DNA from: Gammaproteobacteria bacterium
Lineage (GTDB): Bacteria; Pseudomonadota; Gammaproteobacteria; G965277405
Assembly: GCA_965277405.1 (NCBI GenBank)
Contig: OZ255726.1
Coordinates: forward strand, 928,001-992,000
Reading direction: 5' to 3'
Length of the DNA: 64,000 nt
The notes below the pieces were generated by a model that did not search any database, was not told the DNA's origin, and was given only the letters and a program-made list of their open reading frames with translations. Numbering within the stretch: the first letter of the stretch is position 1; each line of letters starts with the position of its first letter. Made by a program: the position numbers and the translations under genes. This document shows positions 1-64,000 of this stretch, one piece after another.

Positions 1-632
1 CCATAGCGCAATACTTGCTGGTTGTGTTTGCTGATATGCAGCAGTTGCGGCAACATTCTAGGCGCTGCTCTCTCGTTGAAATATGCTGCAATGTTACTGT
101 CGTACACCGCTACATGGTTAAAGGCTTTAGCCGCGCAACAACAGCGGGTTTTTTCTGTTACGTCTGCGTCAATCAATTGATAGTCGCTGGGGTCGCACAG
201 CACTAATACATCAGCATAGTTTTTGGCAGCAGCACGTAATAAAGTTGGTCCGCCAATATCAATATTTTCAATATGGACATTGTGATCGCAACTATTGGCA
301 ACTGCTTGGGCAAATGGATATAAATTGACAGCAACAATATCAATAGCAGGTAGAGAAAACTTAGTAATTTGCGCTGCATCAATGTTGCGACGTGCCAGGA
401 TGCCGCCATGGATGATTGGGTGGAGTGTTTTTACCCTGCCTCCGAGCATTGGCGCAACGCCGGTGAGTGTGGCGACATCAACGTGGTCGATGTTGTGTTC
501 AGTCAATACGGCGCTGGTACCGCCTGTAGCTACAAGCGTGTAGTGTTGCGCTGTCAACGCTTGTGCAAAAGAGATAATTCCTGTTTTATCGAATACCGAT
601 AACAGGGCAAAGCGTTGTTTTGGTTTATCCAT
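1..632 (-). CDS. purH: Bifunctional AICAR transformylase/IMP cyclohydrolase, 5' part (runs off the left edge)
   Basis: Manual translation: MDKPKQRFALLSVFDKTG...IENIDIGGPTLLRAAAKNY...KAFNHVAVYD...LRYG; not in the ORF track. Confidence 0.93.
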   Translation of the reverse strand, partial: MDKPKQRFALLSVFDKTGIISFAQALTAQHYTLVATGGTSAVLTEHNIDHVDVATLTGVAPMLGGRVKTLHPIIHGGILARRNIDAAQITKFSLPAIDIVAVNLYPFAQAVANSCDHNVHIENIDIGGPTLLRAAAKNYADVLVLCDPSDYQLIDADVTEKTRCCCAAKAFNHVAVYDSNIAAYFNERAAPRMLPQLLHISKHNQQVLRY

Positions 633-1473
633 CAATATATAGTTTATGTTGGTAGACATGGGCAGTTGCTGCAGCATAACCATGGACTTGACCACAGTCA
701 AAACGCAGGCCACGGTGGCGCACGGCTATGACTTTGCCTTGTGCCGCGAGTATCGCTAAAGCATCAGTTATTTGAATCTCTCCATGCTGTGTTGTTTTAA
801 TTTGCTTAGCTAACACTGCAAAAACTTCAGGTATAAGAATGTATCTACCAATGATCGCTAAATTTGATGGCGGGTTGTTGCTCGGTTTTTCAATCATGCT
901 GTCGACGCGCAGTATGTCCTCATCAATGGCTGTTGCGGTGACGATGCCATAATTATGCGTAGTTTGTATTGGCACTTCTTCAACGGCAATTACACAACAT
1001 TGATGCGCAATATACGCAGCAATCATTTGCTGTAAAATTGAACTTGCAGCAACGCCTGTTGCCGTCAAGCATAAATCGTCAGCTAGAATAACTGCAAAAG
1101 GGTTGTCACCGATCAGTGAGGCACCAGTATATATAGCATGGCCGAGCCCAGCTATTATGCGTTGCCGAGTAAAGGAAAACGTACACGACTCCATCAGTTG
1201 CCGAATTGAAATCATGCTATTTTCTTTGCTGCTACCAGCGATTTGCTGATCTAGCTCAAAGTTACTATCAAAATAATTCATTACAGGTTCTTTATTGCGA
1301 CCAAGCACAAAATGAATATTATGCACACCTGCGTTTACCGCTTCTTCTACGGCAAAATGAATAAGCGGCTTATTGACGATTGGCAACATTTCTTTAGGCA
1401 GCGATTTCGTCGCAGGAAGAAACCGCGTGCCATATCCCGCAGCAGGGTATAAACAATGTTGAATTGCAGCCAT
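625..1473 (-). CDS. galU: UTP-glucose-1-phosphate uridylyltransferase
   Basis: PAAGYGTRFLPATKSLPKEMLPIVNKP, GLGHA, GEIQITDA. Confidence 0.96.
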   Translation of the reverse strand: MAAIQHCLYPAAGYGTRFLPATKSLPKEMLPIVNKPLIHFAVEEAVNAGVHNIHFVLGRNKEPVMNYFDSNFELDQQIAGSSKENSMISIRQLMESCTFSFTRQRIIAGLGHAIYTGASLIGDNPFAVILADDLCLTATGVAASSILQQMIAAYIAHQCCVIAVEEVPIQTTHNYGIVTATAIDEDILRVDSMIEKPSNNPPSNLAIIGRYILIPEVFAVLAKQIKTTQHGEIQITDALAILAAQGKVIAVRHRGLRFDCGQVHGYAAATAHVYQHKLYIDG

Positions 1474-2366
1474 TACGCAGTTGGTGTAGTTGATAGCAAA
1501 GACCAGTGTATTGGCACGGACACCTCAATTGTTGCTGCTTTGCCGATCGGTTTAAAGCCGATGGTCTCTGCGTGTAAATGTAACCTACTGGCTGGAGTAT
1601 TGCTGTATACAGAATCACCAATGACAGGATGTTGTGCGCTGGCACAATGACTGCGAATTTGATGGTTGCGACCTGTTATTGGGAATGCATGCAGCACACT
1701 GACAATCCCAAGCTCTGGGTCATGAACAGTCTTTTGCTTGGTAAAGCGTGTAAGTGATTGCTTCCCCATGGGTTGAGATATACTCAAAGTTTGTCCAGAT
1801 ATAAATTGCTTGGTTAAGGGAATATCGATTTCTCGCAAGTCATCAGGCCAGTCTCCGGCAACGACACAATTATATTGCTTGTAGACAGCGCGATGCTTAA
1901 GCTGCTGTTGCAATGCCAATAGTGCCGCACGGTTTTTTGAGATAAGCAGGCAACCTGAGGTGTCTTTATCGATTCTATGCACAAGTTCGTATTCGTTGTT
2001 CCATACTGTCCGCACCAGATTTATCAAGCCAAATTGATGACCAGAGCCACCATGCACAGGAATTCCAGCAGGCTTATTGACAACAATACACGCTTCATCT
2101 TCATACACAATTGCATCAATAACCCAACTGCTGCGCTCAAAACTTGGTTGCATTGGGATATGCTGTTCAAGCCACGGAGGTAGGCGAATAATGTCTCCTG
2201 TAGCAACGCGTTGCATCGGTTTACAGCGCGACTTATTGCAACGCACTTGACCAGATCTGATTAGTTTGTAGATATTTGAGCGAGCCAGCGACCGCACTTT
2301 GCCTAATAAAAAATTATCCAGCCGTTGACCATGATGCTGCGTATCAACAATCATGGTGTTACTCAT
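1473..2366 (-). CDS. rluC: RluC-like 23S rRNA pseudouridine synthase
   Basis: N-terminal S4 domain (GQRLDNFL), NKPAGIPVHGGSG, HRIDKDTSG, TGRNHQIR. Confidence 0.88.
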   Translation of the reverse strand: MSNTMIVDTQHHGQRLDNFLLGKVRSLARSNIYKLIRSGQVRCNKSRCKPMQRVATGDIIRLPPWLEQHIPMQPSFERSSWVIDAIVYEDEACIVVNKPAGIPVHGGSGHQFGLINLVRTVWNNEYELVHRIDKDTSGCLLISKNRAALLALQQQLKHRAVYKQYNCVVAGDWPDDLREIDIPLTKQFISGQTLSISQPMGKQSLTRFTKQKTVHDPELGIVSVLHAFPITGRNHQIRSHCASAQHPVIGDSVYSNTPASRLHLHAETIGFKPIGKAATIEVSVPIHWSLLSTTPTA

Positions 2367-3435
2367 CAGCTAGTCCGGCCATGAGTCGCGCTTGATGTTC
2401 TTGTTGCAAAGCAGTGATGGTTTCGTCTAAATCACCTTCGACAATAGTATCGAGTTTATACAGCGTTAAACCAATACGATGGTCTGTCATCCGTCCTTGG
2501 GGAAAGTTATAAGTACGGATTCGTTGCGACCGGTCACCACTACCGATTAAATTTCTACGTGTTTCTGCTTGTTGCTGATGCGCTTGCTGACGCTGCTGAT
2601 CTTCGAGTCTTGCCCCAAGCAATGATAGCGCACGCGCTTTGTTTTTATGCTGTGAGCGCTCATCTTGACATTCAACGACAACGCCTGTTGGAACATGGGT
2701 GATGCGTATCGCAGAATCAGTGGTATTAACATGTTGCCCGCCAGCACCAGAAGAGCGAAAGGTATCAATGCGCAAGTCACTTTTGTCAATTTGTATTGCT
2801 AACTCTTCTGGTTCGACTAGTACAGCCACTGTGCACGCCGATGTATGAATACGCCCTTGCGACTCAGTCGCTGGCACCCGTTGGACACGGTGTGCGCCTG
2901 ATTCAAATTTCAAATGCCGATAAACATCTTTTCCTTCAACCCGGGTGATAATTTCACGATAGCCTCCTTGTTCACTTTCGCTAATCGATACAACTTGCGT
3001 CGTCCAACGGTGTTGCTCAGCAAAACGCAGATACATCCGCTGCAGGTCAGCACAAAAAAGTGCAGCTTCGCTGCCACCAGTCCCTGCGCGGATTTCGACG
3101 AATACATTGGCGCCATCATCTTTATCTTTTGGTAACAATAGTGTTTTGATAGTCATTAATGTGTCGTCAATTCCATGTTGCAGGTCTTGCAGTTCCGTTA
3201 CCGCAAGATTATGCATTTCTGCATCCGCTAATAATACAGATGTTGATTGGTGCTGCGCTTCAAAGCCTATATATGTCAACCATGCATTGTGGATTGGCTC
3301 TAAGTCGGCAATTTCTTGCATCAACGCCTTGTATACATCAATATCGTTAGTAATGTCTGGCTGTGCCAGCTGATTCGCAACAATGGTATGACGCTCTTCA
3401 AGAGCTTGGAGCCGATTGCGCAGTTGATTATTCAT
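2359..3435 (-). CDS. prfA: Peptide chain release factor 1
   Basis: GAHRVQRVPATE (PxT motif), GAGGQHVN, downstream of hemA. Confidence 0.97.
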   Translation of the reverse strand: MNNQLRNRLQALEERHTIVANQLAQPDITNDIDVYKALMQEIADLEPIHNAWLTYIGFEAQHQSTSVLLADAEMHNLAVTELQDLQHGIDDTLMTIKTLLLPKDKDDGANVFVEIRAGTGGSEAALFCADLQRMYLRFAEQHRWTTQVVSISESEQGGYREIITRVEGKDVYRHLKFESGAHRVQRVPATESQGRIHTSACTVAVLVEPEELAIQIDKSDLRIDTFRSSGAGGQHVNTTDSAIRITHVPTGVVVECQDERSQHKNKARALSLLGARLEDQQRQQAHQQQAETRRNLIGSGDRSQRIRTYNFPQGRMTDHRIGLTLYKLDTIVEGDLDETITALQQEHQARLMAGLADE

Positions 3436-4742
3436 GGTGTTGGTGTTTGCTGTTTGCTGTTTACGCTGGTAGCGGGTGGATGGATTGCAAAGAGGGTATG
3501 CGCTGCTTGCAAGAGTTGGGTATCGCCTTTCTTTCCGGCTTCACGCATTGCTACGGTTGGATGGTGGGCAATTTTTTGGATGAGCGCAGACGCCATCCGC
3601 TCGATGACGTATTTTGGATCATCTCCTCTGTTGAGCATAGTATATGCTTTGCGTATTTCTACATCTCGAACTGATTGTATATGTGCGCGAAATGGCCGCA
3701 ACAATGCGTTATGATTGGTTTGATTGATGCGCTGTTGCAGCTCATACATGGCTGTATTGATGATCAAGTGTGCGTGTTGAGCTGCTTGTTTGCGTAACTT
3801 ACTGTTGCCTTCGATAATGGCTCCTAAGTCGTCAACACAATATAAAAATACATGGTCTATTGCAGCCACTTCATATTCAATATCACGCGGTACCGCTAAG
3901 TCAAAATACAGTTGAGTTGCATATTTTCGTTGTTTGCCTGCCTGCTCTACTTGCCCTTTTCCTACCAGCGGTAATGTGCTAGATGTTGCGCTGACTATAA
4001 TATCTGCTTGGTGAAGTAGTTCAGGAATTTCATACAGCGGGTAGGTGCTTCCCCCAGTTTTTTGCGCCAACCGCGTGCCACGAACACTACTGCGGTTGCA
4101 TATCCAAGGAGGTGGACAGCCCAAATCTGACAGATATTGGGCGACCAAAACGATGGTATCGCCAGCACCAATAAGTAACACGCGTTTATTGTCAAATCTA
4201 GAGAATATATTTTTTGCCAATGAAACCGCTATATGGGCGACCGACATTGGTGATTGGCCAATTGCGGTGTTGTGACGAATGCGTTTAACAATATGGAATA
4301 CAAACGGGATGACTGTAGCAAAAAAATCCCCACAGTAATCAAGCTGCTTGGCGTGGTCGTACGCTGCTTTCATTTGCCCAAATATTTGCGGCTCACCGAG
4401 CGCCATCGATTCAAGACCGCAGGCAACTATAATTAAGTGCCTAATTGCCTCGTCGCCAGTATAGCAATAATGGTCAGCAATTTTTTCGGCGACAACAAAG
4501 CGCAGCCACGTGTCAAGGATGCGTTGCAAGCAAACCTCAGTTGCCAACGTCTTGGCAACGATATACCACTCTATTCTATTGCAGGTTGATAGCACAAAAC
4601 ACTCATCAACGCCATGCTGTTGTAGTTCGGCGTATATCAACTCTATCGCAGCGGCATTTGGCAATAATCGCTCGCGCTGAGCAATATCTGTTTTGCGGTG
4701 ATCTATGCCAACGATAAGGCATTGCATACTGTTGAGTTTCAT
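3432..4742 (-). CDS. hemA: Glutamyl-tRNA reductase
   Basis: STCNRIE, GLESMALGEPQIFGQ, DLAVPRDI. Confidence 0.97.
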   Translation of the reverse strand: MKLNSMQCLIVGIDHRKTDIAQRERLLPNAAAIELIYAELQQHGVDECFVLSTCNRIEWYIVAKTLATEVCLQRILDTWLRFVVAEKIADHYCYTGDEAIRHLIIVACGLESMALGEPQIFGQMKAAYDHAKQLDYCGDFFATVIPFVFHIVKRIRHNTAIGQSPMSVAHIAVSLAKNIFSRFDNKRVLLIGAGDTIVLVAQYLSDLGCPPPWICNRSSVRGTRLAQKTGGSTYPLYEIPELLHQADIIVSATSSTLPLVGKGQVEQAGKQRKYATQLYFDLAVPRDIEYEVAAIDHVFLYCVDDLGAIIEGNSKLRKQAAQHAHLIINTAMYELQQRINQTNHNALLRPFRAHIQSVRDVEIRKAYTMLNRGDDPKYVIERMASALIQKIAHHPTVAMREAGKKGDTQLLQAAHTLFAIHPPATSVNSKQQTPTP

Positions 4743-4753
4743 ACGTATGCTAA

Positions 4754-5037
4754 GGAACCTCTGATTAAGTCCATGATGGGCGAGACGGAGAAAAAACGCT
4801 GATGATAACTAGACGCAGTGCGCAGATAATACTGGTGGTATTATTAAGTGCTGCAACGACGTTAGCGCAGCGTTTTTTCCCGTCCTTCTGTTGAATATAC
4901 AACAGTTTGATGGTAGCGGTACTTGCTGTGTTGCATCCTTTGGCGTATATGCTACGGCATACGCCTGCGGAATGCGCCTTGCAATCATCAGCAATTACCA
5001 TCAAACTCGCTCCATCAGCGACTTAATCAGAGGTCCC
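4754..5037 (+). mobile_element. MITE copy 1 (IS5-like ends), full length
   Basis: Terminal inverted repeats GGAACCTCTGATTAAGTC / GACTTAATCAGAGGTCCC; CTAA duplication at 4750-4753 and 5038-5041, coinciding with the plsC stop codon. Confidence 0.92.
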
Positions 5038-5757
5038 CTAATGAATGGAGCTACAAGTAGCTTCGATCCAGGTTCTTAGTTGTTGTGTTGCTAACTTACT
5101 ATCTGGCATTGGTTGTATATGCGGACCAAAAATCACGCGGATAGTTCCAGGGTATTTAGTTATTTGATGCGCGGGCCAACGCGACCCAGCATTGTGTGCA
5201 AATGGAATAATTGGGCATTTGTTTTCATGCGCCAGTTTTGTCGCGGTGCGGGTAAATGGTCCAAGTTCAGGTGCATAACGTCTGGTTCCTTCAGGGAAAA
5301 TGAGTAAATTATGACCTTGAGATAAGTGGACACTTCCTTGCGCAATAACTTGGCGAAGTGCCTGTGTCTTATTTTTTCTAATCAGTGTTACTGGTTTGAG
5401 CAATGCTAATGCCCAACCAAATATTGGAATCCAAATCAGCTCATACTTTAATACACTGACCATTGGCATTGCAAATGATTGAATAACCAGTGTTTCCCAT
5501 GGGCTTTGGTGGTTACCGGCAAACACACAGGCACGATGCGCTTGCAATGCGGTGCGGATATGTTCTAAGCCATCGATTTGCATGGAAATATTGCAGCTGA
5601 GTTTTAGCCAAAATAACACAAACCGCGTGAGTACAGCAGGCACTATAAAGCGTTTTTTGAACGGCAGCATCCAACCAAATAGCAGCGATGCCACGCACAC
5701 TATAGTGACCGCTACCACGTAGCCGATATAAAAAATTATTGAACGGAAAATCAACAT
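5038..5757 (-). CDS. plsC: 1-acyl-sn-glycerol-3-phosphate acyltransferase
   Basis: NHQSPWE and FPEGTR motifs. Confidence 0.92.
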   Translation of the reverse strand: MLIFRSIIFYIGYVVAVTIVCVASLLFGWMLPFKKRFIVPAVLTRFVLFWLKLSCNISMQIDGLEHIRTALQAHRACVFAGNHQSPWETLVIQSFAMPMVSVLKYELIWIPIFGWALALLKPVTLIRKNKTQALRQVIAQGSVHLSQGHNLLIFPEGTRRYAPELGPFTRTATKLAHENKCPIIPFAHNAGSRWPAHQITKYPGTIRVIFGPHIQPMPDSKLATQQLRTWIEATCSSIH

Positions 5758-5761
5758 TTAG

Positions 5762-5966
5762 AGAATCTCTGATGTAATTGCTAGTGAAACACTGTATGTG
5801 TCGCCAATTAGTTGCGGTAACATCGCCGCTACAACAGCAGGGCAAGATTTACTGTGAACGGCTGGTGTGCATGGGCTTGCCAAGGCAGCACCATTTACAG
5901 CAAACCGCCGTGCTTTTCAACCTGTAAAGTTGCCTCACACCCATCATGGGCTTAATCAGCGCTTCT
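5762..5966 (-). mobile_element. Degenerate MITE copy
   Basis: Eroded ends AGAATCTCTGATG and CCCATCATGGGCTTAATCAGCGCTTCT match the family termini. Confidence 0.6.
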
Positions 5967-5968
5967 CT

Positions 5969-6745
5969 CTATACAGTAACAGGATGCCTGCGTAAAAACA
6001 CCCAAGTATTGGCGGTGCTACGCTCACATGAAAAGCTATAGCTATCCATTGCGAATAACTGTAATTCTTCAATACTTGTAATATTATTTTCAGCCACAAA
6101 ACGCACAAACCTGCCGCGTGCATGCTTTGCATACACGCCGATAGTTTTTACCACAGCGTTTTTTTCTTCTACAAATGAAATATTGATAACGTGGCGTTGT
6201 TGGCTTATTGCCTGCAAGTCGAGCGCTTTGGCGTATTCAATCGATGCTAAGTTGATAATTGCAGCGGTTGCTGCTGTTTGCTCAAGCAGCGTCTCGGTGA
6301 GTTGTTTCTTCCAGAAAGCGTATAAATTACCACCTGCTGGATTTGGCATTTTAGCACCCATTTCTAGACGATACGGCATAATTCCATCGCTGGGACGCAG
6401 CAGCCCGTACAGCCCTGAAAGAATGCGCACATGGCTGTTGATGTACTCACGTCCAGCGGCATCGATTGTAGCAATATCAAGACCGCGGTATACATCTCCT
6501 TGGAACATCCAAATCGACTGGAAGCCAGCGCCAGCATCAACCGACCAGTTATTATGGTAGGACAGCGTGCGTTGCGCTACGGCAGGCGAAATCCCCAGCA
6601 ACTGTTGTAAGTCATGCTGCGAATATTGACGCAATATTCCATGGAGCTGTTGTGCTTGTTGGCTAAATTCAGGAACCGTGGCTGCAGGAAGACCTGCGTG
6701 GAATTCCGTTCGCAGTTTTTTCGCTGGAGAAATCAGGAATTTCAT
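5969..6745 (-). CDS. yaaA: YaaA/UPF0246 peroxide-stress protein
   Basis: ISPAK, FQGDVYRGL, LSGLYGLLRP, YRLEMG, NLASIEY, AKHARG. Confidence 0.93.
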   Translation of the reverse strand: MKFLISPAKKLRTEFHAGLPAATVPEFSQQAQQLHGILRQYSQHDLQQLLGISPAVAQRTLSYHNNWSVDAGAGFQSIWMFQGDVYRGLDIATIDAAGREYINSHVRILSGLYGLLRPSDGIMPYRLEMGAKMPNPAGGNLYAFWKKQLTETLLEQTAATAAIINLASIEYAKALDLQAISQQRHVINISFVEEKNAVVKTIGVYAKHARGRFVRFVAENNITSIEELQLFAMDSYSFSCERSTANTWVFLRRHPVTV

Positions 6746-7147
6746 TTGCTATACCATCGAGCAGTCTTCAAAATGAACAAACAAGCATTGCGCTTCGCTA
6801 CGAATGCGTCGGGGGGCTATGTTGCCACATTTGCTTAGGCTGTCATCGCTTTGACGCCAATTGTGTTGGATATTTACCAAGATATATTTGCTCGATAGAT
6901 GTATTTGCTCGATAGCTGCCGCTAAAATTCGAAAAACACCTGATATTTGTCCGTTATTCAGTACTCCAATGAGCTAATGCTGGCTGTAAAACTCCTTGCC
7001 AAGTTATTTTTTTAACAAAAAAAATAATTTTTAGCAAATTTGTGCATTTTTGGTATCATGAACACGCTCAATATTGGTTTGCAACATTGCTGCGTCAAGA
7101 ACATCAAATGTGGTCAGTTTTTCGAGATTTGTTAGGGTATATTTAAA

Positions 7148-8014
7148 ATGAATGGAAAGTTTTTATATTACCAAGGTGTTTACGCAGAGGCAGAAAAATA
7201 CCCATTTTTGCTGGCTCATGCGCTGCATTATGCAACGTCCGTTTTCGAAGGGATACGAGTTTACAATGGCGCACCATTTTTGCTCGAAGAGCATCTCTCA
7301 CGGCTGATAACCTCTTGCGAACTCATCGGCATTGATTGTCCGGCAACGGTCCAAGAACTATCCAAGATCTGCTACAACCTTATCGACAAGACTGGGGTGC
7401 AAAATGCCTACCTAAGACCGGTGGTATTCAAAGGCGGTCCCGATCTTGGCGTGTATGCACCCAAAAACACGATTGAGTTAAGTGTCATCATCTGGGAATG
7501 GCCATCAGTCTTCGGCGCAGCTGCGGTTTCTAAGGGAATATCGCTAACTTCAGATATCCCTTATAGACGACCGCCACCAACGTGTTTTCCAACTCAAGCA
7601 AAGAGTTCAGCAGCGTATCTCATAGGCGCAATTAACCGGCAAAAAGCGGAAAACGACGGCTTCAATGACGCCCTACTTTTCACCCACGCAGGGATGGTTG
7701 CGGAAGCAACTGGCGCCAATATTTTTTTAGTCAATGGCAACACTGTTACTACACCACCTGCAAATGATTTCCTCAATGGCCTTACCCGCCAGACGGTGAT
7801 TGGATTGCTGGCAAGCGGTCAAGTTGAGGAAAGAGAAATCACGTTGGATGATGTTAAATCGGCAGATGAGGTCTTTCTCACTGGCACTGCCTACGAAGTA
7901 ATTGGCGTCTCAAAAATTGACGATTGTGAAAAATCCGTTGGTCAATTTACCAGCAACATTCGCAATGCCTACCTCAAACTTACCAAAACAACCAACCTTA
8001 AAGGCGCGGCCTGA
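7148..8014 (+). CDS. Class IV (branched-chain-type) PLP aminotransferase
   Basis: HALHYATSVFEGIR, EATGANIF, LNGLTR, EVFLTGTAYEV. Confidence 0.9.
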   Translation: MNGKFLYYQGVYAEAEKYPFLLAHALHYATSVFEGIRVYNGAPFLLEEHLSRLITSCELIGIDCPATVQELSKICYNLIDKTGVQNAYLRPVVFKGGPDLGVYAPKNTIELSVIIWEWPSVFGAAAVSKGISLTSDIPYRRPPPTCFPTQAKSSAAYLIGAINRQKAENDGFNDALLFTHAGMVAEATGANIFLVNGNTVTTPPANDFLNGLTRQTVIGLLASGQVEEREITLDDVKSADEVFLTGTAYEVIGVSKIDDCEKSVGQFTSNIRNAYLKLTKTTNLKGAA

Positions 8015-8028
8015 ACACGACAGAATGT

Positions 8029-8172
8029 ATGATGGCTGCTAACACCAAAATTCGCAAAATTTACACGCTTGGCCCTGGAGGCACAAACTGCGCAGCAGCG
8101 GCTGCTGAACTCTGTCGATCTGGTGGAGTAGCAGCCTGTATACCAACATTACCTGCAGCCAAAGCCAAATGA
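8029..8172 (+). pseudogene. Truncated BacA-like prephenate decarboxylase (prephenate dehydratase fold), N-terminus only
   Basis: 47-aa ORF MMAANTKIRKIYTLGPGGTNCAAAA; TLGPxGT is the N-terminal motif of this fold; context next to an aminotransferase and an L-amino-acid ligase. Confidence 0.5.
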
Positions 8173-8212
8173 AAAAGCACTTTCTGCACGACGCAAACCT
8201 GCGGGGCTGCTG

Positions 8213-9169
8213 ATGATAGGTATTAGTCACCCTTTTTCAAAACACATGCGGCTGTTGGCGCTGACGATCAGTATTCTTGCCTGCTTCACAGCAAGCTGGG
8301 TGTTGGCTAAAAACATCATCGAAAGTGCCCCTGCGTATGCTTCGGCTACCGGCCGGGTGTTGGCGACTAGTCTGTTCCTTTGGGCTTTTCTCCTACTCCG
8401 TCCTGGCGAACGCGTAAAGTCGATGGTAGTGTTGCGCCGCTGGCCAGCTATCATCGTATTAGCTTTGCTGGGTTTTGTCCTGTATTCGCTACTGACATTT
8501 CTCGCCTTGACGGTGCTAAATCCATCGGATCTGGGAATGACGCTGGCGCTTATACCTGGGTTTACCTACGTGCTTGGGTTGGCTTTTTTTAGCGACCAAA
8601 TTCACCATCTCAAATTGCTCGGTGTTTCTTTGGCCAGCGGGGCGGCGCTATACTACACCACCAACGGCTTCCTAAGTTTGACAACAGCAGATGCTTTTGG
8701 AATCACAATGGCAGCGGGGGCGGCACTTAGCTATGCCCTGTATGGTTTAACGTATAAAAAGCTCATGGCAGACTTGCCCACAACAAGCGTGTTACCGTTT
8801 ATCACTGCCGTTGCTTTCCTCATGTTGCTACCCTGGTTGCTGTTTGTCAGCCCAGCAGAAAGGTCAATTGACCTTTGGACAGCTGCTAAATTGCTGATGC
8901 TCGGTGCTGGGCTGTCTGCGCCAGTATTCTTAATGTATCATGCCGTGCTTGATTTAGGCGGGGTGCTGTATGCAAATTCAATCGGAATTCTTGCGCCTTT
9001 TGCGATCTTACTCACCGAATGGGGCTGCGGCTATCGCAGTAGCGTCAGCCTAGGAGAACTAAGCGCGATGGCGATCTGTGCAGTCGGCGTCGCTTTAATT
9101 TTTAAAGACGCCGCCAGACCAAATCGCGTATCTGCGAACATCGCCGTATCTAACCGCCCCACTGATTAG
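8213..9169 (+). CDS. EamA/DMT-family exporter
   Basis: About 10 hydrophobic segments in two EamA-like halves. Confidence 0.8.
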   Translation: MIGISHPFSKHMRLLALTISILACFTASWVLAKNIIESAPAYASATGRVLATSLFLWAFLLLRPGERVKSMVVLRRWPAIIVLALLGFVLYSLLTFLALTVLNPSDLGMTLALIPGFTYVLGLAFFSDQIHHLKLLGVSLASGAALYYTTNGFLSLTTADAFGITMAAGAALSYALYGLTYKKLMADLPTTSVLPFITAVAFLMLLPWLLFVSPAERSIDLWTAAKLLMLGAGLSAPVFLMYHAVLDLGGVLYANSIGILAPFAILLTEWGCGYRSSVSLGELSAMAICAVGVALIFKDAARPNRVSANIAVSNRPTD

Positions 9170-9191
9170 GATAATTTAGGAGGAATACTAT

Positions 9192-9474
9192 GGAAGCTAT
9201 GATTAAGTCCATGACGGGCGAGACGGAGAAAAAACGCTGATGATAACTAGACGCAGTGCGCAGATAATACTGGTGGTATTATCAAGTGCTGCAACGACGT
9301 TAGCGCAGCGTTTTTTTCCGTCCTTCTGTTGAATATATGATGGTTTGCTGCAGCGGTACTTGCTGTGTTGCATCCCTTGGCGTATATGCTACGGCATGCG
9401 CCTGCGGAATGCGCCTTGCAATCATCAGCAATTGCAGGCAAACTCGCTCCATCAGCGACTTAATCAGAGCTTCC
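9192..9474 (+). mobile_element. MITE copy between the RBS and ATG of the ATP-grasp gene
   Basis: GGAAGCTATGATTAAGTC...GACTTAATCAGAGCTTCC with perfect CTAT duplication (9188-9191, 9475-9478). Confidence 0.93.
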
Positions 9475-9476
9475 CT

Positions 9477-10742
9477 ATGGGCCTTACATTAGGGTTGGTC
9501 TGTCAGCGCAATAACAACGTGCCGTTCCTATTTGAAGCAGCGGCAGCCAATCGATGTGGTTTAGTACTTATTCACGCACCCGGTGAATCTCCCCCGACGC
9601 ATATGCCAGCTGTTGTCCACACGTTGGAGCTCGACGTATTTGCTCATCCACAAGCCGCGCTCTCACAGCTTGAGGCTGAAAAAATCGGACTAGATGGCAT
9701 ATTAACCTGCCGTGAAGAGGCTGTGCCCTGGACTGCCTTAGCAGCCCAACGCCTCAAACTACCTGGACTCAACCCCGATGCGGCACTCATCACCCGCGAT
9801 AAAGCACAGATGAGAAAAGCTTTTGCAGTGGCGGGGTTAAATGTTCCAAGCTATACCTCCCTGTCAGCAGACGCCCCAGTAACACTATCCGCTAGCATGT
9901 CATACCCGCTAGTCGTCAAACCCACAGGTGGCTACGCAAGCCAAGGTGTCATTCGCGTTGATAAAGCGAGTGATCTGAAAAATACAGTAGCTAAAGTGCG
10001 AGCAATCAATGCCAATGACCTCGACGCTTTCGCCACCACTACCAGCGGAATCAATTGGGGCGCTGTTATCGTTGAAGAGTATATCGACGGCCCCGAATAT
10101 GCAGTAGAGGTGTTTGCAACCGAAGGGCGGGTACATGTACTCTCCATTGGTTACAAAGGCGAGCCCAAGGGTCCTTACTTTGAGGAGACAGTTTACCTCG
10201 CGCCACCACACCTCGCGCCAGCTACACATAAGGCAATTGTGGAGCAAGCAATTGGCGGCATGGAATCTTTAGGCCTTACTGACGGCCCAGGCCACTGCGA
10301 GTTAAGACTGCAAAATAGCACGAAACCCTATCTGCTTGAGATTGGAGCAAGGATCGGCGGGTCTGGGGTAAGCCAATTTATAGTACAGGAAAGTTCAGGA
10401 ATTGATTATGCTGGCCTACAGTTCCGCCAGTCCGCCAAGTCCTCCCTTCCCGAACTTCCTGACATAGCGACGCCAATCGCGACTGCAGGAAACTGGATTA
10501 TCCCACTCGGTGGTCATGGAAAATTGGTTGATATTGCAGGTCTACAAGTGGTTCATGAGCATCCAGAAACCAAGCGCGTGCTAACCTTCCTCGAACCTGG
10601 CACCGCTGTGCAACCCTATCCAATTTTCAGTGGGTATCCAGGTTTCGTGTTATCACGCCACACCGACTGGCAGTCTGGTATAGACTATCATCGCTGGCTC
10701 AGCCAAAAACTCCGTACACATTGGGTGGAGGTAGAAACTTAA
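9477..10742 (+). CDS. ATP-grasp L-amino-acid ligase (Lal, recalled as close to B. licheniformis BL00235 type)
   Basis: YPLVVKPTGGYASQGV, EEYIDGPE, LSIGYKG..KGPYFEE, EIGARIGGSGVS, PYPIFSGYPGF; the ORF-track extension from 9345 is MITE-derived. Confidence 0.85.
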   Translation: MGLTLGLVCQRNNNVPFLFEAAAANRCGLVLIHAPGESPPTHMPAVVHTLELDVFAHPQAALSQLEAEKIGLDGILTCREEAVPWTALAAQRLKLPGLNPDAALITRDKAQMRKAFAVAGLNVPSYTSLSADAPVTLSASMSYPLVVKPTGGYASQGVIRVDKASDLKNTVAKVRAINANDLDAFATTTSGINWGAVIVEEYIDGPEYAVEVFATEGRVHVLSIGYKGEPKGPYFEETVYLAPPHLAPATHKAIVEQAIGGMESLGLTDGPGHCELRLQNSTKPYLLEIGARIGGSGVSQFIVQESSGIDYAGLQFRQSAKSSLPELPDIATPIATAGNWIIPLGGHGKLVDIAGLQVVHEHPETKRVLTFLEPGTAVQPYPIFSGYPGFVLSRHTDWQSGIDYHRWLSQKLRTHWVEVET

Positions 10743-10824
10743 ATCGCCTGTTAATCCTATGTTATCGCTATGCAGTTAGCAGATTATGCCGCTCTTATTA
10801 CATACTAATACATACTAATACATA

Positions 10825-11109
10825 CTATAAAATTTTCGGAACTGTATAAAAATGGTCAGTAACATAGGGATTATCCCTTTGCAGCTCTGCTCTGCTATGG
10901 TGTTTGGCAACAATATCTGCGCGCAATGGCTGTGCTTGTTCCAATGGGGTGTGGAGGGGTTCTAACCCTGTCACGTCGATTGTTTTCATTGTTTCAATCA
11001 TTTGTAAAACATTTTCAAGATCAGCGCTGAATGCGGCAGCTTGCTCATCACTCAGTTGAAGTTTTGCCAGTGTGCAGAGTTTTTGTATGTCGATATGTAA
11101 CGGCGTCAT
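10825..11109 (-). CDS. gatC: Asp/Glu-tRNA amidotransferase subunit C
   Basis: LAKLQL, IDVTGLEPL, LRAD, FYTVPKI; 94 aa. Confidence 0.9.
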   Translation of the reverse strand: MTPLHIDIQKLCTLAKLQLSDEQAAAFSADLENVLQMIETMKTIDVTGLEPLHTPLEQAQPLRADIVAKHHSRAELQRDNPYVTDHFYTVPKIL

Positions 11110-11111
11110 AT

Positions 11112-11857
11112 TTAATGAACCTCTGATTTAAAATGTTTACATGAATATCGCTGTGCTTGGACAGCTGTCATTGCGCTGGTCGCTATAATATCGTCAATAC
11201 TGCAACCACGCGAGAGCTCATTCACTGGTTTGTTTGACCCTTGTAAAAAGGTCCAATCGCAGTCCCTCCGCCCATTCGCCCATTCGCCCATTAGTTGCGC
11301 AATTGTATCGCCACTATTCGCAACCTCTAGCGCTGGAAATATTAAAACATTGGCGCTGCATTGGCTGATTATTAACCAACCACAACCAATCACCATCAAC
11401 AACCGCGTGCTATTGTGCCACGCTGGTATGAATATGCAGTATATTTTTGCTTGTAAACTGTCGCAGCCATGAGTTTTGTGATCCCCAGCAATGGCACATA
11501 TGCATGCGTCGCCGGGTAATTGCATGCTGCATGCAACAGATATTGTTCTTGTGTATCAATATAATCTTCTATAAACGGCGGATACCACAGCGGTAGTGGG
11601 TCGTAGCACGTAGTAAGCTGTTCAAGGTATGCGCTGCACCAATGCTGCCGTACATTTGTTTGCTTCCTTTTTACAGCACTTTGATAAACGCTTCTTGTAT
11701 TGTCATTTGTATCATATACCGCTCCTGCTAAATAATTTCTCAGTAACGACCTATGGTCAATCAAGATAATGCGAGATTGAATAGCAACCGCGCAGCAACT
11801 GTACTGAATTTTGCACCATGCAGACACATCCAACAATAATTGCTGCGTAACTATCAC
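11112..11857 (-). pseudogene. Possible frameshifted hypothetical gene
   Basis: Two overlapping minus-strand ORFs (153 and 137 aa), internal (CGCCCATT)x3 repeat, ends in a solo MITE terminus; no family recognised. Confidence 0.25.
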
Positions 11858-12009
11858 GCTTGTCCAAACTCCCCCCAGCTACGAAAGCACCACCGCCCCA
11901 TTAAAAAATCTATGCTGCATACCAACTATCAACGCCTAAACTATAAATTCTAAATAGTTATGTCTCGCTTCACAATTGGTGCGGGCAAATACAATCCCAA
12001 AGCATCTAG

Positions 12010-12153
12010 GGAACCTCTGATTAAGTCCATAATGGGCGAAACGGAGCAAAAACGACGTGAGCACAGCGTTTTTCCTGTTCCTCTGTTGCATATACTGTTC
12101 AATATACAACGGTTTGGAGCAATTGCTGCATCAGCGCCTTAATTAGGACTTCC
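12010..12153 (+). mobile_element. Internally deleted MITE copy (144 bp)
   Basis: CTAG-GGAACCTCTGATTAAGTCC ... CCTTAATTAGGACTTCC-TTAA. Confidence 0.85.
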
Positions 12154-12276
12154 TTAAGTCAAAAAATCTAAAAATGATTCATATGGGGTATACGGCATAC
12201 GTTTATCATATTATCATATTATCATTAGTCATATTACAACACTTGCTATTTACAAGCTTTGCCTAAGGAGAAATAC

Positions 12277-14076
12277 ATGACTGCTTCTATGCCTAATCGT
12301 CTATTCAACACCCCGATAGATACGCAAGACGATATAACAGCACTTATTCCTGATTTCCCGTTTGATTACGCAGTTTTCTTGGACACCGCTAAGATCAATC
12401 GCAAACCGTTGTTCAATATTCCTTCAGCCAATTATGGACAAGAAGTCTGTATTGTTGGAGGTGGCATGGCCGGCTTGACGGCAGCATACGAACTTATGAG
12501 AAGCGGACTCAAACCGATCATTTTTGAAGCTGATCGGATTGGCGGGCGTATGGACGCTAAGCCGATGAGTAACTCCGGCACATTGGCTGAAATGGGTTCG
12601 ATGAGGTTTCCGCTAAGTGGGAAAGCATTGTTCCACTATATCAATAAGGTTGGAGCCTATACTGCGCCATTTCCAAACCCAGGTACAGCTGCATCTTTTG
12701 GGAATCTGGTCAATTACCGCGGCGAAAACTTCTATTACGAACGTGATAGTAAAAATTTCCCGATACCATCACACTTCGTTGCGCTTGAGCAAGATTGGCA
12801 GGACATGCTGGACGGTTCACCGACCAATTTTCAGCAGATGCGCCAGGCGCTAATTCGCAAGGATATAACTACGATCAAGAGAATATGGAATAATCTTATC
12901 ACGGGGACGGAGAGCATAGACAGTTTTGATAACATCAGTTTTTACAACTATCTAAAGATGTACGGCAACTGGTCAATGGATGAAATTGACCTGTTTGGTC
13001 AAGTGGGCTTTGGCACAGGTGGATGGAATACAGATTTTCCAAACTGTATACTTGAGGTCCTTAGGGTCGCGATGACCTACCTTGATTCCGACCACCAGTT
13101 GATTTATGAAGGCTCCACTTTTGTACCTAGCTCACTTCTACAGCAGACCCCTAGTGTATTGGGTGACGTCATGGTGCATTGGTCTGAAAATACAACTGTT
13201 CAGTCTCTAACAGAATCGGTCTTGAATAGTGTATCTGGCAACAAAGTTAATGCTTTTCAACCTTCTAACAGCGACACTAACAAAATCAAAGTTGAATACT
13301 CAGGTCCGAATGGCGAAAAGAAATCCCGAGATTTCAGTGCTGTAATTTACACTCCTCAAGTGCGCTGCCTACAGCAAATGGGTCATAATTACGCTGAACA
13401 AAATTCCTATAGCATTCTTACCCAGGATATTATCGAAGCAGTTCAATACACTCACTACATGCAATCAGCAAAAACATTCATTGAGCTTAAAACACCATTC
13501 TGGAAGGAACGCGATTCAACTACCGGAAAGTATAAGATGAGTATCACTCTTACAGACCGTAAGACACGTGGGACCTATCTTCTTGACTATACCCGCGATG
13601 ATGAAACACCGCGTCCTGTTGTATGCATCTCATACACTTGGAACGATGATGCGCTGAAATATCTTCCGCTTAAATCCGCCGACCGTCTATATGGAGGAAT
13701 TACGACCCTGTACGACATTGATCCAAATTTAATGGGGCATCTGGGGCATGAGGTGACCGGCGACCCCATTACTATCTCCTGGGAAAACGAACTGTTCTAC
13801 CTTGGTGCCTTCAAAAATAACCTTCCTGGCCAATACAGAATGCAAAGACGCCTGTTCACTCAGTTCATGCAAAATACAAGCTCGGTCAAAGATCGTTTTA
13901 TCTTGGCAGGTGACGACATTTCTTGGACGGCTGGATGGGCAGAAGGAGCAGTATCAACTGCCATAAATGCAGCAAATGCCGTCGCGGGCTTGTTCGAAGG
14001 CTCAACTTATCAAAATAACTCTGATCCTGTAAGCCGTTTTAATGACTTAAAGCCGGTCGAACTGAATGCTGTTTGA
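12277..14076 (+). CDS. Flavin-dependent L-amino-acid 2-monooxygenase (IaaM/DavB family)
   Basis: PDFPFDY, VCIVGGGMAGLTAAYEL, EMGSMRFP, FGQVGFGTGGW, ISYTWNDDA, AGDDISWTAGWAEGA; SD AAGGAG before ATG 12277. Confidence 0.9.
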   Translation: MTASMPNRLFNTPIDTQDDITALIPDFPFDYAVFLDTAKINRKPLFNIPSANYGQEVCIVGGGMAGLTAAYELMRSGLKPIIFEADRIGGRMDAKPMSNSGTLAEMGSMRFPLSGKALFHYINKVGAYTAPFPNPGTAASFGNLVNYRGENFYYERDSKNFPIPSHFVALEQDWQDMLDGSPTNFQQMRQALIRKDITTIKRIWNNLITGTESIDSFDNISFYNYLKMYGNWSMDEIDLFGQVGFGTGGWNTDFPNCILEVLRVAMTYLDSDHQLIYEGSTFVPSSLLQQTPSVLGDVMVHWSENTTVQSLTESVLNSVSGNKVNAFQPSNSDTNKIKVEYSGPNGEKKSRDFSAVIYTPQVRCLQQMGHNYAEQNSYSILTQDIIEAVQYTHYMQSAKTFIELKTPFWKERDSTTGKYKMSITLTDRKTRGTYLLDYTRDDETPRPVVCISYTWNDDALKYLPLKSADRLYGGITTLYDIDPNLMGHLGHEVTGDPITISWENELFYLGAFKNNLPGQYRMQRRLFTQFMQNTSSVKDRFILAGDDISWTAGWAEGAVSTAINAANAVAGLFEGSTYQNNSDPVSRFNDLKPVELNAV

Positions 14077-14129
14077 CAGGAAATTTGGCAGCGGTGTCTA
14101 AACTAGCGCTGAACAGCGTTGTAGCCTAG

Positions 14130-14421
14130 GGGATCTCTGATGAACTAGCTGACGGAATGAGTTTGCCTGCAATTGCTGATGATTACAAGGCGTAGAGCGC
14201 ATGACCTAGCTATACGCCAAGGGATGCAATACAGCAAGCGTAAGCAATTGCCGCAAACCAAAAGTGTATTCAACACAACGACGGAGAAAAAACGCTGTGC
14301 TACCGTCGTTGCAGCACTTGGCAATACCCACAGGACCCACCAATATTATCTGCGCACTGCGCTTAAGTTTCATCAAGCGTTTTTCTCCGTCTCGTCCAGC
14401 ATGGACTGAATCAGAGCTTCC
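14130..14421 (-). mobile_element. MITE copy, reverse orientation
   Basis: GGGATCTCTGATGAA ... TTTTCTCCGTCTCGTCCAGCATGGACTGAATCAGAGCTTCC. Confidence 0.88.
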
Positions 14422-14689
14422 TTTATGGGACAGCCGCTGAGTTCACTTGTCAACCAGACCGCGTGGAGTGTAGTAACTAATACGTTGAAATCTTCAAGCC
14501 TAGTGCCCGATAGTCGAAAAATAATGCAGGTTGCGCGCTTAGAACCTTACAGAAGCTTAATAATATGACACTCCAACTATTCAGACCTAACATCGTATAA
14601 AAACAGCCTATTTGTGCAGCACGTCTGTTTAATCTAGGTAATTTCTAAGCTATAATTCGTTTTCGCAGTATATTTTGGGGGAATGGAAT

Positions 14690-15643
14690 ATGGTGCCAAA
14701 AGAATATTTTCAACCGTTAAGTGGCAACGAAATGCCCCGTTTTGCTGGGCTGTCTACTATGATGCGTCTGCCTGCTAAGCACACTGCACTTGACCTTGAT
14801 GCCTGTTTTATCGGTATCCCGTTAGATATTGGCACATCGAACCGATCAGGAACACGCTTTGGACCGCGACAAATACGTGCTGAGTCTAGCATGCTGCGCC
14901 CCTATAATATGGCGACTGGTGCGGCACCCTTTGATGCCATGCGGGTTGCCGATATCGGTGATGTGCCAATTAATACATTTAATTTAAAAGACAGTATACA
15001 GCTAATTTCAAAGTATTATTGCGATCTGCTAAAACATGATGTTATTCCTCTAACGATGGGCGGGGATCATACGATTAGCTTCCCTATTTTGCAGGCAATC
15101 GCGGCCAAACATGGACCAGTAGCTTTAATCCACATTGACGCTCACGCCGACATTAATGACGAGATGTTTGGTGAAAAAATTGCCCATGGCACACCCTTTA
15201 GACGGGCCTTTGATGATGGTTTACTGAACAACGACAAGGTTTTCCAGATAGGATTGCGCGGCACAGGATATTCACCAGAAGACTTTAACTGGTCCCGTCA
15301 ACAAGGGTGGACGGTTGTTCAAGCCGAAGAGTGCTGGGGCAAATCTCTTGCACCATTAATAAAGAATATCAGCAAAAAAATCGGCAACACCCCAACGTAT
15401 ATCACCTACGATATTGACAGCCTTGACCCGGCATTTGCACCTGGCACTGGTACGGTAGAGATAGGTGGGTTGACCACATGGCAGGCTTTGGAACTCGTGC
15501 GGGGATGTGCTGGTCTTAATATCGTAGGAGGTGATCTGGTTGAGGTGTCACCACCGTATGACCCCAGCGGCAATACCGCTTTAATTGCAGCAAATCTGCT
15601 GTATGAAATGCTCTGCGTGCTACCAAAAAACTATCAAGACTGA
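14690..15643 (+). CDS. Ureohydrolase, guanidinobutyrase (GbuA)/agmatinase type
   Basis: QPLSGNEMPRFAG N-terminus, GGDH, DAHAD, HGTPFRR, DIDSLDP; TATAAT at 14651. Confidence 0.9.
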   Translation: MVPKEYFQPLSGNEMPRFAGLSTMMRLPAKHTALDLDACFIGIPLDIGTSNRSGTRFGPRQIRAESSMLRPYNMATGAAPFDAMRVADIGDVPINTFNLKDSIQLISKYYCDLLKHDVIPLTMGGDHTISFPILQAIAAKHGPVALIHIDAHADINDEMFGEKIAHGTPFRRAFDDGLLNNDKVFQIGLRGTGYSPEDFNWSRQQGWTVVQAEECWGKSLAPLIKNISKKIGNTPTYITYDIDSLDPAFAPGTGTVEIGGLTTWQALELVRGCAGLNIVGGDLVEVSPPYDPSGNTALIAANLLYEMLCVLPKNYQD

Positions 15644-15669
15644 CTAAATCTAAACAGGGAGAAAATAAT

Positions 15670-16773
15670 ATGTCGAAACGCAAACAAACAATCAAATTGA
15701 GCCGCCGCGCCTTTGTCGGCACTGCGATTACAGCAGGAGTTGTGGCGGCCTCAATAGGCGCGCCTTCAATCTTACGGGGAGCAGCAGATCGAACCCTCAA
15801 AGTGGGGGTATACGGCGGTTACTTTCAGGAATCTTTCGACAAGCATATTTTTCCTGATTTTACAACTGCAACGGGTATCAAGCTTGAATCAATTGGAGAG
15901 CCGACAGGTGAAGCATGGTTGGTACAGCTGATGGCGGCTGCGCGGGCAAACCAAGCGCCTGCTGATGTCTCGATGATGGCACAAGTTGCACGTTTGAAAG
16001 GTGAGAAAGCAAAACTTTGGGGAGCGTTGGATGATAGCGCATTAACGAATGCTGCTAACTTACCTGATCACTTCGTGCACCGGTATGAAGATGGCAAAAT
16101 CAATAGCTTAGGCGCTGTGGCTTGGTATGTCACATTGGTTACAAACACTGATGTTTACAAAGATGCGCCAACATCATGGAAATCTTTATGGGATTCGGCA
16201 AATGCTGATAGTCTTGGCCTTATGGCACTCGTAACCAACTCTTTTCTTTTAGAAATCACAGCTAAGACATGGTTCGGTGGCACCGGAATCTTGGACACAA
16301 AAGATGGCATTTTGCAGACCATGCACAAGCTGGAAGAAGTAAAACCAAACGTGCGACTGTGGTATCGCGACGAAGGTCAATTCCAGCAAGCCTTGGAAAC
16401 TGGCGAGATCCCTATGGGCGAGTATTATCACGATGTTACTGGACTGGCTGCGTCTGCAGGAAAGCCTGTAAGATCAACGTTCCCAGTAGAAGGTGGGGTG
16501 CTTGACTCAGGGTCTTGGTGTGTTTCCAAAGCATCCAAAAAAGTGACAGAAGCACAAGAATTCATCAACTATATGTGCCAACCTGAAATTCAAGCTAAAC
16601 TGTCGCGTTTCGTCGGTACGGCACCAACTGTACGGCGTGATCTGACGGATTTGACCGATGAAGAATATGCCGCAGTTGCAAGCCCCATTGATCCAATCAT
16701 CCCACGTTATGATTTATATAGCGAACGTGAAGATTGGCTGACTCAAAAATGGTCTGAATTGGTAACTGGATAA
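15670..16773 (+). CDS. PotD/PotF-like ABC substrate-binding protein with Tat signal
   Basis: SRRAFVG twin-arginine motif; PTSWKSLWD, FPVEGG, FINYMCQPEIQ. Confidence 0.85.
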   Translation: MSKRKQTIKLSRRAFVGTAITAGVVAASIGAPSILRGAADRTLKVGVYGGYFQESFDKHIFPDFTTATGIKLESIGEPTGEAWLVQLMAAARANQAPADVSMMAQVARLKGEKAKLWGALDDSALTNAANLPDHFVHRYEDGKINSLGAVAWYVTLVTNTDVYKDAPTSWKSLWDSANADSLGLMALVTNSFLLEITAKTWFGGTGILDTKDGILQTMHKLEEVKPNVRLWYRDEGQFQQALETGEIPMGEYYHDVTGLAASAGKPVRSTFPVEGGVLDSGSWCVSKASKKVTEAQEFINYMCQPEIQAKLSRFVGTAPTVRRDLTDLTDEEYAAVASPIDPIIPRYDLYSEREDWLTQKWSELVTG

Positions 16774-16838
16774 ACCAATACTGGCTCGCCAAAAAATTTT
16801 GACGGGGACCATACACATCAACTATTGCGAGAATATTC

Positions 16839-17891
16839 ATTAGCCAGGTTAAAATTGAAAATTTCACAAAGAAATTTGGTCATTTTACCGCCGTTGATAA
16901 CGTCTCTCTTGATGTTGCTGATGGTAGTTTAGTCTGCTTGCTTGGTCCTTCTGGTTGCGGCAAGACGACTTTGCTGCGCTTGATTGCTGGTTTAGAAGAC
17001 CTGACAGCAGGAAAATTAACGGTTGGCGGCGAAGATTATGGCGAGGTTCCAGCGCATAAACGTAATTTTGGGATGGTATTTCAATCTCTAGCTCTTTTCC
17101 CGCATCTGACAGTCGGCGAAAATATTGCATATCCGCTTAAGATCAGGGGAGCTTCTGCCACCAAGCAGCGAACTCGTGCAACCGAATTGCTCGAATTGGT
17201 AAAACTGGCAGGTCTGGAAGATCGCAAAATTTATCAACTATCTGGTGGTCAGCGGCAACGCGTGGCAATCGCACGTGGTCTAGCAATTGACCCCAACGTA
17301 TTTTTGTTAGATGAACCGCTTTCGGCACTTGATGCCAATTTACGGGAACATATGCAGATTGAACTCAGACAATTGCAACAAGATTTGGGCGTAACAACAA
17401 TTGTAGTGACCCATGACCAGCGTGAGGCCATGTCGATGGCTGATATAGTTATTGTTATGGAAGCAGGAAAAGTACAACAAGTTGGATCGCCCATCGACAT
17501 TTATCGTAACCCAGAAAACACCTTTGTCGCCAATTTTATCGGCGTCAACAATTTACTAACAGGACAGATGCTCGACGCAACAACCTTTGATTTTGACGGC
17601 AATCATATCGACCTTACGGACGATGATAGCGTACATTACGAAATTGGCAGGCCAGCCATATTATCATTTCGGCCTGAGGATGTCGTTGTATCTACTAAAA
17701 AAGGTAGCGCACAACTTAACGGTGAAGTTCTTTTTATTCGCGATCTGGGGGCAAGCGTAGAGATTTTGACCCGTGTTGGCGATATTGAGATCACTGCGGT
17801 TTGTGCGCCCAAACATCGACCAGATGTGAATATTGGTGATGTCGTCTGGCTTGAGATCCACACTGGTCGCACAACGGTACTGGCATCATAA
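16839..17891 (+). CDS. PotA-like ABC ATPase (start apparently ATT)
   Basis: GPSGCGKTT, LSGGQRQR, LLDEP; homology continues upstream of 16938 (VKIENFTKKFGHFTAVDNVSL). Confidence 0.88.
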   Translation: MSQVKIENFTKKFGHFTAVDNVSLDVADGSLVCLLGPSGCGKTTLLRLIAGLEDLTAGKLTVGGEDYGEVPAHKRNFGMVFQSLALFPHLTVGENIAYPLKIRGASATKQRTRATELLELVKLAGLEDRKIYQLSGGQRQRVAIARGLAIDPNVFLLDEPLSALDANLREHMQIELRQLQQDLGVTTIVVTHDQREAMSMADIVIVMEAGKVQQVGSPIDIYRNPENTFVANFIGVNNLLTGQMLDATTFDFDGNHIDLTDDDSVHYEIGRPAILSFRPEDVVVSTKKGSAQLNGEVLFIRDLGASVEILTRVGDIEITAVCAPKHRPDVNIGDVVWLEIHTGRTTVLAS

Positions 17892-17899
17892 GCACGCGC

Positions 17900-18733
17900 A
17901 TGTCTTTGTTTAAGGATAATAAAGGGGTTAGCTATGCACTGCTAATGTTGGTCGTATTTTTCTTTATTCCCTTTTTGATTATGTTTGCGGTCAGCTTCTT
18001 CAATCGAGACGAAGGTGCATTTTTTCATACCGCCTTTGAGTTGAATAACTATGTGCGTTTCCTAACGCCGTTCTTCGGAAAAGTACTGTTAACATCGCTT
18101 GGCCTGTCCATAGCGACGGCTGTCATTTCTGTATCAGTTGCCCTGCCATTCACCTATTTCGTGACCCGTATGTCAGCGGTTCGGCAATCGATTATTCTGG
18201 TTTTTCTATTGTCAGTGTTATCGCTATCAGAAGTCATAATCGGTTTTGCATGGTCCATCTTGTTGTCAAAGACAGCAGGCGTGGGCAACCTGCTAGCTGC
18301 GCTCGGAATTCTTGAAGCATCAAAGAGTTTTACGCCCAGTCTGGGTGCATTACTGCTCGGCGTGACTTATCTTGGGTTTCCCTACGCGGTTTTGGTGATC
18401 TACCCCGCCTTGTCGCGGCTTGACCCTGAGATTCCCGAAGCGGCGCGGATGTTTGGCGCATCTCCAATCAAAAGCTTCCTAAATGTCACTGTCCCTTTGA
18501 TGAAAAACACCATTATAGGAACGCTCATTCTGGTGTTCGCCTTCACCTTGGGTGCATATCTGTTGCCACAGGTGCTGGGTCGCCCCCAGCATTGGACATT
18601 ATCCGTACATATTACTGACCAGGCAATTTTTCAATCTAATCTTCCATTTGCGGCAGCAATGGCTATCTTCTTGATGCTTGTCTCATTGGCATTGGTTGGG
18701 CTGTCGGCACTGGTCATCAAAAAAACGGCATAA
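17900..18733 (+). CDS. PotB-like ABC permease
   Basis: EAARMFGA loop, transmembrane segments. Confidence 0.88.
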   Translation: MSLFKDNKGVSYALLMLVVFFFIPFLIMFAVSFFNRDEGAFFHTAFELNNYVRFLTPFFGKVLLTSLGLSIATAVISVSVALPFTYFVTRMSAVRQSIILVFLLSVLSLSEVIIGFAWSILLSKTAGVGNLLAALGILEASKSFTPSLGALLLGVTYLGFPYAVLVIYPALSRLDPEIPEAARMFGASPIKSFLNVTVPLMKNTIIGTLILVFAFTLGAYLLPQVLGRPQHWTLSVHITDQAIFQSNLPFAAAMAIFLMLVSLALVGLSALVIKKTA

Positions 18734-18736
18734 CTC

Positions 18737-19534
18737 ATGTCCAAGCTGATAAAAAACACTTTTATCCTGCTGGTCTTGGTATTCCTTGCCGCGCCACTTG
18801 TTGTTGTTCTTGGTGTCTCCTTAAATAAATCCAAGCAGATGTTGTTCCCGCCTGAAGACTTTTCGCTACATTGGTATGCTGATTTTTTTCAGGCAAAGGA
18901 TTGGCTAAATGCGTTGAGCAATTCTCTGGTTATTGCGCTTGGGGCAAGCACGCTTGCAGTCTCAATTGCCTTGCCGTTGGCACTCTACATTTGGCGAAAA
19001 CAGAACAGCCTCGCCAAAGCACTTTTTGGGCTTGGCGTCGCGCCGTTCATGCTGCCACCAGTCATTTCTGCACTCGGCTTTATGATATTCTGGATAACCA
19101 TCGGATTTTACGGGCAAATCTCTGCAACGATAATTTCTCATGGAGTATTTCTGGTGACACTACCACTTGTCACGATTTCACTGGGTCTTGATTCCATCGA
19201 CAAACAGTTGATTGAAGTCTCGCGCACCATGGGAGCCGACAAGAGAACAGTCTTGCGAACAATTATCTGGCCGTTGGTAAGGCCCTACATGGTTTCAGGT
19301 TTTGCCTTTGCGTTCGTCCTCAGCCTGAACGAGTATATTATCGCATATATGGTGTCAGGCTTTACAGCGGAAACACTGCCAATCAAAATATTCAATTCGC
19401 TTAGATATGGCTATACACCAGTCATGGCTGTTGTTGCGGTGTTTTTCGTGATGACTGCGGTTGTGGTATTCGGAACCTTTGCTCTGTTTGGGGATTTGCC
19501 TAAACTTTTGGGCGCAGAGAGAGCGGACAAATGA
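18737..19534 (+). CDS. PotC-like ABC permease
   Basis: FSLHWY, EVSRTMGA, ETLPIKIF. Confidence 0.88.
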   Translation: MSKLIKNTFILLVLVFLAAPLVVVLGVSLNKSKQMLFPPEDFSLHWYADFFQAKDWLNALSNSLVIALGASTLAVSIALPLALYIWRKQNSLAKALFGLGVAPFMLPPVISALGFMIFWITIGFYGQISATIISHGVFLVTLPLVTISLGLDSIDKQLIEVSRTMGADKRTVLRTIIWPLVRPYMVSGFAFAFVLSLNEYIIAYMVSGFTAETLPIKIFNSLRYGYTPVMAVVAVFFVMTAVVVFGTFALFGDLPKLLGAERADK

Positions 19535-20340
19535 GTGGAACTGATAAAGAAATGATCTTAGGTCTTTGGCAAGGCGTCGGTATCCGCGGTGAGGTGACGT
19601 CGAACATCGAAGACATTCAGCGAATAGCAATACAGGCAGCTGCTGAGGGTGTCGAACTTCTGGTTTTTCCCGAATGTTTTTTGACGGGATACTTAGCGTC
19701 GGCAGATGTAGCAGAGATCGCAGCGCAAGTAGATGGTCTTGTCTTTGATAAATTGGAGAGCATCGCGGATGAATACAACATCGCCTTGGTTGTTGGCTCC
19801 TATGAAGTCTCCACGCGAGGGGTCTATAATGCGGCCTTTGTCGTGCATCCTGGAATAGGATTAGTCGGAATTTATCGAAAACGCATGCTCTATGGCGCTT
19901 GGGAAAAGCGGACATTCCAGCAAGGCACCGAACCGCTGACCTTCAAATGGAAGGGACTAACAGTCGGGGTGTTGATCTGCTTTGATATTGAGTTTCCAGA
20001 GCGCACCAGAGAATTGGCAAACTTAGGAGTCGATTTGATTGTTACACCAACCGCACTGATGGAGCCGTTTGCTAAAATTTCATCGCTTGTTGTCCCAACG
20101 CGGGCGCTGGAAAACGGTATATATGTAGGCTACGCAAACCGGATAGATCGTGAAGAAGAATTTGAATATGTCGGTGGTAGTTGTATTATTGCCCCAGATG
20201 GGACGGATATGGCGCGGGCGGAAAAAGCAACAGCAACGCTGCTGACTGCTAGTATATCAACACAATACCGCGATTTGATAACATCAAAAATCAACTACCT
20301 TGTTGAAGTTTCTCGCGAAAATACGCATGTCATTGATTGA
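19531..20340 (+). CDS. Carbon-nitrogen hydrolase (DavA-like omega-amidase)
   Basis: Triad motifs VFPECFLTGY, YRK, ICFDIEFPE; TRALEN. Confidence 0.88.
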   Translation: MSGTDKEMILGLWQGVGIRGEVTSNIEDIQRIAIQAAAEGVELLVFPECFLTGYLASADVAEIAAQVDGLVFDKLESIADEYNIALVVGSYEVSTRGVYNAAFVVHPGIGLVGIYRKRMLYGAWEKRTFQQGTEPLTFKWKGLTVGVLICFDIEFPERTRELANLGVDLIVTPTALMEPFAKISSLVVPTRALENGIYVGYANRIDREEEFEYVGGSCIIAPDGTDMARAEKATATLLTASISTQYRDLITSKINYLVEVSRENTHVID

Positions 20341-20522
20341 GTATCCCCGCACAATGAAAAATGCAACATCAGGAATGGTTGCTTATCTTTAACAACGAGG
20401 ATATGCGCTAACAACGAGGATATGCGCTAAGCATAAAATTCCACATTCTCCAGCAAGGACTCCTACTGCGGCTGTAGCCCTTAAGATCTGCACCAGTTGA
20501 GAACACCTATCCGGCAACAATA

Positions 20523-20596
20523 ACAACCTTTAATTAGAGGTTGTCAAGCAACAATTATTGCGAGTTTTCTTCTTGTAACTCCTCTAATTTTAGAGG
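20523..20596. promoter_or_regulatory. Pair of palindromic operator-like sites
   Basis: ACAACCTTTAATTAGAGGTTGT and CCTCTAATTTTAGAGG upstream of an extended -10 (TGATATAAT, about 20639). Confidence 0.4.
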
Positions 20597-20713
20597 GGAT
20601 ATCATGATGCCGAAAAAATAAAACATCTATGTAAATTGTGATATAATGTAAACTAAGTGTGTTGGATGTACTGGATGCATAGATGCATCCAAACGAACAA
20701 CAAGGAGAAAAAT

Positions 20714-22297
20714 ATGACCAAAATGCTTAAGCAATCTCTGATTACGTCGATAATTAGCAAGACGGGGCAACAAGATGATAATAATAGCCGCAGTACGCAG
20801 ACAATACTGCTGGGTATTATCGAGTACTTTAACGACCTTCGCGCAGCGCTGTTTGCCGCCGATGTGTTGAAGATACTGTTGGTTTACGGTACATGTTGTG
20901 TTACTCGCTTGGCGGATATGCTCAGGTCTGCGGTTTGCGCCTTGCAATCATCAGCAATTGCCATCAAGCTCGCCAATCAGCGCCTTAATCAGAGCTTCCT
21001 TAGAATACTAGCTATTTCTGCCACAGTATTTGTCACATTGCCGGTTTTGGCAAAGGACACTCCTGTTACTTGGTGGTATGAACGCGCCACCCCTGAGCAA
21101 CAAGCTGCACTGTCGGAACTGATGATTGATAAATTCAATGCTGCTGACAATGGCAACACTCTCACAATCGACTACCGTGGCAACGAATTGGATAAGCAGC
21201 TGCGGATTGCACTTTTATCAGGAACTGGTCCGGATGTAGTCAATACACCTGGTCCGTCTTTCGTGGCAACAATGGCACGCGCTGGGCAATTGCTGGCACT
21301 CGATGATATCGCTGTTAAAAAAGGCTGGAACGACCGAATCCTGCCATTCTTCATGGATTTGGGTCGGTTCGATGGCCATCTGTATGCGCTGCCAAAAACC
21401 TATGAAACACTTGGATTGTTCTACAACAAAAAGGTCATGGCAGAGAATGGCTGGGCGGTACCTACAACTCTTGCAGAACTGACGACAGTTGCCGATGCAA
21501 TGCTGTCTAAAAACATTATCCCATTTGGGTCTGGCAACTCGGACTGGCGTCCAGCCAACGAATTTCAGGTATCAATTGCTCTCAACTCCATCGCTGGTCC
21601 AGACAACATGCAAAAAGCGCTAACAGGTGAGTTGCCGTGGACGGCAGAACCTTTTGCCAAAGCCATCAATACACTAGATAGCTGGTGGAAAAAAGGCTAT
21701 TTTGGACCTGACTACTTCTCACTCACCGGTGATCAGGTCATGGCTAACCTGGCTAATGGTTCTGCTGCGATGGTGCCAACCGGCACATGGAACTTCCAAC
21801 TAGTCCCAGAATATTTTGGCGATCAACTTGACAACATTGGTTTTGTAGGTTTTCCCAGCGGCGAAGGAGTGGCATACCCAATATACGCACTTGGCATTGG
21901 CTCCACACTCTCTATCGCGGCAAAAGCCAACAACCCTGAAGGTGCTGCCAACGTCATTGATTTTATCTTTAGTAAAGGTTTCTATCAGGACATGAACAGT
22001 GTTTGGCAAGGTGAGTGGAACATGCCGCTGCGTGACCTCAGCAACGTAAAACTGAGCGAAGATATCATCCCGCTGTATACGGAATCTATGGCTGCCTTGG
22101 CTGAATCCGTGAATCAAAGTCAATACGGTTACACTACTTGGACGTTCTTCCCTCCTGCAAGCAACTCTTACATTGTGAGTGGCATCGAGCAAGTTTGGCT
22201 GGATGATATTACTACCGAAGAATTCCTCGCAGAACTTGATGATATTTTCAAGCAGGAATTGGCTGAAGGCAAAGTCGCGGATATCCCTGCGCGTTAA
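20714..22297 (+). CDS. Carbohydrate-type ABC substrate-binding protein with a 91-codon in-frame MITE insertion
   Basis: SD AAGGAG, ATG 20714; GPDVV, LYALP, GLFYNK, VPTTLAEL, GTW motifs. Confidence 0.9.
   Translation: MTKMLKQSLITSIISKTGQQDDNNSRSTQTILLGIIEYFNDLRAALFAADVLKILLVYGTCCVTRLADMLRSAVCALQSSAIAIKLANQRLNQSFLRILAISATVFVTLPVLAKDTPVTWWYERATPEQQAALSELMIDKFNAADNGNTLTIDYRGNELDKQLRIALLSGTGPDVVNTPGPSFVATMARAGQLLALDDIAVKKGWNDRILPFFMDLGRFDGHLYALPKTYETLGLFYNKKVMAENGWAVPTTLAELTTVADAMLSKNIIPFGSGNSDWRPANEFQVSIALNSIAGPDNMQKALTGELPWTAEPFAKAINTLDSWWKKGYFGPDYFSLTGDQVMANLANGSAAMVPTGTWNFQLVPEYFGDQLDNIGFVGFPSGEGVAYPIYALGIGSTLSIAAKANNPEGAANVIDFIFSKGFYQDMNSVWQGEWNMPLRDLSNVKLSEDIIPLYTESMAALAESVNQSQYGYTTWTFFPPASNSYIVSGIEQVWLDDITTEEFLAELDDIFKQELAEGKVADIPAR
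20731..20999 (+). mobile_element. Diverged MITE copy, in frame within the signal peptide
   Basis: TTAA-GCAATCTCTGATTACGTC ... GCCTTGCAATCATCAGCAATTGCCATCAA ... CTTAATCAGAGCTTCC-TTAG; 269+4 = 273 bp. Confidence 0.9.
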
Positions 22298-22391
22298 ATC
22301 CTGACTAACAACAATGGTGTGCCAGGCTAGATTATGCCGCAACTATGTTAAAAAATAGTTGAAAAATAGTTAAAAAATACTGAAATTGCCG

Positions 22392-23237
22392 ATGCACCGT
22401 TTGTTTGTTATACCGACATTGCTCATCAGCGTTTCTATCATCATGTTACCAGCAATATTAACCATATTGCTTGCATTCTTAAGATGGGATGGGGTTTCTG
22501 TCCCGCAGTTTATTGGCCTAGAAAATTTTGAGAAACTTTGGAATGATCGTATTTTTTGGCGCTCACTCGCAAATAACTTAAAATGGACAGTTCTGTTTAT
22601 GACGTTTCCCATCATAATCGGCCTTGTCGCTGCCTCTTTGTTGTTGATTGTGAAACGAGGTAAGACATTCTTTCAGGTTATCTACTTTTTGCCAGTCATC
22701 ATTGCGTCCGTGATTACGGCGCGTATTTGGCAAGGTATGATCTACAACCCGCAAACGGGCATTGTGGCATTGCTGAATCGATATGGGTTTGAGTTGAACG
22801 ATCCGCTCGCCCGCATGTCTTCCGCGCTCTACGGCGTGGCTGTGGTTGATCTTTGGCACTGGTGGGGGTTCATTGCGATGATTTTCTTTGCGTCCCTGCG
22901 GCAGGTTCCGACCGAACAGATCGAAGCTGCGCGGATTGATGGGGCTAGCTACTTGCAACAAATGCGCTGGGTGCTGATCCCCGCAATCAAACCAACGATC
23001 ACACTGATGATGATCATGACCGTGATCTGGTCGTTCCTTGTCTTCGATTTCATCTACGTTATGACCCAAGGCGGTCCTGCGTTTTCTAGCGAAGTTCTTT
23101 CAACAATGTCCTATCGCGAGGCGTTTTACGAACTCAAGGTCGGGCGTGCTGCTGCGACTGCGCTAGTAATCAGCCTGTGCGGGGTCGCAGCATCGTTTTT
23201 CTATATCAGACTTCAAGCCAAAGAGGTCGAAGAATGA
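22392..23237 (+). CDS. Carbohydrate ABC permease (UgpA/MalF-like)
   Basis: FIGLENF, EAARIDGA, TQGGP. Confidence 0.9.
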   Translation: MHRLFVIPTLLISVSIIMLPAILTILLAFLRWDGVSVPQFIGLENFEKLWNDRIFWRSLANNLKWTVLFMTFPIIIGLVAASLLLIVKRGKTFFQVIYFLPVIIASVITARIWQGMIYNPQTGIVALLNRYGFELNDPLARMSSALYGVAVVDLWHWWGFIAMIFFASLRQVPTEQIEAARIDGASYLQQMRWVLIPAIKPTITLMMIMTVIWSFLVFDFIYVMTQGGPAFSSEVLSTMSYREAFYELKVGRAAATALVISLCGVAASFFYIRLQAKEVEE

Positions 23238-24067
23238 ATCCCATCGAAAGCCGCTTAACGATGATAATTACCTACATGATATTAAGCATCGCGGCGTTTA
23301 CAGCATTGTTCCCGATAGCATTGATGGTGCTGAACTCACTAAAAACTAACCCAGAAATCACGCTTAATCCGTTGTCATTTCCGGTCACCGCCGCATGGGA
23401 AAACTTCACACGCGCTTGGAAAGGAGCGAATTTCTCGCAAACGTTCTTTAACTCGGCATTACTCGTGTTCATTACGATTGTTTTGGTGATCTCAACGGGG
23501 TCGCTGACAGCATATGTTCTGGCACGCAAAAAAATCAAATCATGGAAAATTCTGAGCGCCTACCTGCTGGCCACGACAACGGCTCCTATTCAGCTATTTA
23601 TGTTCCCGCTGTATTTTGGGTTCGCTAAGCTGGGTATAATCAACAACGTGTTCGCGGTTGCGGTAATTTATTGCGCACTGTATAGCCCGTTTTCAATCAT
23701 GCTTTTGCGGACGTATTTTCTGGCTGTGCCGGTAGAGCTAGAAGATGCAGCTCTCATTGACGGAGCAACTCCATGGCAGGTTTTCTACCGGGTTTATTTG
23801 CCGCTTGTCTGGCCAGGGATACTGACTGTGACGCTGATCATCGGGCTATACACATGGAATGAATTCCTGATCGCAACAACGTTCCTACAAGCATTAGAAT
23901 CAAGAACTGCGGTTGTGTCTTACTTCATGCTCTCCGGGCAATTCCTAAGCGATTGGGGTGAATTAATGGCTGGTGCTCTTTTGGTCGTACTGCCAATCGT
24001 CGTTTTGTTTATCATTCTGCAAAAACGCTTTATCGAAGGCATCACTAGCGGATCCGTTAAGGGCTAA
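23234..24067 (+). CDS. Carbohydrate ABC permease (UgpE/MalG-like)
   Basis: ELEDAALIDGA, WNEF, QKRFIEGITSGSVKG. Confidence 0.9.
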   Translation: MNPIESRLTMIITYMILSIAAFTALFPIALMVLNSLKTNPEITLNPLSFPVTAAWENFTRAWKGANFSQTFFNSALLVFITIVLVISTGSLTAYVLARKKIKSWKILSAYLLATTTAPIQLFMFPLYFGFAKLGIINNVFAVAVIYCALYSPFSIMLLRTYFLAVPVELEDAALIDGATPWQVFYRVYLPLVWPGILTVTLIIGLYTWNEFLIATTFLQALESRTAVVSYFMLSGQFLSDWGELMAGALLVVLPIVVLFIILQKRFIEGITSGSVKG

Positions 24068-24084
24068 AGTTTTAAGAGCTTACA

Positions 24085-26202
24085 ATGATTATGAAATTGC
24101 AAGACGACTATCTTGAACGAGTTTATGCGGGGGTGCTAGGCAAGCTTATCGGGGTCTATCTCGGGCGTCCGTTTGAGGGCTGGAGCTATGAGCGCATCAT
24201 GAAAGAGCTCGGAACGATTAAATACTACGTTCATGAACAACTCGGTGACCCGTTGGTCATTACCGATGATGATATCTCGGGTACATTTACGTTTTTGCGG
24301 GCGCTGGAGGATTATGATCTCTCTGAAAACCTCAAATCAGCAGATATCGGTAAGGCTTGGATGAATTATATTGTTGAAAAACGGTCTATCCTCTGGTGGG
24401 GTGGCAATGGCAATTCAACCGAGCACACCGCTTGGCTGAACCTGCGTAAAGGCATCCTGGCGCCACAAAGTGGTTGTATTGCAACCAACGGTCTGACCGT
24501 GGCTGAACAAATCGGCGCGCAGATTTTTATCGATGGTTGGGCTTTGGTTGCGCCAGGGCAACCAGCATTGGCGGCCAAGTTTGCCAAAGAAGCTGGCAGC
24601 GTGAGTCACGGTGGGGAATCCGTCTTCGCCGCTATGCTGTGGGCTGCGATGGAGAGTGAAGCCTTCCACTCTAAAGATATTGATCACTTGTTGGATACAG
24701 GCCTTTCTTTCATTCCAACCAACAGCGAACTTGCCACGATGATCAGAGATGTTCGCAAATGGAACAGCAAAATCGTCGACTGGCGAGATTGTCGTCAGAA
24801 GATTGCCGATAACTACGGTTACGACAAATACCTTGGTAATTGTCATATTATCCCAAATCATGCGATCATGGTGATGACGATGCTGTATGCGAGAGGGGAT
24901 TTTTCTTTCGCCCAACAGATTATAAACACCTCTGGCTGGGACACAGATTGCAACGCAGGTAACGTTGGCTGCCTCCACGGGATTATGTTGGGTCTCGATG
25001 GTTTGAGTAAGGGTCAAGATTGGCGAGGACCAATTGCTGACCGCATGCTGATCTCGTCTGCTGATGGTGGAAACTCCATTAACGACGCAGTCAAGATGGC
25101 TTACTACATTGCCAACCTCGGCAAGACCCTTGCTGGCGAGACACTGATTGAGTCGCCAAAAGGCGGTGCCCAATATCATTTCTCGCTTCCAGGCGCACAG
25201 CAGGGGTTTCAACTAACCGAACAAACTGGTGGTGATTTTGCTGCGCGCGTACAGGGAACATCGCATCACGGAACTGGGATGCTGGAAATTCGCTTCAATG
25301 GATTATCACTGGGAGGTGAAGTAGTGACAACCACACCAACCTTTGCTCCATTGGATGTTTTGCGGATGAGAACATATGATCTGATGGCAACACCGTTGAT
25401 CTATTCTGGTCAAACTCTTGTCGCTCGTGTCATTTCAGACGAAAACACAAGCGGCAAAATTGTCGTCAAATTGCGCATCCGCCATTACGGCGCAGCGGAC
25501 CAATTGGTTAATGTTGATAGCGACCCAATACACATTATCGCTGGGAACACGGGCGAAGTCAGGTGGCAGCTTCCAGAGTGTGGGTCTCAACCAATCGCAG
25601 CAATTGGTCTTGTTGTATCTAGTGCAGATGGTCGGGTGACGGGTCGAGTATATCTTGACTGGATGGGGTGGACAGGCCCCCCTGAACTCACTCTACGCCG
25701 CCCAAGTGAGCCAAGCGATTTCTGGCATCGTGCGTGGGTGAACGGCGTAGATATTTTCTCCAAACATTTCCCTGAAAGTTTTCACATTTCACAAGATCGT
25801 GGCGCAGGTTTGATCATTCATGGCACACGCCAGTGGACTGACTACAAAGTAACAGCGGATGTCGTCGTACATTTGGGGCGATACGCTGGATTGACCGCAC
25901 GTACACAAGGTTTGCGTAGATTTTACGCAGCACGGATATCCGCAAAAGGACTATTTGAAATAACCCGTAGTTACGATGACGAAATCGAAGTTCTTGCGTC
26001 AGCAGCTTTTGAGTTTAGATTGGATAACTGGGTTTCCATGTTCATGATAGTTCTGGGAACGACAGTCACCGCAGGTGCAGACAAAATAACCCTTACTGTG
26101 GATGACACATCAAATAAAGTTTTGAAGGATGGTGGTATCGGTCTGATGGTGGCTGAAGGAGCAGCGTCAGCAAATATTTTCTATGTAACATCAGAAACTT
26201 AA
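24085..26202 (+). CDS. ADP-ribosylglycohydrolase (DraG/ARH) family protein with C-terminal beta-rich domains
   Basis: GKLIGVYLGRPFEG, TDDD, GWDTDCN..NVG. Confidence 0.8.
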   Translation: MIMKLQDDYLERVYAGVLGKLIGVYLGRPFEGWSYERIMKELGTIKYYVHEQLGDPLVITDDDISGTFTFLRALEDYDLSENLKSADIGKAWMNYIVEKRSILWWGGNGNSTEHTAWLNLRKGILAPQSGCIATNGLTVAEQIGAQIFIDGWALVAPGQPALAAKFAKEAGSVSHGGESVFAAMLWAAMESEAFHSKDIDHLLDTGLSFIPTNSELATMIRDVRKWNSKIVDWRDCRQKIADNYGYDKYLGNCHIIPNHAIMVMTMLYARGDFSFAQQIINTSGWDTDCNAGNVGCLHGIMLGLDGLSKGQDWRGPIADRMLISSADGGNSINDAVKMAYYIANLGKTLAGETLIESPKGGAQYHFSLPGAQQGFQLTEQTGGDFAARVQGTSHHGTGMLEIRFNGLSLGGEVVTTTPTFAPLDVLRMRTYDLMATPLIYSGQTLVARVISDENTSGKIVVKLRIRHYGAADQLVNVDSDPIHIIAGNTGEVRWQLPECGSQPIAAIGLVVSSADGRVTGRVYLDWMGWTGPPELTLRRPSEPSDFWHRAWVNGVDIFSKHFPESFHISQDRGAGLIIHGTRQWTDYKVTADVVVHLGRYAGLTARTQGLRRFYAARISAKGLFEITRSYDDEIEVLASAAFEFRLDNWVSMFMIVLGTTVTAGADKITLTVDDTSNKVLKDGGIGLMVAEGAASANIFYVTSET

Positions 26203-26251
26203 CGCATGACGCGAAAATCATGCATAGAGAATTATTACAAGACGGAGAAAA

Positions 26252-27316
26252 ATGGCAAGCGTTGAAATTAAAAACGTCTTCAAGTATTTTGATGATACAC
26301 AAGTTTTGGAAGACATCTCGGTCAAAATTGAGGATGGAGAATTTCTGGTTCTCGTTGGCCCTTCCGGATGTGGAAAATCGACATTGTTGCGCATGGTTGC
26401 AGGTTTGGAAGACATTACTAGCGGTGAGATTTTGATAAACGCTACGTTGGTAAACAAGCTCCCCCCCAAAGCACGTGATGTGGCTATGGTTTTTCAGAAT
26501 TACGCGTTATATCCGCATTTAACTGTAGCCGAAAATATGGGGTTTTCTTTGATGCTGGCGGGGGCACCAAAATTAGAAAAAGTAAAACGTGTCAACGACG
26601 TCGCAACAATGTTGGGTCTTGCAGATCTGTTGGATCGCAAACCAAAAAATCTGTCAGGCGGGCAAAGACAGCGGGTCGCGATGGGGCGAGCGATCGTTCG
26701 AAAACCGCAGCTGTTTCTGTTTGATGAGCCATTGAGTAACCTCGACGCGAAATTGCGGGTTGCTATGCGCAGCGAGATCAAATCTCTGCACCAAAAAATG
26801 AAGAGCACAGCAATCTACGTGACACATGATCAAGTCGAAGCGATGACGATGGCTGACCGGATTGTTGTAATGAACGAAGGGCGTATTGAGCAAATTGGAC
26901 GCCCTTTGGAACTATACGATAACCCAGTCAACGTTTTCGTTGCTGGTTTTATTGGAACTCCATCGATGAATTTCCTCGCCGCTCGTGTGGATTTGACTGG
27001 CTCAATGCCCAAAGCGACTCTTCCTACAGGGGATGAACTACCGCTGCCAGAATTGAACGGTCTTAGACAAAGCGAAAACATTATCTATGGAATGCGTCCG
27101 GAACATTGTAGCATTGCTGATGCAGGCACAGCTGTTGTAGTCGATGTCATTGAACCTATGGGTGCTGAAACGCAACTCATTCTGAAATTAGGCTATGCGT
27201 CAATCGTAGTTACTATTCGCGATCGTGTTTCCTTACACCATGGAGAAAAAATTAAAATTTTGCCAGATGTGTCGAAAGTAGTGATTTTTAAAGTGGATAC
27301 TGGAACTCGAGTTTAG
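26252..27316 (+). CDS. UgpC/MalK-like ABC ATPase
   Basis: GPSGCGKST, VFQNYALYPH, LSGGQRQRVAMGRAIVR, FDEPLSNLDAKLR. Confidence 0.93.
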   Translation: MASVEIKNVFKYFDDTQVLEDISVKIEDGEFLVLVGPSGCGKSTLLRMVAGLEDITSGEILINATLVNKLPPKARDVAMVFQNYALYPHLTVAENMGFSLMLAGAPKLEKVKRVNDVATMLGLADLLDRKPKNLSGGQRQRVAMGRAIVRKPQLFLFDEPLSNLDAKLRVAMRSEIKSLHQKMKSTAIYVTHDQVEAMTMADRIVVMNEGRIEQIGRPLELYDNPVNVFVAGFIGTPSMNFLAARVDLTGSMPKATLPTGDELPLPELNGLRQSENIIYGMRPEHCSIADAGTAVVVDVIEPMGAETQLILKLGYASIVVTIRDRVSLHHGEKIKILPDVSKVVIFKVDTGTRV

Positions 27317-27454
27317 CAGTGGCTTGGACCTAGTTGACTGAATGACAAATGAGGTAGCGGGTGAATTCAGACAATAATTCGATTTTTACTGCAACATTCG
27401 CAAGCTAATCGACCTCACCCGTTTAACCCCGCCGCCGTCGCTCTTACACAGCGT

Positions 27455-27679
27455 GTAAGGAACAATACAGCAACTATCGCAATTACGGCAAACCATCATA
27501 TATTCAACAGATGAACGGAAAAACCGCTGCGCTGCGTCATTGCAGCACTTGGTAATACCCACAAGACCCACAAGACCCACAAGACCCCCAAGACCCACCA
27601 GTGCTATCTGCGCACTTCGCTTAAGTTTCATCAGTGTTTTTGCTCGGTCTCGCCCATCATCGACTTCATCAGAGCTTCC
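27455..27679 (-). mobile_element. Partial MITE copy with an expanded 9-bp internal repeat
   Basis: Ends CTCGCCCATCATCGACTTCATCAGAGCTTCC-TTAG; about four (CCCACAAGA) units; other terminus not recognisable. Confidence 0.8.
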
Positions 27680-28077
27680 TTAGATGATGCGCGGATGAAT
27701 CATCTCCGCGCGGAGATTGTGCTCAATTTTGCGCCATGCAGCTACATCTAGCAATAATTACTACGTAACTATCACACTTGCCTAGATTCTCTCCATCGCC
27801 GCTACCATCACCGCCCCGAGGAAAAAATTTATGCCGCACCCTAACTATCATAACCAAATACTGAATAGTCATGTCTCGCATCACTATTTGTGTAGACAAA
27901 TACAATAACCAGGGGTTTAACAAACAATGTAAGAAAACGAGCGCACCTTAAATCCTCAACTGTATATTATAATACGTTACAATGCCGCATTCTTACATGG
28001 GTGCTTACATGGGTGCTATTCACCAATTTTATAATTAAGAATTGCACAAGATCACATTTGCCTGCTACCATGCACTC

Positions 28078-28183
28078 GCAGTTCTGCTGGTTTCATCGCG
28101 ACGGAACCCATGAACCCCGTCAGATCAGGAATGAAGCAGCGGTAGTGGTCGTACGTGCGCCGATGGGTTGCTGACAGGGCTGC
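28078..28183 (+). ncRNA. ffs: Signal recognition particle 4.5S RNA
   Basis: Terminal helix GCAGTTCTG/CAGGGCTGC; domain IV GTCAGATCA-GGAA-TGAAGCAGC; TTGCAC...TACCAT promoter upstream. Confidence 0.88.
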
Positions 28184-28239
28184 ACATCAATGTCACTGCA
28201 ACAATAACCAAGCAATAACCATACGCGAGATATACATCT

Positions 28240-28935
28240 ATGCGACAACTCGCGCTGCCGCTCACACACACTTATATCCAAACATTTGAGAACCTTATCA
28301 TTTCTCAAAATATCACGACAATAAGTATTGTTCAGGATCGCATACAAAAAATAATTCAAAGGCAACAGCAACACATTTACATTTGGGGCGTTGCTAACAG
28401 TGGTTGTACCCATGTATTGAAAGCCTGCTGCCAAGTCCTCCTTGGCGAAAATATACACTGTGGCTTCTTTTCGGCTAAAGAAACACTCCATCCACAGCTT
28501 ATCGCCACACATGATTATGATTGCCTAGTAATCGATGATGTCGAGGCAACACTGACGCAGCCAGACGCCCAAGAACAATTAATGCATATTTTTAATGCTG
28601 CTCAAGACAGTGGTTGTAGCTTGTTACTCAGCAGCGCCGCACCACCCAAAAAAATGTCAATTCTACTAGATTTACAAACACGGTTATCGTCGATGCTCAT
28701 AGTGCGCATGCACCCGCTGAACCAAGCTGATTTACAACAATTTATTGAACACTCTAGCCAAGCTCGAGGATTTACCATAGACCACAAAGTAATTAGCTAT
28801 ATACTGAAGCACTGTGACCGCTCTGTTGCAGCACTCCTAGACATCGTAGAGCAACTCGATGTTGCATCACTGCAGCAACAACGAAACATAACCATCCAAC
28901 TAACGAAAGAGGTACTCGATATTGGAACAACCTGA
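28240..28935 (+). CDS. hda: DnaA regulatory inactivator Hda
   Basis: QLALPL clamp-binding motif, TFEN, degenerate Walker A (WGVANSGCTH), DLQTRL. Confidence 0.85.
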   Translation: MRQLALPLTHTYIQTFENLIISQNITTISIVQDRIQKIIQRQQQHIYIWGVANSGCTHVLKACCQVLLGENIHCGFFSAKETLHPQLIATHDYDCLVIDDVEATLTQPDAQEQLMHIFNAAQDSGCSLLLSSAAPPKKMSILLDLQTRLSSMLIVRMHPLNQADLQQFIEHSSQARGFTIDHKVISYILKHCDRSVAALLDIVEQLDVASLQQQRNITIQLTKEVLDIGTT

Positions 28936-31111
28936 GCATATCCCCAGCCGAGAGAAGATTCTTGCTGCCATTCGCAACGCCGCCACTCCGCTCACCCAAA
29001 TTGCGCTGCAGCAACATACTGGCTATGGCGATAATTCCATTGAAACCGTCCAAAAACGCTTGTGCGCCATGGAACGCGATGGGCAAATCTCCATCAACAC
29101 CGACCTCCTATTAGCTATTACCACAACTGAGTTCATTGGCGCGGTTGTCAAATGCCAACGCGACGGTCGGATGACATGTATCAATACGCAAACTGATGAG
29201 CGTATATTTCTCGGTAGACGTCAAGCTGCCAAAGTTTTTGATGGAGATGAGGTGCGGGTTATCACGCACACTTCATACCAAAAATTGATGGGGAAAATTG
29301 TTGAAGTCACCCAGCGCAATACCACATCGGTTGTCGGGACGCTGTCCCGAGTTAATACACAGTGGCTGCTGCATCCACAAAACCCACGTAATACCCATAC
29401 AATTTATATTGACGGCAAACATCACGGTAAAGTTAATGACTTAGTCACCTGCACCATCACCGCACAGCCAACATCACACCTGCCACCGCGCGGCACGGTT
29501 ACCCAAGTCCTTGGCAAAACCGTAGACGAGCACACTATCATCGCCATGATGATTCATGAGTTTCACCTTGAAACAACGTTTTCTCAAGGCAGCCTGCGCC
29601 AATGCAAAAAACTCCCAGCCAATGTTGGTAATGACGATTTACACTGCCGCTTTGATCTACGCGACACACCATTTGTTACCATCGATGGCGAAGACGCCAA
29701 AGACTTTGACGATGCGGTGTACTGCCAAACAGTTGCCGACGGGTGGAAATTATCCGTAGCAATTGCCGATGTTGCTGAATACGTGCCGCTCGACAGTCCG
29801 CTCGATGCAGACGCAAAAATACGCGGCACCTCGGTGTATTTTCCAAATACGGTTATGCCGATGCTCCCAGAGCAGCTTGCAAATAACTTATGTTCATTGT
29901 TGCCGCAGCAAGACCGCTTAGTGGTTACCTGCGCGATGAAAATATCAGCAACAGGCGAGCTTACAGAATTTGAATTATTTGAAGGAGTCATCCATTCACA
30001 GGCCCGCTTAACATACACAGAAGTAGCAGCTTTCATCGCCACACAATCGAGCACTGTATCCCCAGCAGTACAGCACAGTCTGTTAGCATTGCATGGCTTA
30101 TTTAAACACTTGCACGCAATGCGGCAAGAGCGCGGCGCGATTGAGTTTACCAGCATACAGTCTACACCACGTTTCTCAAAAGATGGCAATATTGAAAGCT
30201 TTCAAGCCACACCAAGAAACTGCGCACACTTGATGATTGAAGAGGCAATGCTGCTGACGAATGTCTGCGTTGCCAAGTTCATGCTAACGCATAAATCACC
30301 AGGATTATACCGTGTCCATAGCAATCCTACCGTAACCGACGTTGCCGCGTTGCGCGACACGTTACTCGCGCTTGGCATCAAACCAACATGGCAAGGGACA
30401 ACTGTAACACCCAAGCAAATGCAACAATTACTAGGGTTAGTCAAACAACGTCAACCAAACTATTTTTCTCTGGTTGAATACGCGCTGCTGCGCAGCTTAC
30501 CTCAAGCCAATTATCAAGAGTCTAACGCCGGCCATTTTGGCTTAGGGTATCAACAGTATTGCCACTTTACTTCGCCGATTCGCCGCTATCCAGATTTAGT
30601 GACCCATCGTGCAGTAAAGGCGGCAATTCATTCTAAACTCCGCACATATATTCGTAAACACCAGGCAGCAACAGCACGGCCTCGTCCAGTTCACCAACAT
30701 TTACCCAGCATTGCCGCAGCATGTTCGCGAACAGAGCGCGTGGCAGAAAAAGCCTCGCGCATGGCCAATAGGTATTTTCAATGTTTGTTAGCGCAACAGC
30801 ACTTAAACAATGTAATGACTGGGGTCATCCGCAATGTGACCGCGTTTGGATTATTCGTCAACCTGCCAATCGAAATCGAAGGTCTGCTGCATATACGCAA
30901 CCTTGACAATGAATATTATGTATACGCAAGTGAACAACAAGCGCTGATTGGGCAACGCAGCCAGCGTCGTTTTGCCATGGGCGACAGTATCAAAGTCAAA
31001 ATTGCTGCTGTAGATATCCAGCAACAAGAGGTCGACTTGCGGCTGGTTGACGACACCGCGGCAGCAAAAAAATTGCGCAAATCTAGCAAACATAAGCGCA
31101 ACAAAAAATAA
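28922..31111 (+). CDS. rnr: Ribonuclease R
   Basis: TIDGEDAKDFDDA, HFTSPIRRYPDL, C-terminal S1 domain and basic tail. Confidence 0.95.
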   Translation: MEQPEHIPSREKILAAIRNAATPLTQIALQQHTGYGDNSIETVQKRLCAMERDGQISINTDLLLAITTTEFIGAVVKCQRDGRMTCINTQTDERIFLGRRQAAKVFDGDEVRVITHTSYQKLMGKIVEVTQRNTTSVVGTLSRVNTQWLLHPQNPRNTHTIYIDGKHHGKVNDLVTCTITAQPTSHLPPRGTVTQVLGKTVDEHTIIAMMIHEFHLETTFSQGSLRQCKKLPANVGNDDLHCRFDLRDTPFVTIDGEDAKDFDDAVYCQTVADGWKLSVAIADVAEYVPLDSPLDADAKIRGTSVYFPNTVMPMLPEQLANNLCSLLPQQDRLVVTCAMKISATGELTEFELFEGVIHSQARLTYTEVAAFIATQSSTVSPAVQHSLLALHGLFKHLHAMRQERGAIEFTSIQSTPRFSKDGNIESFQATPRNCAHLMIEEAMLLTNVCVAKFMLTHKSPGLYRVHSNPTVTDVAALRDTLLALGIKPTWQGTTVTPKQMQQLLGLVKQRQPNYFSLVEYALLRSLPQANYQESNAGHFGLGYQQYCHFTSPIRRYPDLVTHRAVKAAIHSKLRTYIRKHQAATARPRPVHQHLPSIAAACSRTERVAEKASRMANRYFQCLLAQQHLNNVMTGVIRNVTAFGLFVNLPIEIEGLLHIRNLDNEYYVYASEQQALIGQRSQRRFAMGDSIKVKIAAVDIQQQEVDLRLVDDTAAAKKLRKSSKHKRNKK

Positions 31112-31118
31112 GGATGAT

Positions 31119-31868
31119 ATGGCAAAGACAGCGCATAAAATCCCTATCCCTGGCTTTCATGCAATCGAGGCATTGTGTGAAGACTACCCTCATATGCTGC
31201 TAGAAATTTGGCACAAACCTCTATCCGCAAGTGCACGTCTCAAACATATTCAAACCATTGCAACCGCCAATGGGATTGCGGTGCACGAAGTCCGTCCGGA
31301 TACCTTAGAGCAAATAACCCAAAGCCACCAAGGCATCATTGCTTGGGCACGACCGCCACAGGTGATGGATATTAAACTCCTTCCGCAGCATATTACCGCT
31401 AAACCTTCAGTAATAATTTTAGTCCTTGCTGCAATTCTCGACCCGCATAATGTTGGCGCATGTTTACGCAGTGCGGAAGCCTGCGGTACTGATGCGGTAG
31501 TACTGGTAGGGTCTACCACCCCTAAAACAGCAACCGTCGTCAAAACATCTACAGGTGCGGTATATCGGCTACCATTGTTCTCTGCTGGGATGGAGCAAGC
31601 ATTAGCCGTATTTAAATCTAACGCCATCGAGACAATTGCAACAACAATGACGGCGCAAACCACGCTTTGGGATGGGGAGTTTTCTAGCCGGGTCGCTGTC
31701 ATTATGGGGGGTGAGCAACAAGGCATTCACGAGTCCATTATCCGCAAGTGCGACCAACAGGTGTCAATCCCCATGGCTGGTAAAACAGCGAGCCTCAACG
31801 TTTCGGTTGCATCTGGTGTCATGCTCTACGAATTACGCCGTAGACAACAACAGACTTTGTCAGATTAA
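31119..31868 (+). CDS. rlmB: 23S rRNA Gm2251 methyltransferase
   Basis: GFHAI, HQGI, DPHNVGACLRSA, SLNVSVA; follows rnr. Confidence 0.93.
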   Translation: MAKTAHKIPIPGFHAIEALCEDYPHMLLEIWHKPLSASARLKHIQTIATANGIAVHEVRPDTLEQITQSHQGIIAWARPPQVMDIKLLPQHITAKPSVIILVLAAILDPHNVGACLRSAEACGTDAVVLVGSTTPKTATVVKTSTGAVYRLPLFSAGMEQALAVFKSNAIETIATTMTAQTTLWDGEFSSRVAVIMGGEQQGIHESIIRKCDQQVSIPMAGKTASLNVSVASGVMLYELRRRQQQTLSD

Positions 31869-31943
31869 CGCTGACCCAGCAAGTTTTAAACTTGATCACC
31901 TACCTGCAAAGTTATAAGATGAATGAAACTATGTAACTTATGT

Positions 31944-33164
31944 GGTCTGTTGCAAATAGGTCAAAACTTGCTATAAATTGAAAATTTTGTACAAACACAG
32001 AATTTTCTATCAATCCAAGGTTTAACAATCAATATTTACTGGTATTTTCAGTCAAATAGCTGTTTTTTGGCGCAGTTATCCTACAAAACGCCACCATACT
32101 TTACGTCTAACACCACCTGTCTTTTCAGGTTAAATGCAAGACACTCCAGAAATATCGCAAACTGATTCTTTGCTTCTCCCACATATCTAACCCGATGATT
32201 GGTTTTTGAAAATACTCTTTCATACGGAGAACGCAGCTTGCTAAAGAATGTATCTTGGTCTTTGTTTTTATCTTTCATATTATTCTTTTTTATAGCTGCC
32301 AAATGGCAACGCTTTTTAGCGGCTGCATGTCTTGCTCCTTTGCTGCAATAACCTTTATCTGCATATATAGCTCCTTGTGTTGGAATAACATGACCAATAC
32401 CTTGTCCGTCTGTTACGTTAGCTGGAGTTATCGCTACTTTATTAATCAAGCCTGACTGCATATCAACACTAATATGTTTCTTATAGCCATACCAAAATTT
32501 ACCGTTATCTTTGCAGCCAATGCTGGCTTGTTTGTCTGTAGCTACTTTAGGCAAAACCTCATTATTAAGTTTGGCGTACTTTTGCTGGATTGCTCTATCT
32601 CCCTCTTCCCACAAATTAGCTTTAGCTATTAAATGAGAGGCATCTATACAAGTAAATACCTCATTCATGTACCCATGTTGTTGCAATTGAGCGCGAACAT
32701 CTGCAAATATCTTAGATAATTGGTGCGTACCTATACGCGCTCTAGCTCTTGTAAATACTGTATGATCTGGCGTAGGCGCGGTTAACGCTACATTAAAAAA
32801 CCATTACAAAACTATTTAACAGCGGTGTTTTCTGTTAAGTAACTTTCAAGCTCTCTATCACTTAAATCTTCTAAGTGTTGCAGCAGTAGTGCTTTAAATA
32901 ACAGTTCTATACCATATCCTTTATAGTTGCTAGAGCCTTGTGCTGTTTTTAAATATTTATTATCTAAGCGGCGAATATCTATTAATTGAACAAACTTTCG
33001 GTATATATGATCAGCGGCTACTAGATCTTCTAGGCAATCATTTCTACTTGTCTATGCATGATATTTAAAATATAAGGTATGTAGTTGAGTTGAATGATTT
33101 TACACTAGGCTATAAGCAATATACCTAATCAACAAGATTATTTGCCTTCTATTTGCAACAGTCC
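31944..33164 (-). mobile_element. IS5-family (IS1106-like) insertion sequence
   Basis: 16-bp inverted repeats GGTCTGTTGCAAATAG / CTATTTGCAACAGTCC (1 mismatch); no flanking duplication. Confidence 0.88.
32081..33059 (-). pseudogene. Frameshifted IS5-family DDE transposase
   Basis: LSDRELE, PDHTVF, IDAS, YGYKKH, YADKGY, RSPYERVF; disruptions near 33030 and 32810. Confidence 0.85.
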
Positions 33165-33300
33165 CGATACAGAAGATTACGACCAATTGGCAGCAACGCT
33201 GCCAAAGTTATTGGAGAATGCCGACCTAGTAAAGCTAACCAAAGCATTAGCAACAGCGGGGCTAATTAGCTACGGAATAGGTGTAGCAGCTAGCGAATGA
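33165..33300 (+). pseudogene. C-terminal remnant of a Mu gp29-like portal
   Basis: ...EDYDQLAATLPKLLENADLVKLTKALATAGLISYG...; stop overlaps the MuF start; cut by the IS. Confidence 0.6.
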
Positions 33301-34826
33301 TACAGCCAGCTACGCCGCCACCCCCCAAGGAAGCGTTGGCGTATTTACGCGCTAAAGGATACAAAATAGGCTGGGATTATTGGGACGTGTGGCGCGAAGA
33401 ACACGTTCACGCTTTCACCGTTGCCAAAGCCATGACCCAAGACCTGCTTATCGATATCCGCAAAGCTCTTGATGAAGCTTTGGCGCAAGGCCAAACATTT
33501 CGTCAATTCAAAAAGGAAATAGAACCTATTCTTGGCAAACGCGGCTGGCTTGGCAAAGTCACTATGCCTGACGGCGCAACCGTAGAACTTGGCACGCCAC
33601 GGCGGCTAAAGATAATCTACGATACTAATATGAGAACCGCCCGCACAGCGGGACAATGGCAGCGAATCGAACGCAACAAAGACGCACTACCTTACTTGAT
33701 GTATAGCTTGGGACCGTCGCGAGAACATCGGCTGCAACATACTGCTTGGGATGGTTTGGTTCTTGCTGTTGACGATACTTTTTGGAACACCCACATGCCG
33801 CCGAATGGCTGGGGGTGTCGCTGTCGGGTCCGTCAGCTGACGAAACGCGATGCTGATAGGCGCGGCGGTATCGCCAAAACTCCAAAAATAGAAACAACGC
33901 CGTGGCAAAACAAGCGTACAGGACAGCTTCAGGAGGTGCCTACAGGCATCGACCCCGGTTGGGATTATAACCCAGGCAAAGTGCGTTCAGGGAAAGCCCA
34001 ACAATTCAGCCAAGATAAAGATGCGGAATTTAAACGTATTGTTGGTACGGCGGCAGCGGCAGTAAAAGTAGAGCGGCGCGCTATCCCGAGTGCTATGTCT
34101 ACATTAAAAAACATATCCGCAGAAAATATAGACGATGTGTTGCAGCAATTACCGGCTGCTGAAGATCGTTTGAAAAAGGTAATTGCTTTCACCAACGCCA
34201 AAGGAACAAAGACATTAATCATTCGTCAAGCTGAAATGGGTCGGCTAAATAGTGCTGCCATGAAAATAAGGGAGCAGGTCTTAGCTTATCTAGATAAAAA
34301 CCAACACAAGTATGGCACCCGTAACTATACAATAAACGGACATGGTAGCACTGATGGCTTTAGTGGTATATCATTCAACCATGTGGTGATCAAAGGCAAC
34401 AGCAAAGTTAATTTTAATACAGCGGATAACAAGGGGCTTGCTGTAGAATTAAACCAAGCGGTTGCTCATGCTGCTGCAACGAGGAAGAAGATACCCCGTA
34501 ACTTGTTAGAAAAAAAACCAGAATTGGCACAAAAACCAGAAGTTTGGACATTGGGTTACAGTGGTAGCAAAGAAGCTAAAATAATCGCCACATGGGTTCA
34601 TGAATTGGGTCATCAAGTACATTATTGGGCTGGTGCGCCCGATGCCCCTACTGGGTCAAAGTATCTGACAAAATATAGTCAAGCCAACAAGTACGAATAC
34701 CACGCTGAACATTTCAGCGCATGGTTATTTAACCGAGATGGTTTGGCGAAGTTTGATCCAGCAGCAGCCAAGCATTTTGATGAATTGATAGAAAAAGCCA
34801 TTCAAGGCAAACACAGGACACGCTAA
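33297..34826 (+). CDS. MuF (Mu gp30-like) minor head protein with C-terminal HExxH metallopeptidase-like extension
   Basis: AFTVAK, RLKIIYDTN, PPNGWGCRC, IDPGWDYNPG, then about 280 extra aa with WVHELGH...EYHAE. Confidence 0.85.
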   Translation: MIQPATPPPPKEALAYLRAKGYKIGWDYWDVWREEHVHAFTVAKAMTQDLLIDIRKALDEALAQGQTFRQFKKEIEPILGKRGWLGKVTMPDGATVELGTPRRLKIIYDTNMRTARTAGQWQRIERNKDALPYLMYSLGPSREHRLQHTAWDGLVLAVDDTFWNTHMPPNGWGCRCRVRQLTKRDADRRGGIAKTPKIETTPWQNKRTGQLQEVPTGIDPGWDYNPGKVRSGKAQQFSQDKDAEFKRIVGTAAAAVKVERRAIPSAMSTLKNISAENIDDVLQQLPAAEDRLKKVIAFTNAKGTKTLIIRQAEMGRLNSAAMKIREQVLAYLDKNQHKYGTRNYTINGHGSTDGFSGISFNHVVIKGNSKVNFNTADNKGLAVELNQAVAHAAATRKKIPRNLLEKKPELAQKPEVWTLGYSGSKEAKIIATWVHELGHQVHYWAGAPDAPTGSKYLTKYSQANKYEYHAEHFSAWLFNRDGLAKFDPAAAKHFDELIEKAIQGKHRTR

Positions 34827-35008
34827 TGACAGAAGAAGAGGCAATTCAAACATCACTAAAGCTGCTAAAACAAGATGCAACTGTTGCAACGGGCAAAGCC
34901 CTTGAAGCGTTGGAACCGCATATACCGGCTGATAAATTTGGTAATCTATGGGAAGCCTTCCTTGCTTCAGCACCTATTGAAGTACTCATAGAACTAGATA
35001 ATCAATAA
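34826..35008 (+). CDS. Small acidic protein, candidate immunity protein
   Basis: 60 aa, translationally coupled (TAATG) to MuF. Confidence 0.5.
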   Translation: MTEEEAIQTSLKLLKQDATVATGKALEALEPHIPADKFGNLWEAFLASAPIEVLIELDNQ

Positions 35009-35015
35009 ACCCTCG

Positions 35016-35039
35016 CCACAGGTATAGTTTTTTACCTGA
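35016..35039 (+). promoter_or_regulatory. Late-promoter activator box, copy 1
   Basis: CCACAGGTATAGTTTTTTACCTGA, identical to 43057-43080; CAGGTA-N8-TACCTG dyad. Confidence 0.7.
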
Positions 35040-35072
35040 ACCCCCGCCGTGTTTAACGCTACGGTGGTGGGC

Positions 35073-36095
35073 ATGACGGCAACAACTTTTGCATTAAATA
35101 CTGAACTTCGGCCGCTTTTGGAAGCAATAGCTGCACAAAAAGCTGCGCCGTTGTGGGTGGAACTTATACCTGCGGGCAAGGCTGTCGCCGGTAGGGATGG
35201 TCGTGAGTGGCTCAACGCCAACCCCAAGCAAATTGTTGATGCTTTTGCAAAAAATGCCGCTTACCTCCCTATCGATTTAGAACATTCTACGGAGCATAAA
35301 GCCCCAAAAGGTGAACCCGCCCCAGCTGTAGGATGGCTAAAAGCACTGCAAGCACGTGAAGGTGGCGCAATTTGGGGACTTGTCGAATGGACCGATGAAG
35401 GACGGGCGTTGCTTGAAGCAAAAGCATACAAATATTTATCGCCTGTATTCTCCTTCAACACAGCAAACAAACAGATCACACAACTGTATTCGGCTGGTTT
35501 AACCAATCAGCCCAACCTGCATTTAACCGCGCTGAACCAGCGCATCAACAACTTTATTGGAGAAGAAGCTATGAGCGTATCACCAGCTATCTGTACCGCG
35601 CTGGGTCTGCCAGCGCAAGCTACTGAAGAGCAAACCGTATCTGCCATTAACCAGCTGCAAACAGACAAAGACAAGGCTCTTAATACTGCTGCCAATAATC
35701 CGTCTTTACCGTCTTTACCGTCTTTAGAAAAGTTTGTGCCACGCGCCGATCATGATGCCGCGTTGAATCGCGCTCAAAATGCCGAAACCAAGCTGCAGGA
35801 AATCCAAGACACCACATTAAATCTGCAAATTGAAGACGAATTGGATAAAGCACAACAAGCAGGAACGATTACCCCCGCGACATTGGCTTATCACCGCGCT
35901 TGCTGCAAACAAGCAGGGGGGCTGCAACGTTTTCAAGAATTTGTTAAGTCAGCCCCAAAGTTTGGTGCAGACACCGACTTGGACAACAAGGCGGCAAACA
36001 AACACCGCAAAGGTTTGAGTGAAGAAGACAAGGCAGCGTGTCGCTTACTCGGGGTAGCTGAAGACGAATTTACTACAACCAAGGAGGCCGCGTAA
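35073..36095 (+). CDS. Mu gp32-like prohead protease (I) with embedded scaffold
   Basis: GRDGR, IDLEH, APAVGW, YKYLSPVF, GLTNQPNL. Confidence 0.92.
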   Translation: MTATTFALNTELRPLLEAIAAQKAAPLWVELIPAGKAVAGRDGREWLNANPKQIVDAFAKNAAYLPIDLEHSTEHKAPKGEPAPAVGWLKALQAREGGAIWGLVEWTDEGRALLEAKAYKYLSPVFSFNTANKQITQLYSAGLTNQPNLHLTALNQRINNFIGEEAMSVSPAICTALGLPAQATEEQTVSAINQLQTDKDKALNTAANNPSLPSLPSLEKFVPRADHDAALNRAQNAETKLQEIQDTTLNLQIEDELDKAQQAGTITPATLAYHRACCKQAGGLQRFQEFVKSAPKFGADTDLDNKAANKHRKGLSEEDKAACRLLGVAEDEFTTTKEAA

Positions 36096-37015
36096 TGGCT
36101 ATCGTAACCCCACAATTGTTGACGAGTTTATTTACAGGTTATCAAACTAGTTTTCAAAACGGGCTAGGAATGGCGCAGCCGCAATATACAAAAATTGCGA
36201 GTGTTATTAAATCATCAAGTGCCAGTAACACTTATGGTTGGCTGGGGCAATGGCCGGGCTTTCGCGAATGGATTGGCGATCGCAGCATTAAAGATATGGA
36301 AGCACAAGGCTACCAAATTTTTAACAAACAATTTGAAAGCACTGTTGGCGTGAAACGTACTGATATCGAAGATGACAATCTAGGCATTTACACGCCGATG
36401 ATGCAAGAAATGGGTCGTGCTACTAATATATTCCCCGATGAGTTAATTTTTCCGCTATTAAAGGCTGGTTTTGATTCTGAATGTTATGACGGTCAATACT
36501 TTTTTGACAATGACCACCCACTCAACGACCAAGTAGACGGACAAGGGACAGATGCCAGCGCATCAAATATACTTGTCGATGCTAATTACACCGGTGAAGC
36601 GTGGTACTTGCTCGATACTTCCCGTGCATTAAAACCTTTAATATACCAACAGCGGAAAACTCCTAAGCTAGTTAGCATGACTAAAGACGATGATGAGTCT
36701 GTTTTTATGCGCGGCGAATACAGATATGGTGTTGACCTACGTTGTAACGCTGGTTTCGGCTTTTGGCAAATGGCTCACGGGGTACAAGCCGACCTTACTT
36801 TAAATAACTTATGGGCGGTATACAGCGCCATGCGTCAGCGTAAAGCTGACGGCGGCCGCCCTTTGGGGATTAAACCAAATATGCTGGTTATTCCCGCGTC
36901 GTTAGAAAAACAGGCTACACAATTGCTAGAACGCGAGTTGTTTGTAGACGGTACTGACCATGTTTCTAATGAGATGAAAGGTAAATTTGCAATAGTTATA
37001 GCTGATTATTTGTAA
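36095..37015 (+). CDS. Mu gpT-like major capsid protein
   Basis: NTYGWLGQWPGFREWIGDR, IEDDNLG, CYDGQYFFDNDHP, GFGFWQMA. Confidence 0.95.
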   Translation: MAIVTPQLLTSLFTGYQTSFQNGLGMAQPQYTKIASVIKSSSASNTYGWLGQWPGFREWIGDRSIKDMEAQGYQIFNKQFESTVGVKRTDIEDDNLGIYTPMMQEMGRATNIFPDELIFPLLKAGFDSECYDGQYFFDNDHPLNDQVDGQGTDASASNILVDANYTGEAWYLLDTSRALKPLIYQQRKTPKLVSMTKDDDESVFMRGEYRYGVDLRCNAGFGFWQMAHGVQADLTLNNLWAVYSAMRQRKADGGRPLGIKPNMLVIPASLEKQATQLLERELFVDGTDHVSNEMKGKFAIVIADYL

Positions 37016-37062
37016 CACCAGTAGCAGCATCGCCACTGGCTTTTGTATTGGAGAGCATACCC

Positions 37063-37401
37063 ATGAGTGAGTTACTTTTTATTCGTGCCAACAACAAGTT
37101 AGGGTTTCGTCGTGCTGGTGAGTTTTTTTCGTCACAAGGCAAAACCATTGACCCTGCAGACTTCACTAACAGCCAATTGCAACAATTCAAGGCTGAACCC
37201 ATGTTGCTTGTTACCGCTAAGGCAGCCGCCGGCGACCCGCCCGACGGGATTATTGAAGGCATTGTCGCAGCAATGGGCGTGATTGACCCAAACAAAAAAC
37301 CAAACGTAAAAGACCTGGTAAAAGTAATAGGTAAAGACATTACCGCCACGCAACGCGACACAGCTTGGGCGGTATATCAACAACGCTTCGCAGCAGGCTG
37401 A
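37063..37401 (+). CDS. Mu gp35/HI1506-like protein
   Basis: GFRRAG...QLQQFKAEPML; position after the capsid gene. Confidence 0.7.
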   Translation: MSELLFIRANNKLGFRRAGEFFSSQGKTIDPADFTNSQLQQFKAEPMLLVTAKAAAGDPPDGIIEGIVAAMGVIDPNKKPNVKDLVKVIGKDITATQRDTAWAVYQQRFAAG

Positions 37402-37407
37402 TTGATA

Positions 37408-37824
37408 ATGCCGTATGCAACCGTTGCAGCTATTACCAACAGATACGGTGATGATTTTTTGTATCCAATAGCTGACCGTGACAACGACGACACTTTAGAC
37501 ACTACCACTGTCGAAAATGCGTTGGCCGACGCCAGTAGTTTGATTGATTCGTATTTATCGACCCGTTACCCACTCCCCCTTGTGGCTTTTCCCGACCTGC
37601 TGCAGCGTTTGTGTGTAGATATCGCCGTGTATTGGTTGGCTAAAGACGGTGAAACAACCGAAGAAAAACGCCAACGGTATGCAGACGCGCTGGCATGGTT
37701 AGAACGCATAGCTACCGGTAAAGTTGCATTAAATATCACCGATTCTGAGCGCACTACGCCAATGCCAGCTATATCAGCTACCCGCGTGCGGTTATTTAGC
37801 CGCGCTACCTTGCAGGCGTTCTGA
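37408..37824 (+). CDS. Mu gp36-like head-tail adaptor (DUF1320)
   Basis: YATV, ALADASSLIDSYL..RYPLPL, DIAVYWL. Confidence 0.88.
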   Translation: MPYATVAAITNRYGDDFLYPIADRDNDDTLDTTTVENALADASSLIDSYLSTRYPLPLVAFPDLLQRLCVDIAVYWLAKDGETTEEKRQRYADALAWLERIATGKVALNITDSERTTPMPAISATRVRLFSRATLQAF

Positions 37825-38273
37825 TGGCAGGCGTCGGTGCTTCACTCGAATTGCGCGGCATTAAACACCTGAATAACGTGCTCGACCGCCTTGGCGGTGT
37901 TGACCCGCAGCGGCTGATGAGCGTATTGGGTAATATTGTTGAAAAGCAAACAGTAGCTAGAATAATCGACGGCAAAGCAAGTCCTGCTGGTGCACCGTGG
38001 CAGCCATGGTCACCAAGCTACGCCAAATCAAGGCACGGTAATCAAAACTTACTGCAAAGTAGCGGTGATTTAGTTGACTCTATTCAATCGATTTGCAGCG
38101 TTAGCGGTGCTGAAATTGGCAGCAATCTAGTGTATGCGGCAAGCCACCAATTTGGTGATGCCAAGCGGGGAATCCCGCAACGTGAATTTCTTGGCGTGAG
38201 TAATGACAACATAGTTGACTTGCACAATACCCTTGAAGATTGGGCGGATAATATGATTCAGGGGGCTGTATGA
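37824..38273 (+). CDS. Virion morphogenesis protein (Mu gpG / P2 gpS family)
   Basis: SPAGAPWQP, GSNLVYAASHQFG, IPQREFLG. Confidence 0.88.
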   Translation: MAGVGASLELRGIKHLNNVLDRLGGVDPQRLMSVLGNIVEKQTVARIIDGKASPAGAPWQPWSPSYAKSRHGNQNLLQSSGDLVDSIQSICSVSGAEIGSNLVYAASHQFGDAKRGIPQREFLGVSNDNIVDLHNTLEDWADNMIQGAV

Positions 38274-38794
38274 AATTTAAAGAACTACGCCGCGCGATTA
38301 TTAACAAAGTCAGCGCTGCATTACCAGAATTAAAAGTGGTTAGCCAGCACCCTGGCAGATTTAACCTCGATGAATTACAACGTATTGCCACCCAGCTACC
38401 AGCAGTGCGGGTAGCTTTGCTGGGTATGCCAACGGTTAATATTATAGCAACGGGTGAAAACGAAGCACAGCTGCGACTTGCGGCTTTTGTGGTGACGGGA
38501 GACCGCCGCCAACTACCCAAAGATGAAGCGGCGTTGGCAATTGTTGAACGTTTACTAGTTTTAATCCCTGGCCAACGCTGGGGGGTGAAAGGCACGCTGG
38601 CGGCAACGGGCGTTACAGCTGACAACTTGTTCAGCGGTAAAGTTCAACGCCAAGGCGTGGCTATGTGGGCGGTGAGTTGGGAGCAAGCCATCCGTATTGG
38701 ATCAGATGTTTGGGGCGGGGGGGTTATTCCTGCAGAAGTATATGTGTCCAACGACCCTGATAATGCCATCGATGACTATGAACGAGTGGTGTGA
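38270..38794 (+). CDS. Mu gp37-like tail terminator/connector
   Basis: HPGRF, PAVRVA, NLFSG..GVAMWAVSWEQ. Confidence 0.7.
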   Translation: MKFKELRRAIINKVSAALPELKVVSQHPGRFNLDELQRIATQLPAVRVALLGMPTVNIIATGENEAQLRLAAFVVTGDRRQLPKDEAALAIVERLLVLIPGQRWGVKGTLAATGVTADNLFSGKVQRQGVAMWAVSWEQAIRIGSDVWGGGVIPAEVYVSNDPDNAIDDYERVV

Positions 38795-39261
38795 TGCTGG
38801 ATAACGTATTGCAACGTTTGGCAGAAGTAGAACGCAGTCTAGCCAACATCTTCTTAATCGGCACTATTATCGATGCCGACTACGCCAACGCCCTGCTAAA
38901 AGTCGCAGCGGGGCAACTTGAAACAGGCTGGCTGGCTTGGATAACCCCCCGCGCTAACCAAGATATAGCTTGGTGGGCACCAGAAGTCGGGGAACAGGTT
39001 GTGGTGATGTGCCCAGGCGGTGACCCAGAATTGGGGGTGGTACTGCCAGCCATTTATCAAAACAAGTATCCAGCACCCGCCAATAAGCATACTGTTAGCA
39101 AAGTCATTTTTGCAGACGGAACTAGCGTTCAATATGACCGGGAGAGCCACTTGTTGACCCTTGATGTGAAAGGCAGTGTGAGCGTGAAGACCACAGGGAA
39201 TACAGAATTCAATTGTCAAGGCAAATTTAAAGTAACAGCAGCAAGGGTGGATTTAAACTGA
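38794..39261 (+). CDS. P2 gpV-like baseplate spike (short)
   Basis: TGWLAW, WWAPEVGEQV, FADG..VQYD. Confidence 0.9.
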   Translation: MLDNVLQRLAEVERSLANIFLIGTIIDADYANALLKVAAGQLETGWLAWITPRANQDIAWWAPEVGEQVVVMCPGGDPELGVVLPAIYQNKYPAPANKHTVSKVIFADGTSVQYDRESHLLTLDVKGSVSVKTTGNTEFNCQGKFKVTAARVDLN

Positions 39262-39551
39262 TGCCAGCAATAACGAGAAAAGGCGACAACTGTAGCGGGC
39301 ATGGGTGTTTTCCCCCGCGCGCCAGCAGCCAAGGTAGCCCCAATGTTTTTATAAATGGCAGCGCCGCGCATCGGCAAGGTGATGGATGGTCTGCGCACAG
39401 CTGCGCAACTTGCCCACCGCATGGCGGGGCGTTGGCTAGTGGTTCTGCGTCGGTATACGCCAATGGCAAGCAGATAGGTCGCATTGGTGACCCTGTTGCC
39501 TGCGGTAGCAGGGTGGCCGCTGGTTCGAGCAACGTGTTTGCAGGTGGCTAG
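39261..39551 (+). CDS. PAAR-domain spike tip
   Basis: RKGD..SGHG, GSPNVFING, GSASVYANGKQIGRIGD. Confidence 0.92.
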   Translation: MPAITRKGDNCSGHGCFPPRASSQGSPNVFINGSAAHRQGDGWSAHSCATCPPHGGALASGSASVYANGKQIGRIGDPVACGSRVAAGSSNVFAGG

Positions 39552-39887
39552 ATGAAAGGCATACACAACAACAGCGGTAAATTGCTCAAAGGTCACGCCC
39601 ACCTGCGCCAAAGTATTACTGATATTTTGACCACGCCGCTTGGTAGCCGGGTAATGCGCCGCGAATATGGCAGCCGCCTGTTTGAATTGGTGGACGCGCC
39701 ATTGAACGCAGCCACCTTCGCCGAAATATACGCGGCAACTGCAGCAGCACTAGCACGCTGGGAACCCCGGTTAAAGCTGTTGCATGTAGCTGTAACCTGC
39801 GTGAAGGACGGACAGCTAACCCTTGATCTTGTCGGTGAGTATTTACCAGACGGCAAGAAAATAAAATTGGCAGGGCTGGTGGTATGA
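39552..39887 (+). CDS. P2 gpW / gp25-like baseplate protein
   Basis: HLRQSITDILTTPLGSRVMRREYGS, RWEPR. Confidence 0.93.
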   Translation: MKGIHNNSGKLLKGHAHLRQSITDILTTPLGSRVMRREYGSRLFELVDAPLNAATFAEIYAATAAALARWEPRLKLLHVAVTCVKDGQLTLDLVGEYLPDGKKIKLAGLVV

Positions 39888-40774
39888 CCAACGCTATCAA
39901 TTTGGCAGAACTACCAGCACCAGCAGTTGTTCAGTCATTGGACTATGAAACTATTTTGGCAGCAATGCTGGCTGATTTGCGCGGCCGGGCACCTGCATTT
40001 ACGGCATTAGTCGAATCAGACCCCGCCTATAAAATTTTAGAAGTGGCGGCGTATCGGGAATTGTTGCTACGCCAGCGCGTCAACGATGCTGCCCATGCGG
40101 TGATGCTTGCGTATTCCAAAGGCGCCGATTTAGATAATTTAGCCGCCTTGTTTGGAGTCCCCCGCCAAGTCATAGACCCCGGCAACCCTGCTGCGCTGCC
40201 ACCTGTTGCACCTGTGTATGAGGATGACGAACGCTTGCGCCAGCGTATACCGTTGTCGTTGGAAGGCTACAGCACCGCAGGACCAATAGGTGCGTATGTT
40301 TATCACTCGCTTGCAGCTTCGGCTGATGTAAAAGACGTAGCGGTAGCAAGCCCGACACCGGGCGCAGTGGTAGTGTCCGTGTTAAGTGTTGCCGGCAATG
40401 GCAGCGCGACCACTGCGCTGTTGAATACAGTTGCACGACACTTAAACCATGATGATATACGCCCGTTGACTGACCACGTGACAGTATTGGGGGCGTCTGT
40501 TCTCGAATACCAAGTAAATGCCACACTAATCTTTTACCGTGGTCCTGGTAAATCAAAGATAGCTGCACATGCTCGTCAGCAAGCGGGCGCATACGTTACG
40601 CAACAACACAAACTTGGTCGTGATATACCTGTATCAGGGCTGTATGCGGCTTTGCATCAATCAGGTGTTCAGAACGTTATTATCGCCAGCCCTGCCGCTG
40701 ATATCGTAGTGCAGCCCCATCAAGCCGCATTTTGTACCAATATGACGATTATTGCAGGTGGTTGGCATGAATAG
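39884..40774 (+). CDS. P2 gpJ-like baseplate protein
   Basis: LPAPAVV..LDYE, ESDP, STAGPIGAY, RPLTD. Confidence 0.93.
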   Translation: MTNAINLAELPAPAVVQSLDYETILAAMLADLRGRAPAFTALVESDPAYKILEVAAYRELLLRQRVNDAAHAVMLAYSKGADLDNLAALFGVPRQVIDPGNPAALPPVAPVYEDDERLRQRIPLSLEGYSTAGPIGAYVYHSLAASADVKDVAVASPTPGAVVVSVLSVAGNGSATTALLNTVARHLNHDDIRPLTDHVTVLGASVLEYQVNATLIFYRGPGKSKIAAHARQQAGAYVTQQHKLGRDIPVSGLYAALHQSGVQNVIIASPAADIVVQPHQAAFCTNMTIIAGGWHE

Positions 40775-41513
40775 CCTGTTACCACCGAACGCCACTACAG
40801 CCGAAATTGCCGTCGAGCAAACTACAGCGCGGTTGGGCAAAATTCCTGTAGAAATCGGCAAATTGTGGAACCCTGCCACCTGCCCTGTTGAATTGCTGCC
40901 CTGGCTAGCGTGGGCGTTGTCAGTGGATGAATGGGAAAGCCAGTGGAGTGAACAAACCCGACGAGAAGTTATTAAGCAATCCGCCAAAGTTCACCGCAAC
41001 AAAGGCACCCGCGGCGCGGTAGAGCGGGCTTTGCGCGCTGTTGGAGTGCGTATCGAATTGCAAGAATGGTTCGAGAACAGCAGCGCACAAACCCCACATA
41101 CCTTTAACCTGACTACATTTGCCAATGAAGCCCAGGCACCAGCTAGCGCTGCTGTTCTTGACCCAGCATTTTTCAATATGGTACGCGCTAGCGTGGCTGC
41201 CACCAAGCCCGTGCGCAGCCATTATACAATCCGTGTTGCTGCTGCTTTTGACGATGGCATTGGTATTTACAACATTTTCAAGGCAGGGCAGTCAGTCCGG
41301 TGCGCGGCAGAGACACAACAACAACCAATCAAAGCCAGCTGTGGGATAAATAACGATGGCATTGGTATTTACAACATTTTCAAGGCAGGGCAGTCAGTCC
41401 GGTGCGCGGCAGAGACACAACAACAACCAATCAAAGCCAACTGTGGGATAACTTCGGCTGTGCTGCTACAAACAGTTGCCTTGGCTAATTTTACGATGGA
41501 GGCTGCAGCATGA
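40767..41513 (+). CDS. P2 gpI-like tail protein with a 34-aa tandem duplication
   Basis: SLLPPNAT, LWNPATCP..LLPWLAWALSVD, HRNKGT. Confidence 0.92.
   Translation: MNSLLPPNATTAEIAVEQTTARLGKIPVEIGKLWNPATCPVELLPWLAWALSVDEWESQWSEQTRREVIKQSAKVHRNKGTRGAVERALRAVGVRIELQEWFENSSAQTPHTFNLTTFANEAQAPASAAVLDPAFFNMVRASVAATKPVRSHYTIRVAAAFDDGIGIYNIFKAGQSVRCAAETQQQPIKASCGINNDGIGIYNIFKAGQSVRCAAETQQQPIKANCGITSAVLLQTVALANFTMEAAA
41251..41451 (+). repeat. 102-bp-period tandem duplication in gpI
   Basis: ACGATGGCATTGG...GTGGGATAA twice, near identical. Confidence 0.92.
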
Positions 41514-42532
41514 GCGCAACTTTAACCCCTGTTATCACTTTGGCTGGCTTGAACGCGGTCTTTAACAGCCACAACAACGGGCTGGATGCCACCATAGCCG
41601 AAATCGCCTTAGGCGATGCGGCGTGGACGCCAGATAACACCGCAACTGCGCTACACAACGAAAAACGCCGCATACCCGTCAGCGGTGAACGCGTCAATAA
41701 CGCGCAGATTCACCTGACGGGGGTAGAAGATGGCAACGATTTGGAATATTGGGTGCGTGAACTCGGTTTCTACCTAGCCGACGGCACGTTGTTAGCCATT
41801 TGGAGTAATGATAACCAAGCACTGGCATATAAATCTGCTGGGGTTGATTTACTATTAGCTTTTGATTTGGCATTAACGGCACTACCGGCTGACAGCGTCA
41901 CGGTAGATGGTAGTGGCGGTTTTAACTTGCCACCTGCAACCAGCAGCAAGCGCGGCTTGATTCGCATCGCCACAGCTGCAGAAATAACCACAGGCAGCGC
42001 CACAGATGTCGCGGTTAATCCAGCCCAGTTAAATGCTATCTGGACAAAACACCGTGATGTATTGGGTGAGTTGAATGTCCACGGATCAATTAGAACGATT
42101 TTTCAAGGAAGGCTAATTCATTCAGGACCTCCTTATGAAGACGCCCCTTCGGGGTCAGGTGATTTTTCAAAAGGAGATAATAATGCAGGGGCGAGCACTA
42201 ACATATTTTTGCATTTGCGCACCCCAATGGAGGTGCCGCAACGTACCGGCATGTTTCGTTTTCATCTGTATGGTTATGCGTATGGTGCTGATAAAATCAT
42301 CGACGAACGTATAGCTGGATACTGCTATCCATCGGGGGTAAGGCATACCCATAGTGGAGGAGATTTATCACCTGCCGCTTACCAAGGATCTGACAATAAA
42401 ATTTATCTACGCATCTCGTTGACCAGTTCATATTACCTGACGCTCGCTGTGGATTCGCAAAAGGTAGCCATTGGGGCTGCATTTCAAAAAGGCAGCCTGC
42501 ATCCGATTATTTCAAAAGAGGAGACACTGTAA
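41510..42532 (+). CDS. Tail fibre protein (gpH-like N-terminus)
   Basis: ITLAG, IALGD, WVRELGFYLADGTLLA, ATSSKRGLIRIAT. Confidence 0.8.
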   Translation: MSATLTPVITLAGLNAVFNSHNNGLDATIAEIALGDAAWTPDNTATALHNEKRRIPVSGERVNNAQIHLTGVEDGNDLEYWVRELGFYLADGTLLAIWSNDNQALAYKSAGVDLLLAFDLALTALPADSVTVDGSGGFNLPPATSSKRGLIRIATAAEITTGSATDVAVNPAQLNAIWTKHRDVLGELNVHGSIRTIFQGRLIHSGPPYEDAPSGSGDFSKGDNNAGASTNIFLHLRTPMEVPQRTGMFRFHLYGYAYGADKIIDERIAGYCYPSGVRHTHSGGDLSPAAYQGSDNKIYLRISLTSSYYLTLAVDSQKVAIGAAFQKGSLHPIISKEETL

Positions 42533-43056
42533 TGAGCATTGCCGTTTTAATTAATAAATCAATGGCTGCTGTGGTTGCTAATCCAAGTGATTTTATTGGG
42601 TTAAAAGAAACCATGATTAATGACGGAATACCCGCCGAAAATATCGAACTATCACTGGATGGCTTACGTGATTGGACAAAACAACAAGTTGTGCAGTTCA
42701 CCACAGCTACCCGCGCCAAAGCCGCAGGCCATGTCGACCCATACCAACTGGCAGGGTGGAACGATAAGGCACAACGCGCCGGGCGGCTACTTGCCAATGC
42801 CACCACTGACGCCGATACCGCCATCATCCAAGCAGAATGTGACAAGCGCGGCCAAGGCGAAACACCGCAACAACTCGCCCAAAAGCAAGCCGCCAAAGCG
42901 CAAGTACTAGCCACAGCGGTTGCCATTATTGACGGCATGGAATCGCAAGCATTGGCAGCCGTTCAAGGCAAACGTAGTGAAAACACCTTGGCGGCGTTGT
43001 TGGTAGCATTGGAAACTGCGGCAACGGTTGCCTTAGAACAAGTATTGCAACAGTAA
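42532..43056 (+). CDS. Probable tail-fibre assembly protein
   Basis: Position after the fibre gene; helical, Ala-rich. Confidence 0.5.
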   Translation: MSIAVLINKSMAAVVANPSDFIGLKETMINDGIPAENIELSLDGLRDWTKQQVVQFTTATRAKAAGHVDPYQLAGWNDKAQRAGRLLANATTDADTAIIQAECDKRGQGETPQQLAQKQAAKAQVLATAVAIIDGMESQALAAVQGKRSENTLAALLVALETAATVALEQVLQQ

Positions 43057-43080
43057 CCACAGGTATAGTTTTTTACCTGA
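43057..43080 (+). promoter_or_regulatory. Late-promoter activator box, copy 2
   Basis: Identical 24-mer upstream of the sheath gene. Confidence 0.7.
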
Positions 43081-43158
43081 TAATATTTTTAAGTGGCAGG
43101 CAAACTGTTGGACAAAGCAAATTGCTAATCCTAGCTTCCCTAACAGTGAGAAAATAGT

Positions 43159-44319
43159 ATGCCAGGACAATTCCTACACGGCGTTGAGGTTGTCGAGTTA
43201 AATGGCGGTGCCCGTCCTATCAGTACCGTTAAGAGTTCCGTAATAGGAATTATCGGCACAGCTCCAACCGCAGCTGCGGATAAATTCCCAATCAATACCC
43301 CTGTACTTGTTGCCGGTAGCCGTACCGCAGCAGCAGCATTAGGCACAAGTGGCACATTGCCGGCGGCAACCGACGCTATCTTTGACCAAGCAGGTGCAAT
43401 GATTGTAGTGATTCGTGTAGAGCAAGATGCAGACCCGGCGCAACAACTAGCTAATGTTATCGGCGGTGTTGATGCTGCCACCGGTCAATACCAAGGTGTG
43501 CAAGCCCTGCTTAGCTGCGAATCAGTGCTTGGTGTTGCCCCAAAGATGCTGATTGTTCCAGGTTTCACCGACCAGCAAGCAGTTGTAGCTGAAATGCTCG
43601 GCATTGCAGACCGCCTCCGCGCTATCATTATCGCCGATGGCCCCAGCACTAACGATGCAGACGTGATTGCCTACCGGCAAAACTTTGGTTCTGGTCGTGT
43701 TTACATCGTAGACCCCGCCGCGCGTGTCTTCGACACAGTGTCGGCTACCGAAGTTAACCAACCTATGAGTCCCCGCGTCGCCGGACTGATTGCCCGTTCT
43801 GATAATGACCGTGGGTTTTGGTGGTCGCCATCGAATCAAGAAATTTATGGCATTGTCGGCACAGAACGCGCTATCGATTTTACCTTGGGTGATAGTAACG
43901 CCCGCGCCAACCATTTGAATGAAAACGCAGTGGCTACGGTTATCCAAAAAACTGGTTTTCGACTTTGGGGCAACCGCACTTGTGCTAGCGACCCTAAATG
44001 GGCGTTTCTTTCAGTGCGCCGCACCGCAGACCTGATCAACGAAAGCTTGTTAAAAGCACACTTATGGGCAGTCGATCAAAACATTACTAAGACCTATCTT
44101 GAAGACGTTAGCGAAGGTGTCAACGCCTATCTGCGCGACCTGCAGGCTATCGGTGCCATTATCGGCGGTCAGTGCTGGGCAGACCCAGAACTAAACACAC
44201 CTGCAAACATTTCACAGGGTAAAGTCTTTTTTGATTTTGACTTCACCCCGCCGTATCCAGCTGAACACATTACCTTCCGCTCCAGCCTAGTTAATGACTA
44301 CCTTGAGGAGATTCTCTGA
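43159..44319 (+). CDS. Tail sheath (P2 FI-like)
   Basis: FLHGVEV, GTLP, WWSPSN, GFRLWGNRT, PPYPAEHITF. Confidence 0.95.
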   Translation: MPGQFLHGVEVVELNGGARPISTVKSSVIGIIGTAPTAAADKFPINTPVLVAGSRTAAAALGTSGTLPAATDAIFDQAGAMIVVIRVEQDADPAQQLANVIGGVDAATGQYQGVQALLSCESVLGVAPKMLIVPGFTDQQAVVAEMLGIADRLRAIIIADGPSTNDADVIAYRQNFGSGRVYIVDPAARVFDTVSATEVNQPMSPRVAGLIARSDNDRGFWWSPSNQEIYGIVGTERAIDFTLGDSNARANHLNENAVATVIQKTGFRLWGNRTCASDPKWAFLSVRRTADLINESLLKAHLWAVDQNITKTYLEDVSEGVNAYLRDLQAIGAIIGGQCWADPELNTPANISQGKVFFDFDFTPPYPAEHITFRSSLVNDYLEEIL

Positions 44320-44825
44320 TGTTCCCAACCACCTTAAAAAACATGAACCTGTATATCGACGGTAAAGGATATGCTGGGGTCATCGAAGAAATAACCCTGC
44401 CAAAATTAACTATTAAGGCGGAAGAGTTTCGCGCTGGTGGCATGGACGCGCCGATTAAAATAGATATGGGCATGGAACACCTCGAAACAGTTTTTACCCT
44501 AAAAGCATTCGACAAACAAACCCTAAAGCATTTTGGTTTAGGTAATGGTAATCGCGTTGCTATGAATATCCGCGGCGGGATGTGCTCAGATGAAGATGGC
44601 GCTGAATTTGCTGTTGTTATTAAACTGCAAGGCATGATCACGGAAATGGACTTTGGCACTTGGAAAGCTGGTGAAAGTGCCAGTGTCAAAGCTACCGTTG
44701 CGTTACGCTATTACAATTTAAATGTCGCTGGTGACGAAGTCCACGAAATAGACATTAACAACATGGTGCGCAAAATCGACGGCGTAGACCAATTAGCACT
44801 TACCCGCAAAAACATTGGTTTATAA
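44319..44825 (+). CDS. Tail tube (P2 FII-like)
   Basis: LKNMNLYIDG, TLPKL, RAGGM, EIDINNM...GVD. Confidence 0.94.
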   Translation: MFPTTLKNMNLYIDGKGYAGVIEEITLPKLTIKAEEFRAGGMDAPIKIDMGMEHLETVFTLKAFDKQTLKHFGLGNGNRVAMNIRGGMCSDEDGAEFAVVIKLQGMITEMDFGTWKAGESASVKATVALRYYNLNVAGDEVHEIDINNMVRKIDGVDQLALTRKNIGL

Positions 44826-44833
44826 CGGGGTTA

Positions 44834-45025
44834 GTGATGCCGACCAACAACAAAGATTATTTTATAATTAAACCGCTGGTCCACAACAACCAGCCGTATC
44901 CAAGCGGTGCGCGGCTATCGCTAAGCCAGATTGAAGCACAGTTTTTAGTATTAGCTGGAAAGATCAGCTTGAACAACCCACAACCAAAGCAAGGAAAAAC
45001 CCATGTCAAACATAATCAAACTTAG
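44834..45025 (+). CDS. Small phage hypothetical protein
   Basis: 63-aa ORF filling the tube-chaperone gap. Confidence 0.5.
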   Translation: MMPTNNKDYFIIKPLVHNNQPYPSGARLSLSQIEAQFLVLAGKISLNNPQPKQGKTHVKHNQT

Positions 45026-45245
45026 ATTTCCAATTGAATCTGAAGGCCAAACAGTTGCAGAGGTTACCCTGCGCCGACCAACAGTTGGCGATATGCTCCA
45101 CGCAGACAGAGCCAAAGGCAGCGATGCAGACAAAGAGATTAAGATGTTCTCAAACCTGACGGAATTGTCGTTGACCGCTATCGAATCGCTAGATTTGGCA
45201 GATTACCAGCAGCTACAAAAGGAATATCAAGATTTTTTGTCCTAA
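45003..45245 (+). CDS. Tail assembly chaperone (gpE-like)
   Basis: VTLRRPTVGD, LDLADY; ends in a slippery TTTTTTG. Confidence 0.85.
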   Translation: MSNIIKLRFPIESEGQTVAEVTLRRPTVGDMLHADRAKGSDADKEIKMFSNLTELSLTAIESLDLADYQQLQKEYQDFLS

Positions 45246-45370
45246 GCGCCAAAGACATTAGAAAAGCATGTTTTTTGCTGGCAACACACACAGGTTGGGC
45301 GCTTTGCGCAATGCTATCTTGGACAGCCGAAGAGTTAATGCTTTGGCTTGAGGAGATACCTAAAAAGTGA
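45232..45370 (+). CDS. gpE' extension via -1 programmed frameshift
   Basis: -1 frame reads ...LATHTGWALCAMLSWTAEELMLWLEE, P2 GpE'-like. Confidence 0.7.
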
Positions 45371-45580
45371 AAATAGTGGTTGCAGCAATGGGCTGCATAT
45401 TAGCACCGCAGGGAGGAGCAGTATGGCCCAAAAGATGAAAGCGGCGCCCACCATACCCAAGCAGCTACCGACACCTGCAACGTGATACTCACTAGCGTGT
45501 AAAACTAATACCAGGCACGCTATATAAAAAAATACGGCGAATATTGTTGAATCGTCTATATTGTTCAGGAACTTTTTCAT
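45335..45580 (-). CDS. Small membrane protein (moron-like), antisense within the tail operon
   Basis: 81 aa from ATG 45580 with 2-3 hydrophobic segments. Confidence 0.5.
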   Translation of the reverse strand: MKKFLNNIDDSTIFAVFFYIACLVLVLHASEYHVAGVGSCLGMVGAAFIFWAILLLPAVLICSPLLQPLFSLFRYLLKPKH

Positions 45581-45581
45581 A

Positions 45582-48251
45582 ATGGGAAAAAAATTAGCAG
45601 TCAGCGTTGTCATCGGTGCCGTCCTTGGGAAGAAGTATTTTAGCACATTTGATAGTGCTCAACAAAAAGTATTAAAATTAGGCAAGGCATTTAATGATAC
45701 CGATAAAAAGCTGCGCTCGGCTAATGGTGTTATTAAATATCGAGACTTATTACAACAACTCAAGAATAAACAAGACGCAGCAGGTGGTAGCAATACAAAA
45801 TTAGCCGCTGGCATACGAGAGGTAGCAGCAAGATACAACAAGGCAAAAAAAGAAGCCAAAGGATACGGACTATCGATCGGCAGTATCGTTAGAGAACAAC
45901 AAAAATTGGGCAGGGAAACAACCCAACTCACGGCAAAAATCAACCGTTTAAACAAAGCCCAAGCAGCAAAACAACGGCTTGGCGGCATGAAAACTCGTGC
46001 GCTAGGGGCACTCGGCCTTGCCTATGGCGCGGGAAGGATTATTGGTAAATCTTTCGATCTAGAAGATAAAAAACATCAATTAGGGGACGTTATCACGGGT
46101 GAAAATAGAGAGGAAAGGTTAAATAAATCACTGCAACATGCCAAGGCATTTGCAAGAAAATCATTGGCGAGTGAAACAGATATATTAGAGATAGATTACT
46201 CGCTACGCTCTTCTGGCCTGGATGATCAAGCCGCCCAATTTGGTTCTGAAATAGTAGCTAAGGTTGCCTCTGTTACCAAAGGTTCCGCTGCTGATGTTGG
46301 TTTTATTATTGGCGATATTTTTACCAATATGGGGGATAAACTAGAGGGTTCTACAGAAGAAAGACTAACGCGTATCGGCGATATTTTAACAAAAACTAAA
46401 AACCTTTTTTCTATCAAAGATTTTAACCAATTAGGTGGAGGCTTAAAAGAAGGCTTATCTGCGGCGCTTGCCAACAACATTTCTTTAGAGCAAACCGCCG
46501 CCCTTATTGGTCAGATCAACAACGGGATGTTAAAAGGTTCACAAGCCGGCACTGGTTTAAATGCGCTGCTGCGCCAGCTACCCAAAGCTGCAGAAGATAT
46601 AGATTTCAGTATTGTTCGGGATGAAACCGGCGCGCTAGATACCATTGCCACGTTAGAAAATTTGCAAGATGCTACGGAATTTATCACAGACCCTGATGAA
46701 AAAGCGGTGTTGTTACAACAGGCATTTGGAGATGAAGGCAAAAAAGCAGTGATTCCATTACTGGCTAATTTAGCTGCGTTGAAGAAAAATTTTATTGCTG
46801 TCCGCGATACGGCTACGGGTACTTTTGAAGAGGGGTATCAACGGCGGGTAAATTCAGCATCAGGGCAATGGACAATGTTCAACCAGAACCTATCTACCGT
46901 TGGTACAACACTCACTAACACTTTGCTCCCCGCCATAAATTGGCTGCTAACCCCAATTGCTAAAGTGATGGGCTGGGTGGGGAGTATGATCGAGAAATTC
47001 CCCATTGTTGGCTGGGTGCTTGGTTCTCTTGCTGCGGGTTTTATAGTTTCTGCAACAGCAATGGGTATATTTACGGCGGCGCAATGGCTGTGGAATAGCT
47101 CAATGGTAACAGGGTACGGCAACCTATTAAAAACAGTTGGGGGCTTGCTTTGGGCAGGAACAATTTACGCCGCATCAGCGGTGAAGGTGGGGGTTTTAAC
47201 GGCGGCGCAATGGTTGTGGAATATCGCCTTAAACGCCAACCCAATAGGCTTAATCGTAGCCGGCATAGCCCTTGTTGTCGGCGGAGCGTATGCACTTTAT
47301 AAAAACTGGGACACAGTTACCGCTTGGTTTAACACCGTACTCGAGGGTATTGGTGAGAAATTCGCGTGGGTTGGTGAGTTATGGAACAGCGTATTTGGTG
47401 ATGGTGACGCCGAAAAAAAAGTTACTATCACCAAGAATACCACAGAAAATACTAGGCGTAATCCTAGTAATCCAAGGCAAGGGCGTAATCCAAGGCAAGG
47501 GCGTAATCCAAGGCAAGGGATTATTCCAAAGCAAGGGATTATTCCAAAGCAAGGGATTATTCCAAGGCAAGGGCTTAATTCAAAGCAAGGGCGTAACCCA
47601 AGGCAAGGGCTTATCCCAAAGCAAGGGCTTATTCCAAGGCAAGGGATTATTCCAAGGCAAGGGATTATTCCAAAGCAAGGGCTTATTCCAAAGCAAGGGA
47701 TTATTCCAAAGCAAGGGCTTATCCCAAAGCAAGGGCGTAATCCAAGGCAAGGGATTATTCCAAGGCAAGGGATTATTCCAAAGCAAGGGATTATTCCAAA
47801 GCAAGGGATTATTCCAAAGCAAGGGATTATTCCAAAGCAAGGGCTTAATTCAAAGCAAGGGCTTAATTCAAAGCAAGGGCTTAATTCAAAGCAAGGGCTT
47901 AATTCAAAGCAAGGGCTTAATTCAAAGCAAGGGCTTATCCCAAAGCAAGGGCTTATCCCAAAGCAAGGGCGTAATTCAAAGCTAAAACACAGTATCGGCC
48001 ATGTCGTTGCCAAACCGAAAGCATCGCTCGCAGATCATCCAGCTATTAAAAATAAAATTACCCCATACGAAAAAAGAAATGTTACTAACAACAATAGCGT
48101 TCATGCGCCGATAACTATTAATGTCCCAAAAGGTACCGACCCTATCGAAGTTGGCAAAGAAGTTGATAGACAGCTGCAAGAACGCGAATACCAAGCCAAA
48201 GTGCAACAACGGTCAGCTTTGTACGATTACCAAGAATACGCAATCCCATGA
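45582..48251 (+). CDS. Tail tape measure protein with an internal hexapeptide repeat
   Basis: GSQAGTGLN, FGDEG, NANPIGLIV; position between E and U. Confidence 0.92.
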   Translation: MGKKLAVSVVIGAVLGKKYFSTFDSAQQKVLKLGKAFNDTDKKLRSANGVIKYRDLLQQLKNKQDAAGGSNTKLAAGIREVAARYNKAKKEAKGYGLSIGSIVREQQKLGRETTQLTAKINRLNKAQAAKQRLGGMKTRALGALGLAYGAGRIIGKSFDLEDKKHQLGDVITGENREERLNKSLQHAKAFARKSLASETDILEIDYSLRSSGLDDQAAQFGSEIVAKVASVTKGSAADVGFIIGDIFTNMGDKLEGSTEERLTRIGDILTKTKNLFSIKDFNQLGGGLKEGLSAALANNISLEQTAALIGQINNGMLKGSQAGTGLNALLRQLPKAAEDIDFSIVRDETGALDTIATLENLQDATEFITDPDEKAVLLQQAFGDEGKKAVIPLLANLAALKKNFIAVRDTATGTFEEGYQRRVNSASGQWTMFNQNLSTVGTTLTNTLLPAINWLLTPIAKVMGWVGSMIEKFPIVGWVLGSLAAGFIVSATAMGIFTAAQWLWNSSMVTGYGNLLKTVGGLLWAGTIYAASAVKVGVLTAAQWLWNIALNANPIGLIVAGIALVVGGAYALYKNWDTVTAWFNTVLEGIGEKFAWVGELWNSVFGDGDAEKKVTITKNTTENTRRNPSNPRQGRNPRQGRNPRQGIIPKQGIIPKQGIIPRQGLNSKQGRNPRQGLIPKQGLIPRQGIIPRQGIIPKQGLIPKQGIIPKQGLIPKQGRNPRQGIIPRQGIIPKQGIIPKQGIIPKQGIIPKQGLNSKQGLNSKQGLNSKQGLNSKQGLNSKQGLIPKQGLIPKQGRNSKLKHSIGHVVAKPKASLADHPAIKNKITPYEKRNVTNNNSVHAPITINVPKGTDPIEVGKEVDRQLQEREYQAKVQQRSALYDYQEYAIP
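47469..47972 (+). repeat. 28 x 18-bp tandem repeat
   Basis: Units (AAT/AAC/ATT/ATC)(C/T)CA A(G/A)G CAA GGG (CGT/ATT/CTT) = [NI][PS][RK]QG[RIL]. Confidence 0.97.
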
Positions 48252-48670
48252 TGCTGCTATTGGGGGATTATCGTTTTAGCGTCGACACAGCCGCATACCA
48301 GTCTAAATCAAGATCAACGTCTTTTCGCTGGGGCAAACAACAGCGGTTAACCACGCAACCCGCGTTGCAGTTTATTGGCCCAGGTGACGACACCATCAGT
48401 ATCCAAGGGGTTATCTTGCCACACTATAAGGGGAGCTTGGGACAAGTTGAATCGATGCGGAATACAGCTGAAAAGGGCGAAGCATTGCTGTTAATTGAAG
48501 GCAGTGGCAAAGTGCTGGGTCACTGGGTGATTGAAACTATTACCGAAAACCAAGATACTTTTTTTAAAGACGGAACCCCTCGACGCATCAATTTTACTTT
48601 GGAACTTCGCAAAGATGAAGACCCCAAAAAAGACAGTGTCAATGACCTTGCAACGGCCGCACCAGCATGA
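48248..48670 (+). CDS. P2 gpU-like tail protein
   Basis: LGDYRFSV.TAAYQ, QFIGPG, G.WVI, PRRINFTLEL. Confidence 0.9.
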   Translation: MMLLLGDYRFSVDTAAYQSKSRSTSFRWGKQQRLTTQPALQFIGPGDDTISIQGVILPHYKGSLGQVESMRNTAEKGEALLLIEGSGKVLGHWVIETITENQDTFFKDGTPRRINFTLELRKDEDPKKDSVNDLATAAPA

Positions 48671-48870
48671 AATACCGCACAGTAAGCGGGCAAAGCCTTG
48701 ATGAAATCGTGTGGCAGCATTACGGCAACATACCCGGCGCAGTTGAAGTTGTTTTAGCAGCCAACCGCGGACTAGCTGACCACGGCGCCATTCTTCCCAG
48801 CGGTCTGCTTATTGATTTGCCAAACTACCAACCACCAAAGCCAAGCCGAGGAATCCGCTTGTGGGACTAA
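48667..48870 (+). CDS. P2 gpX-like tail protein
   Basis: LDEIVWQHYG, VLAANRGLA, LPSG, RLWD. Confidence 0.9.
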   Translation: MKYRTVSGQSLDEIVWQHYGNIPGAVEVVLAANRGLADHGAILPSGLLIDLPNYQPPKPSRGIRLWD

Positions 48871-49865
48871 CACCGGCGTTTAAAGTTGTTGCTGAATCCC
48901 ATGATATTACCAGCAAAATCAGCGACAGATTATTAAGCCTAACAATTACCGATAATGCTGGTATCAAGTCGGATACGGTTGAAATCAGCTTAGATGACAA
49001 AGACCATCAACTTATGTTACCACGTACCGGTGCAGAATTGGCAGTGTATTTAGGTTACAAAGAAACCAGCGTTGCCCAAATGGGGCTGTATCTAGTCGAT
49101 GAAATCGAAATTCAAGGACCAGCCAACGTCTTATGTATACGTGGCAAAGCCGCCAACACCAACAAAGGCTTGCAACAACCCAAAACCCGAACATGGCAAA
49201 AGCCCGGCAAAACACCCACGCGAATATTGCTACAAGAAATTTTAGCAAGTATCGCAGCTGAGCACAGCTTAACGCCCAAACTTGGAGAAGATTTTGCAAC
49301 GCTAGCGTATGACGTAGTCAACCAGACCAACGAAAGCGACTTAAACCTATTGACCCGATTGAGCGGCAAAGAAGGAGCAATTGCCAAACCCGCCAGCGGC
49401 TTCCTGCTATTCGTCAAAAAAGGCGAAGCCAAAACCGCCAGCGGTGCAGTTATTCCAGCAATTTCTTTAACCCCCAAGGAAGTAACTGACTGGCGAGTGT
49501 CCCTTGTTGAGCGCGGGGCGTATGCCAGCGTAACAGCAAAATACCGCGATAAAGCCCAGTCGCAACAAATCGAAGTGCGCACAGGCAACGAAGAACCAAC
49601 GTATACTATCCGCAAATTGTTCAAAGATAAGACAGAGGCAAGCAAAGCGGCAACTGCCCAACTTGAAAACTTTCAACGCGGCAAGTCTACAGTCAGCCTG
49701 CAATTACCCGGCAACCCGGTAATCATGGCCGAAGCAGCACTAAAGCTATCTAGTTTCCGCGACGGCGTGAACGGAACATGGATTGTCGAGACAGCAACAC
49801 ATACATTTAATAACAGTGGCTATTCTGTCATACTAACAGGTACCGCCAAAAAAGCATCAAAGTAA
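48861..49865 (+). CDS. P2 gpD-like baseplate hub / late control D
   Basis: DITSKISDRLLSL.ITDNAG..SD, QTNESDLNLLTRL. Confidence 0.92.
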   Translation: MGLTPAFKVVAESHDITSKISDRLLSLTITDNAGIKSDTVEISLDDKDHQLMLPRTGAELAVYLGYKETSVAQMGLYLVDEIEIQGPANVLCIRGKAANTNKGLQQPKTRTWQKPGKTPTRILLQEILASIAAEHSLTPKLGEDFATLAYDVVNQTNESDLNLLTRLSGKEGAIAKPASGFLLFVKKGEAKTASGAVIPAISLTPKEVTDWRVSLVERGAYASVTAKYRDKAQSQQIEVRTGNEEPTYTIRKLFKDKTEASKAATAQLENFQRGKSTVSLQLPGNPVIMAEAALKLSSFRDGVNGTWIVETATHTFNNSGYSVILTGTAKKASK

Positions 49866-49962
49866 TTTAAAATACCACGGTACAAAATGTGGTACACAAA
49901 TAAAGAATATTGCCATCATTTATTCAAATAACCTTGATTATATATAGCATTTCGCACATAGC

Positions 49963-50054
<92 letters not shown>

Positions 50055-50174
50055 TAATAATCGAGATACTAGCAAAGTATTGTGTATTTCCCATATACAA
50101 TTTGGTTATATTAGCGCACCGATGCTATCACGTTGTATTCGATAGTGAAATTATGTTTTTTATGAGTAGTAGGT

Positions 50175-51293
50175 ATGGAGTTTTTATTTGATATAGGGTT
50201 ATTTGCTGCAAAATTAATTGTAGTGTTGGTGTTCATTGCAGCGGTGTTGATGATTGTGATAGGAATGATATCGTGCGCAACTAGTCAAGGTGGCGGTAAA
50301 AACGAGTTTAAAATTACGATTACAGAGCTGAATAAACGCTGGCAAGCAACGCATGATTTAATGACTGGTGCTTTGTTGGACAAAGCACAATTAAAATTAT
50401 TTCATAAACAAGAAAAGTCTCACAATAAGAAAATTGCGAAGCAGCAAAAAAAAGAAGCAAAATTGACTAAAAAAATTGCAAAGACGCAAGCCGAGGATAA
50501 GCCAACTACAGCGGCAGTTTTGCACCATGGTAAAAGTTTGTTTGTGATTGACTTTAAAGGCGATATTCACGCGAGCCAAGTCAAGGAAATGCGCGAAGCG
50601 GTGACAGCGGTGCTGTCATGTGCTACCTCAGAAGATGAAATTCTGTTGCGGTTAGAAAGTCCAGGAGGGATGGTGCCTGGATATGGACTTGCGGCGGCAC
50701 AATTACAGCGGATTAAAAGCGCAGGCATTCCTTTAACGTGCAGTATTGATAAAGTTGCTGCCAGTGGCGGGTATTTAATGGCGTGTTTGGGCGATACAAT
50801 CATTTCGTCGCCATTTGCGATTGTTGGTTCGATTGGGGTTGTTGCGCAAATGCCTAACTTTTATCGCCTTCTTAAAAAAATGAATGTCGATATAGAGTTA
50901 CATACAGCTGGTAGATTTAAAAGAACATTGACCGTTATAGGAAAAAATACTGCAGAAGGTAGGGAAAAGTTCAAACAAGATTTAGAAGAAATGCATGTGT
51001 TGTTTAAAGAATTCGTCCAGAGCGCGCGACCGACACTGGACATCGAAACTGTTGCAACTGGTGAGTATTGGTATGGCAAGGCTGCACTAGATTTGCATTT
51101 AGTCGATACAATTCAAACCAGCGACGAATATATTTTAACGGCAATACAAGAGCGAAAAGTTTTGCATATAGATGTACACACAAAAAAATCACTCAGCCAA
51201 AAATTAGGCAGAGCTGCTGAGCAATTATTTTCTCGGGTGGCGCTTAAGTTATGGCAATACACCTATGAACGCCAATTACTCAATAAGGAGTAA
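50175..51293 (+). CDS. sohB: Protease SohB (S49)
   Basis: FKGDI, LESPGG..GYGLAAAQL, DKVAASGGYLMAC, GSIGV. Confidence 0.95.
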   Translation: MEFLFDIGLFAAKLIVVLVFIAAVLMIVIGMISCATSQGGGKNEFKITITELNKRWQATHDLMTGALLDKAQLKLFHKQEKSHNKKIAKQQKKEAKLTKKIAKTQAEDKPTTAAVLHHGKSLFVIDFKGDIHASQVKEMREAVTAVLSCATSEDEILLRLESPGGMVPGYGLAAAQLQRIKSAGIPLTCSIDKVAASGGYLMACLGDTIISSPFAIVGSIGVVAQMPNFYRLLKKMNVDIELHTAGRFKRTLTVIGKNTAEGREKFKQDLEEMHVLFKEFVQSARPTLDIETVATGEYWYGKAALDLHLVDTIQTSDEYILTAIQERKVLHIDVHTKKSLSQKLGRAAEQLFSRVALKLWQYTYERQLLNKE

Positions 51294-51295
51294 CT

Positions 51296-52156
51296 GTGCA
51301 AATTGCAGATACCCATTGCCATTATTATTTTCAACAATTCGATGGTGATTGTGCTGCTGTTGTTGCTGCAGATACAGCGTCTGGTGTCCAGTTACAAGTC
51401 CAAATTGGCTGTGATAAACAATCAAGCATGGCGGCGATACGCTTGGCAAAGCAGCACCACCATATGCGGGCAACAATCGGCGTGCATCCAACTGCAGTTG
51501 CGCCCTTGTTTAATATTGAACATCGACAACTTACCAATAATCGAATATCTTTTCCTGCTGATACTCATCAGTCATTGGATGAAATGATGACATGGATGGC
51601 TGACACGGTTGCCATGGAGCCAAATCTCGTTGTTGGTATTGGTGAAACAGGACTAGACCGTTATCATGATGACAGTCAACATCTACTAGAGTGGCAAACT
51701 GACTCTTTTATACGACATGTTGCGTTAGCCCGCGATACTGACCTTGCATTAGTTGTCCATACTAGAAATGCCAGAGTTGAAACACTTGATTTTTTAGGTG
51801 CCCACATACGCGGCAAAAATATTCGTGGTGTGATTCATAGCTTTGCTGATGATACAGAATTTGCCCAATTTTGCTGGCAGGAGTGTGACATGTTCTTGGG
51901 TATTGGAGGTATTGCCAGTTATGCCTCATCCCAAGCAACACGAGATGCTATTGCTGCAACTCCCATAGAATATTTAGTGTGTGAAACAGACGCGCCGTTT
52001 CTTGTCCCGCGTGGCTTTCGTAAGCAGGGTTGTAAACGCGCTGAATCGAAACACATTATAGAAATTATTGAACTGATTGCCCAATTACACCGTCAATCAG
52101 TTGCATATGTTGCCGATGCAATGTGGCAGAATTCTCAGAGGCTTTTTAACACCTGA
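51296..52156 (+). CDS. TatD-family nuclease
   Basis: DTHCH, GVHP, IGETGLD, HTRNA, ETDAPFL. Confidence 0.92.
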   Translation: MQIADTHCHYYFQQFDGDCAAVVAADTASGVQLQVQIGCDKQSSMAAIRLAKQHHHMRATIGVHPTAVAPLFNIEHRQLTNNRISFPADTHQSLDEMMTWMADTVAMEPNLVVGIGETGLDRYHDDSQHLLEWQTDSFIRHVALARDTDLALVVHTRNARVETLDFLGAHIRGKNIRGVIHSFADDTEFAQFCWQECDMFLGIGGIASYASSQATRDAIAATPIEYLVCETDAPFLVPRGFRKQGCKRAESKHIIEIIELIAQLHRQSVAYVADAMWQNSQRLFNT

Positions 52157-52818
52157 TGAGCAAGTACATATTCTTATTTGATTTAGACGGTACGTTAATC
52201 GATAGCGCTGCTGATTTGATTGACTCGATTCGCTTGGTTTTCATTGCAGAAAACATTCCTTTTTATCCGCCAAATGATTTTGCGCAATATGTGTCTGATG
52301 GATTAAAAGGCATGCTTGCAGTAATTTTAGGTGATGATTCTGGGCATGATTTTGACAAACTCTTTGAATTAATTATTGCAAAATACCAACACCATCCAAT
52401 TTGCAACACCAAGTTATATCCAGGTATTGCCGCGACAATCGATTGGCTGAATGCGAGCCAGCATCGTTGGGGCATTGTTACCAACAAACAACGCAACTTA
52501 ACAGCAAATATTTGCAGAGAAATACCACTGCTTGCAACTGCGGAAGTGTTGGTCTGTGGCGATGACGGTCATGAGCGGAAGCCGAGCCCTGCTGGGATTC
52601 AAGTTGCCCAAGATCAACTCAAAGTTACTATATCGAATTACCAGACTATATATGTAGGTGATCACAATAAAGATGTGGCTGCTGCCAAGGCTATAGATGC
52701 AGTGGCAATTGCTTGCGGATTTGGCTATTGCTCGCGTTGGGAGCTAAACACCTATGATTATTGGCTCGATGATTCTGAGCAGATGTTAGCAGTTTGTCAA
52801 CAAATCACGAAAAAATAA
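52156..52818 (+). CDS. HAD phosphatase (Gph/MupP-like)
   Basis: FDLDGTLIDS, WGIVTNK, KPSP, YVGD. Confidence 0.85.
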   Translation: MSKYIFLFDLDGTLIDSAADLIDSIRLVFIAENIPFYPPNDFAQYVSDGLKGMLAVILGDDSGHDFDKLFELIIAKYQHHPICNTKLYPGIAATIDWLNASQHRWGIVTNKQRNLTANICREIPLLATAEVLVCGDDGHERKPSPAGIQVAQDQLKVTISNYQTIYVGDHNKDVAAAKAIDAVAIACGFGYCSRWELNTYDYWLDDSEQMLAVCQQITKK

Positions 52819-52872
52819 TGTATGTGGTGCAGGATTATATGGTTATCTCAGAGTGTGTATGGGTGTATGTAA

Positions 52873-53143
52873 GCAACTGCTGATTAAGTCCATACAGGGC
52901 GAGACAGAGAAAAAACGCTGATGAAACTTAAGCGCATGCGCAGATAATACTGGTGGTATTATCAAGTGCTGCAATACGTTAACGCAGCGTTTTTTCCCGT
53001 CCTTCTGTTGAATATACAACCGTTTGTGACAATTGCTGAGTTTGCTGTGTCGCATTCCTTAGCGTATATGCTACGGCATGTTCCTTGCAATCATCAGCAA
53101 TTGCCAACAAATTGGCTTTATCAGCGACTTAATCAGAGACCAC
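52873..53143 (+). mobile_element. MITE copy overlapping the znuA 3' end
   Basis: GCAACTGCTGATTAAGTCC ... GACTTAATCAGAGACCAC-TTAA; internal sequence near consensus. Confidence 0.9.
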
Positions 53144-54185
53144 TTAAGCAACTGTTAAAACTAGTTGTAACTTGATTTAATAATTTGATATAAAGTTGCG
53201 GCCCTGCTTGCAGCGTTGTCCCAAGGGGGTTGATTGTTTGGGTGTGTTTGATGCCTTTAGTTCGTAATGCATCAATAAGCCGAGGGTCAGACTCTGGTTC
53301 ATTGAGCATGCAGAATACCGACTGTTGCTCGATCGTATCAATAATATTCTTAAGATGTTTTGCACTGACACCAACATGTGAGTGACCAATGTTGACTACA
53401 CCTTTTTTACCTTCTAAACCAAAATAACGTTCAAAATAGGTATAACCGTCGTGGAAAACGATGAATGGCTCTTTGGTGACTAGTTGCAGCTGTTGCGCCA
53501 TTTTGTTGATACTCTGTTGAATATTTGCTTGCCAACGGGCGGTATTCTCAGTTATTTTATTTGCATGCAGGGGATATTCTGTAGTGAGTACCGCTGCAAT
53601 TGTATCCAGCATCTTTAGTGCATTATGCGGATCAAGCCAGATATGTGCGTCGATCGTATGCTCCGCATCATGATGTTCACCTTCTTCATGCTCGTCTTCA
53701 TCATGATGTTCATCTTCTTCATGCTCATGTTCTTCATGCTCGTCTTCTTCATGATGTTCGTCTTCTTCATGCTCGTCTTCATCATGATGTTCGTCTTCTT
53801 CATGCTCGTCTTCATCATGATGTTCGTCGTCGTCATCACCTGCAACCTTGATGAGGGTAATGCCAGGTGTTTTGAGTAGTTCAACACTTTTCGTAGTTTT
53901 TTGTAGGCGAATTGCGCGTGTGATATTGCTTTCTAGCGTTGGTCCAACCCAAAAAACCACATCTCCTTCGTTGATTTTTTTAATATCAGACGGTTTAAGT
54001 ATATAATCATGCGGTGACTCACTGGTAATCAACAACTCTGGAGACCCCCAGCCGTCCATAACCATGGAGACAAGCGAATGGATGGGTTTTAGCGTTACAA
54101 CAACAGCAACAGTATCTGCATGCGCAGTATTCAGCGAAAACACAAGAATCCAGCAAATGGAAATTGATTTGATTAAATTTTTCAT
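53133..54185 (-). CDS. znuA: Zinc ABC substrate-binding protein with His/Glu/Asp loop
   Basis: SPHDY.LKPSD, FWVGPTLE, DAHIWLDP, FHDGYTYFE. Confidence 0.95.
   Translation of the reverse strand: MKNLIKSISICWILVFSLNTAHADTVAVVVTLKPIHSLVSMVMDGWGSPELLITSESPHDYILKPSDIKKINEGDVVFWVGPTLESNITRAIRLQKTTKSVELLKTPGITLIKVAGDDDDEHHDEDEHEEDEHHDEDEHEEDEHHEEDEHEEHEHEEDEHHDEDEHEEGEHHDAEHTIDAHIWLDPHNALKMLDTIAAVLTTEYPLHANKITENTARWQANIQQSINKMAQQLQLVTKEPFIVFHDGYTYFERYFGLEGKKGVVNIGHSHVGVSAKHLKNIIDTIEQQSVFCMLNEPESDPRLIDALRTKGIKHTQTINPLGTTLQAGPQLYIKLLNQVTTSFNSCLSGL
53661..53837 (-). repeat. About 33-bp repeats encoding DEDEHEEDEHH
   Basis: Roughly five imperfect units in the znuA loop. Confidence 0.85.
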
Positions 54186-54199
54186 ACCTTTAATTTAGC

Positions 54200-54240
54200 G
54201 TAATGTTATAAAACTTTAATGTAGCGTTATGTTATAACAT
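54200..54240. promoter_or_regulatory. Two Zur boxes in the divergent znuA/znuC gap
   Basis: GTAATG-T-TATAAA and GTTATG-T-TATAAC match the GTTATA-N-TATAAC core. Confidence 0.75.
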
Positions 54241-54246
54241 GTCAAT

Positions 54247-54957
54247 ATGGATGACACAATAATATCTTTACAAGCAGTTTCGTTTTCAACCGAGAATACC
54301 AAGGTTGTATATGATATTGACTTAACAGTATTCAGGCAACAAATTATTACCCTGATTGGACCAAATGGCTCTGGTAAATCAACATTAGCAAAGTTGCTCG
54401 TTGGCATTTATGCGCCGACAACAGGAAAAATTATCCGCGATGAGCGGTTACGTGTTGGTTATGTTCCGCAACATTTTATGATTGAACGTGTCCTGCCGAT
54501 TCGGGTCATTGAGTTTTTGCATTTGTTCGCAAAAACCAGTGCGACAGTGTTTAATAAGATAATTGCATGGACTAAAACTGAACATTTATTGGATGCACAG
54601 TTAGCACAACTTTCTGGAGGACAACTGCGTCGCGTTATTCTGGCGCGTTCTTTGTTAAAGAAACCAGATTTGTTGGTATTAGATGAGCCGTTGCAGGGCG
54701 TTGATTTTCATGGTGAATTGGAATTATATGAATTAATCAACCAAATTCATGACCATTTAAGCTGTGGCGTTGTCTTAATTTCGCACGATTTGCATGTGGT
54801 GATGTCATCAACCAGTCAGGTTGTATGTTTAAACCGTCATATTTGTTGCCAAGGATCGCCGCAGCTAGTCAGTACCGATGCCCAATATAAGAAACTGTTT
54901 GGCAACCAGCCGTTGGCAGTATATACCCATCATCACGACCACCAGCATCCACAATGA
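54247..54957 (+). CDS. znuC: Zinc ABC ATPase
   Basis: GPNGSGKST, GYVPQ, LSGGQ, CLNRHICCQG, His-rich tail. Confidence 0.95.
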   Translation: MDDTIISLQAVSFSTENTKVVYDIDLTVFRQQIITLIGPNGSGKSTLAKLLVGIYAPTTGKIIRDERLRVGYVPQHFMIERVLPIRVIEFLHLFAKTSATVFNKIIAWTKTEHLLDAQLAQLSGGQLRRVILARSLLKKPDLLVLDEPLQGVDFHGELELYELINQIHDHLSCGVVLISHDLHVVMSSTSQVVCLNRHICCQGSPQLVSTDAQYKKLFGNQPLAVYTHHHDHQHPQ

Positions 54958-55748
54958 ATACATTATTATTAAATGCTGCATTATCAGGAATTGCAATTGC
55001 CTTAGTCAGCGGTCCTATCGGTTGTTGCGTGGTATGGCGACAGATGGCTTTTGTTGGAGAAACAATGGCGCATGCTGCATTGCTTGCTGTTTCGCTCGCC
55101 TTGTTATTTGAACTGGGTGTAGACTGGGTGGTGTTTGTGGTTTCTATAACTGCAGGGACATTATTGTTATTGCTCCAACGAAGCAAACAACTGACTACGG
55201 ATTCATCTTTATCGCTTATTGCTCATAGCATGCTCAGCCTTGGATTATTGCTGTTGGCTTTGCGACCAAGTGCACAAATTAATTGGTATGGTATTCTTTT
55301 TGGTGATATTTTGACTGTTTCCACAGTCAATGTATATTTAATTGCCGCTGCAAGCCTGATAATTTTGACCATACTGTATTGTATCTGGCAACCTTTGCTA
55401 TTGTATATTATTAATAAAGAAATGGCTACAGCTGAACAAGTTCCACGCTATATAGAAGTAGTCTTTTTCTTGTTGCTTGCAGCTATTGTCTCGATGGCTA
55501 TTAAAGTTGTCGGCACCCTACTGCTTACAGGATTATTGGTTATTCCTGCATTAGCAGCAAGGTTTGCTGCACAATCCCCAAGTGGCATGGCAATCATGGC
55601 CTCAATCATCGGCAGTATCGCTGTCATCTCAGGACTTGGTGCTTCATATTTCTTTGATACGCCAACTGGGCCAAGCATTGTATTATGTGCGTTAAGCGTC
55701 TTCATTATGTTACGGTTAGCCAATGTGGTGAGGTCGCACAATGGATAA
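54954..55748 (+). CDS. znuB: Zinc ABC permease
   Basis: GCCVVWRQMAFVGETMAH, LFGDIL, DTPTGPSIV. Confidence 0.93.
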   Translation: MNTLLLNAALSGIAIALVSGPIGCCVVWRQMAFVGETMAHAALLAVSLALLFELGVDWVVFVVSITAGTLLLLLQRSKQLTTDSSLSLIAHSMLSLGLLLLALRPSAQINWYGILFGDILTVSTVNVYLIAAASLIILTILYCIWQPLLLYIINKEMATAEQVPRYIEVVFFLLLAAIVSMAIKVVGTLLLTGLLVIPALAARFAAQSPSGMAIMASIIGSIAVISGLGASYFFDTPTGPSIVLCALSVFIMLRLANVVRSHNG

Positions 55749-56124
55749 TGTAGCGTTAACCAAAAACCAACAATTGGTGTTGCAAGTCCTTACTCAAGCG
55801 CAAAAACCTTTAAGCGCATACGAGATTCTGTATGCATTGCACGGTGATGGTCTACATGCTCCCACACAAGTCTATAGGGCGTTACAAGCACTACAAACAC
55901 TGCATATGATTCATAAAATTGATTCACGCAACGCTTTTGTCATTTGTAAGCAAGACCACCACCAATCAACGATAGCTTTCAAGAATTGTATACAATGCGG
56001 AACTTATACAGAAATTACATTAGATCTGGCGCATATTGCAGCTTTGAAAGATTTCACCGTTCAAGAAACGTCGATTGAAATCAAAGGAACATGCAGTGTT
56101 TGCGCAAAATTGCCTAAGAAATAA
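55741..56124 (+). CDS. zur: Zinc uptake regulator (Fur family)
   Basis: LTKNQ, PLSAYEIL, PTQVYRAL, two CxxC pairs. Confidence 0.9.
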   Translation: MDNVALTKNQQLVLQVLTQAQKPLSAYEILYALHGDGLHAPTQVYRALQALQTLHMIHKIDSRNAFVICKQDHHQSTIAFKNCIQCGTYTEITLDLAHIAALKDFTVQETSIEIKGTCSVCAKLPKK

Positions 56125-56205
56125 CTTAAAGAATTCCTGACAACCTGACAACTGCAACACATAGCTCTAAATAAGAGAAAACACATCCGTCGTAATTTAA
56201 GTTAG

Positions 56206-56442
56206 GGAAGCTCTGAACAATTCACCACATTTGATTTTTTCGACACGGCAATGCTCAAAACGATAAACTTAACAGCTGAATAGCTATTTTTGTTCACTTT
56301 TTCTTGTTTTTATCCGTTTTTGCTGAATTTCCTATGTTTTGGACGCACTAACCCTATGGTTGCGGCAAATACTTGTGACTGCGCACAAGATTTGTAAGTC
56401 CAGCAAGCATGTATAGTTGGTTGGTTGGTATTCTTTGCTAAG
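56206..56442 (-). mobile_element. Right-end relic of an IS5-subgroup element
   Basis: TTAG-GGAAGCTCTGAACAA terminus; minus strand 56354-56441 reads LAKNTNQ/LYMLAGLTNLVRSHKYLPQP* after removing a 4-bp CCAA duplication. Confidence 0.65.
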
Positions 56443-56727
56443 GGAAGCTCTGATTAAGTCCATAATGGGCGAGACGGAGAAAAAACGCTGATGATAACTA
56501 GACGCAGTGCGCAGATAATACTGGTGGTATTATCAAGTAATGCAACGCCGTTAGCGCAGCGTTTTTTCCCGTCCTTCTGTTGAATATACTTTGGGTTTGC
56601 TGCAGCGGTACTTGCTGTGTTGCATCCCTTGGCGTATATGCTACGGCATGCGCTTAGCGGTTTGCGCCTTGCAATCATCAGCAATTGCCATCAAACTCGC
56701 TCCATCGGCGACTTAATCATAGCTGCC
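56443..56727 (+). mobile_element. MITE copy, full length
   Basis: GGAAGCTCTGATTAAGTCC ... GACTTAATCATAGCTGCC-TTAG. Confidence 0.92.
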
Positions 56728-56759
56728 TTAGCTCTCATTGCTGTCATTGTTGCCGATGA

Positions 56760-56900
56760 TTATTGGAAGTTGCGCGTCTGCAGCCCGCTGATGTCTGTTG
56801 TTTAGAGCAGCTGTGTGACGATGTGAACGTTTATTTGTCAATCCTGCATAAATCTGGTATCGTTGCGCTGCTGTCAGTCTGGTATTAGACTTTGGTATAG
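56760..56900 (-). pseudogene. Possible IS30-family transposase N-terminal remnant
   Basis: TRLTAAQRYQIYAGL...NRH resembles the IS30 HTH start (LT.EQRYQI.AL). Confidence 0.4.
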
Positions 56901-56994
56901 TGTTCTCACATTGGTTGAGTGACCGTGAACGTTGCTTACTTGCCGTAAAATTCAATCTGTCGGGCTAGCGATTCAAACCCGCATCCAAAAAATA

Positions 56995-57741
56995 ATGAAA
57001 AATTTAGTTTTATTACGCCATGGCGAGAGCCAATGGAATTTATCAAACCGCTTCACGGGCTGGCGTGATATTGATTTAACCGAGCAAGGCCGCCAAGAAG
57101 CCCAACAAGCTGGAATTGCCCTAAAAGAAGCTGGCTTAGTATTTGATATTGCGTATACATCTGTGCTCAAACGCGCTATCCGTACGTTGTGGATCTCCCT
57201 CGACGAACTTGATCAAATGTGGCTACCGGTCCAACGACATTGGCAATTAAATGAACGTCACTACGGCGGTCTTGAGGGGCTGAACAAACAACAAACTGCA
57301 CAACAACACGGTGACGAACAAGTCAAAATCTGGCGCCGATCTTTTGATAAACGTCCACCAGAACTACCGATAGATGACCCACACCACCCAACAAACCAAA
57401 GCCGCTATGCGACTATTTCCCGCGATGCGCTACCAAGTTGCGAAAGCCTTAAAGATGTAATGGAACGCTGTATGCCATTATGGCAGTCCGTCATCCAAGC
57501 GCAGTTGCAACGCGGGAGTAATGTCCTGATTGTCGCACATGGTAATACCCTGCGTGCATTGGTGATGCACTTAGATAGCTTAAGTCCGCAAGATATTATG
57601 GAGATCAATATTCCAACAGGTATTCCATTGTGGTATCAACTAGACGATACTCTCAAACCTATTTCATCAATGTATATTGGTGATCAGCAGCGCATTCAAG
57701 CAAAACAACAACAAGTCGCAGCACAAGGTAAGTCTACGTAA
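56995..57741 (+). CDS. gpmA: 2,3-BPG-dependent phosphoglycerate mutase
   Basis: LVLLRHGESQWN, LNERHYG, AHGNTLRAL, NIPTGIP. Confidence 0.97.
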   Translation: MKNLVLLRHGESQWNLSNRFTGWRDIDLTEQGRQEAQQAGIALKEAGLVFDIAYTSVLKRAIRTLWISLDELDQMWLPVQRHWQLNERHYGGLEGLNKQQTAQQHGDEQVKIWRRSFDKRPPELPIDDPHHPTNQSRYATISRDALPSCESLKDVMERCMPLWQSVIQAQLQRGSNVLIVAHGNTLRALVMHLDSLSPQDIMEINIPTGIPLWYQLDDTLKPISSMYIGDQQRIQAKQQQVAAQGKST

Positions 57742-57899
57742 TCTTTTTTGATGCATTGTATAAAATGGCTGCAAGTAATTGCATTCAATACCAATTGGGT
57801 TGCTGTAATCAGCACTGTTCACCCGCACATAAGAAAATATGCGCAACATCTTCATGTTTACAGGTGCCGTCCCGCATCTAAAACCTAATCCACACGACA

Positions 57900-58490
57900 A
57901 TGGCGCTACACCCCAATACTGAGAAACAGCAGGAAATTGCGAGAGCAGTTGTCCGCAAACTTAGCAGATCACCACGCGAAAAAATAACCATCGCCACGAT
58001 TGCCAAAGAAGTGGGTGTGACAGAATCCGCGTTATATCGTCACTTTCCTAGTAAAATGAAAATGATGACACATTTGCTGGTTTTTGCCAAAGACAGCATT
58101 CTCCGTATTATCAACACTGTTTCTCACAATGAATCAGACCCTGTTATCAAGCTCCGCCACATTTTTAATTTATTGTTGGTATTTGCTAAAAAAAACCCTG
58201 GCATTTCTCGGTTACTGGTCGAAGGTAATGCTGACGACGTAACTGAACTTGGCGCTTTAATCAACCAACTGTTTAATCAATTAGAAACCCAAATAAAAAT
58301 AATCGTTCGAATGACGCCGTCGAGCTCATATGCCAACAAGCACACCACTTCGTTTTCCAAGTTGTTTGTACAAATCTATCAAGGTAAGCTGTTCCAATTC
58401 GTCAACTCAGGTTTTCAAACACAGCCAGATGAACAGTGGGAAGTTTCATGGAATATTCTTGCTTCATCACTGCAAATAACCACTGAGTAA
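57900..58490 (+). CDS. slmA: Nucleoid occlusion factor SlmA
   Basis: ITIATIAKEVGVTESALYRHFPSK, FAKKNPGISRLL. Confidence 0.85.
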   Translation: MALHPNTEKQQEIARAVVRKLSRSPREKITIATIAKEVGVTESALYRHFPSKMKMMTHLLVFAKDSILRIINTVSHNESDPVIKLRHIFNLLLVFAKKNPGISRLLVEGNADDVTELGALINQLFNQLETQIKIIVRMTPSSSYANKHTTSFSKLFVQIYQGKLFQFVNSGFQTQPDEQWEVSWNILASSLQITTE

Positions 58491-58556
58491 TTTCACTCAA
58501 GTTATACATAGCATTGCATACTATTCATCCAACATAGCTAATAAGACGCCGCATAT

Positions 58557-59918
58557 ATGTTTTCCTCCCTGAGTGAAAAGCTTAATCAAACCTTAAAAAT
58601 TATTGGACGTAGCGCCAAACTGAGCGAAAATAACATTCAGTCGGGTCTCCGTGAAATACGCATAGCATTGCTTGAGGCTGATGTTGCGTTACCAGTTGTA
58701 AAAAAGTTTATTGATGAAGTAAAACACGATGCGCTCGGCAGCGTCGTTGGGAATAAGCTCAACCCCGGGCAGGCGTTTGTAAAAATATTCCACTCCCGTC
58801 TCACTGAAATTCTTGGCAGCGCCAATGTTCCGTTGAATAGCAGCAGCAAAAAACCAATGGTTATTTTATTGGCAGGTTTACAAGGTGCTGGAAAAACCAC
58901 AACAGCAGCCAAACTCGCAATCACCTTCCTGCAACAACGCAAAGATGTACTCATGGTGAGCACCGACGTCTATCGTCCAGCAGCGATTGAACAATTACAA
59001 ACACTTGCCACCCAACATGGCATTGGCTGGATTGCCAGTAGCGCCGAGCAAACGCCGCAGAATATTGCAAAGTATGCTATTGACTATGCCCAACGAACTG
59101 TAGCAGACGTGCTGATTATTGATACCGCTGGTCGCTCACATCTTGATGCTCCTTTAATGGATGAACTGCGCCAACTTGCAGAAATTGTTGACCCCGTAGA
59201 AACATTATTTGTTATCGACGCAATGGCCGGTCAAAGCGCAGTAGCGACTGCCAAAACATTTAATGATACTGTTGATATTACTGGAATCATTCTTACCAAG
59301 GCTGACAGCGACACCCGTGGCGGCGCTGCATTATCTGTGCGTTCTGTGACAGGAAAACCCATCAAATACCTTGGTGTTGGCGAAAACATAGATGCTCTTG
59401 AAGCGTTCCACCCCGAGCGGATGGCATCCAGAATTCTTGGCATGGGGGACATGTTGAGTTTCATCGAAGAAGCCCAACGCAGCGCCGATTCTGCGGCAAC
59501 AGCAAAACTACAGCATAAACTAAAAACAGGAAAACCATTTAACCTTGCCGATTTTAAAAACCAACTGCAACAAATGCAAAACATGGGTGGGATCGATTCC
59601 ATGATCGGAAAAATTCCAGGGATGGGCGGTATGGCTGCGCTGGCACAGTCACAAATGGGAGATGCGCAAACAAACAAATTTATTGCGTTAATCAATTCAA
59701 TGACGCCGCGTGAGCGGATACGCCCTGATGTAATTAACCCGTCCCGCAAGCGCCGCATCACTATAGGTTCTGGTTTAAATGTTGTAGAGATCAACAAACT
59801 ATTGAAACAATTTAAGCAAATGCAAAAAATGATGCGCAAATCTGCAAGCAAAGGCGGTATGCAGAAAATGATGCGCCAATTTCAGCAAATGAGTGGAAAC
59901 AATACCTTTATTTCATAA
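58557..59918 (+). CDS. ffh: Signal recognition particle protein
   Basis: GLQGAGKTT, DVYRPAA, DTAGR, RILGMGD, Met-rich M domain. Confidence 0.98.
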   Translation: MFSSLSEKLNQTLKIIGRSAKLSENNIQSGLREIRIALLEADVALPVVKKFIDEVKHDALGSVVGNKLNPGQAFVKIFHSRLTEILGSANVPLNSSSKKPMVILLAGLQGAGKTTTAAKLAITFLQQRKDVLMVSTDVYRPAAIEQLQTLATQHGIGWIASSAEQTPQNIAKYAIDYAQRTVADVLIIDTAGRSHLDAPLMDELRQLAEIVDPVETLFVIDAMAGQSAVATAKTFNDTVDITGIILTKADSDTRGGAALSVRSVTGKPIKYLGVGENIDALEAFHPERMASRILGMGDMLSFIEEAQRSADSAATAKLQHKLKTGKPFNLADFKNQLQQMQNMGGIDSMIGKIPGMGGMAALAQSQMGDAQTNKFIALINSMTPRERIRPDVINPSRKRRITIGSGLNVVEINKLLKQFKQMQKMMRKSASKGGMQKMMRQFQQMSGNNTFIS

Positions 59919-59937
59919 TGCGTTTACAGCTAATTTA

Positions 59938-60627
59938 ATGATGCATGCATTTGTCTTACACACTTTACGTTTTCGCGAGACCAGTGCCATCATTCGCATG
60001 TTTAGTGCGCAGGAAGGGCTGGTTTCAACAATCAAAAAAGGAGCGTATCGCAGTACAAAAACTCCAGTACCAACAACATTTCAGCAATACGATATTGCAT
60101 ATGTTGGTCGGGGCAACTTAAAAACACTAACCCGTTGCGAGGCAGCCACAAAGCCGTATTTGCTGCGTGGCCCATTGAGTGTGCATGGCCTGTATATCAA
60201 TGAACTGATGCTGCGCGTGCTACCAGAACATGATGCGCAACCATCCATTTGGCATGCATATTGTCAAACAATTGCAGCACTTGCGTGCGGTAGTGACCCC
60301 GCTATTTGCCTGCGTACATTCGAGTGGCAAGTCATTGCTGGTCTTGGCTATCAAATAGACTTTGCCCATGATAGCTATGGCCAGCCGATTGACCCTAATG
60401 GATACTATGTTTTAAACGACGATCACACGCTGACCCCAACACTACGAACCAACTACGCGCTGTCAGGAACAGTGTTGGCACAGCTCTTTGATAATAATTA
60501 TAGTAACCTAGACACTCAGCGCATTGCCTACAATCTCGCACAGCGTATTTTGCAACATATACTTGGTCGCCAGCTACGCTTTCATCATATTTTCAACTCA
60601 AAAAAACAATATGCTACTTGGGGTTAA
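59938..60627 (+). CDS. recO: DNA repair protein RecO
   Basis: AFVLH...RETSAI, GLYINELM, LRTFE; upstream of pdxJ. Confidence 0.88.
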   Translation: MMHAFVLHTLRFRETSAIIRMFSAQEGLVSTIKKGAYRSTKTPVPTTFQQYDIAYVGRGNLKTLTRCEAATKPYLLRGPLSVHGLYINELMLRVLPEHDAQPSIWHAYCQTIAALACGSDPAICLRTFEWQVIAGLGYQIDFAHDSYGQPIDPNGYYVLNDDHTLTPTLRTNYALSGTVLAQLFDNNYSNLDTQRIAYNLAQRILQHILGRQLRFHHIFNSKKQYATWG

Positions 60628-61318
60628 TGTCGACCATATCGCCACGATTCGGCAACAACGCTATACACCGTACCCGTCTCCGCTTAAATTAGCTTTACTT
60701 GCTGAACAAGCAGGCGCTGATTTAATCACCATGCATTTACGCGAGGATAGAAGACATATCCAAGAAATTGACGTGCGTGAATTTATGCAACACAAGCAAA
60801 CATTACTCAATCTTGAAATGGCTGCTACCAAAGAAATGCTCGATTTTGCTTGTAGCGTGCAACCAGAACATTGCTGTCTTGTCCCTGAAAAGCGCACTGA
60901 GCTTACTACTGAAGGTGGGCTTGATGTTGCCTGCAATTTGTCAGCCATCAGCGACGCTGTCAAACTCTTATCAGCCCAAGGCATTGAAGTTTCATTGTTT
61001 ATCGACCCATGCACAACGCAAATCGACGCCACGATTGCCTGCCATGCTCCAGTCGTTGAATTACATACAGGAACGTATGCGCAATATCCTAATGATCCAC
61101 AGCATATTCAGGCAATAATAGATGCCGCGCAATACGCCGTTAGCAACGGGCTTGTAGTTAATGCTGGTCATGGTTTGCATTATCACAATATGCAGCCAAT
61201 TTTAGCCATTGCTGCAATTCGTGAAGTAAATATTGGTCATGCAATTATTGCTCATGCACTTGCAGTGGGCATCCACAATGCTGTTATAGACATGCTAAAA
61301 ATACTGCGTAGTTCGTAA
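60611..61318 (+). CDS. pdxJ: Pyridoxine 5'-phosphate synthase
   Basis: LGVNVDHIATIRQ, HLREDRRHI, TTEGGLD, NAGHGL. Confidence 0.97.
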   Translation: MLLGVNVDHIATIRQQRYTPYPSPLKLALLAEQAGADLITMHLREDRRHIQEIDVREFMQHKQTLLNLEMAATKEMLDFACSVQPEHCCLVPEKRTELTTEGGLDVACNLSAISDAVKLLSAQGIEVSLFIDPCTTQIDATIACHAPVVELHTGTYAQYPNDPQHIQAIIDAAQYAVSNGLVVNAGHGLHYHNMQPILAIAAIREVNIGHAIIAHALAVGIHNAVIDMLKILRSS

Positions 61319-61394
61319 GCAAGAATATGGAAGAACTGGCTTTATAATGCTATTTTATCCGTATTGACATTACATTTAATAACTGGATAAAAAC

Positions 61395-62504
61395 ATGCGA
61401 ATAATAATTCTTAGCCTACTCACAAGCTTGGTGCTGCTGGTAGGCTGTAACTCAGATGAAGTTGAAAGCCAACAAGCAGCAGCTACGCCTGCTGCGCCTG
61501 CAACAATTGAATGGAAAATGGTCACCACTTGGCCAAAAAACTTCCCAGGACTTGGAACAAGCGCTCAACACCTTGCAGATACCATAACTGCAATGAGCGG
61601 CGGCAGGCTAAACATAAAATTATTTGCAGCTGGCGAACTCGTTGGTGCATTTGAAGTCTTTGACGCAGTATCGCAAGGCACCGCACAAATGGGGCACGGT
61701 GCGGCATATTACTGGAAGAATAAAGCGCCAGCAGCACAGTTTTTTACAGCCGTTCCGTTTGGCATGAATGCGCAGGAAATGAATGCATGGCTGTACCATG
61801 GTGGTGGGTTAGAGTTGTGGGAAAAAGTATACGACCGCTTCAATTTAATTAGCTTCCCAACTGGCAATACTGGCGTGCAAATGGGAGGTTGGTTTAAAAA
61901 AGAAATCAATTCTGTTGCCGATTTGAAAGTTCTTAAAATGCGCACTCCTGGCATGGGGGGCGAAATTCTCAAACGCTTAGGCGGCACCCCTGTCTCTTTA
62001 CCAGGTGGTGAAATTTTCACTAGTTTGCAAACAGGAACAATTGATGCAAGTGAATGGGTTGGTCCATTTAATGACTTTGCAATGGGGTTTTATAAAGTCG
62101 CACAATACTACTACTACCCAGGTTGGCAGGAACCAAATGCAGCGATGGAAGCCATGATCAACAAAGATGCTTTCAACGCGTTGCCTGCTGACTTGCAAGC
62201 TATTCTCAAAGGAGCAATTCAAGCAGAAAACATGGATATGTTGAGTGAATTCACCGCTAAAAATAACATATTCTTGGAAAAGCTGATAAATGAGCATAAA
62301 GTTGAATTACGTGAATTTCCAGCAGATATGATGCAGGCGCTCTACCAAGAAACACAGCTTTATTTAGACGAACAAGCAGCGAGCGACCCTGAGTTTAAAG
62401 AGGTGCTAACTGCATACCGCAAATTTCATGCTCGGGTAAGAAAATGGCATAATATCAGTGAATCGGCGTACGACAAAACGCTGACTGCCGTACAAAACAA
62501 ATAA
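61395..62504 (+). CDS. TRAP substrate-binding lipoprotein (DctP/TakP-like)
   Basis: LLVGC lipobox, WKMVTTWPKNFPG, GNTGVQMGGWF, EWVGP. Confidence 0.9.
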   Translation: MRIIILSLLTSLVLLVGCNSDEVESQQAAATPAAPATIEWKMVTTWPKNFPGLGTSAQHLADTITAMSGGRLNIKLFAAGELVGAFEVFDAVSQGTAQMGHGAAYYWKNKAPAAQFFTAVPFGMNAQEMNAWLYHGGGLELWEKVYDRFNLISFPTGNTGVQMGGWFKKEINSVADLKVLKMRTPGMGGEILKRLGGTPVSLPGGEIFTSLQTGTIDASEWVGPFNDFAMGFYKVAQYYYYPGWQEPNAAMEAMINKDAFNALPADLQAILKGAIQAENMDMLSEFTAKNNIFLEKLINEHKVELREFPADMMQALYQETQLYLDEQAASDPEFKEVLTAYRKFHARVRKWHNISESAYDKTLTAVQNK

Positions 62505-62517
62505 TTCCTTTTCTTAT

Positions 62518-62735
62518 GGAAGCTCTGATTAATGCCATGATGGGCGTGACGGAGAAAAAACGAGGTTAGCGCATCGTTTTTATCTGTCCGTCTGTTCAAT
62601 ATACAACGGTTTGCGATACTTACTGTGTTGCATCCCTTGGCGTATATGCTATGGCATGCGCTCAGCGGTTTGCACCTTGCAATCATCTGCAATTGCAGGC
62701 AACCTCGCTCCGTGTGCGAGTTAATCAGACCTTCC
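62518..62735 (+). mobile_element. Internally deleted MITE copy
   Basis: TTAT-GGAAGCTCTGATTAA ... TTAATCAGACCTTCC-TTAT (perfect 4-bp duplication). Confidence 0.92.
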
Positions 62736-62756
62736 TTATATATACCACTATGATAC

Positions 62757-62787
62757 AAGCCGAGCTGTAACGCAGTTCGGCTTTTTT
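62757..62787 (+). terminator. Intrinsic terminator
   Basis: AAGCCGAGCTG-TAACG-CAGTTCGGCTT followed by a T-run. Confidence 0.75.
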
Positions 62788-62878
62788 GTTGTGGCTTTGG
62801 GTCTAACCAACAACAATCAATCCCGCGTATTGCCAGCTGCAATAACGCAGCAACATGTACTCTCTCTTTGCTTACACT

Positions 62879-64000
62879 ATGCACAATCATTTTCGCGTTT
62901 TCACTTCTGAATCAGTATCGAATGGTCATCCAGATAAAATGTGCGACCAGATTTCTGATGCCATCCTCGATGCGCTCCTCCAGCAAGACCCGCGTTCGCG
63001 CGGCGCTATCGAAACTCTAGCAAAAACCGGCATGATTCTTGTCGCTGGAGAAATTCGTAGCGCTGCCACCATTGAAATAGAACAGATTATCCGCAATACC
63101 ATCGCCAATATTGGCTACACCCATTCAGCACATGGTTTTGATGCAGCCACATGCGCGGTGATCAACGCGATTGGTCAGCAGTCGCGTGACGTTGCTCTTG
63201 GCGTAGACGAGAACTACGACACAAAAAAACTGCTTGGTGCTGGAGATCAAGGGCTGATGTTTGGCTTCGCCACCAATGAAACTGAGCAATATATGCCTGC
63301 GCCAATTTTTTATGCGCATGCATTAATGGCACAGCAAGCTAACATTCGTAAATCTAACCCAATGTTGTTACCTGATGCAAAAAGTCAATTGAGCTTTCGT
63401 TACGATGACGCGGGGAAACCGGTTGCAATCGATGCAATCGTCCTCTCTACCCAACATGTTGAGTCAGCGACACTTGCACAAATAACTGAACTCGTCCGCG
63501 AAGAAATCATCAAACCGGTGATACCAGCAAATTTTTTGCATGCCGACACAAAATACTACATTAACCCGACTGGTCGCTTTGTGATAGGCGGACCTATGGG
63601 TGATTGCGGGCTAACGGGTCGAAAAATAATCGTTGATACCTATGGCGGCTATGCGCGCCATGGCGGTGGTGCATTTTCAGGAAAGGATCCGTCTAAAGTG
63701 GACAGGTCTGCGGCATATGCCGCGCGCTATGTAGCCAAAAATATTGTCGCGGCGCAGGCAGCCAGTGCCTGTGAAATTCAGGTCTCGTATGCAATCGGCA
63801 TTGCCCAGCCGACTTCTCTGAGTATAGACACGTTTGCAACGGGGGTTGTCAGCGATGCCCGCCTAACCGAAATCGTCGAAAATATTTTTGACCTTAGCCC
63901 TGCTGGAATAATCGATATGCTGGCATTACGCGAGCAACTATACCAACCAACCGCAGCCTACGGACATTTTGGCAGACAACCTACGCATCAATCATTTTCT
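62879..64000 (+). CDS. metK: S-adenosylmethionine synthetase (runs off the right edge)
   Basis: Manual translation: [46 protein letters not shown]. Confidence 0.97.

Follow-up and report, generated by a model that had tools for sequence, protein, structure and literature searches.

An old IS5-derived MITE copy read in frame within the signal-peptide region of a bacterial solute-binding protein gene

Results

A MITE copy lies in the leader of an ABC-transporter gene

The window (the whole stretch of DNA analyzed, 64,000 nt of contig OZ255726.1 from a gammaproteobacterium) contains an ATG at 20714 that starts a 527-codon frame with its stop at 22295-22297. This binding-protein gene is the first of an ABC-transporter operon, and the features of the locus are as follows.

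20702-20707, + strand: Shine-Dalgarno sequence AAGGAG of the ancestral start
20714-22297, + strand: solute-binding protein gene of a carbohydrate-type ABC transporter (527 codons and stop, insert counted)
20727-20730, + strand: left copy of the target site, TTAA (TTAG with a single change)
20731-20999, + strand: diverged IS5-derived MITE copy, 269 bp, read through in frame (from alignment to the 285-bp family consensus)
20731-20746, + strand: left terminal inverted repeat GCAATCTCTGATTACG, degenerate (4 of 16 positions differ from the consensus end GGAAGCTCTGATTAAG)
20837-20902, + strand: hydrophobic stretch encoded by the insert, residues 42-63, LRAALFAADVLKILLVYGTCCV (Kyte-Doolittle)
20918-20920, + strand: in-frame internal ATG, residue 69, candidate alternative start (upstream duplex -4.2 kcal/mol)
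20984-20999, + strand: right terminal inverted repeat CTTAATCAGAGCTTCC, perfect, translated ..LNQSF
21000-21003, + strand: right target-site copy TTAG
21002-21052, + strand: remainder of the ancestral signal peptide, R-ILAISATVFVTLPVLA, aligned with homologue leaders ..PVLA-ED and ..PALA-ED
21052/21053, + strand: predicted signal-peptidase site after Ala113 (from the homologue leader alignment)
21053-22294, + strand: mature binding protein, intact and constrained, with no gaps or stops relative to homologues
22386-23237 and 23231-24067, + strand: two ABC permease genes (Pfam BPD_transp_1, 5.5e-11 and 6.4e-14)

The binding protein matched Pfam SBP_bac_1 (1.6e-29; 104 bits against a cut-off of 26), which assigns it to the family-1 extracellular solute-binding proteins of ABC transporters, and SBP_bac_8 (1.6e-25). 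It aligned end to end with 41 homologues; homologues are 434-445 aa long and up to 87% identical, and an NCBIfam search gave no equivalog above cut-off. Both downstream permease genes are intact. The duplex of AAGGAG with the CCUCC tail (-8.5 kcal/mol) was the strongest among 10 in-frame start candidates, and GGAG-type ribosome sites lie at the same distance in the orthologous loci.

Long ago, transposition placed the MITE in a TTAG shared by codons 5 and 6 of the signal peptide, and it now separates these codons. As the preliminary description had proposed, the element together with one target copy measures 273 bp and thus spans 91 codons, none of them a stop, and its removal yields the leader MTKML(R/K)ILAISATVFVTLPVLA-KD, which aligns with the 26-28-residue leaders of homologues. 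Features of a Sec-type (signal peptidase I) signal, i.e. a basic n-region, a hydrophobic h-region and small residues at -3 and -1 of the putative cleavage site, were recognized by eye both in this restored leader and in the present distal part (K85, R90 and R97, followed by ILAISATVFVTLPVLA-KD).

The comparison with orthologues that had been suggested as a check agreed with this reconstruction, in that the 91 inserted residues were absent from all 12 aligned homologous proteins. The nearest proteins, P0002 and P0003 (86-87% identical), have no insert. A metagenome scan returned 22 loci (best 79% identical), and the insert was absent in all nine that were inspected; eight of these start just 3' of a GGAG-type site with a short leader, and the ninth, L044, has its likely start deeper inside a long open frame. 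Among the 40 nearest genomes, all related only at the level of class, none had the gene at E<=1e-20. Because no relative carries the insert, any argument for constraint on the frame draws on one sequence.

The element belongs to an IS5-derived MITE family

The family comprises 170 full and 126 partial copies in the 2.17-Mb genome, and its 285-bp consensus has no transposase gene and contains 3-7 stops per frame in all six frames. The 16-bp family ends, GGAAGCTCTGATTAAG, also bound resident IS elements of 1.22-1.26 kb (nine inspected), one of which encodes a 315-aa transposase that matched the IS5-family model NF033581 (329 bits against a cut-off of 140) as well as Pfam DDE_Tnp_1 and DUF772. 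The degenerate left end of the focal copy differs at only 2 positions from GGAATCTCTGATTAAG, a variant found on resident IS copies. Identical 4-bp flanks were observed at 66 of the 170 copies, and these were TTAG/CTAA in 50 of the 66. All the hallmarks of an IS5-derived MITE were therefore found (matching terminal inverted repeats, a 4-bp YTAR target duplication, and a small multicopy element without transposase), and the earlier classification as an IS5-type MITE is upheld by the ends common to carriers of an IS5-family transposase and by the TTAG/CTAA duplications. Within the window, only tRNA and SRP RNA reached the Rfam gathering score, and no intron-like or other family was detected on the element.

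Relative to the 285-bp consensus, the focal copy has 219 matches, 49 mismatches and 7 indels, the indel count being that of one MAFFT alignment. The resulting identity of 81.7% is the second lowest among 143 copies (median 93.5%). The insertion is old, although some of the divergence may predate it. No other copy exceeds 78% identity to the focal one, so that there is no candidate source copy. A subfamily or source copy for the element was considered and rejected, as the 30 most diverged copies, inspected by eye in the alignment, have none of its private changes. BLAST identity was below 80% in 18 of the 170 copies, and several low-identity copies are variants with 9-bp repeat expansions.

The predicted fold of the focal copy (-80.3 kcal/mol, against -133.7 kcal/mol for the consensus) is the fifth least stable among 170, and a 6-base deletion takes out the GCUACGGC hairpin region. 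Both the heavy decay and the loss of hairpins reported in the preliminary description are thus real. We rejected the idea that fold loss is a special adaptation because diverged copies generally fold less well: the 18 copies below 80% identity average -0.34 kcal/mol per nt, and the focal copy has -0.30.

Indels steer the reading frame past the stops of the family

When read from the same ATG, a consensus copy gives MTKMLKEALIKSMMGETEKKR followed by TGA TGA TAA, the stops predicted earlier for near-consensus copies, and then by two further stops. Thus, the entry frame at this site holds five stops, and reading would be halted after 21 codons. A consensus copy also shifts the frame by +1, because it adds 289 bp. 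When only the 7 indels of the focal copy were introduced into the consensus letters, the reading became fully open and in frame, whereas the substitutions of the focal copy alone do not open the frame. The frame was created by indels that route the reading past the stops of the family.

Random sets of 49 substitutions left the frame stop-free in only 18.6% of cases, and a neutral simulation (200,000 runs) gave an open, in-frame reading in 0.72%, in line with the rough estimate of less than 1% made beforehand. When the other copies were placed at the site in silico, 2 of 169, which are identical duplicates of one locus, were open and in frame. Stop-free copy-frames across the genome numbered 9 of 1,020, equal to the expectation for random sequence. 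The focal copy is the only one of the 170 full copies inside an ORF of at least 200 codons. If perhaps 2-5 copies that interrupt genes are taken as the trials, the probability that the family yields one open copy by chance amounts to a few per cent, a post hoc estimate that is suggestive but not decisive.

The mature protein is constrained and the insert drifts

In the mature region, pN was 0.14-0.156 and pS 0.73-0.74. No indel was found in 1,245 bp of the gene, compared to 7 in the insert (285 bp). Against 10 outgroups, the mean identity was 72.9%, and the two nearest relatives gave 74.6% and 72.8%, indicating no acceleration. At columns invariant in all other sequences, 5 private changes were found, a number within the span of 0-18 observed across the 13 sequences. 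AlphaFold predicted the SBP fold with a pLDDT of ~90 for residues 116-527, while confidence was low for residues 1-113 (block means 46-67), with long helices predicted in the insert. Because the mature part is unaccelerated, free of indels and strongly constrained, we infer that the gene stayed under purifying selection after the insertion.

For the insert, dN/dS against the consensus carrying the focal indels was 1.03 (11 synonymous and 38 non-synonymous changes), a value that reflects a single sequence and its divergence from the consensus only, and that falls inside the neutral null (median 0.93, 95% range 0.50-1.91). The amino acids of the insert thus evolve neutrally, and the suggestion in the preliminary description that the MITE had been domesticated is not supported, as no purifying selection on its peptide was seen. 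If there is any sign of constraint, it is on the frame only and not on the peptide.

Discussion

We judge the chances to be evenly balanced that frame-preserving selection keeps a 113-residue leader that is removed by signal peptidase. In this model, translation from the native start would have ended after 21 codons when a fresh, consensus-like copy arrived. The 3' three quarters of the element are open in the gene frame and include an ATG lying 26 codons upstream of the junction, so that the only translation left would have been weak initiation from within. Small indels that steered the frame would have been retained because the gene was still needed, and would have rejoined the strong native start with the gene. 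The 6-base deletion also eliminates the consensus's own in-frame ATG, a loss that fits a native start already in use.

The present precursor would then carry an N-extension of 96 cytoplasmic residues ahead of the original signal with its basic, hydrophobic and VLA-K parts. This distal signal would still be recognized by Sec, and signal peptidase I would cut off leader and insert together, leaving the mature protein unchanged. Charge flanking the h-region sets orientation (the positive-inside rule). Residues 64-97, ahead of the h-region, include five basic residues and one acidic residue, so that the mature domain should still be placed outside. The second hydrophobic helix of the insert (residues 42-63) could disturb targeting; its 15-residue means are 1.4-1.96, compared to 2.37 in the native h-region (Kyte-Doolittle scale). 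The leader of 113 residues would be about twice the length of the longest class of Sec leaders that we could document (>50 residues, PMC2805444). It is somewhat less likely than not that a 527-residue precursor is in fact translated from the ancestral ATG, passes the membrane and is cut after Ala113. The insert would be a neutrally drifting passenger whose sole constraint is that it contain no stop and keep the frame, and it looks like a tolerated exonised MITE rather than a domesticated one.

An unlikely though serious alternative is that the protein begins in the element, at ATG 20918 or on a MITE-born transcript, and that the open frame upstream is a coincidence. Residue 69 is encoded by an in-frame ATG preceded by a weak GGCGG, and initiation there would give a 45-residue basic leader, MLRSAVCALQSSAIAIKLANQRLNQSFLR-ILAIS.., with a basic n-region adjoining the native h-region. 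The consensus has 75 open codons in the gene frame and an in-frame ATG of its own, which makes internal initiation the likeliest route by which the gene survived early on. The chance that the upstream 68 codons are open, ~1-3%, is not negligible. However, the native start has kept both its ATG and its ribosome site and is much stronger than any internal one (-8.5 kcal/mol, against -4.2 kcal/mol or weaker), and the strength of the site at 20918 lies between the 5th (-5.4) and 25th (-3.4) percentiles of the in-gene background. If it is transcribed, the native start yields the long form anyway by straight readthrough, and the indels upstream of 20918 sum exactly to joining the native frame. As for a transcript of its own, the element has one promoter-like site on the + strand (20754-20782, 9 of 12 matches), but the promoter scan gave 4 sites against 2.0 +/- 1.6 in shuffles, and the promoter and terminator counts overall were near the shuffle expectation.

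Less likely again is an early pseudogene, in which export or expression has been lost, the gene has ceased to be useful, and the copy landed already diverged and open, with little time elapsed since. MITE copies are many in this genome, and at least one clearly breaks a gene, a 567 + 1,323-codon RCC1/fn3 frame (G000:C1:1481805). An extension of 96 residues that brings a hydrophobic helix of its own might interfere with targeting, and old copies of equal divergence (the 18 below 80% BLAST identity) exist as a conceivable source. Nevertheless, no copy is nearer to the focal one than the consensus is (<=78%), and one target copy has already mutated, to TTAA from TTAG. The unaccelerated mature region, with its 5 private changes and no indel, and the two intact permease genes also speak against decay.

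True domestication, in which the MITE peptide would have gained a function, e.g. in anchoring to the membrane, in regulation as a leader, or as a peptide set free by cleavage, appears improbable. It would account for a frame that is open against a chance of ~0.7% and for the long predicted helices, one of them hydrophobic. Against it stand the neutral dN/dS, the low AlphaFold confidence for residues 1-113, and the fact that this is the sole such copy among 170. In a search for related peptides in proteins >160 aa, the one match among 177 candidates was the query's own protein, which is weak evidence in the same direction. Finally, it is scarcely credible that a repeat copy was misplaced into the gene during assembly: the repeat is abundant and short-read contigs do break in its conserved 3' part (20930-21003), but the focal copy is unique in sequence, and contigs of three DNA runs, all from one study and possibly including the source sample, confirm both junctions and the unique diverged sequence with 0 differences (X1, 20000-20957 and 20938-22400; X2, 20000-20959 and 20976-22400; X3, 20681-20831).

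Returning to the tolerated, cleaved leader, its interest would lie in how the frame arose and where it sits. In classic in-frame cases the repeat already has an open frame, whereas here a structured MITE with stops seemingly became readable only once it was in place, through a few indels that steer the frame, and it lies in the only segment of a secreted protein that is not kept after export. If the long precursor is real, selection on the transporter would have reopened a non-coding transposon full of stops, one indel after another, and the case would show how much N-terminal ballast the Sec pathway tolerates and how mobile DNA that codes for nothing can come to be translated at almost zero cost. 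The leader would be among the longest bacterial Sec leaders, and each exported molecule would free at the membrane a 113-residue, transposon-born peptide that evolves freely and from which a de novo bacterial peptide gene could naturally arise. Should the long precursor not be made, this is an ordinary gene with its start inside a transposon, or a decaying gene.

In-frame MITE insertions in bacterial genes are already known. Delihas (2007) is reportedly among the sources for intragenic ERIC and MITE overlaps with ORFs. The best-known comparison is with the Rickettsia palindromic elements (RPEs), which insert into coding sequences without breaking the frame (Ogata et al. 2000, 2002, as summarized in PMC10969869); that summary counts 44 RPE insertions for R. 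conorii and places almost half of these within ORFs. As portrayed there, the likeness is that a short, palindromic mobile repeat is translated in frame in an otherwise functional gene, and that the host gene is conserved. RPE families, in the same portrayal, carry a conserved ORF that is in frame at many sites, whereas the consensus of the focal MITE is interrupted by five stops in its entry frame and has a length that shifts the reading. Unlike in RPEs, the focal frame exists only via copy-specific indels, in 1 of 170 full copies in a gene, and the MITE family showed neither an open consensus frame nor recurrent in-frame insertion into genes. The case is a singleton, and the route to new peptide sequence envisaged in the preliminary description is thus not a general, RPE-like one in this family. 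Moreover, RPE segments lie in the mature protein and the focal segment in a leader predicted to be cleaved off.

The ends of 16 bp, the NF033581 transposase and the 4-bp TTAG/CTAA target duplications tie the element to the IS5 group; the family itself is unnamed and differs in its 285-bp internal sequence and very stable predicted fold (-133.7 kcal/mol). A parallel for the proposed export is offered by autotransporters, in which, according to PMC2805444, Sec leaders composed of an N-extension and a classic signal support export and cleavage. In both cases an N-terminal extension precedes a part that would alone be a complete signal peptide. However, the autotransporter extensions as given in that source have ~25 residues, are conserved and form leaders of just over 50 residues, whereas the focal extension has 96 residues, is unconserved and transposon-derived, and precedes a periplasmic binding protein.

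A non-exhaustive full-text literature search found no report of a MITE in a signal peptide. In-frame fusions or terminal extensions of ORFs by MITEs are described for ERIC, Anabaena MITEs and Coxiella QMITE1/2 (PMC10969869 and PMC5896051), and the review PMC10969869 terms MITE-ORF fusions 'not unusual'. As presented there, these are mostly C-terminal overlaps or concern hypothetical proteins, unlike the focal signal-peptide case. The focal genome too has MITE fragments at ORF ends, with four partial copies so placed.

The host gene and the insert

The inserted block lies near the start of a gene for a solute-binding protein, in a genome that consists of a single contig of 2.17 Mb with 44.8% G+C.

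20714-22297, + strand: solute-binding protein gene, 527-codon frame, stop at 22295-22297

The motif AAGGAG stands seven bases 5' of ATG 20714, Pfam SBP_bac_1 matches residues 129-421 of the protein (1.6e-29), SBP_bac_8 also matches, and two intact ABC permease genes follow downstream. A protein database search with the window protein returned 433 proteins (8,000 candidates scored). Query coverage was at most 84% for each of the 119 other proteins listed, nearly all of which are 426-445 residues long, the exceptions being a permease fusion of 755 residues and a fragment of 344. When orthologues were compared, as the preliminary description had proposed, the 91-residue block after residue 5 was absent from 12 of 12 aligned homologues (61-86% identical). 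Furthermore, in 8 of 9 orthologous metagenome loci inspected (66-79% identical), leaders of 26-28 residues start right after a GGAG-type ribosome site. Because the homologues lack the block and the orthologous loci start in this way, ATG 20714 is, on this comparison, the ancestral start.

The nearest named homologues among the matches listed come from Hyphomicrobiales, Devosia, Rhizobium and other alphaproteobacteria, in contrast with the gammaproteobacterial assignment of the genome, and the operon (20714-24067) may have been horizontally acquired. The gene was found in 0 of the 40 nearest genomes searched, all related only at the level of the same class.

In one study, three DNA runs, possibly including the source sample, gave contigs that matched both junctions and the insert's unique part with zero differences and broke only in the repeat's conserved 3' part, which argues against the misassembly that had been named as a possible refutation.

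Identity of the element

Positions 20731-20999 align end to end with a repeat family whose 285-bp consensus terminates in perfect 16-bp inverted repeats, GGAAGCTCTGATTAAG. A search of the whole genome with this consensus gave 296 loci, 170 full-length and 126 partial. The same ends border elements of 1.22-1.26 kb, one of which encodes a 315-residue protein matching NF033581, the NCBIfam IS5-family transposase (329 bits, cut-off 140), as well as Pfam DDE_Tnp_1 and DUF772. Identical 4-bp flanks were present at 66 of the 170 full copies, with TTAG or CTAA as the target in 50 of them; the copy studied here is flanked by TTAA (left) and TTAG (right). The block is thus, judged from its ends and alignment, a mobile element, an IS5-type MITE as originally proposed. 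The insert measures 273 bp (a 269-bp copy and a 4-bp duplication) and is in frame and open, and removal of the element with one flank copy restores the Sec-like leader MTKML(R/K)ILAISATVFVTLPVLA-KD, both as first described.

Subfamilies are told apart by alternative internal blocks and by a difference of 1-4 tandem repeats of a 9-bp unit (GGGTCTTGT-like). At 858840-861292 of the genome contig, two full-length IS5-type copies (1,229 and 1,220 bp) are arranged head to tail with 4 bp between them. A transposase frame of more than 300 codons was present in one of nine inspected IS copies, most of which have broken frames.

Decay of the copy and opening of the frame

Alignment of the copy to the consensus gives 219 matching and 49 mismatching positions, with 18 gap columns. 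Only one of the 143 aligned copies has a lower identity than its 81.7% (median 93.5%), and its seven indel events (-1, -1, +1, -7, -1, -6, -1) sum to -16. Aligned with the 30 most diverged copies, it shares its changes with none of them, and its best match to any other genome copy is at most 78%. Since no source or sibling copy was seen, most of the divergence is best placed after insertion. The predicted fold of the 285-nt consensus is a rod of very high stability (-133.7 kcal/mol) that contains internal hairpins, and the noted loss of family structure is borne out by the predicted -80.3 kcal/mol of this copy, the fifth least stable of 170; however, diverged copies in general fold less well, and weak folding was rejected as a special feature.

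A consensus copy at this site would add 289 bp, causing a frameshift, and would read MTKMLKEALIKSMMGETEKKR followed by the predicted TGA TGA TAA and two more stops. Consensus letters carrying only the seven indels give a fully open, in-frame reading; the substitutions without the indels do not. Inspection of the alignment and stop positions showed that indels 1-3 (-1, -1, +1) shift the frame entering from the native ATG into the gene-continuous frame, carrying the reading around TGA-TGA-TAA and then a TAG. In that frame the consensus is already open over its last 75 codons, and the remaining four indels, which sum to -15, are mutually compensating.

Chance or selection

Genome-wide, 9 of 1,020 copy-frames were stop-free across the element, as in random sequence of this length (~1% expected). 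This copy is the only full copy within an ORF of at least 200 codons. Placed in silico at this site and orientation, 3 of 170 copies were open and in frame: this copy and two others, identical to each other, which come from a single duplicated locus. Because the element ends were extrapolated from BLAST coordinates, some copies may have been given the wrong length class. When the consensus was left to decay neutrally in simulation (49 substitutions, 7 indels of empirical sizes; 200,000 trials), 0.72% of the outcomes were open and in frame, in line with the earlier estimate of below 1%, and 2.7% when the observed indel sizes were put at random places; 18.6% of random 49-substitution sets kept the open version stop-free. 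At five copies the flanking frames rejoin once the element is removed: one clearly splits an RCC1-like/fn3 gene, one may split a T2SS-F gene, a URO-D case lies merely 5' of a complete gene, and two are ambiguous. The open frame is suggestive of selection, not conclusive, because ~2-5 gene-interrupting trials raise the family-wise chance of one open copy to a few per cent.

Start site, export and constraint

The locus is best read as a signal-peptide passenger that is tolerated and kept in frame, a reading to which we give roughly even credence. An internal start within the element, raised earlier for ATG 20918, ranks next and appears unlikely. Of the ten potential start codons (ATG, GTG or TTG) in frame between 20714 and 21060, the native one pairs by far the best with the CCUCC tail (-8.5 kcal/mol). 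ATG 20918 pairs at -4.2 kcal/mol, where the in-gene background has its 5th percentile at -5.4 and its 25th at -3.4. An mRNA that includes 20714 will be translated into the long form. In addition, the 6-base deletion took out the consensus's own in-frame ATG, a loss that would be easier to tolerate if the native start had already been rejoined.

Residues 42-63, encoded by the insert, are moderately hydrophobic and broken by Asp and Lys, and next to the native h-region lies a strongly basic segment (K85, R90, R97 and others). Under the positive-inside rule, a basic segment before the h-region should leave the mature domain outside. Two-part Sec leaders with a ~25-residue N-extension and a complete signal function in autotransporters, as described in part of PMC2805444; the extension here is 96 residues, exceeding the documented cases found.

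Early pseudogenisation ranks third and is improbable: the mature part aligns gap-free with orthologous DNA over 410 codons (pN 0.14-0.156; pS 0.73-0.74, saturated), whereas neutral drift at the insert's pace (7 indels per 285 bp) predicts ~30 indels in its 1,245 bp, which suggests continued selection on the gene. Compared with ten outgroup proteins, the window protein has a mean identity of 72.9%, and its two nearest relatives, both insert-free, have 74.6% and 72.8%, a comparison in which no rate acceleration of the mature part was seen; private changes at otherwise invariant columns numbered 5 (range 0-18 among 13 sequences). In the AlphaFold prediction (42-sequence alignment), residues 116-527 have block means of pLDDT near 90 (about 80-98), and residues 1-113 form low-confidence helices (block means 46-67).

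For the inserted peptide itself, the codons differ from the consensus with the same indels by 11 synonymous and 38 non-synonymous changes. The dN/dS of 1.03 lies within the null distribution obtained when changes are placed at random and create no new stops (median 0.93, 95% range 0.50-1.91), and this measure gave no sign of function for the peptide; "domesticated" is therefore too strong a term.

Relation to known insertions and other copies

In-frame fusions by intragenic MITEs are called "not unusual", with RPEs the extreme case, in the relevant passage of a 2024 review (PMC10969869), and QMITEs overlap many ORFs in Coxiella according to an excerpt of PMC5896051. Such fusions are thus already known, and this locus adds another case. 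It differs from those described in these excerpts in that the family is not coding in itself, indels specific to this copy produced the frame, and the site is a predicted cleaved leader. A full-text literature search gave no relevant report of a MITE within a signal peptide, although supplementary tables might list cases.

At locus L056 of the same genome (1702-2019; G000:C1:1481805-1482122 in contig coordinates), a 77%-identity copy interrupts a very large frame, whose 567 codons before and 1,323 after rejoin in frame once the element and 4 bp are removed; RCC1-like and fn3 domains occur on both parts. The two identical copies at G000:C1:129436-129726 and 131107-131397 (68% to consensus, spaced by 1,671 bp), each lying within a stop-free frame of 111 codons, are the only others open and in frame when placed at the site studied here, and probably belong to a tandem duplication. 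Four end fragments of 36-89 bp (G000:C1:299519-299554, 867340-867396, 132713-132801 and 2133559-2133600) lie without a stop among the first or the final codons of ORFs that are 226-475 codons long and are possible terminal gene extensions. Finally, a near-consensus copy at window positions 9193-9475 separates the next gene's ATG from a GGAGG ribosome site; its target CTAT is duplicated, and a 421-codon open frame adjoins its right end.
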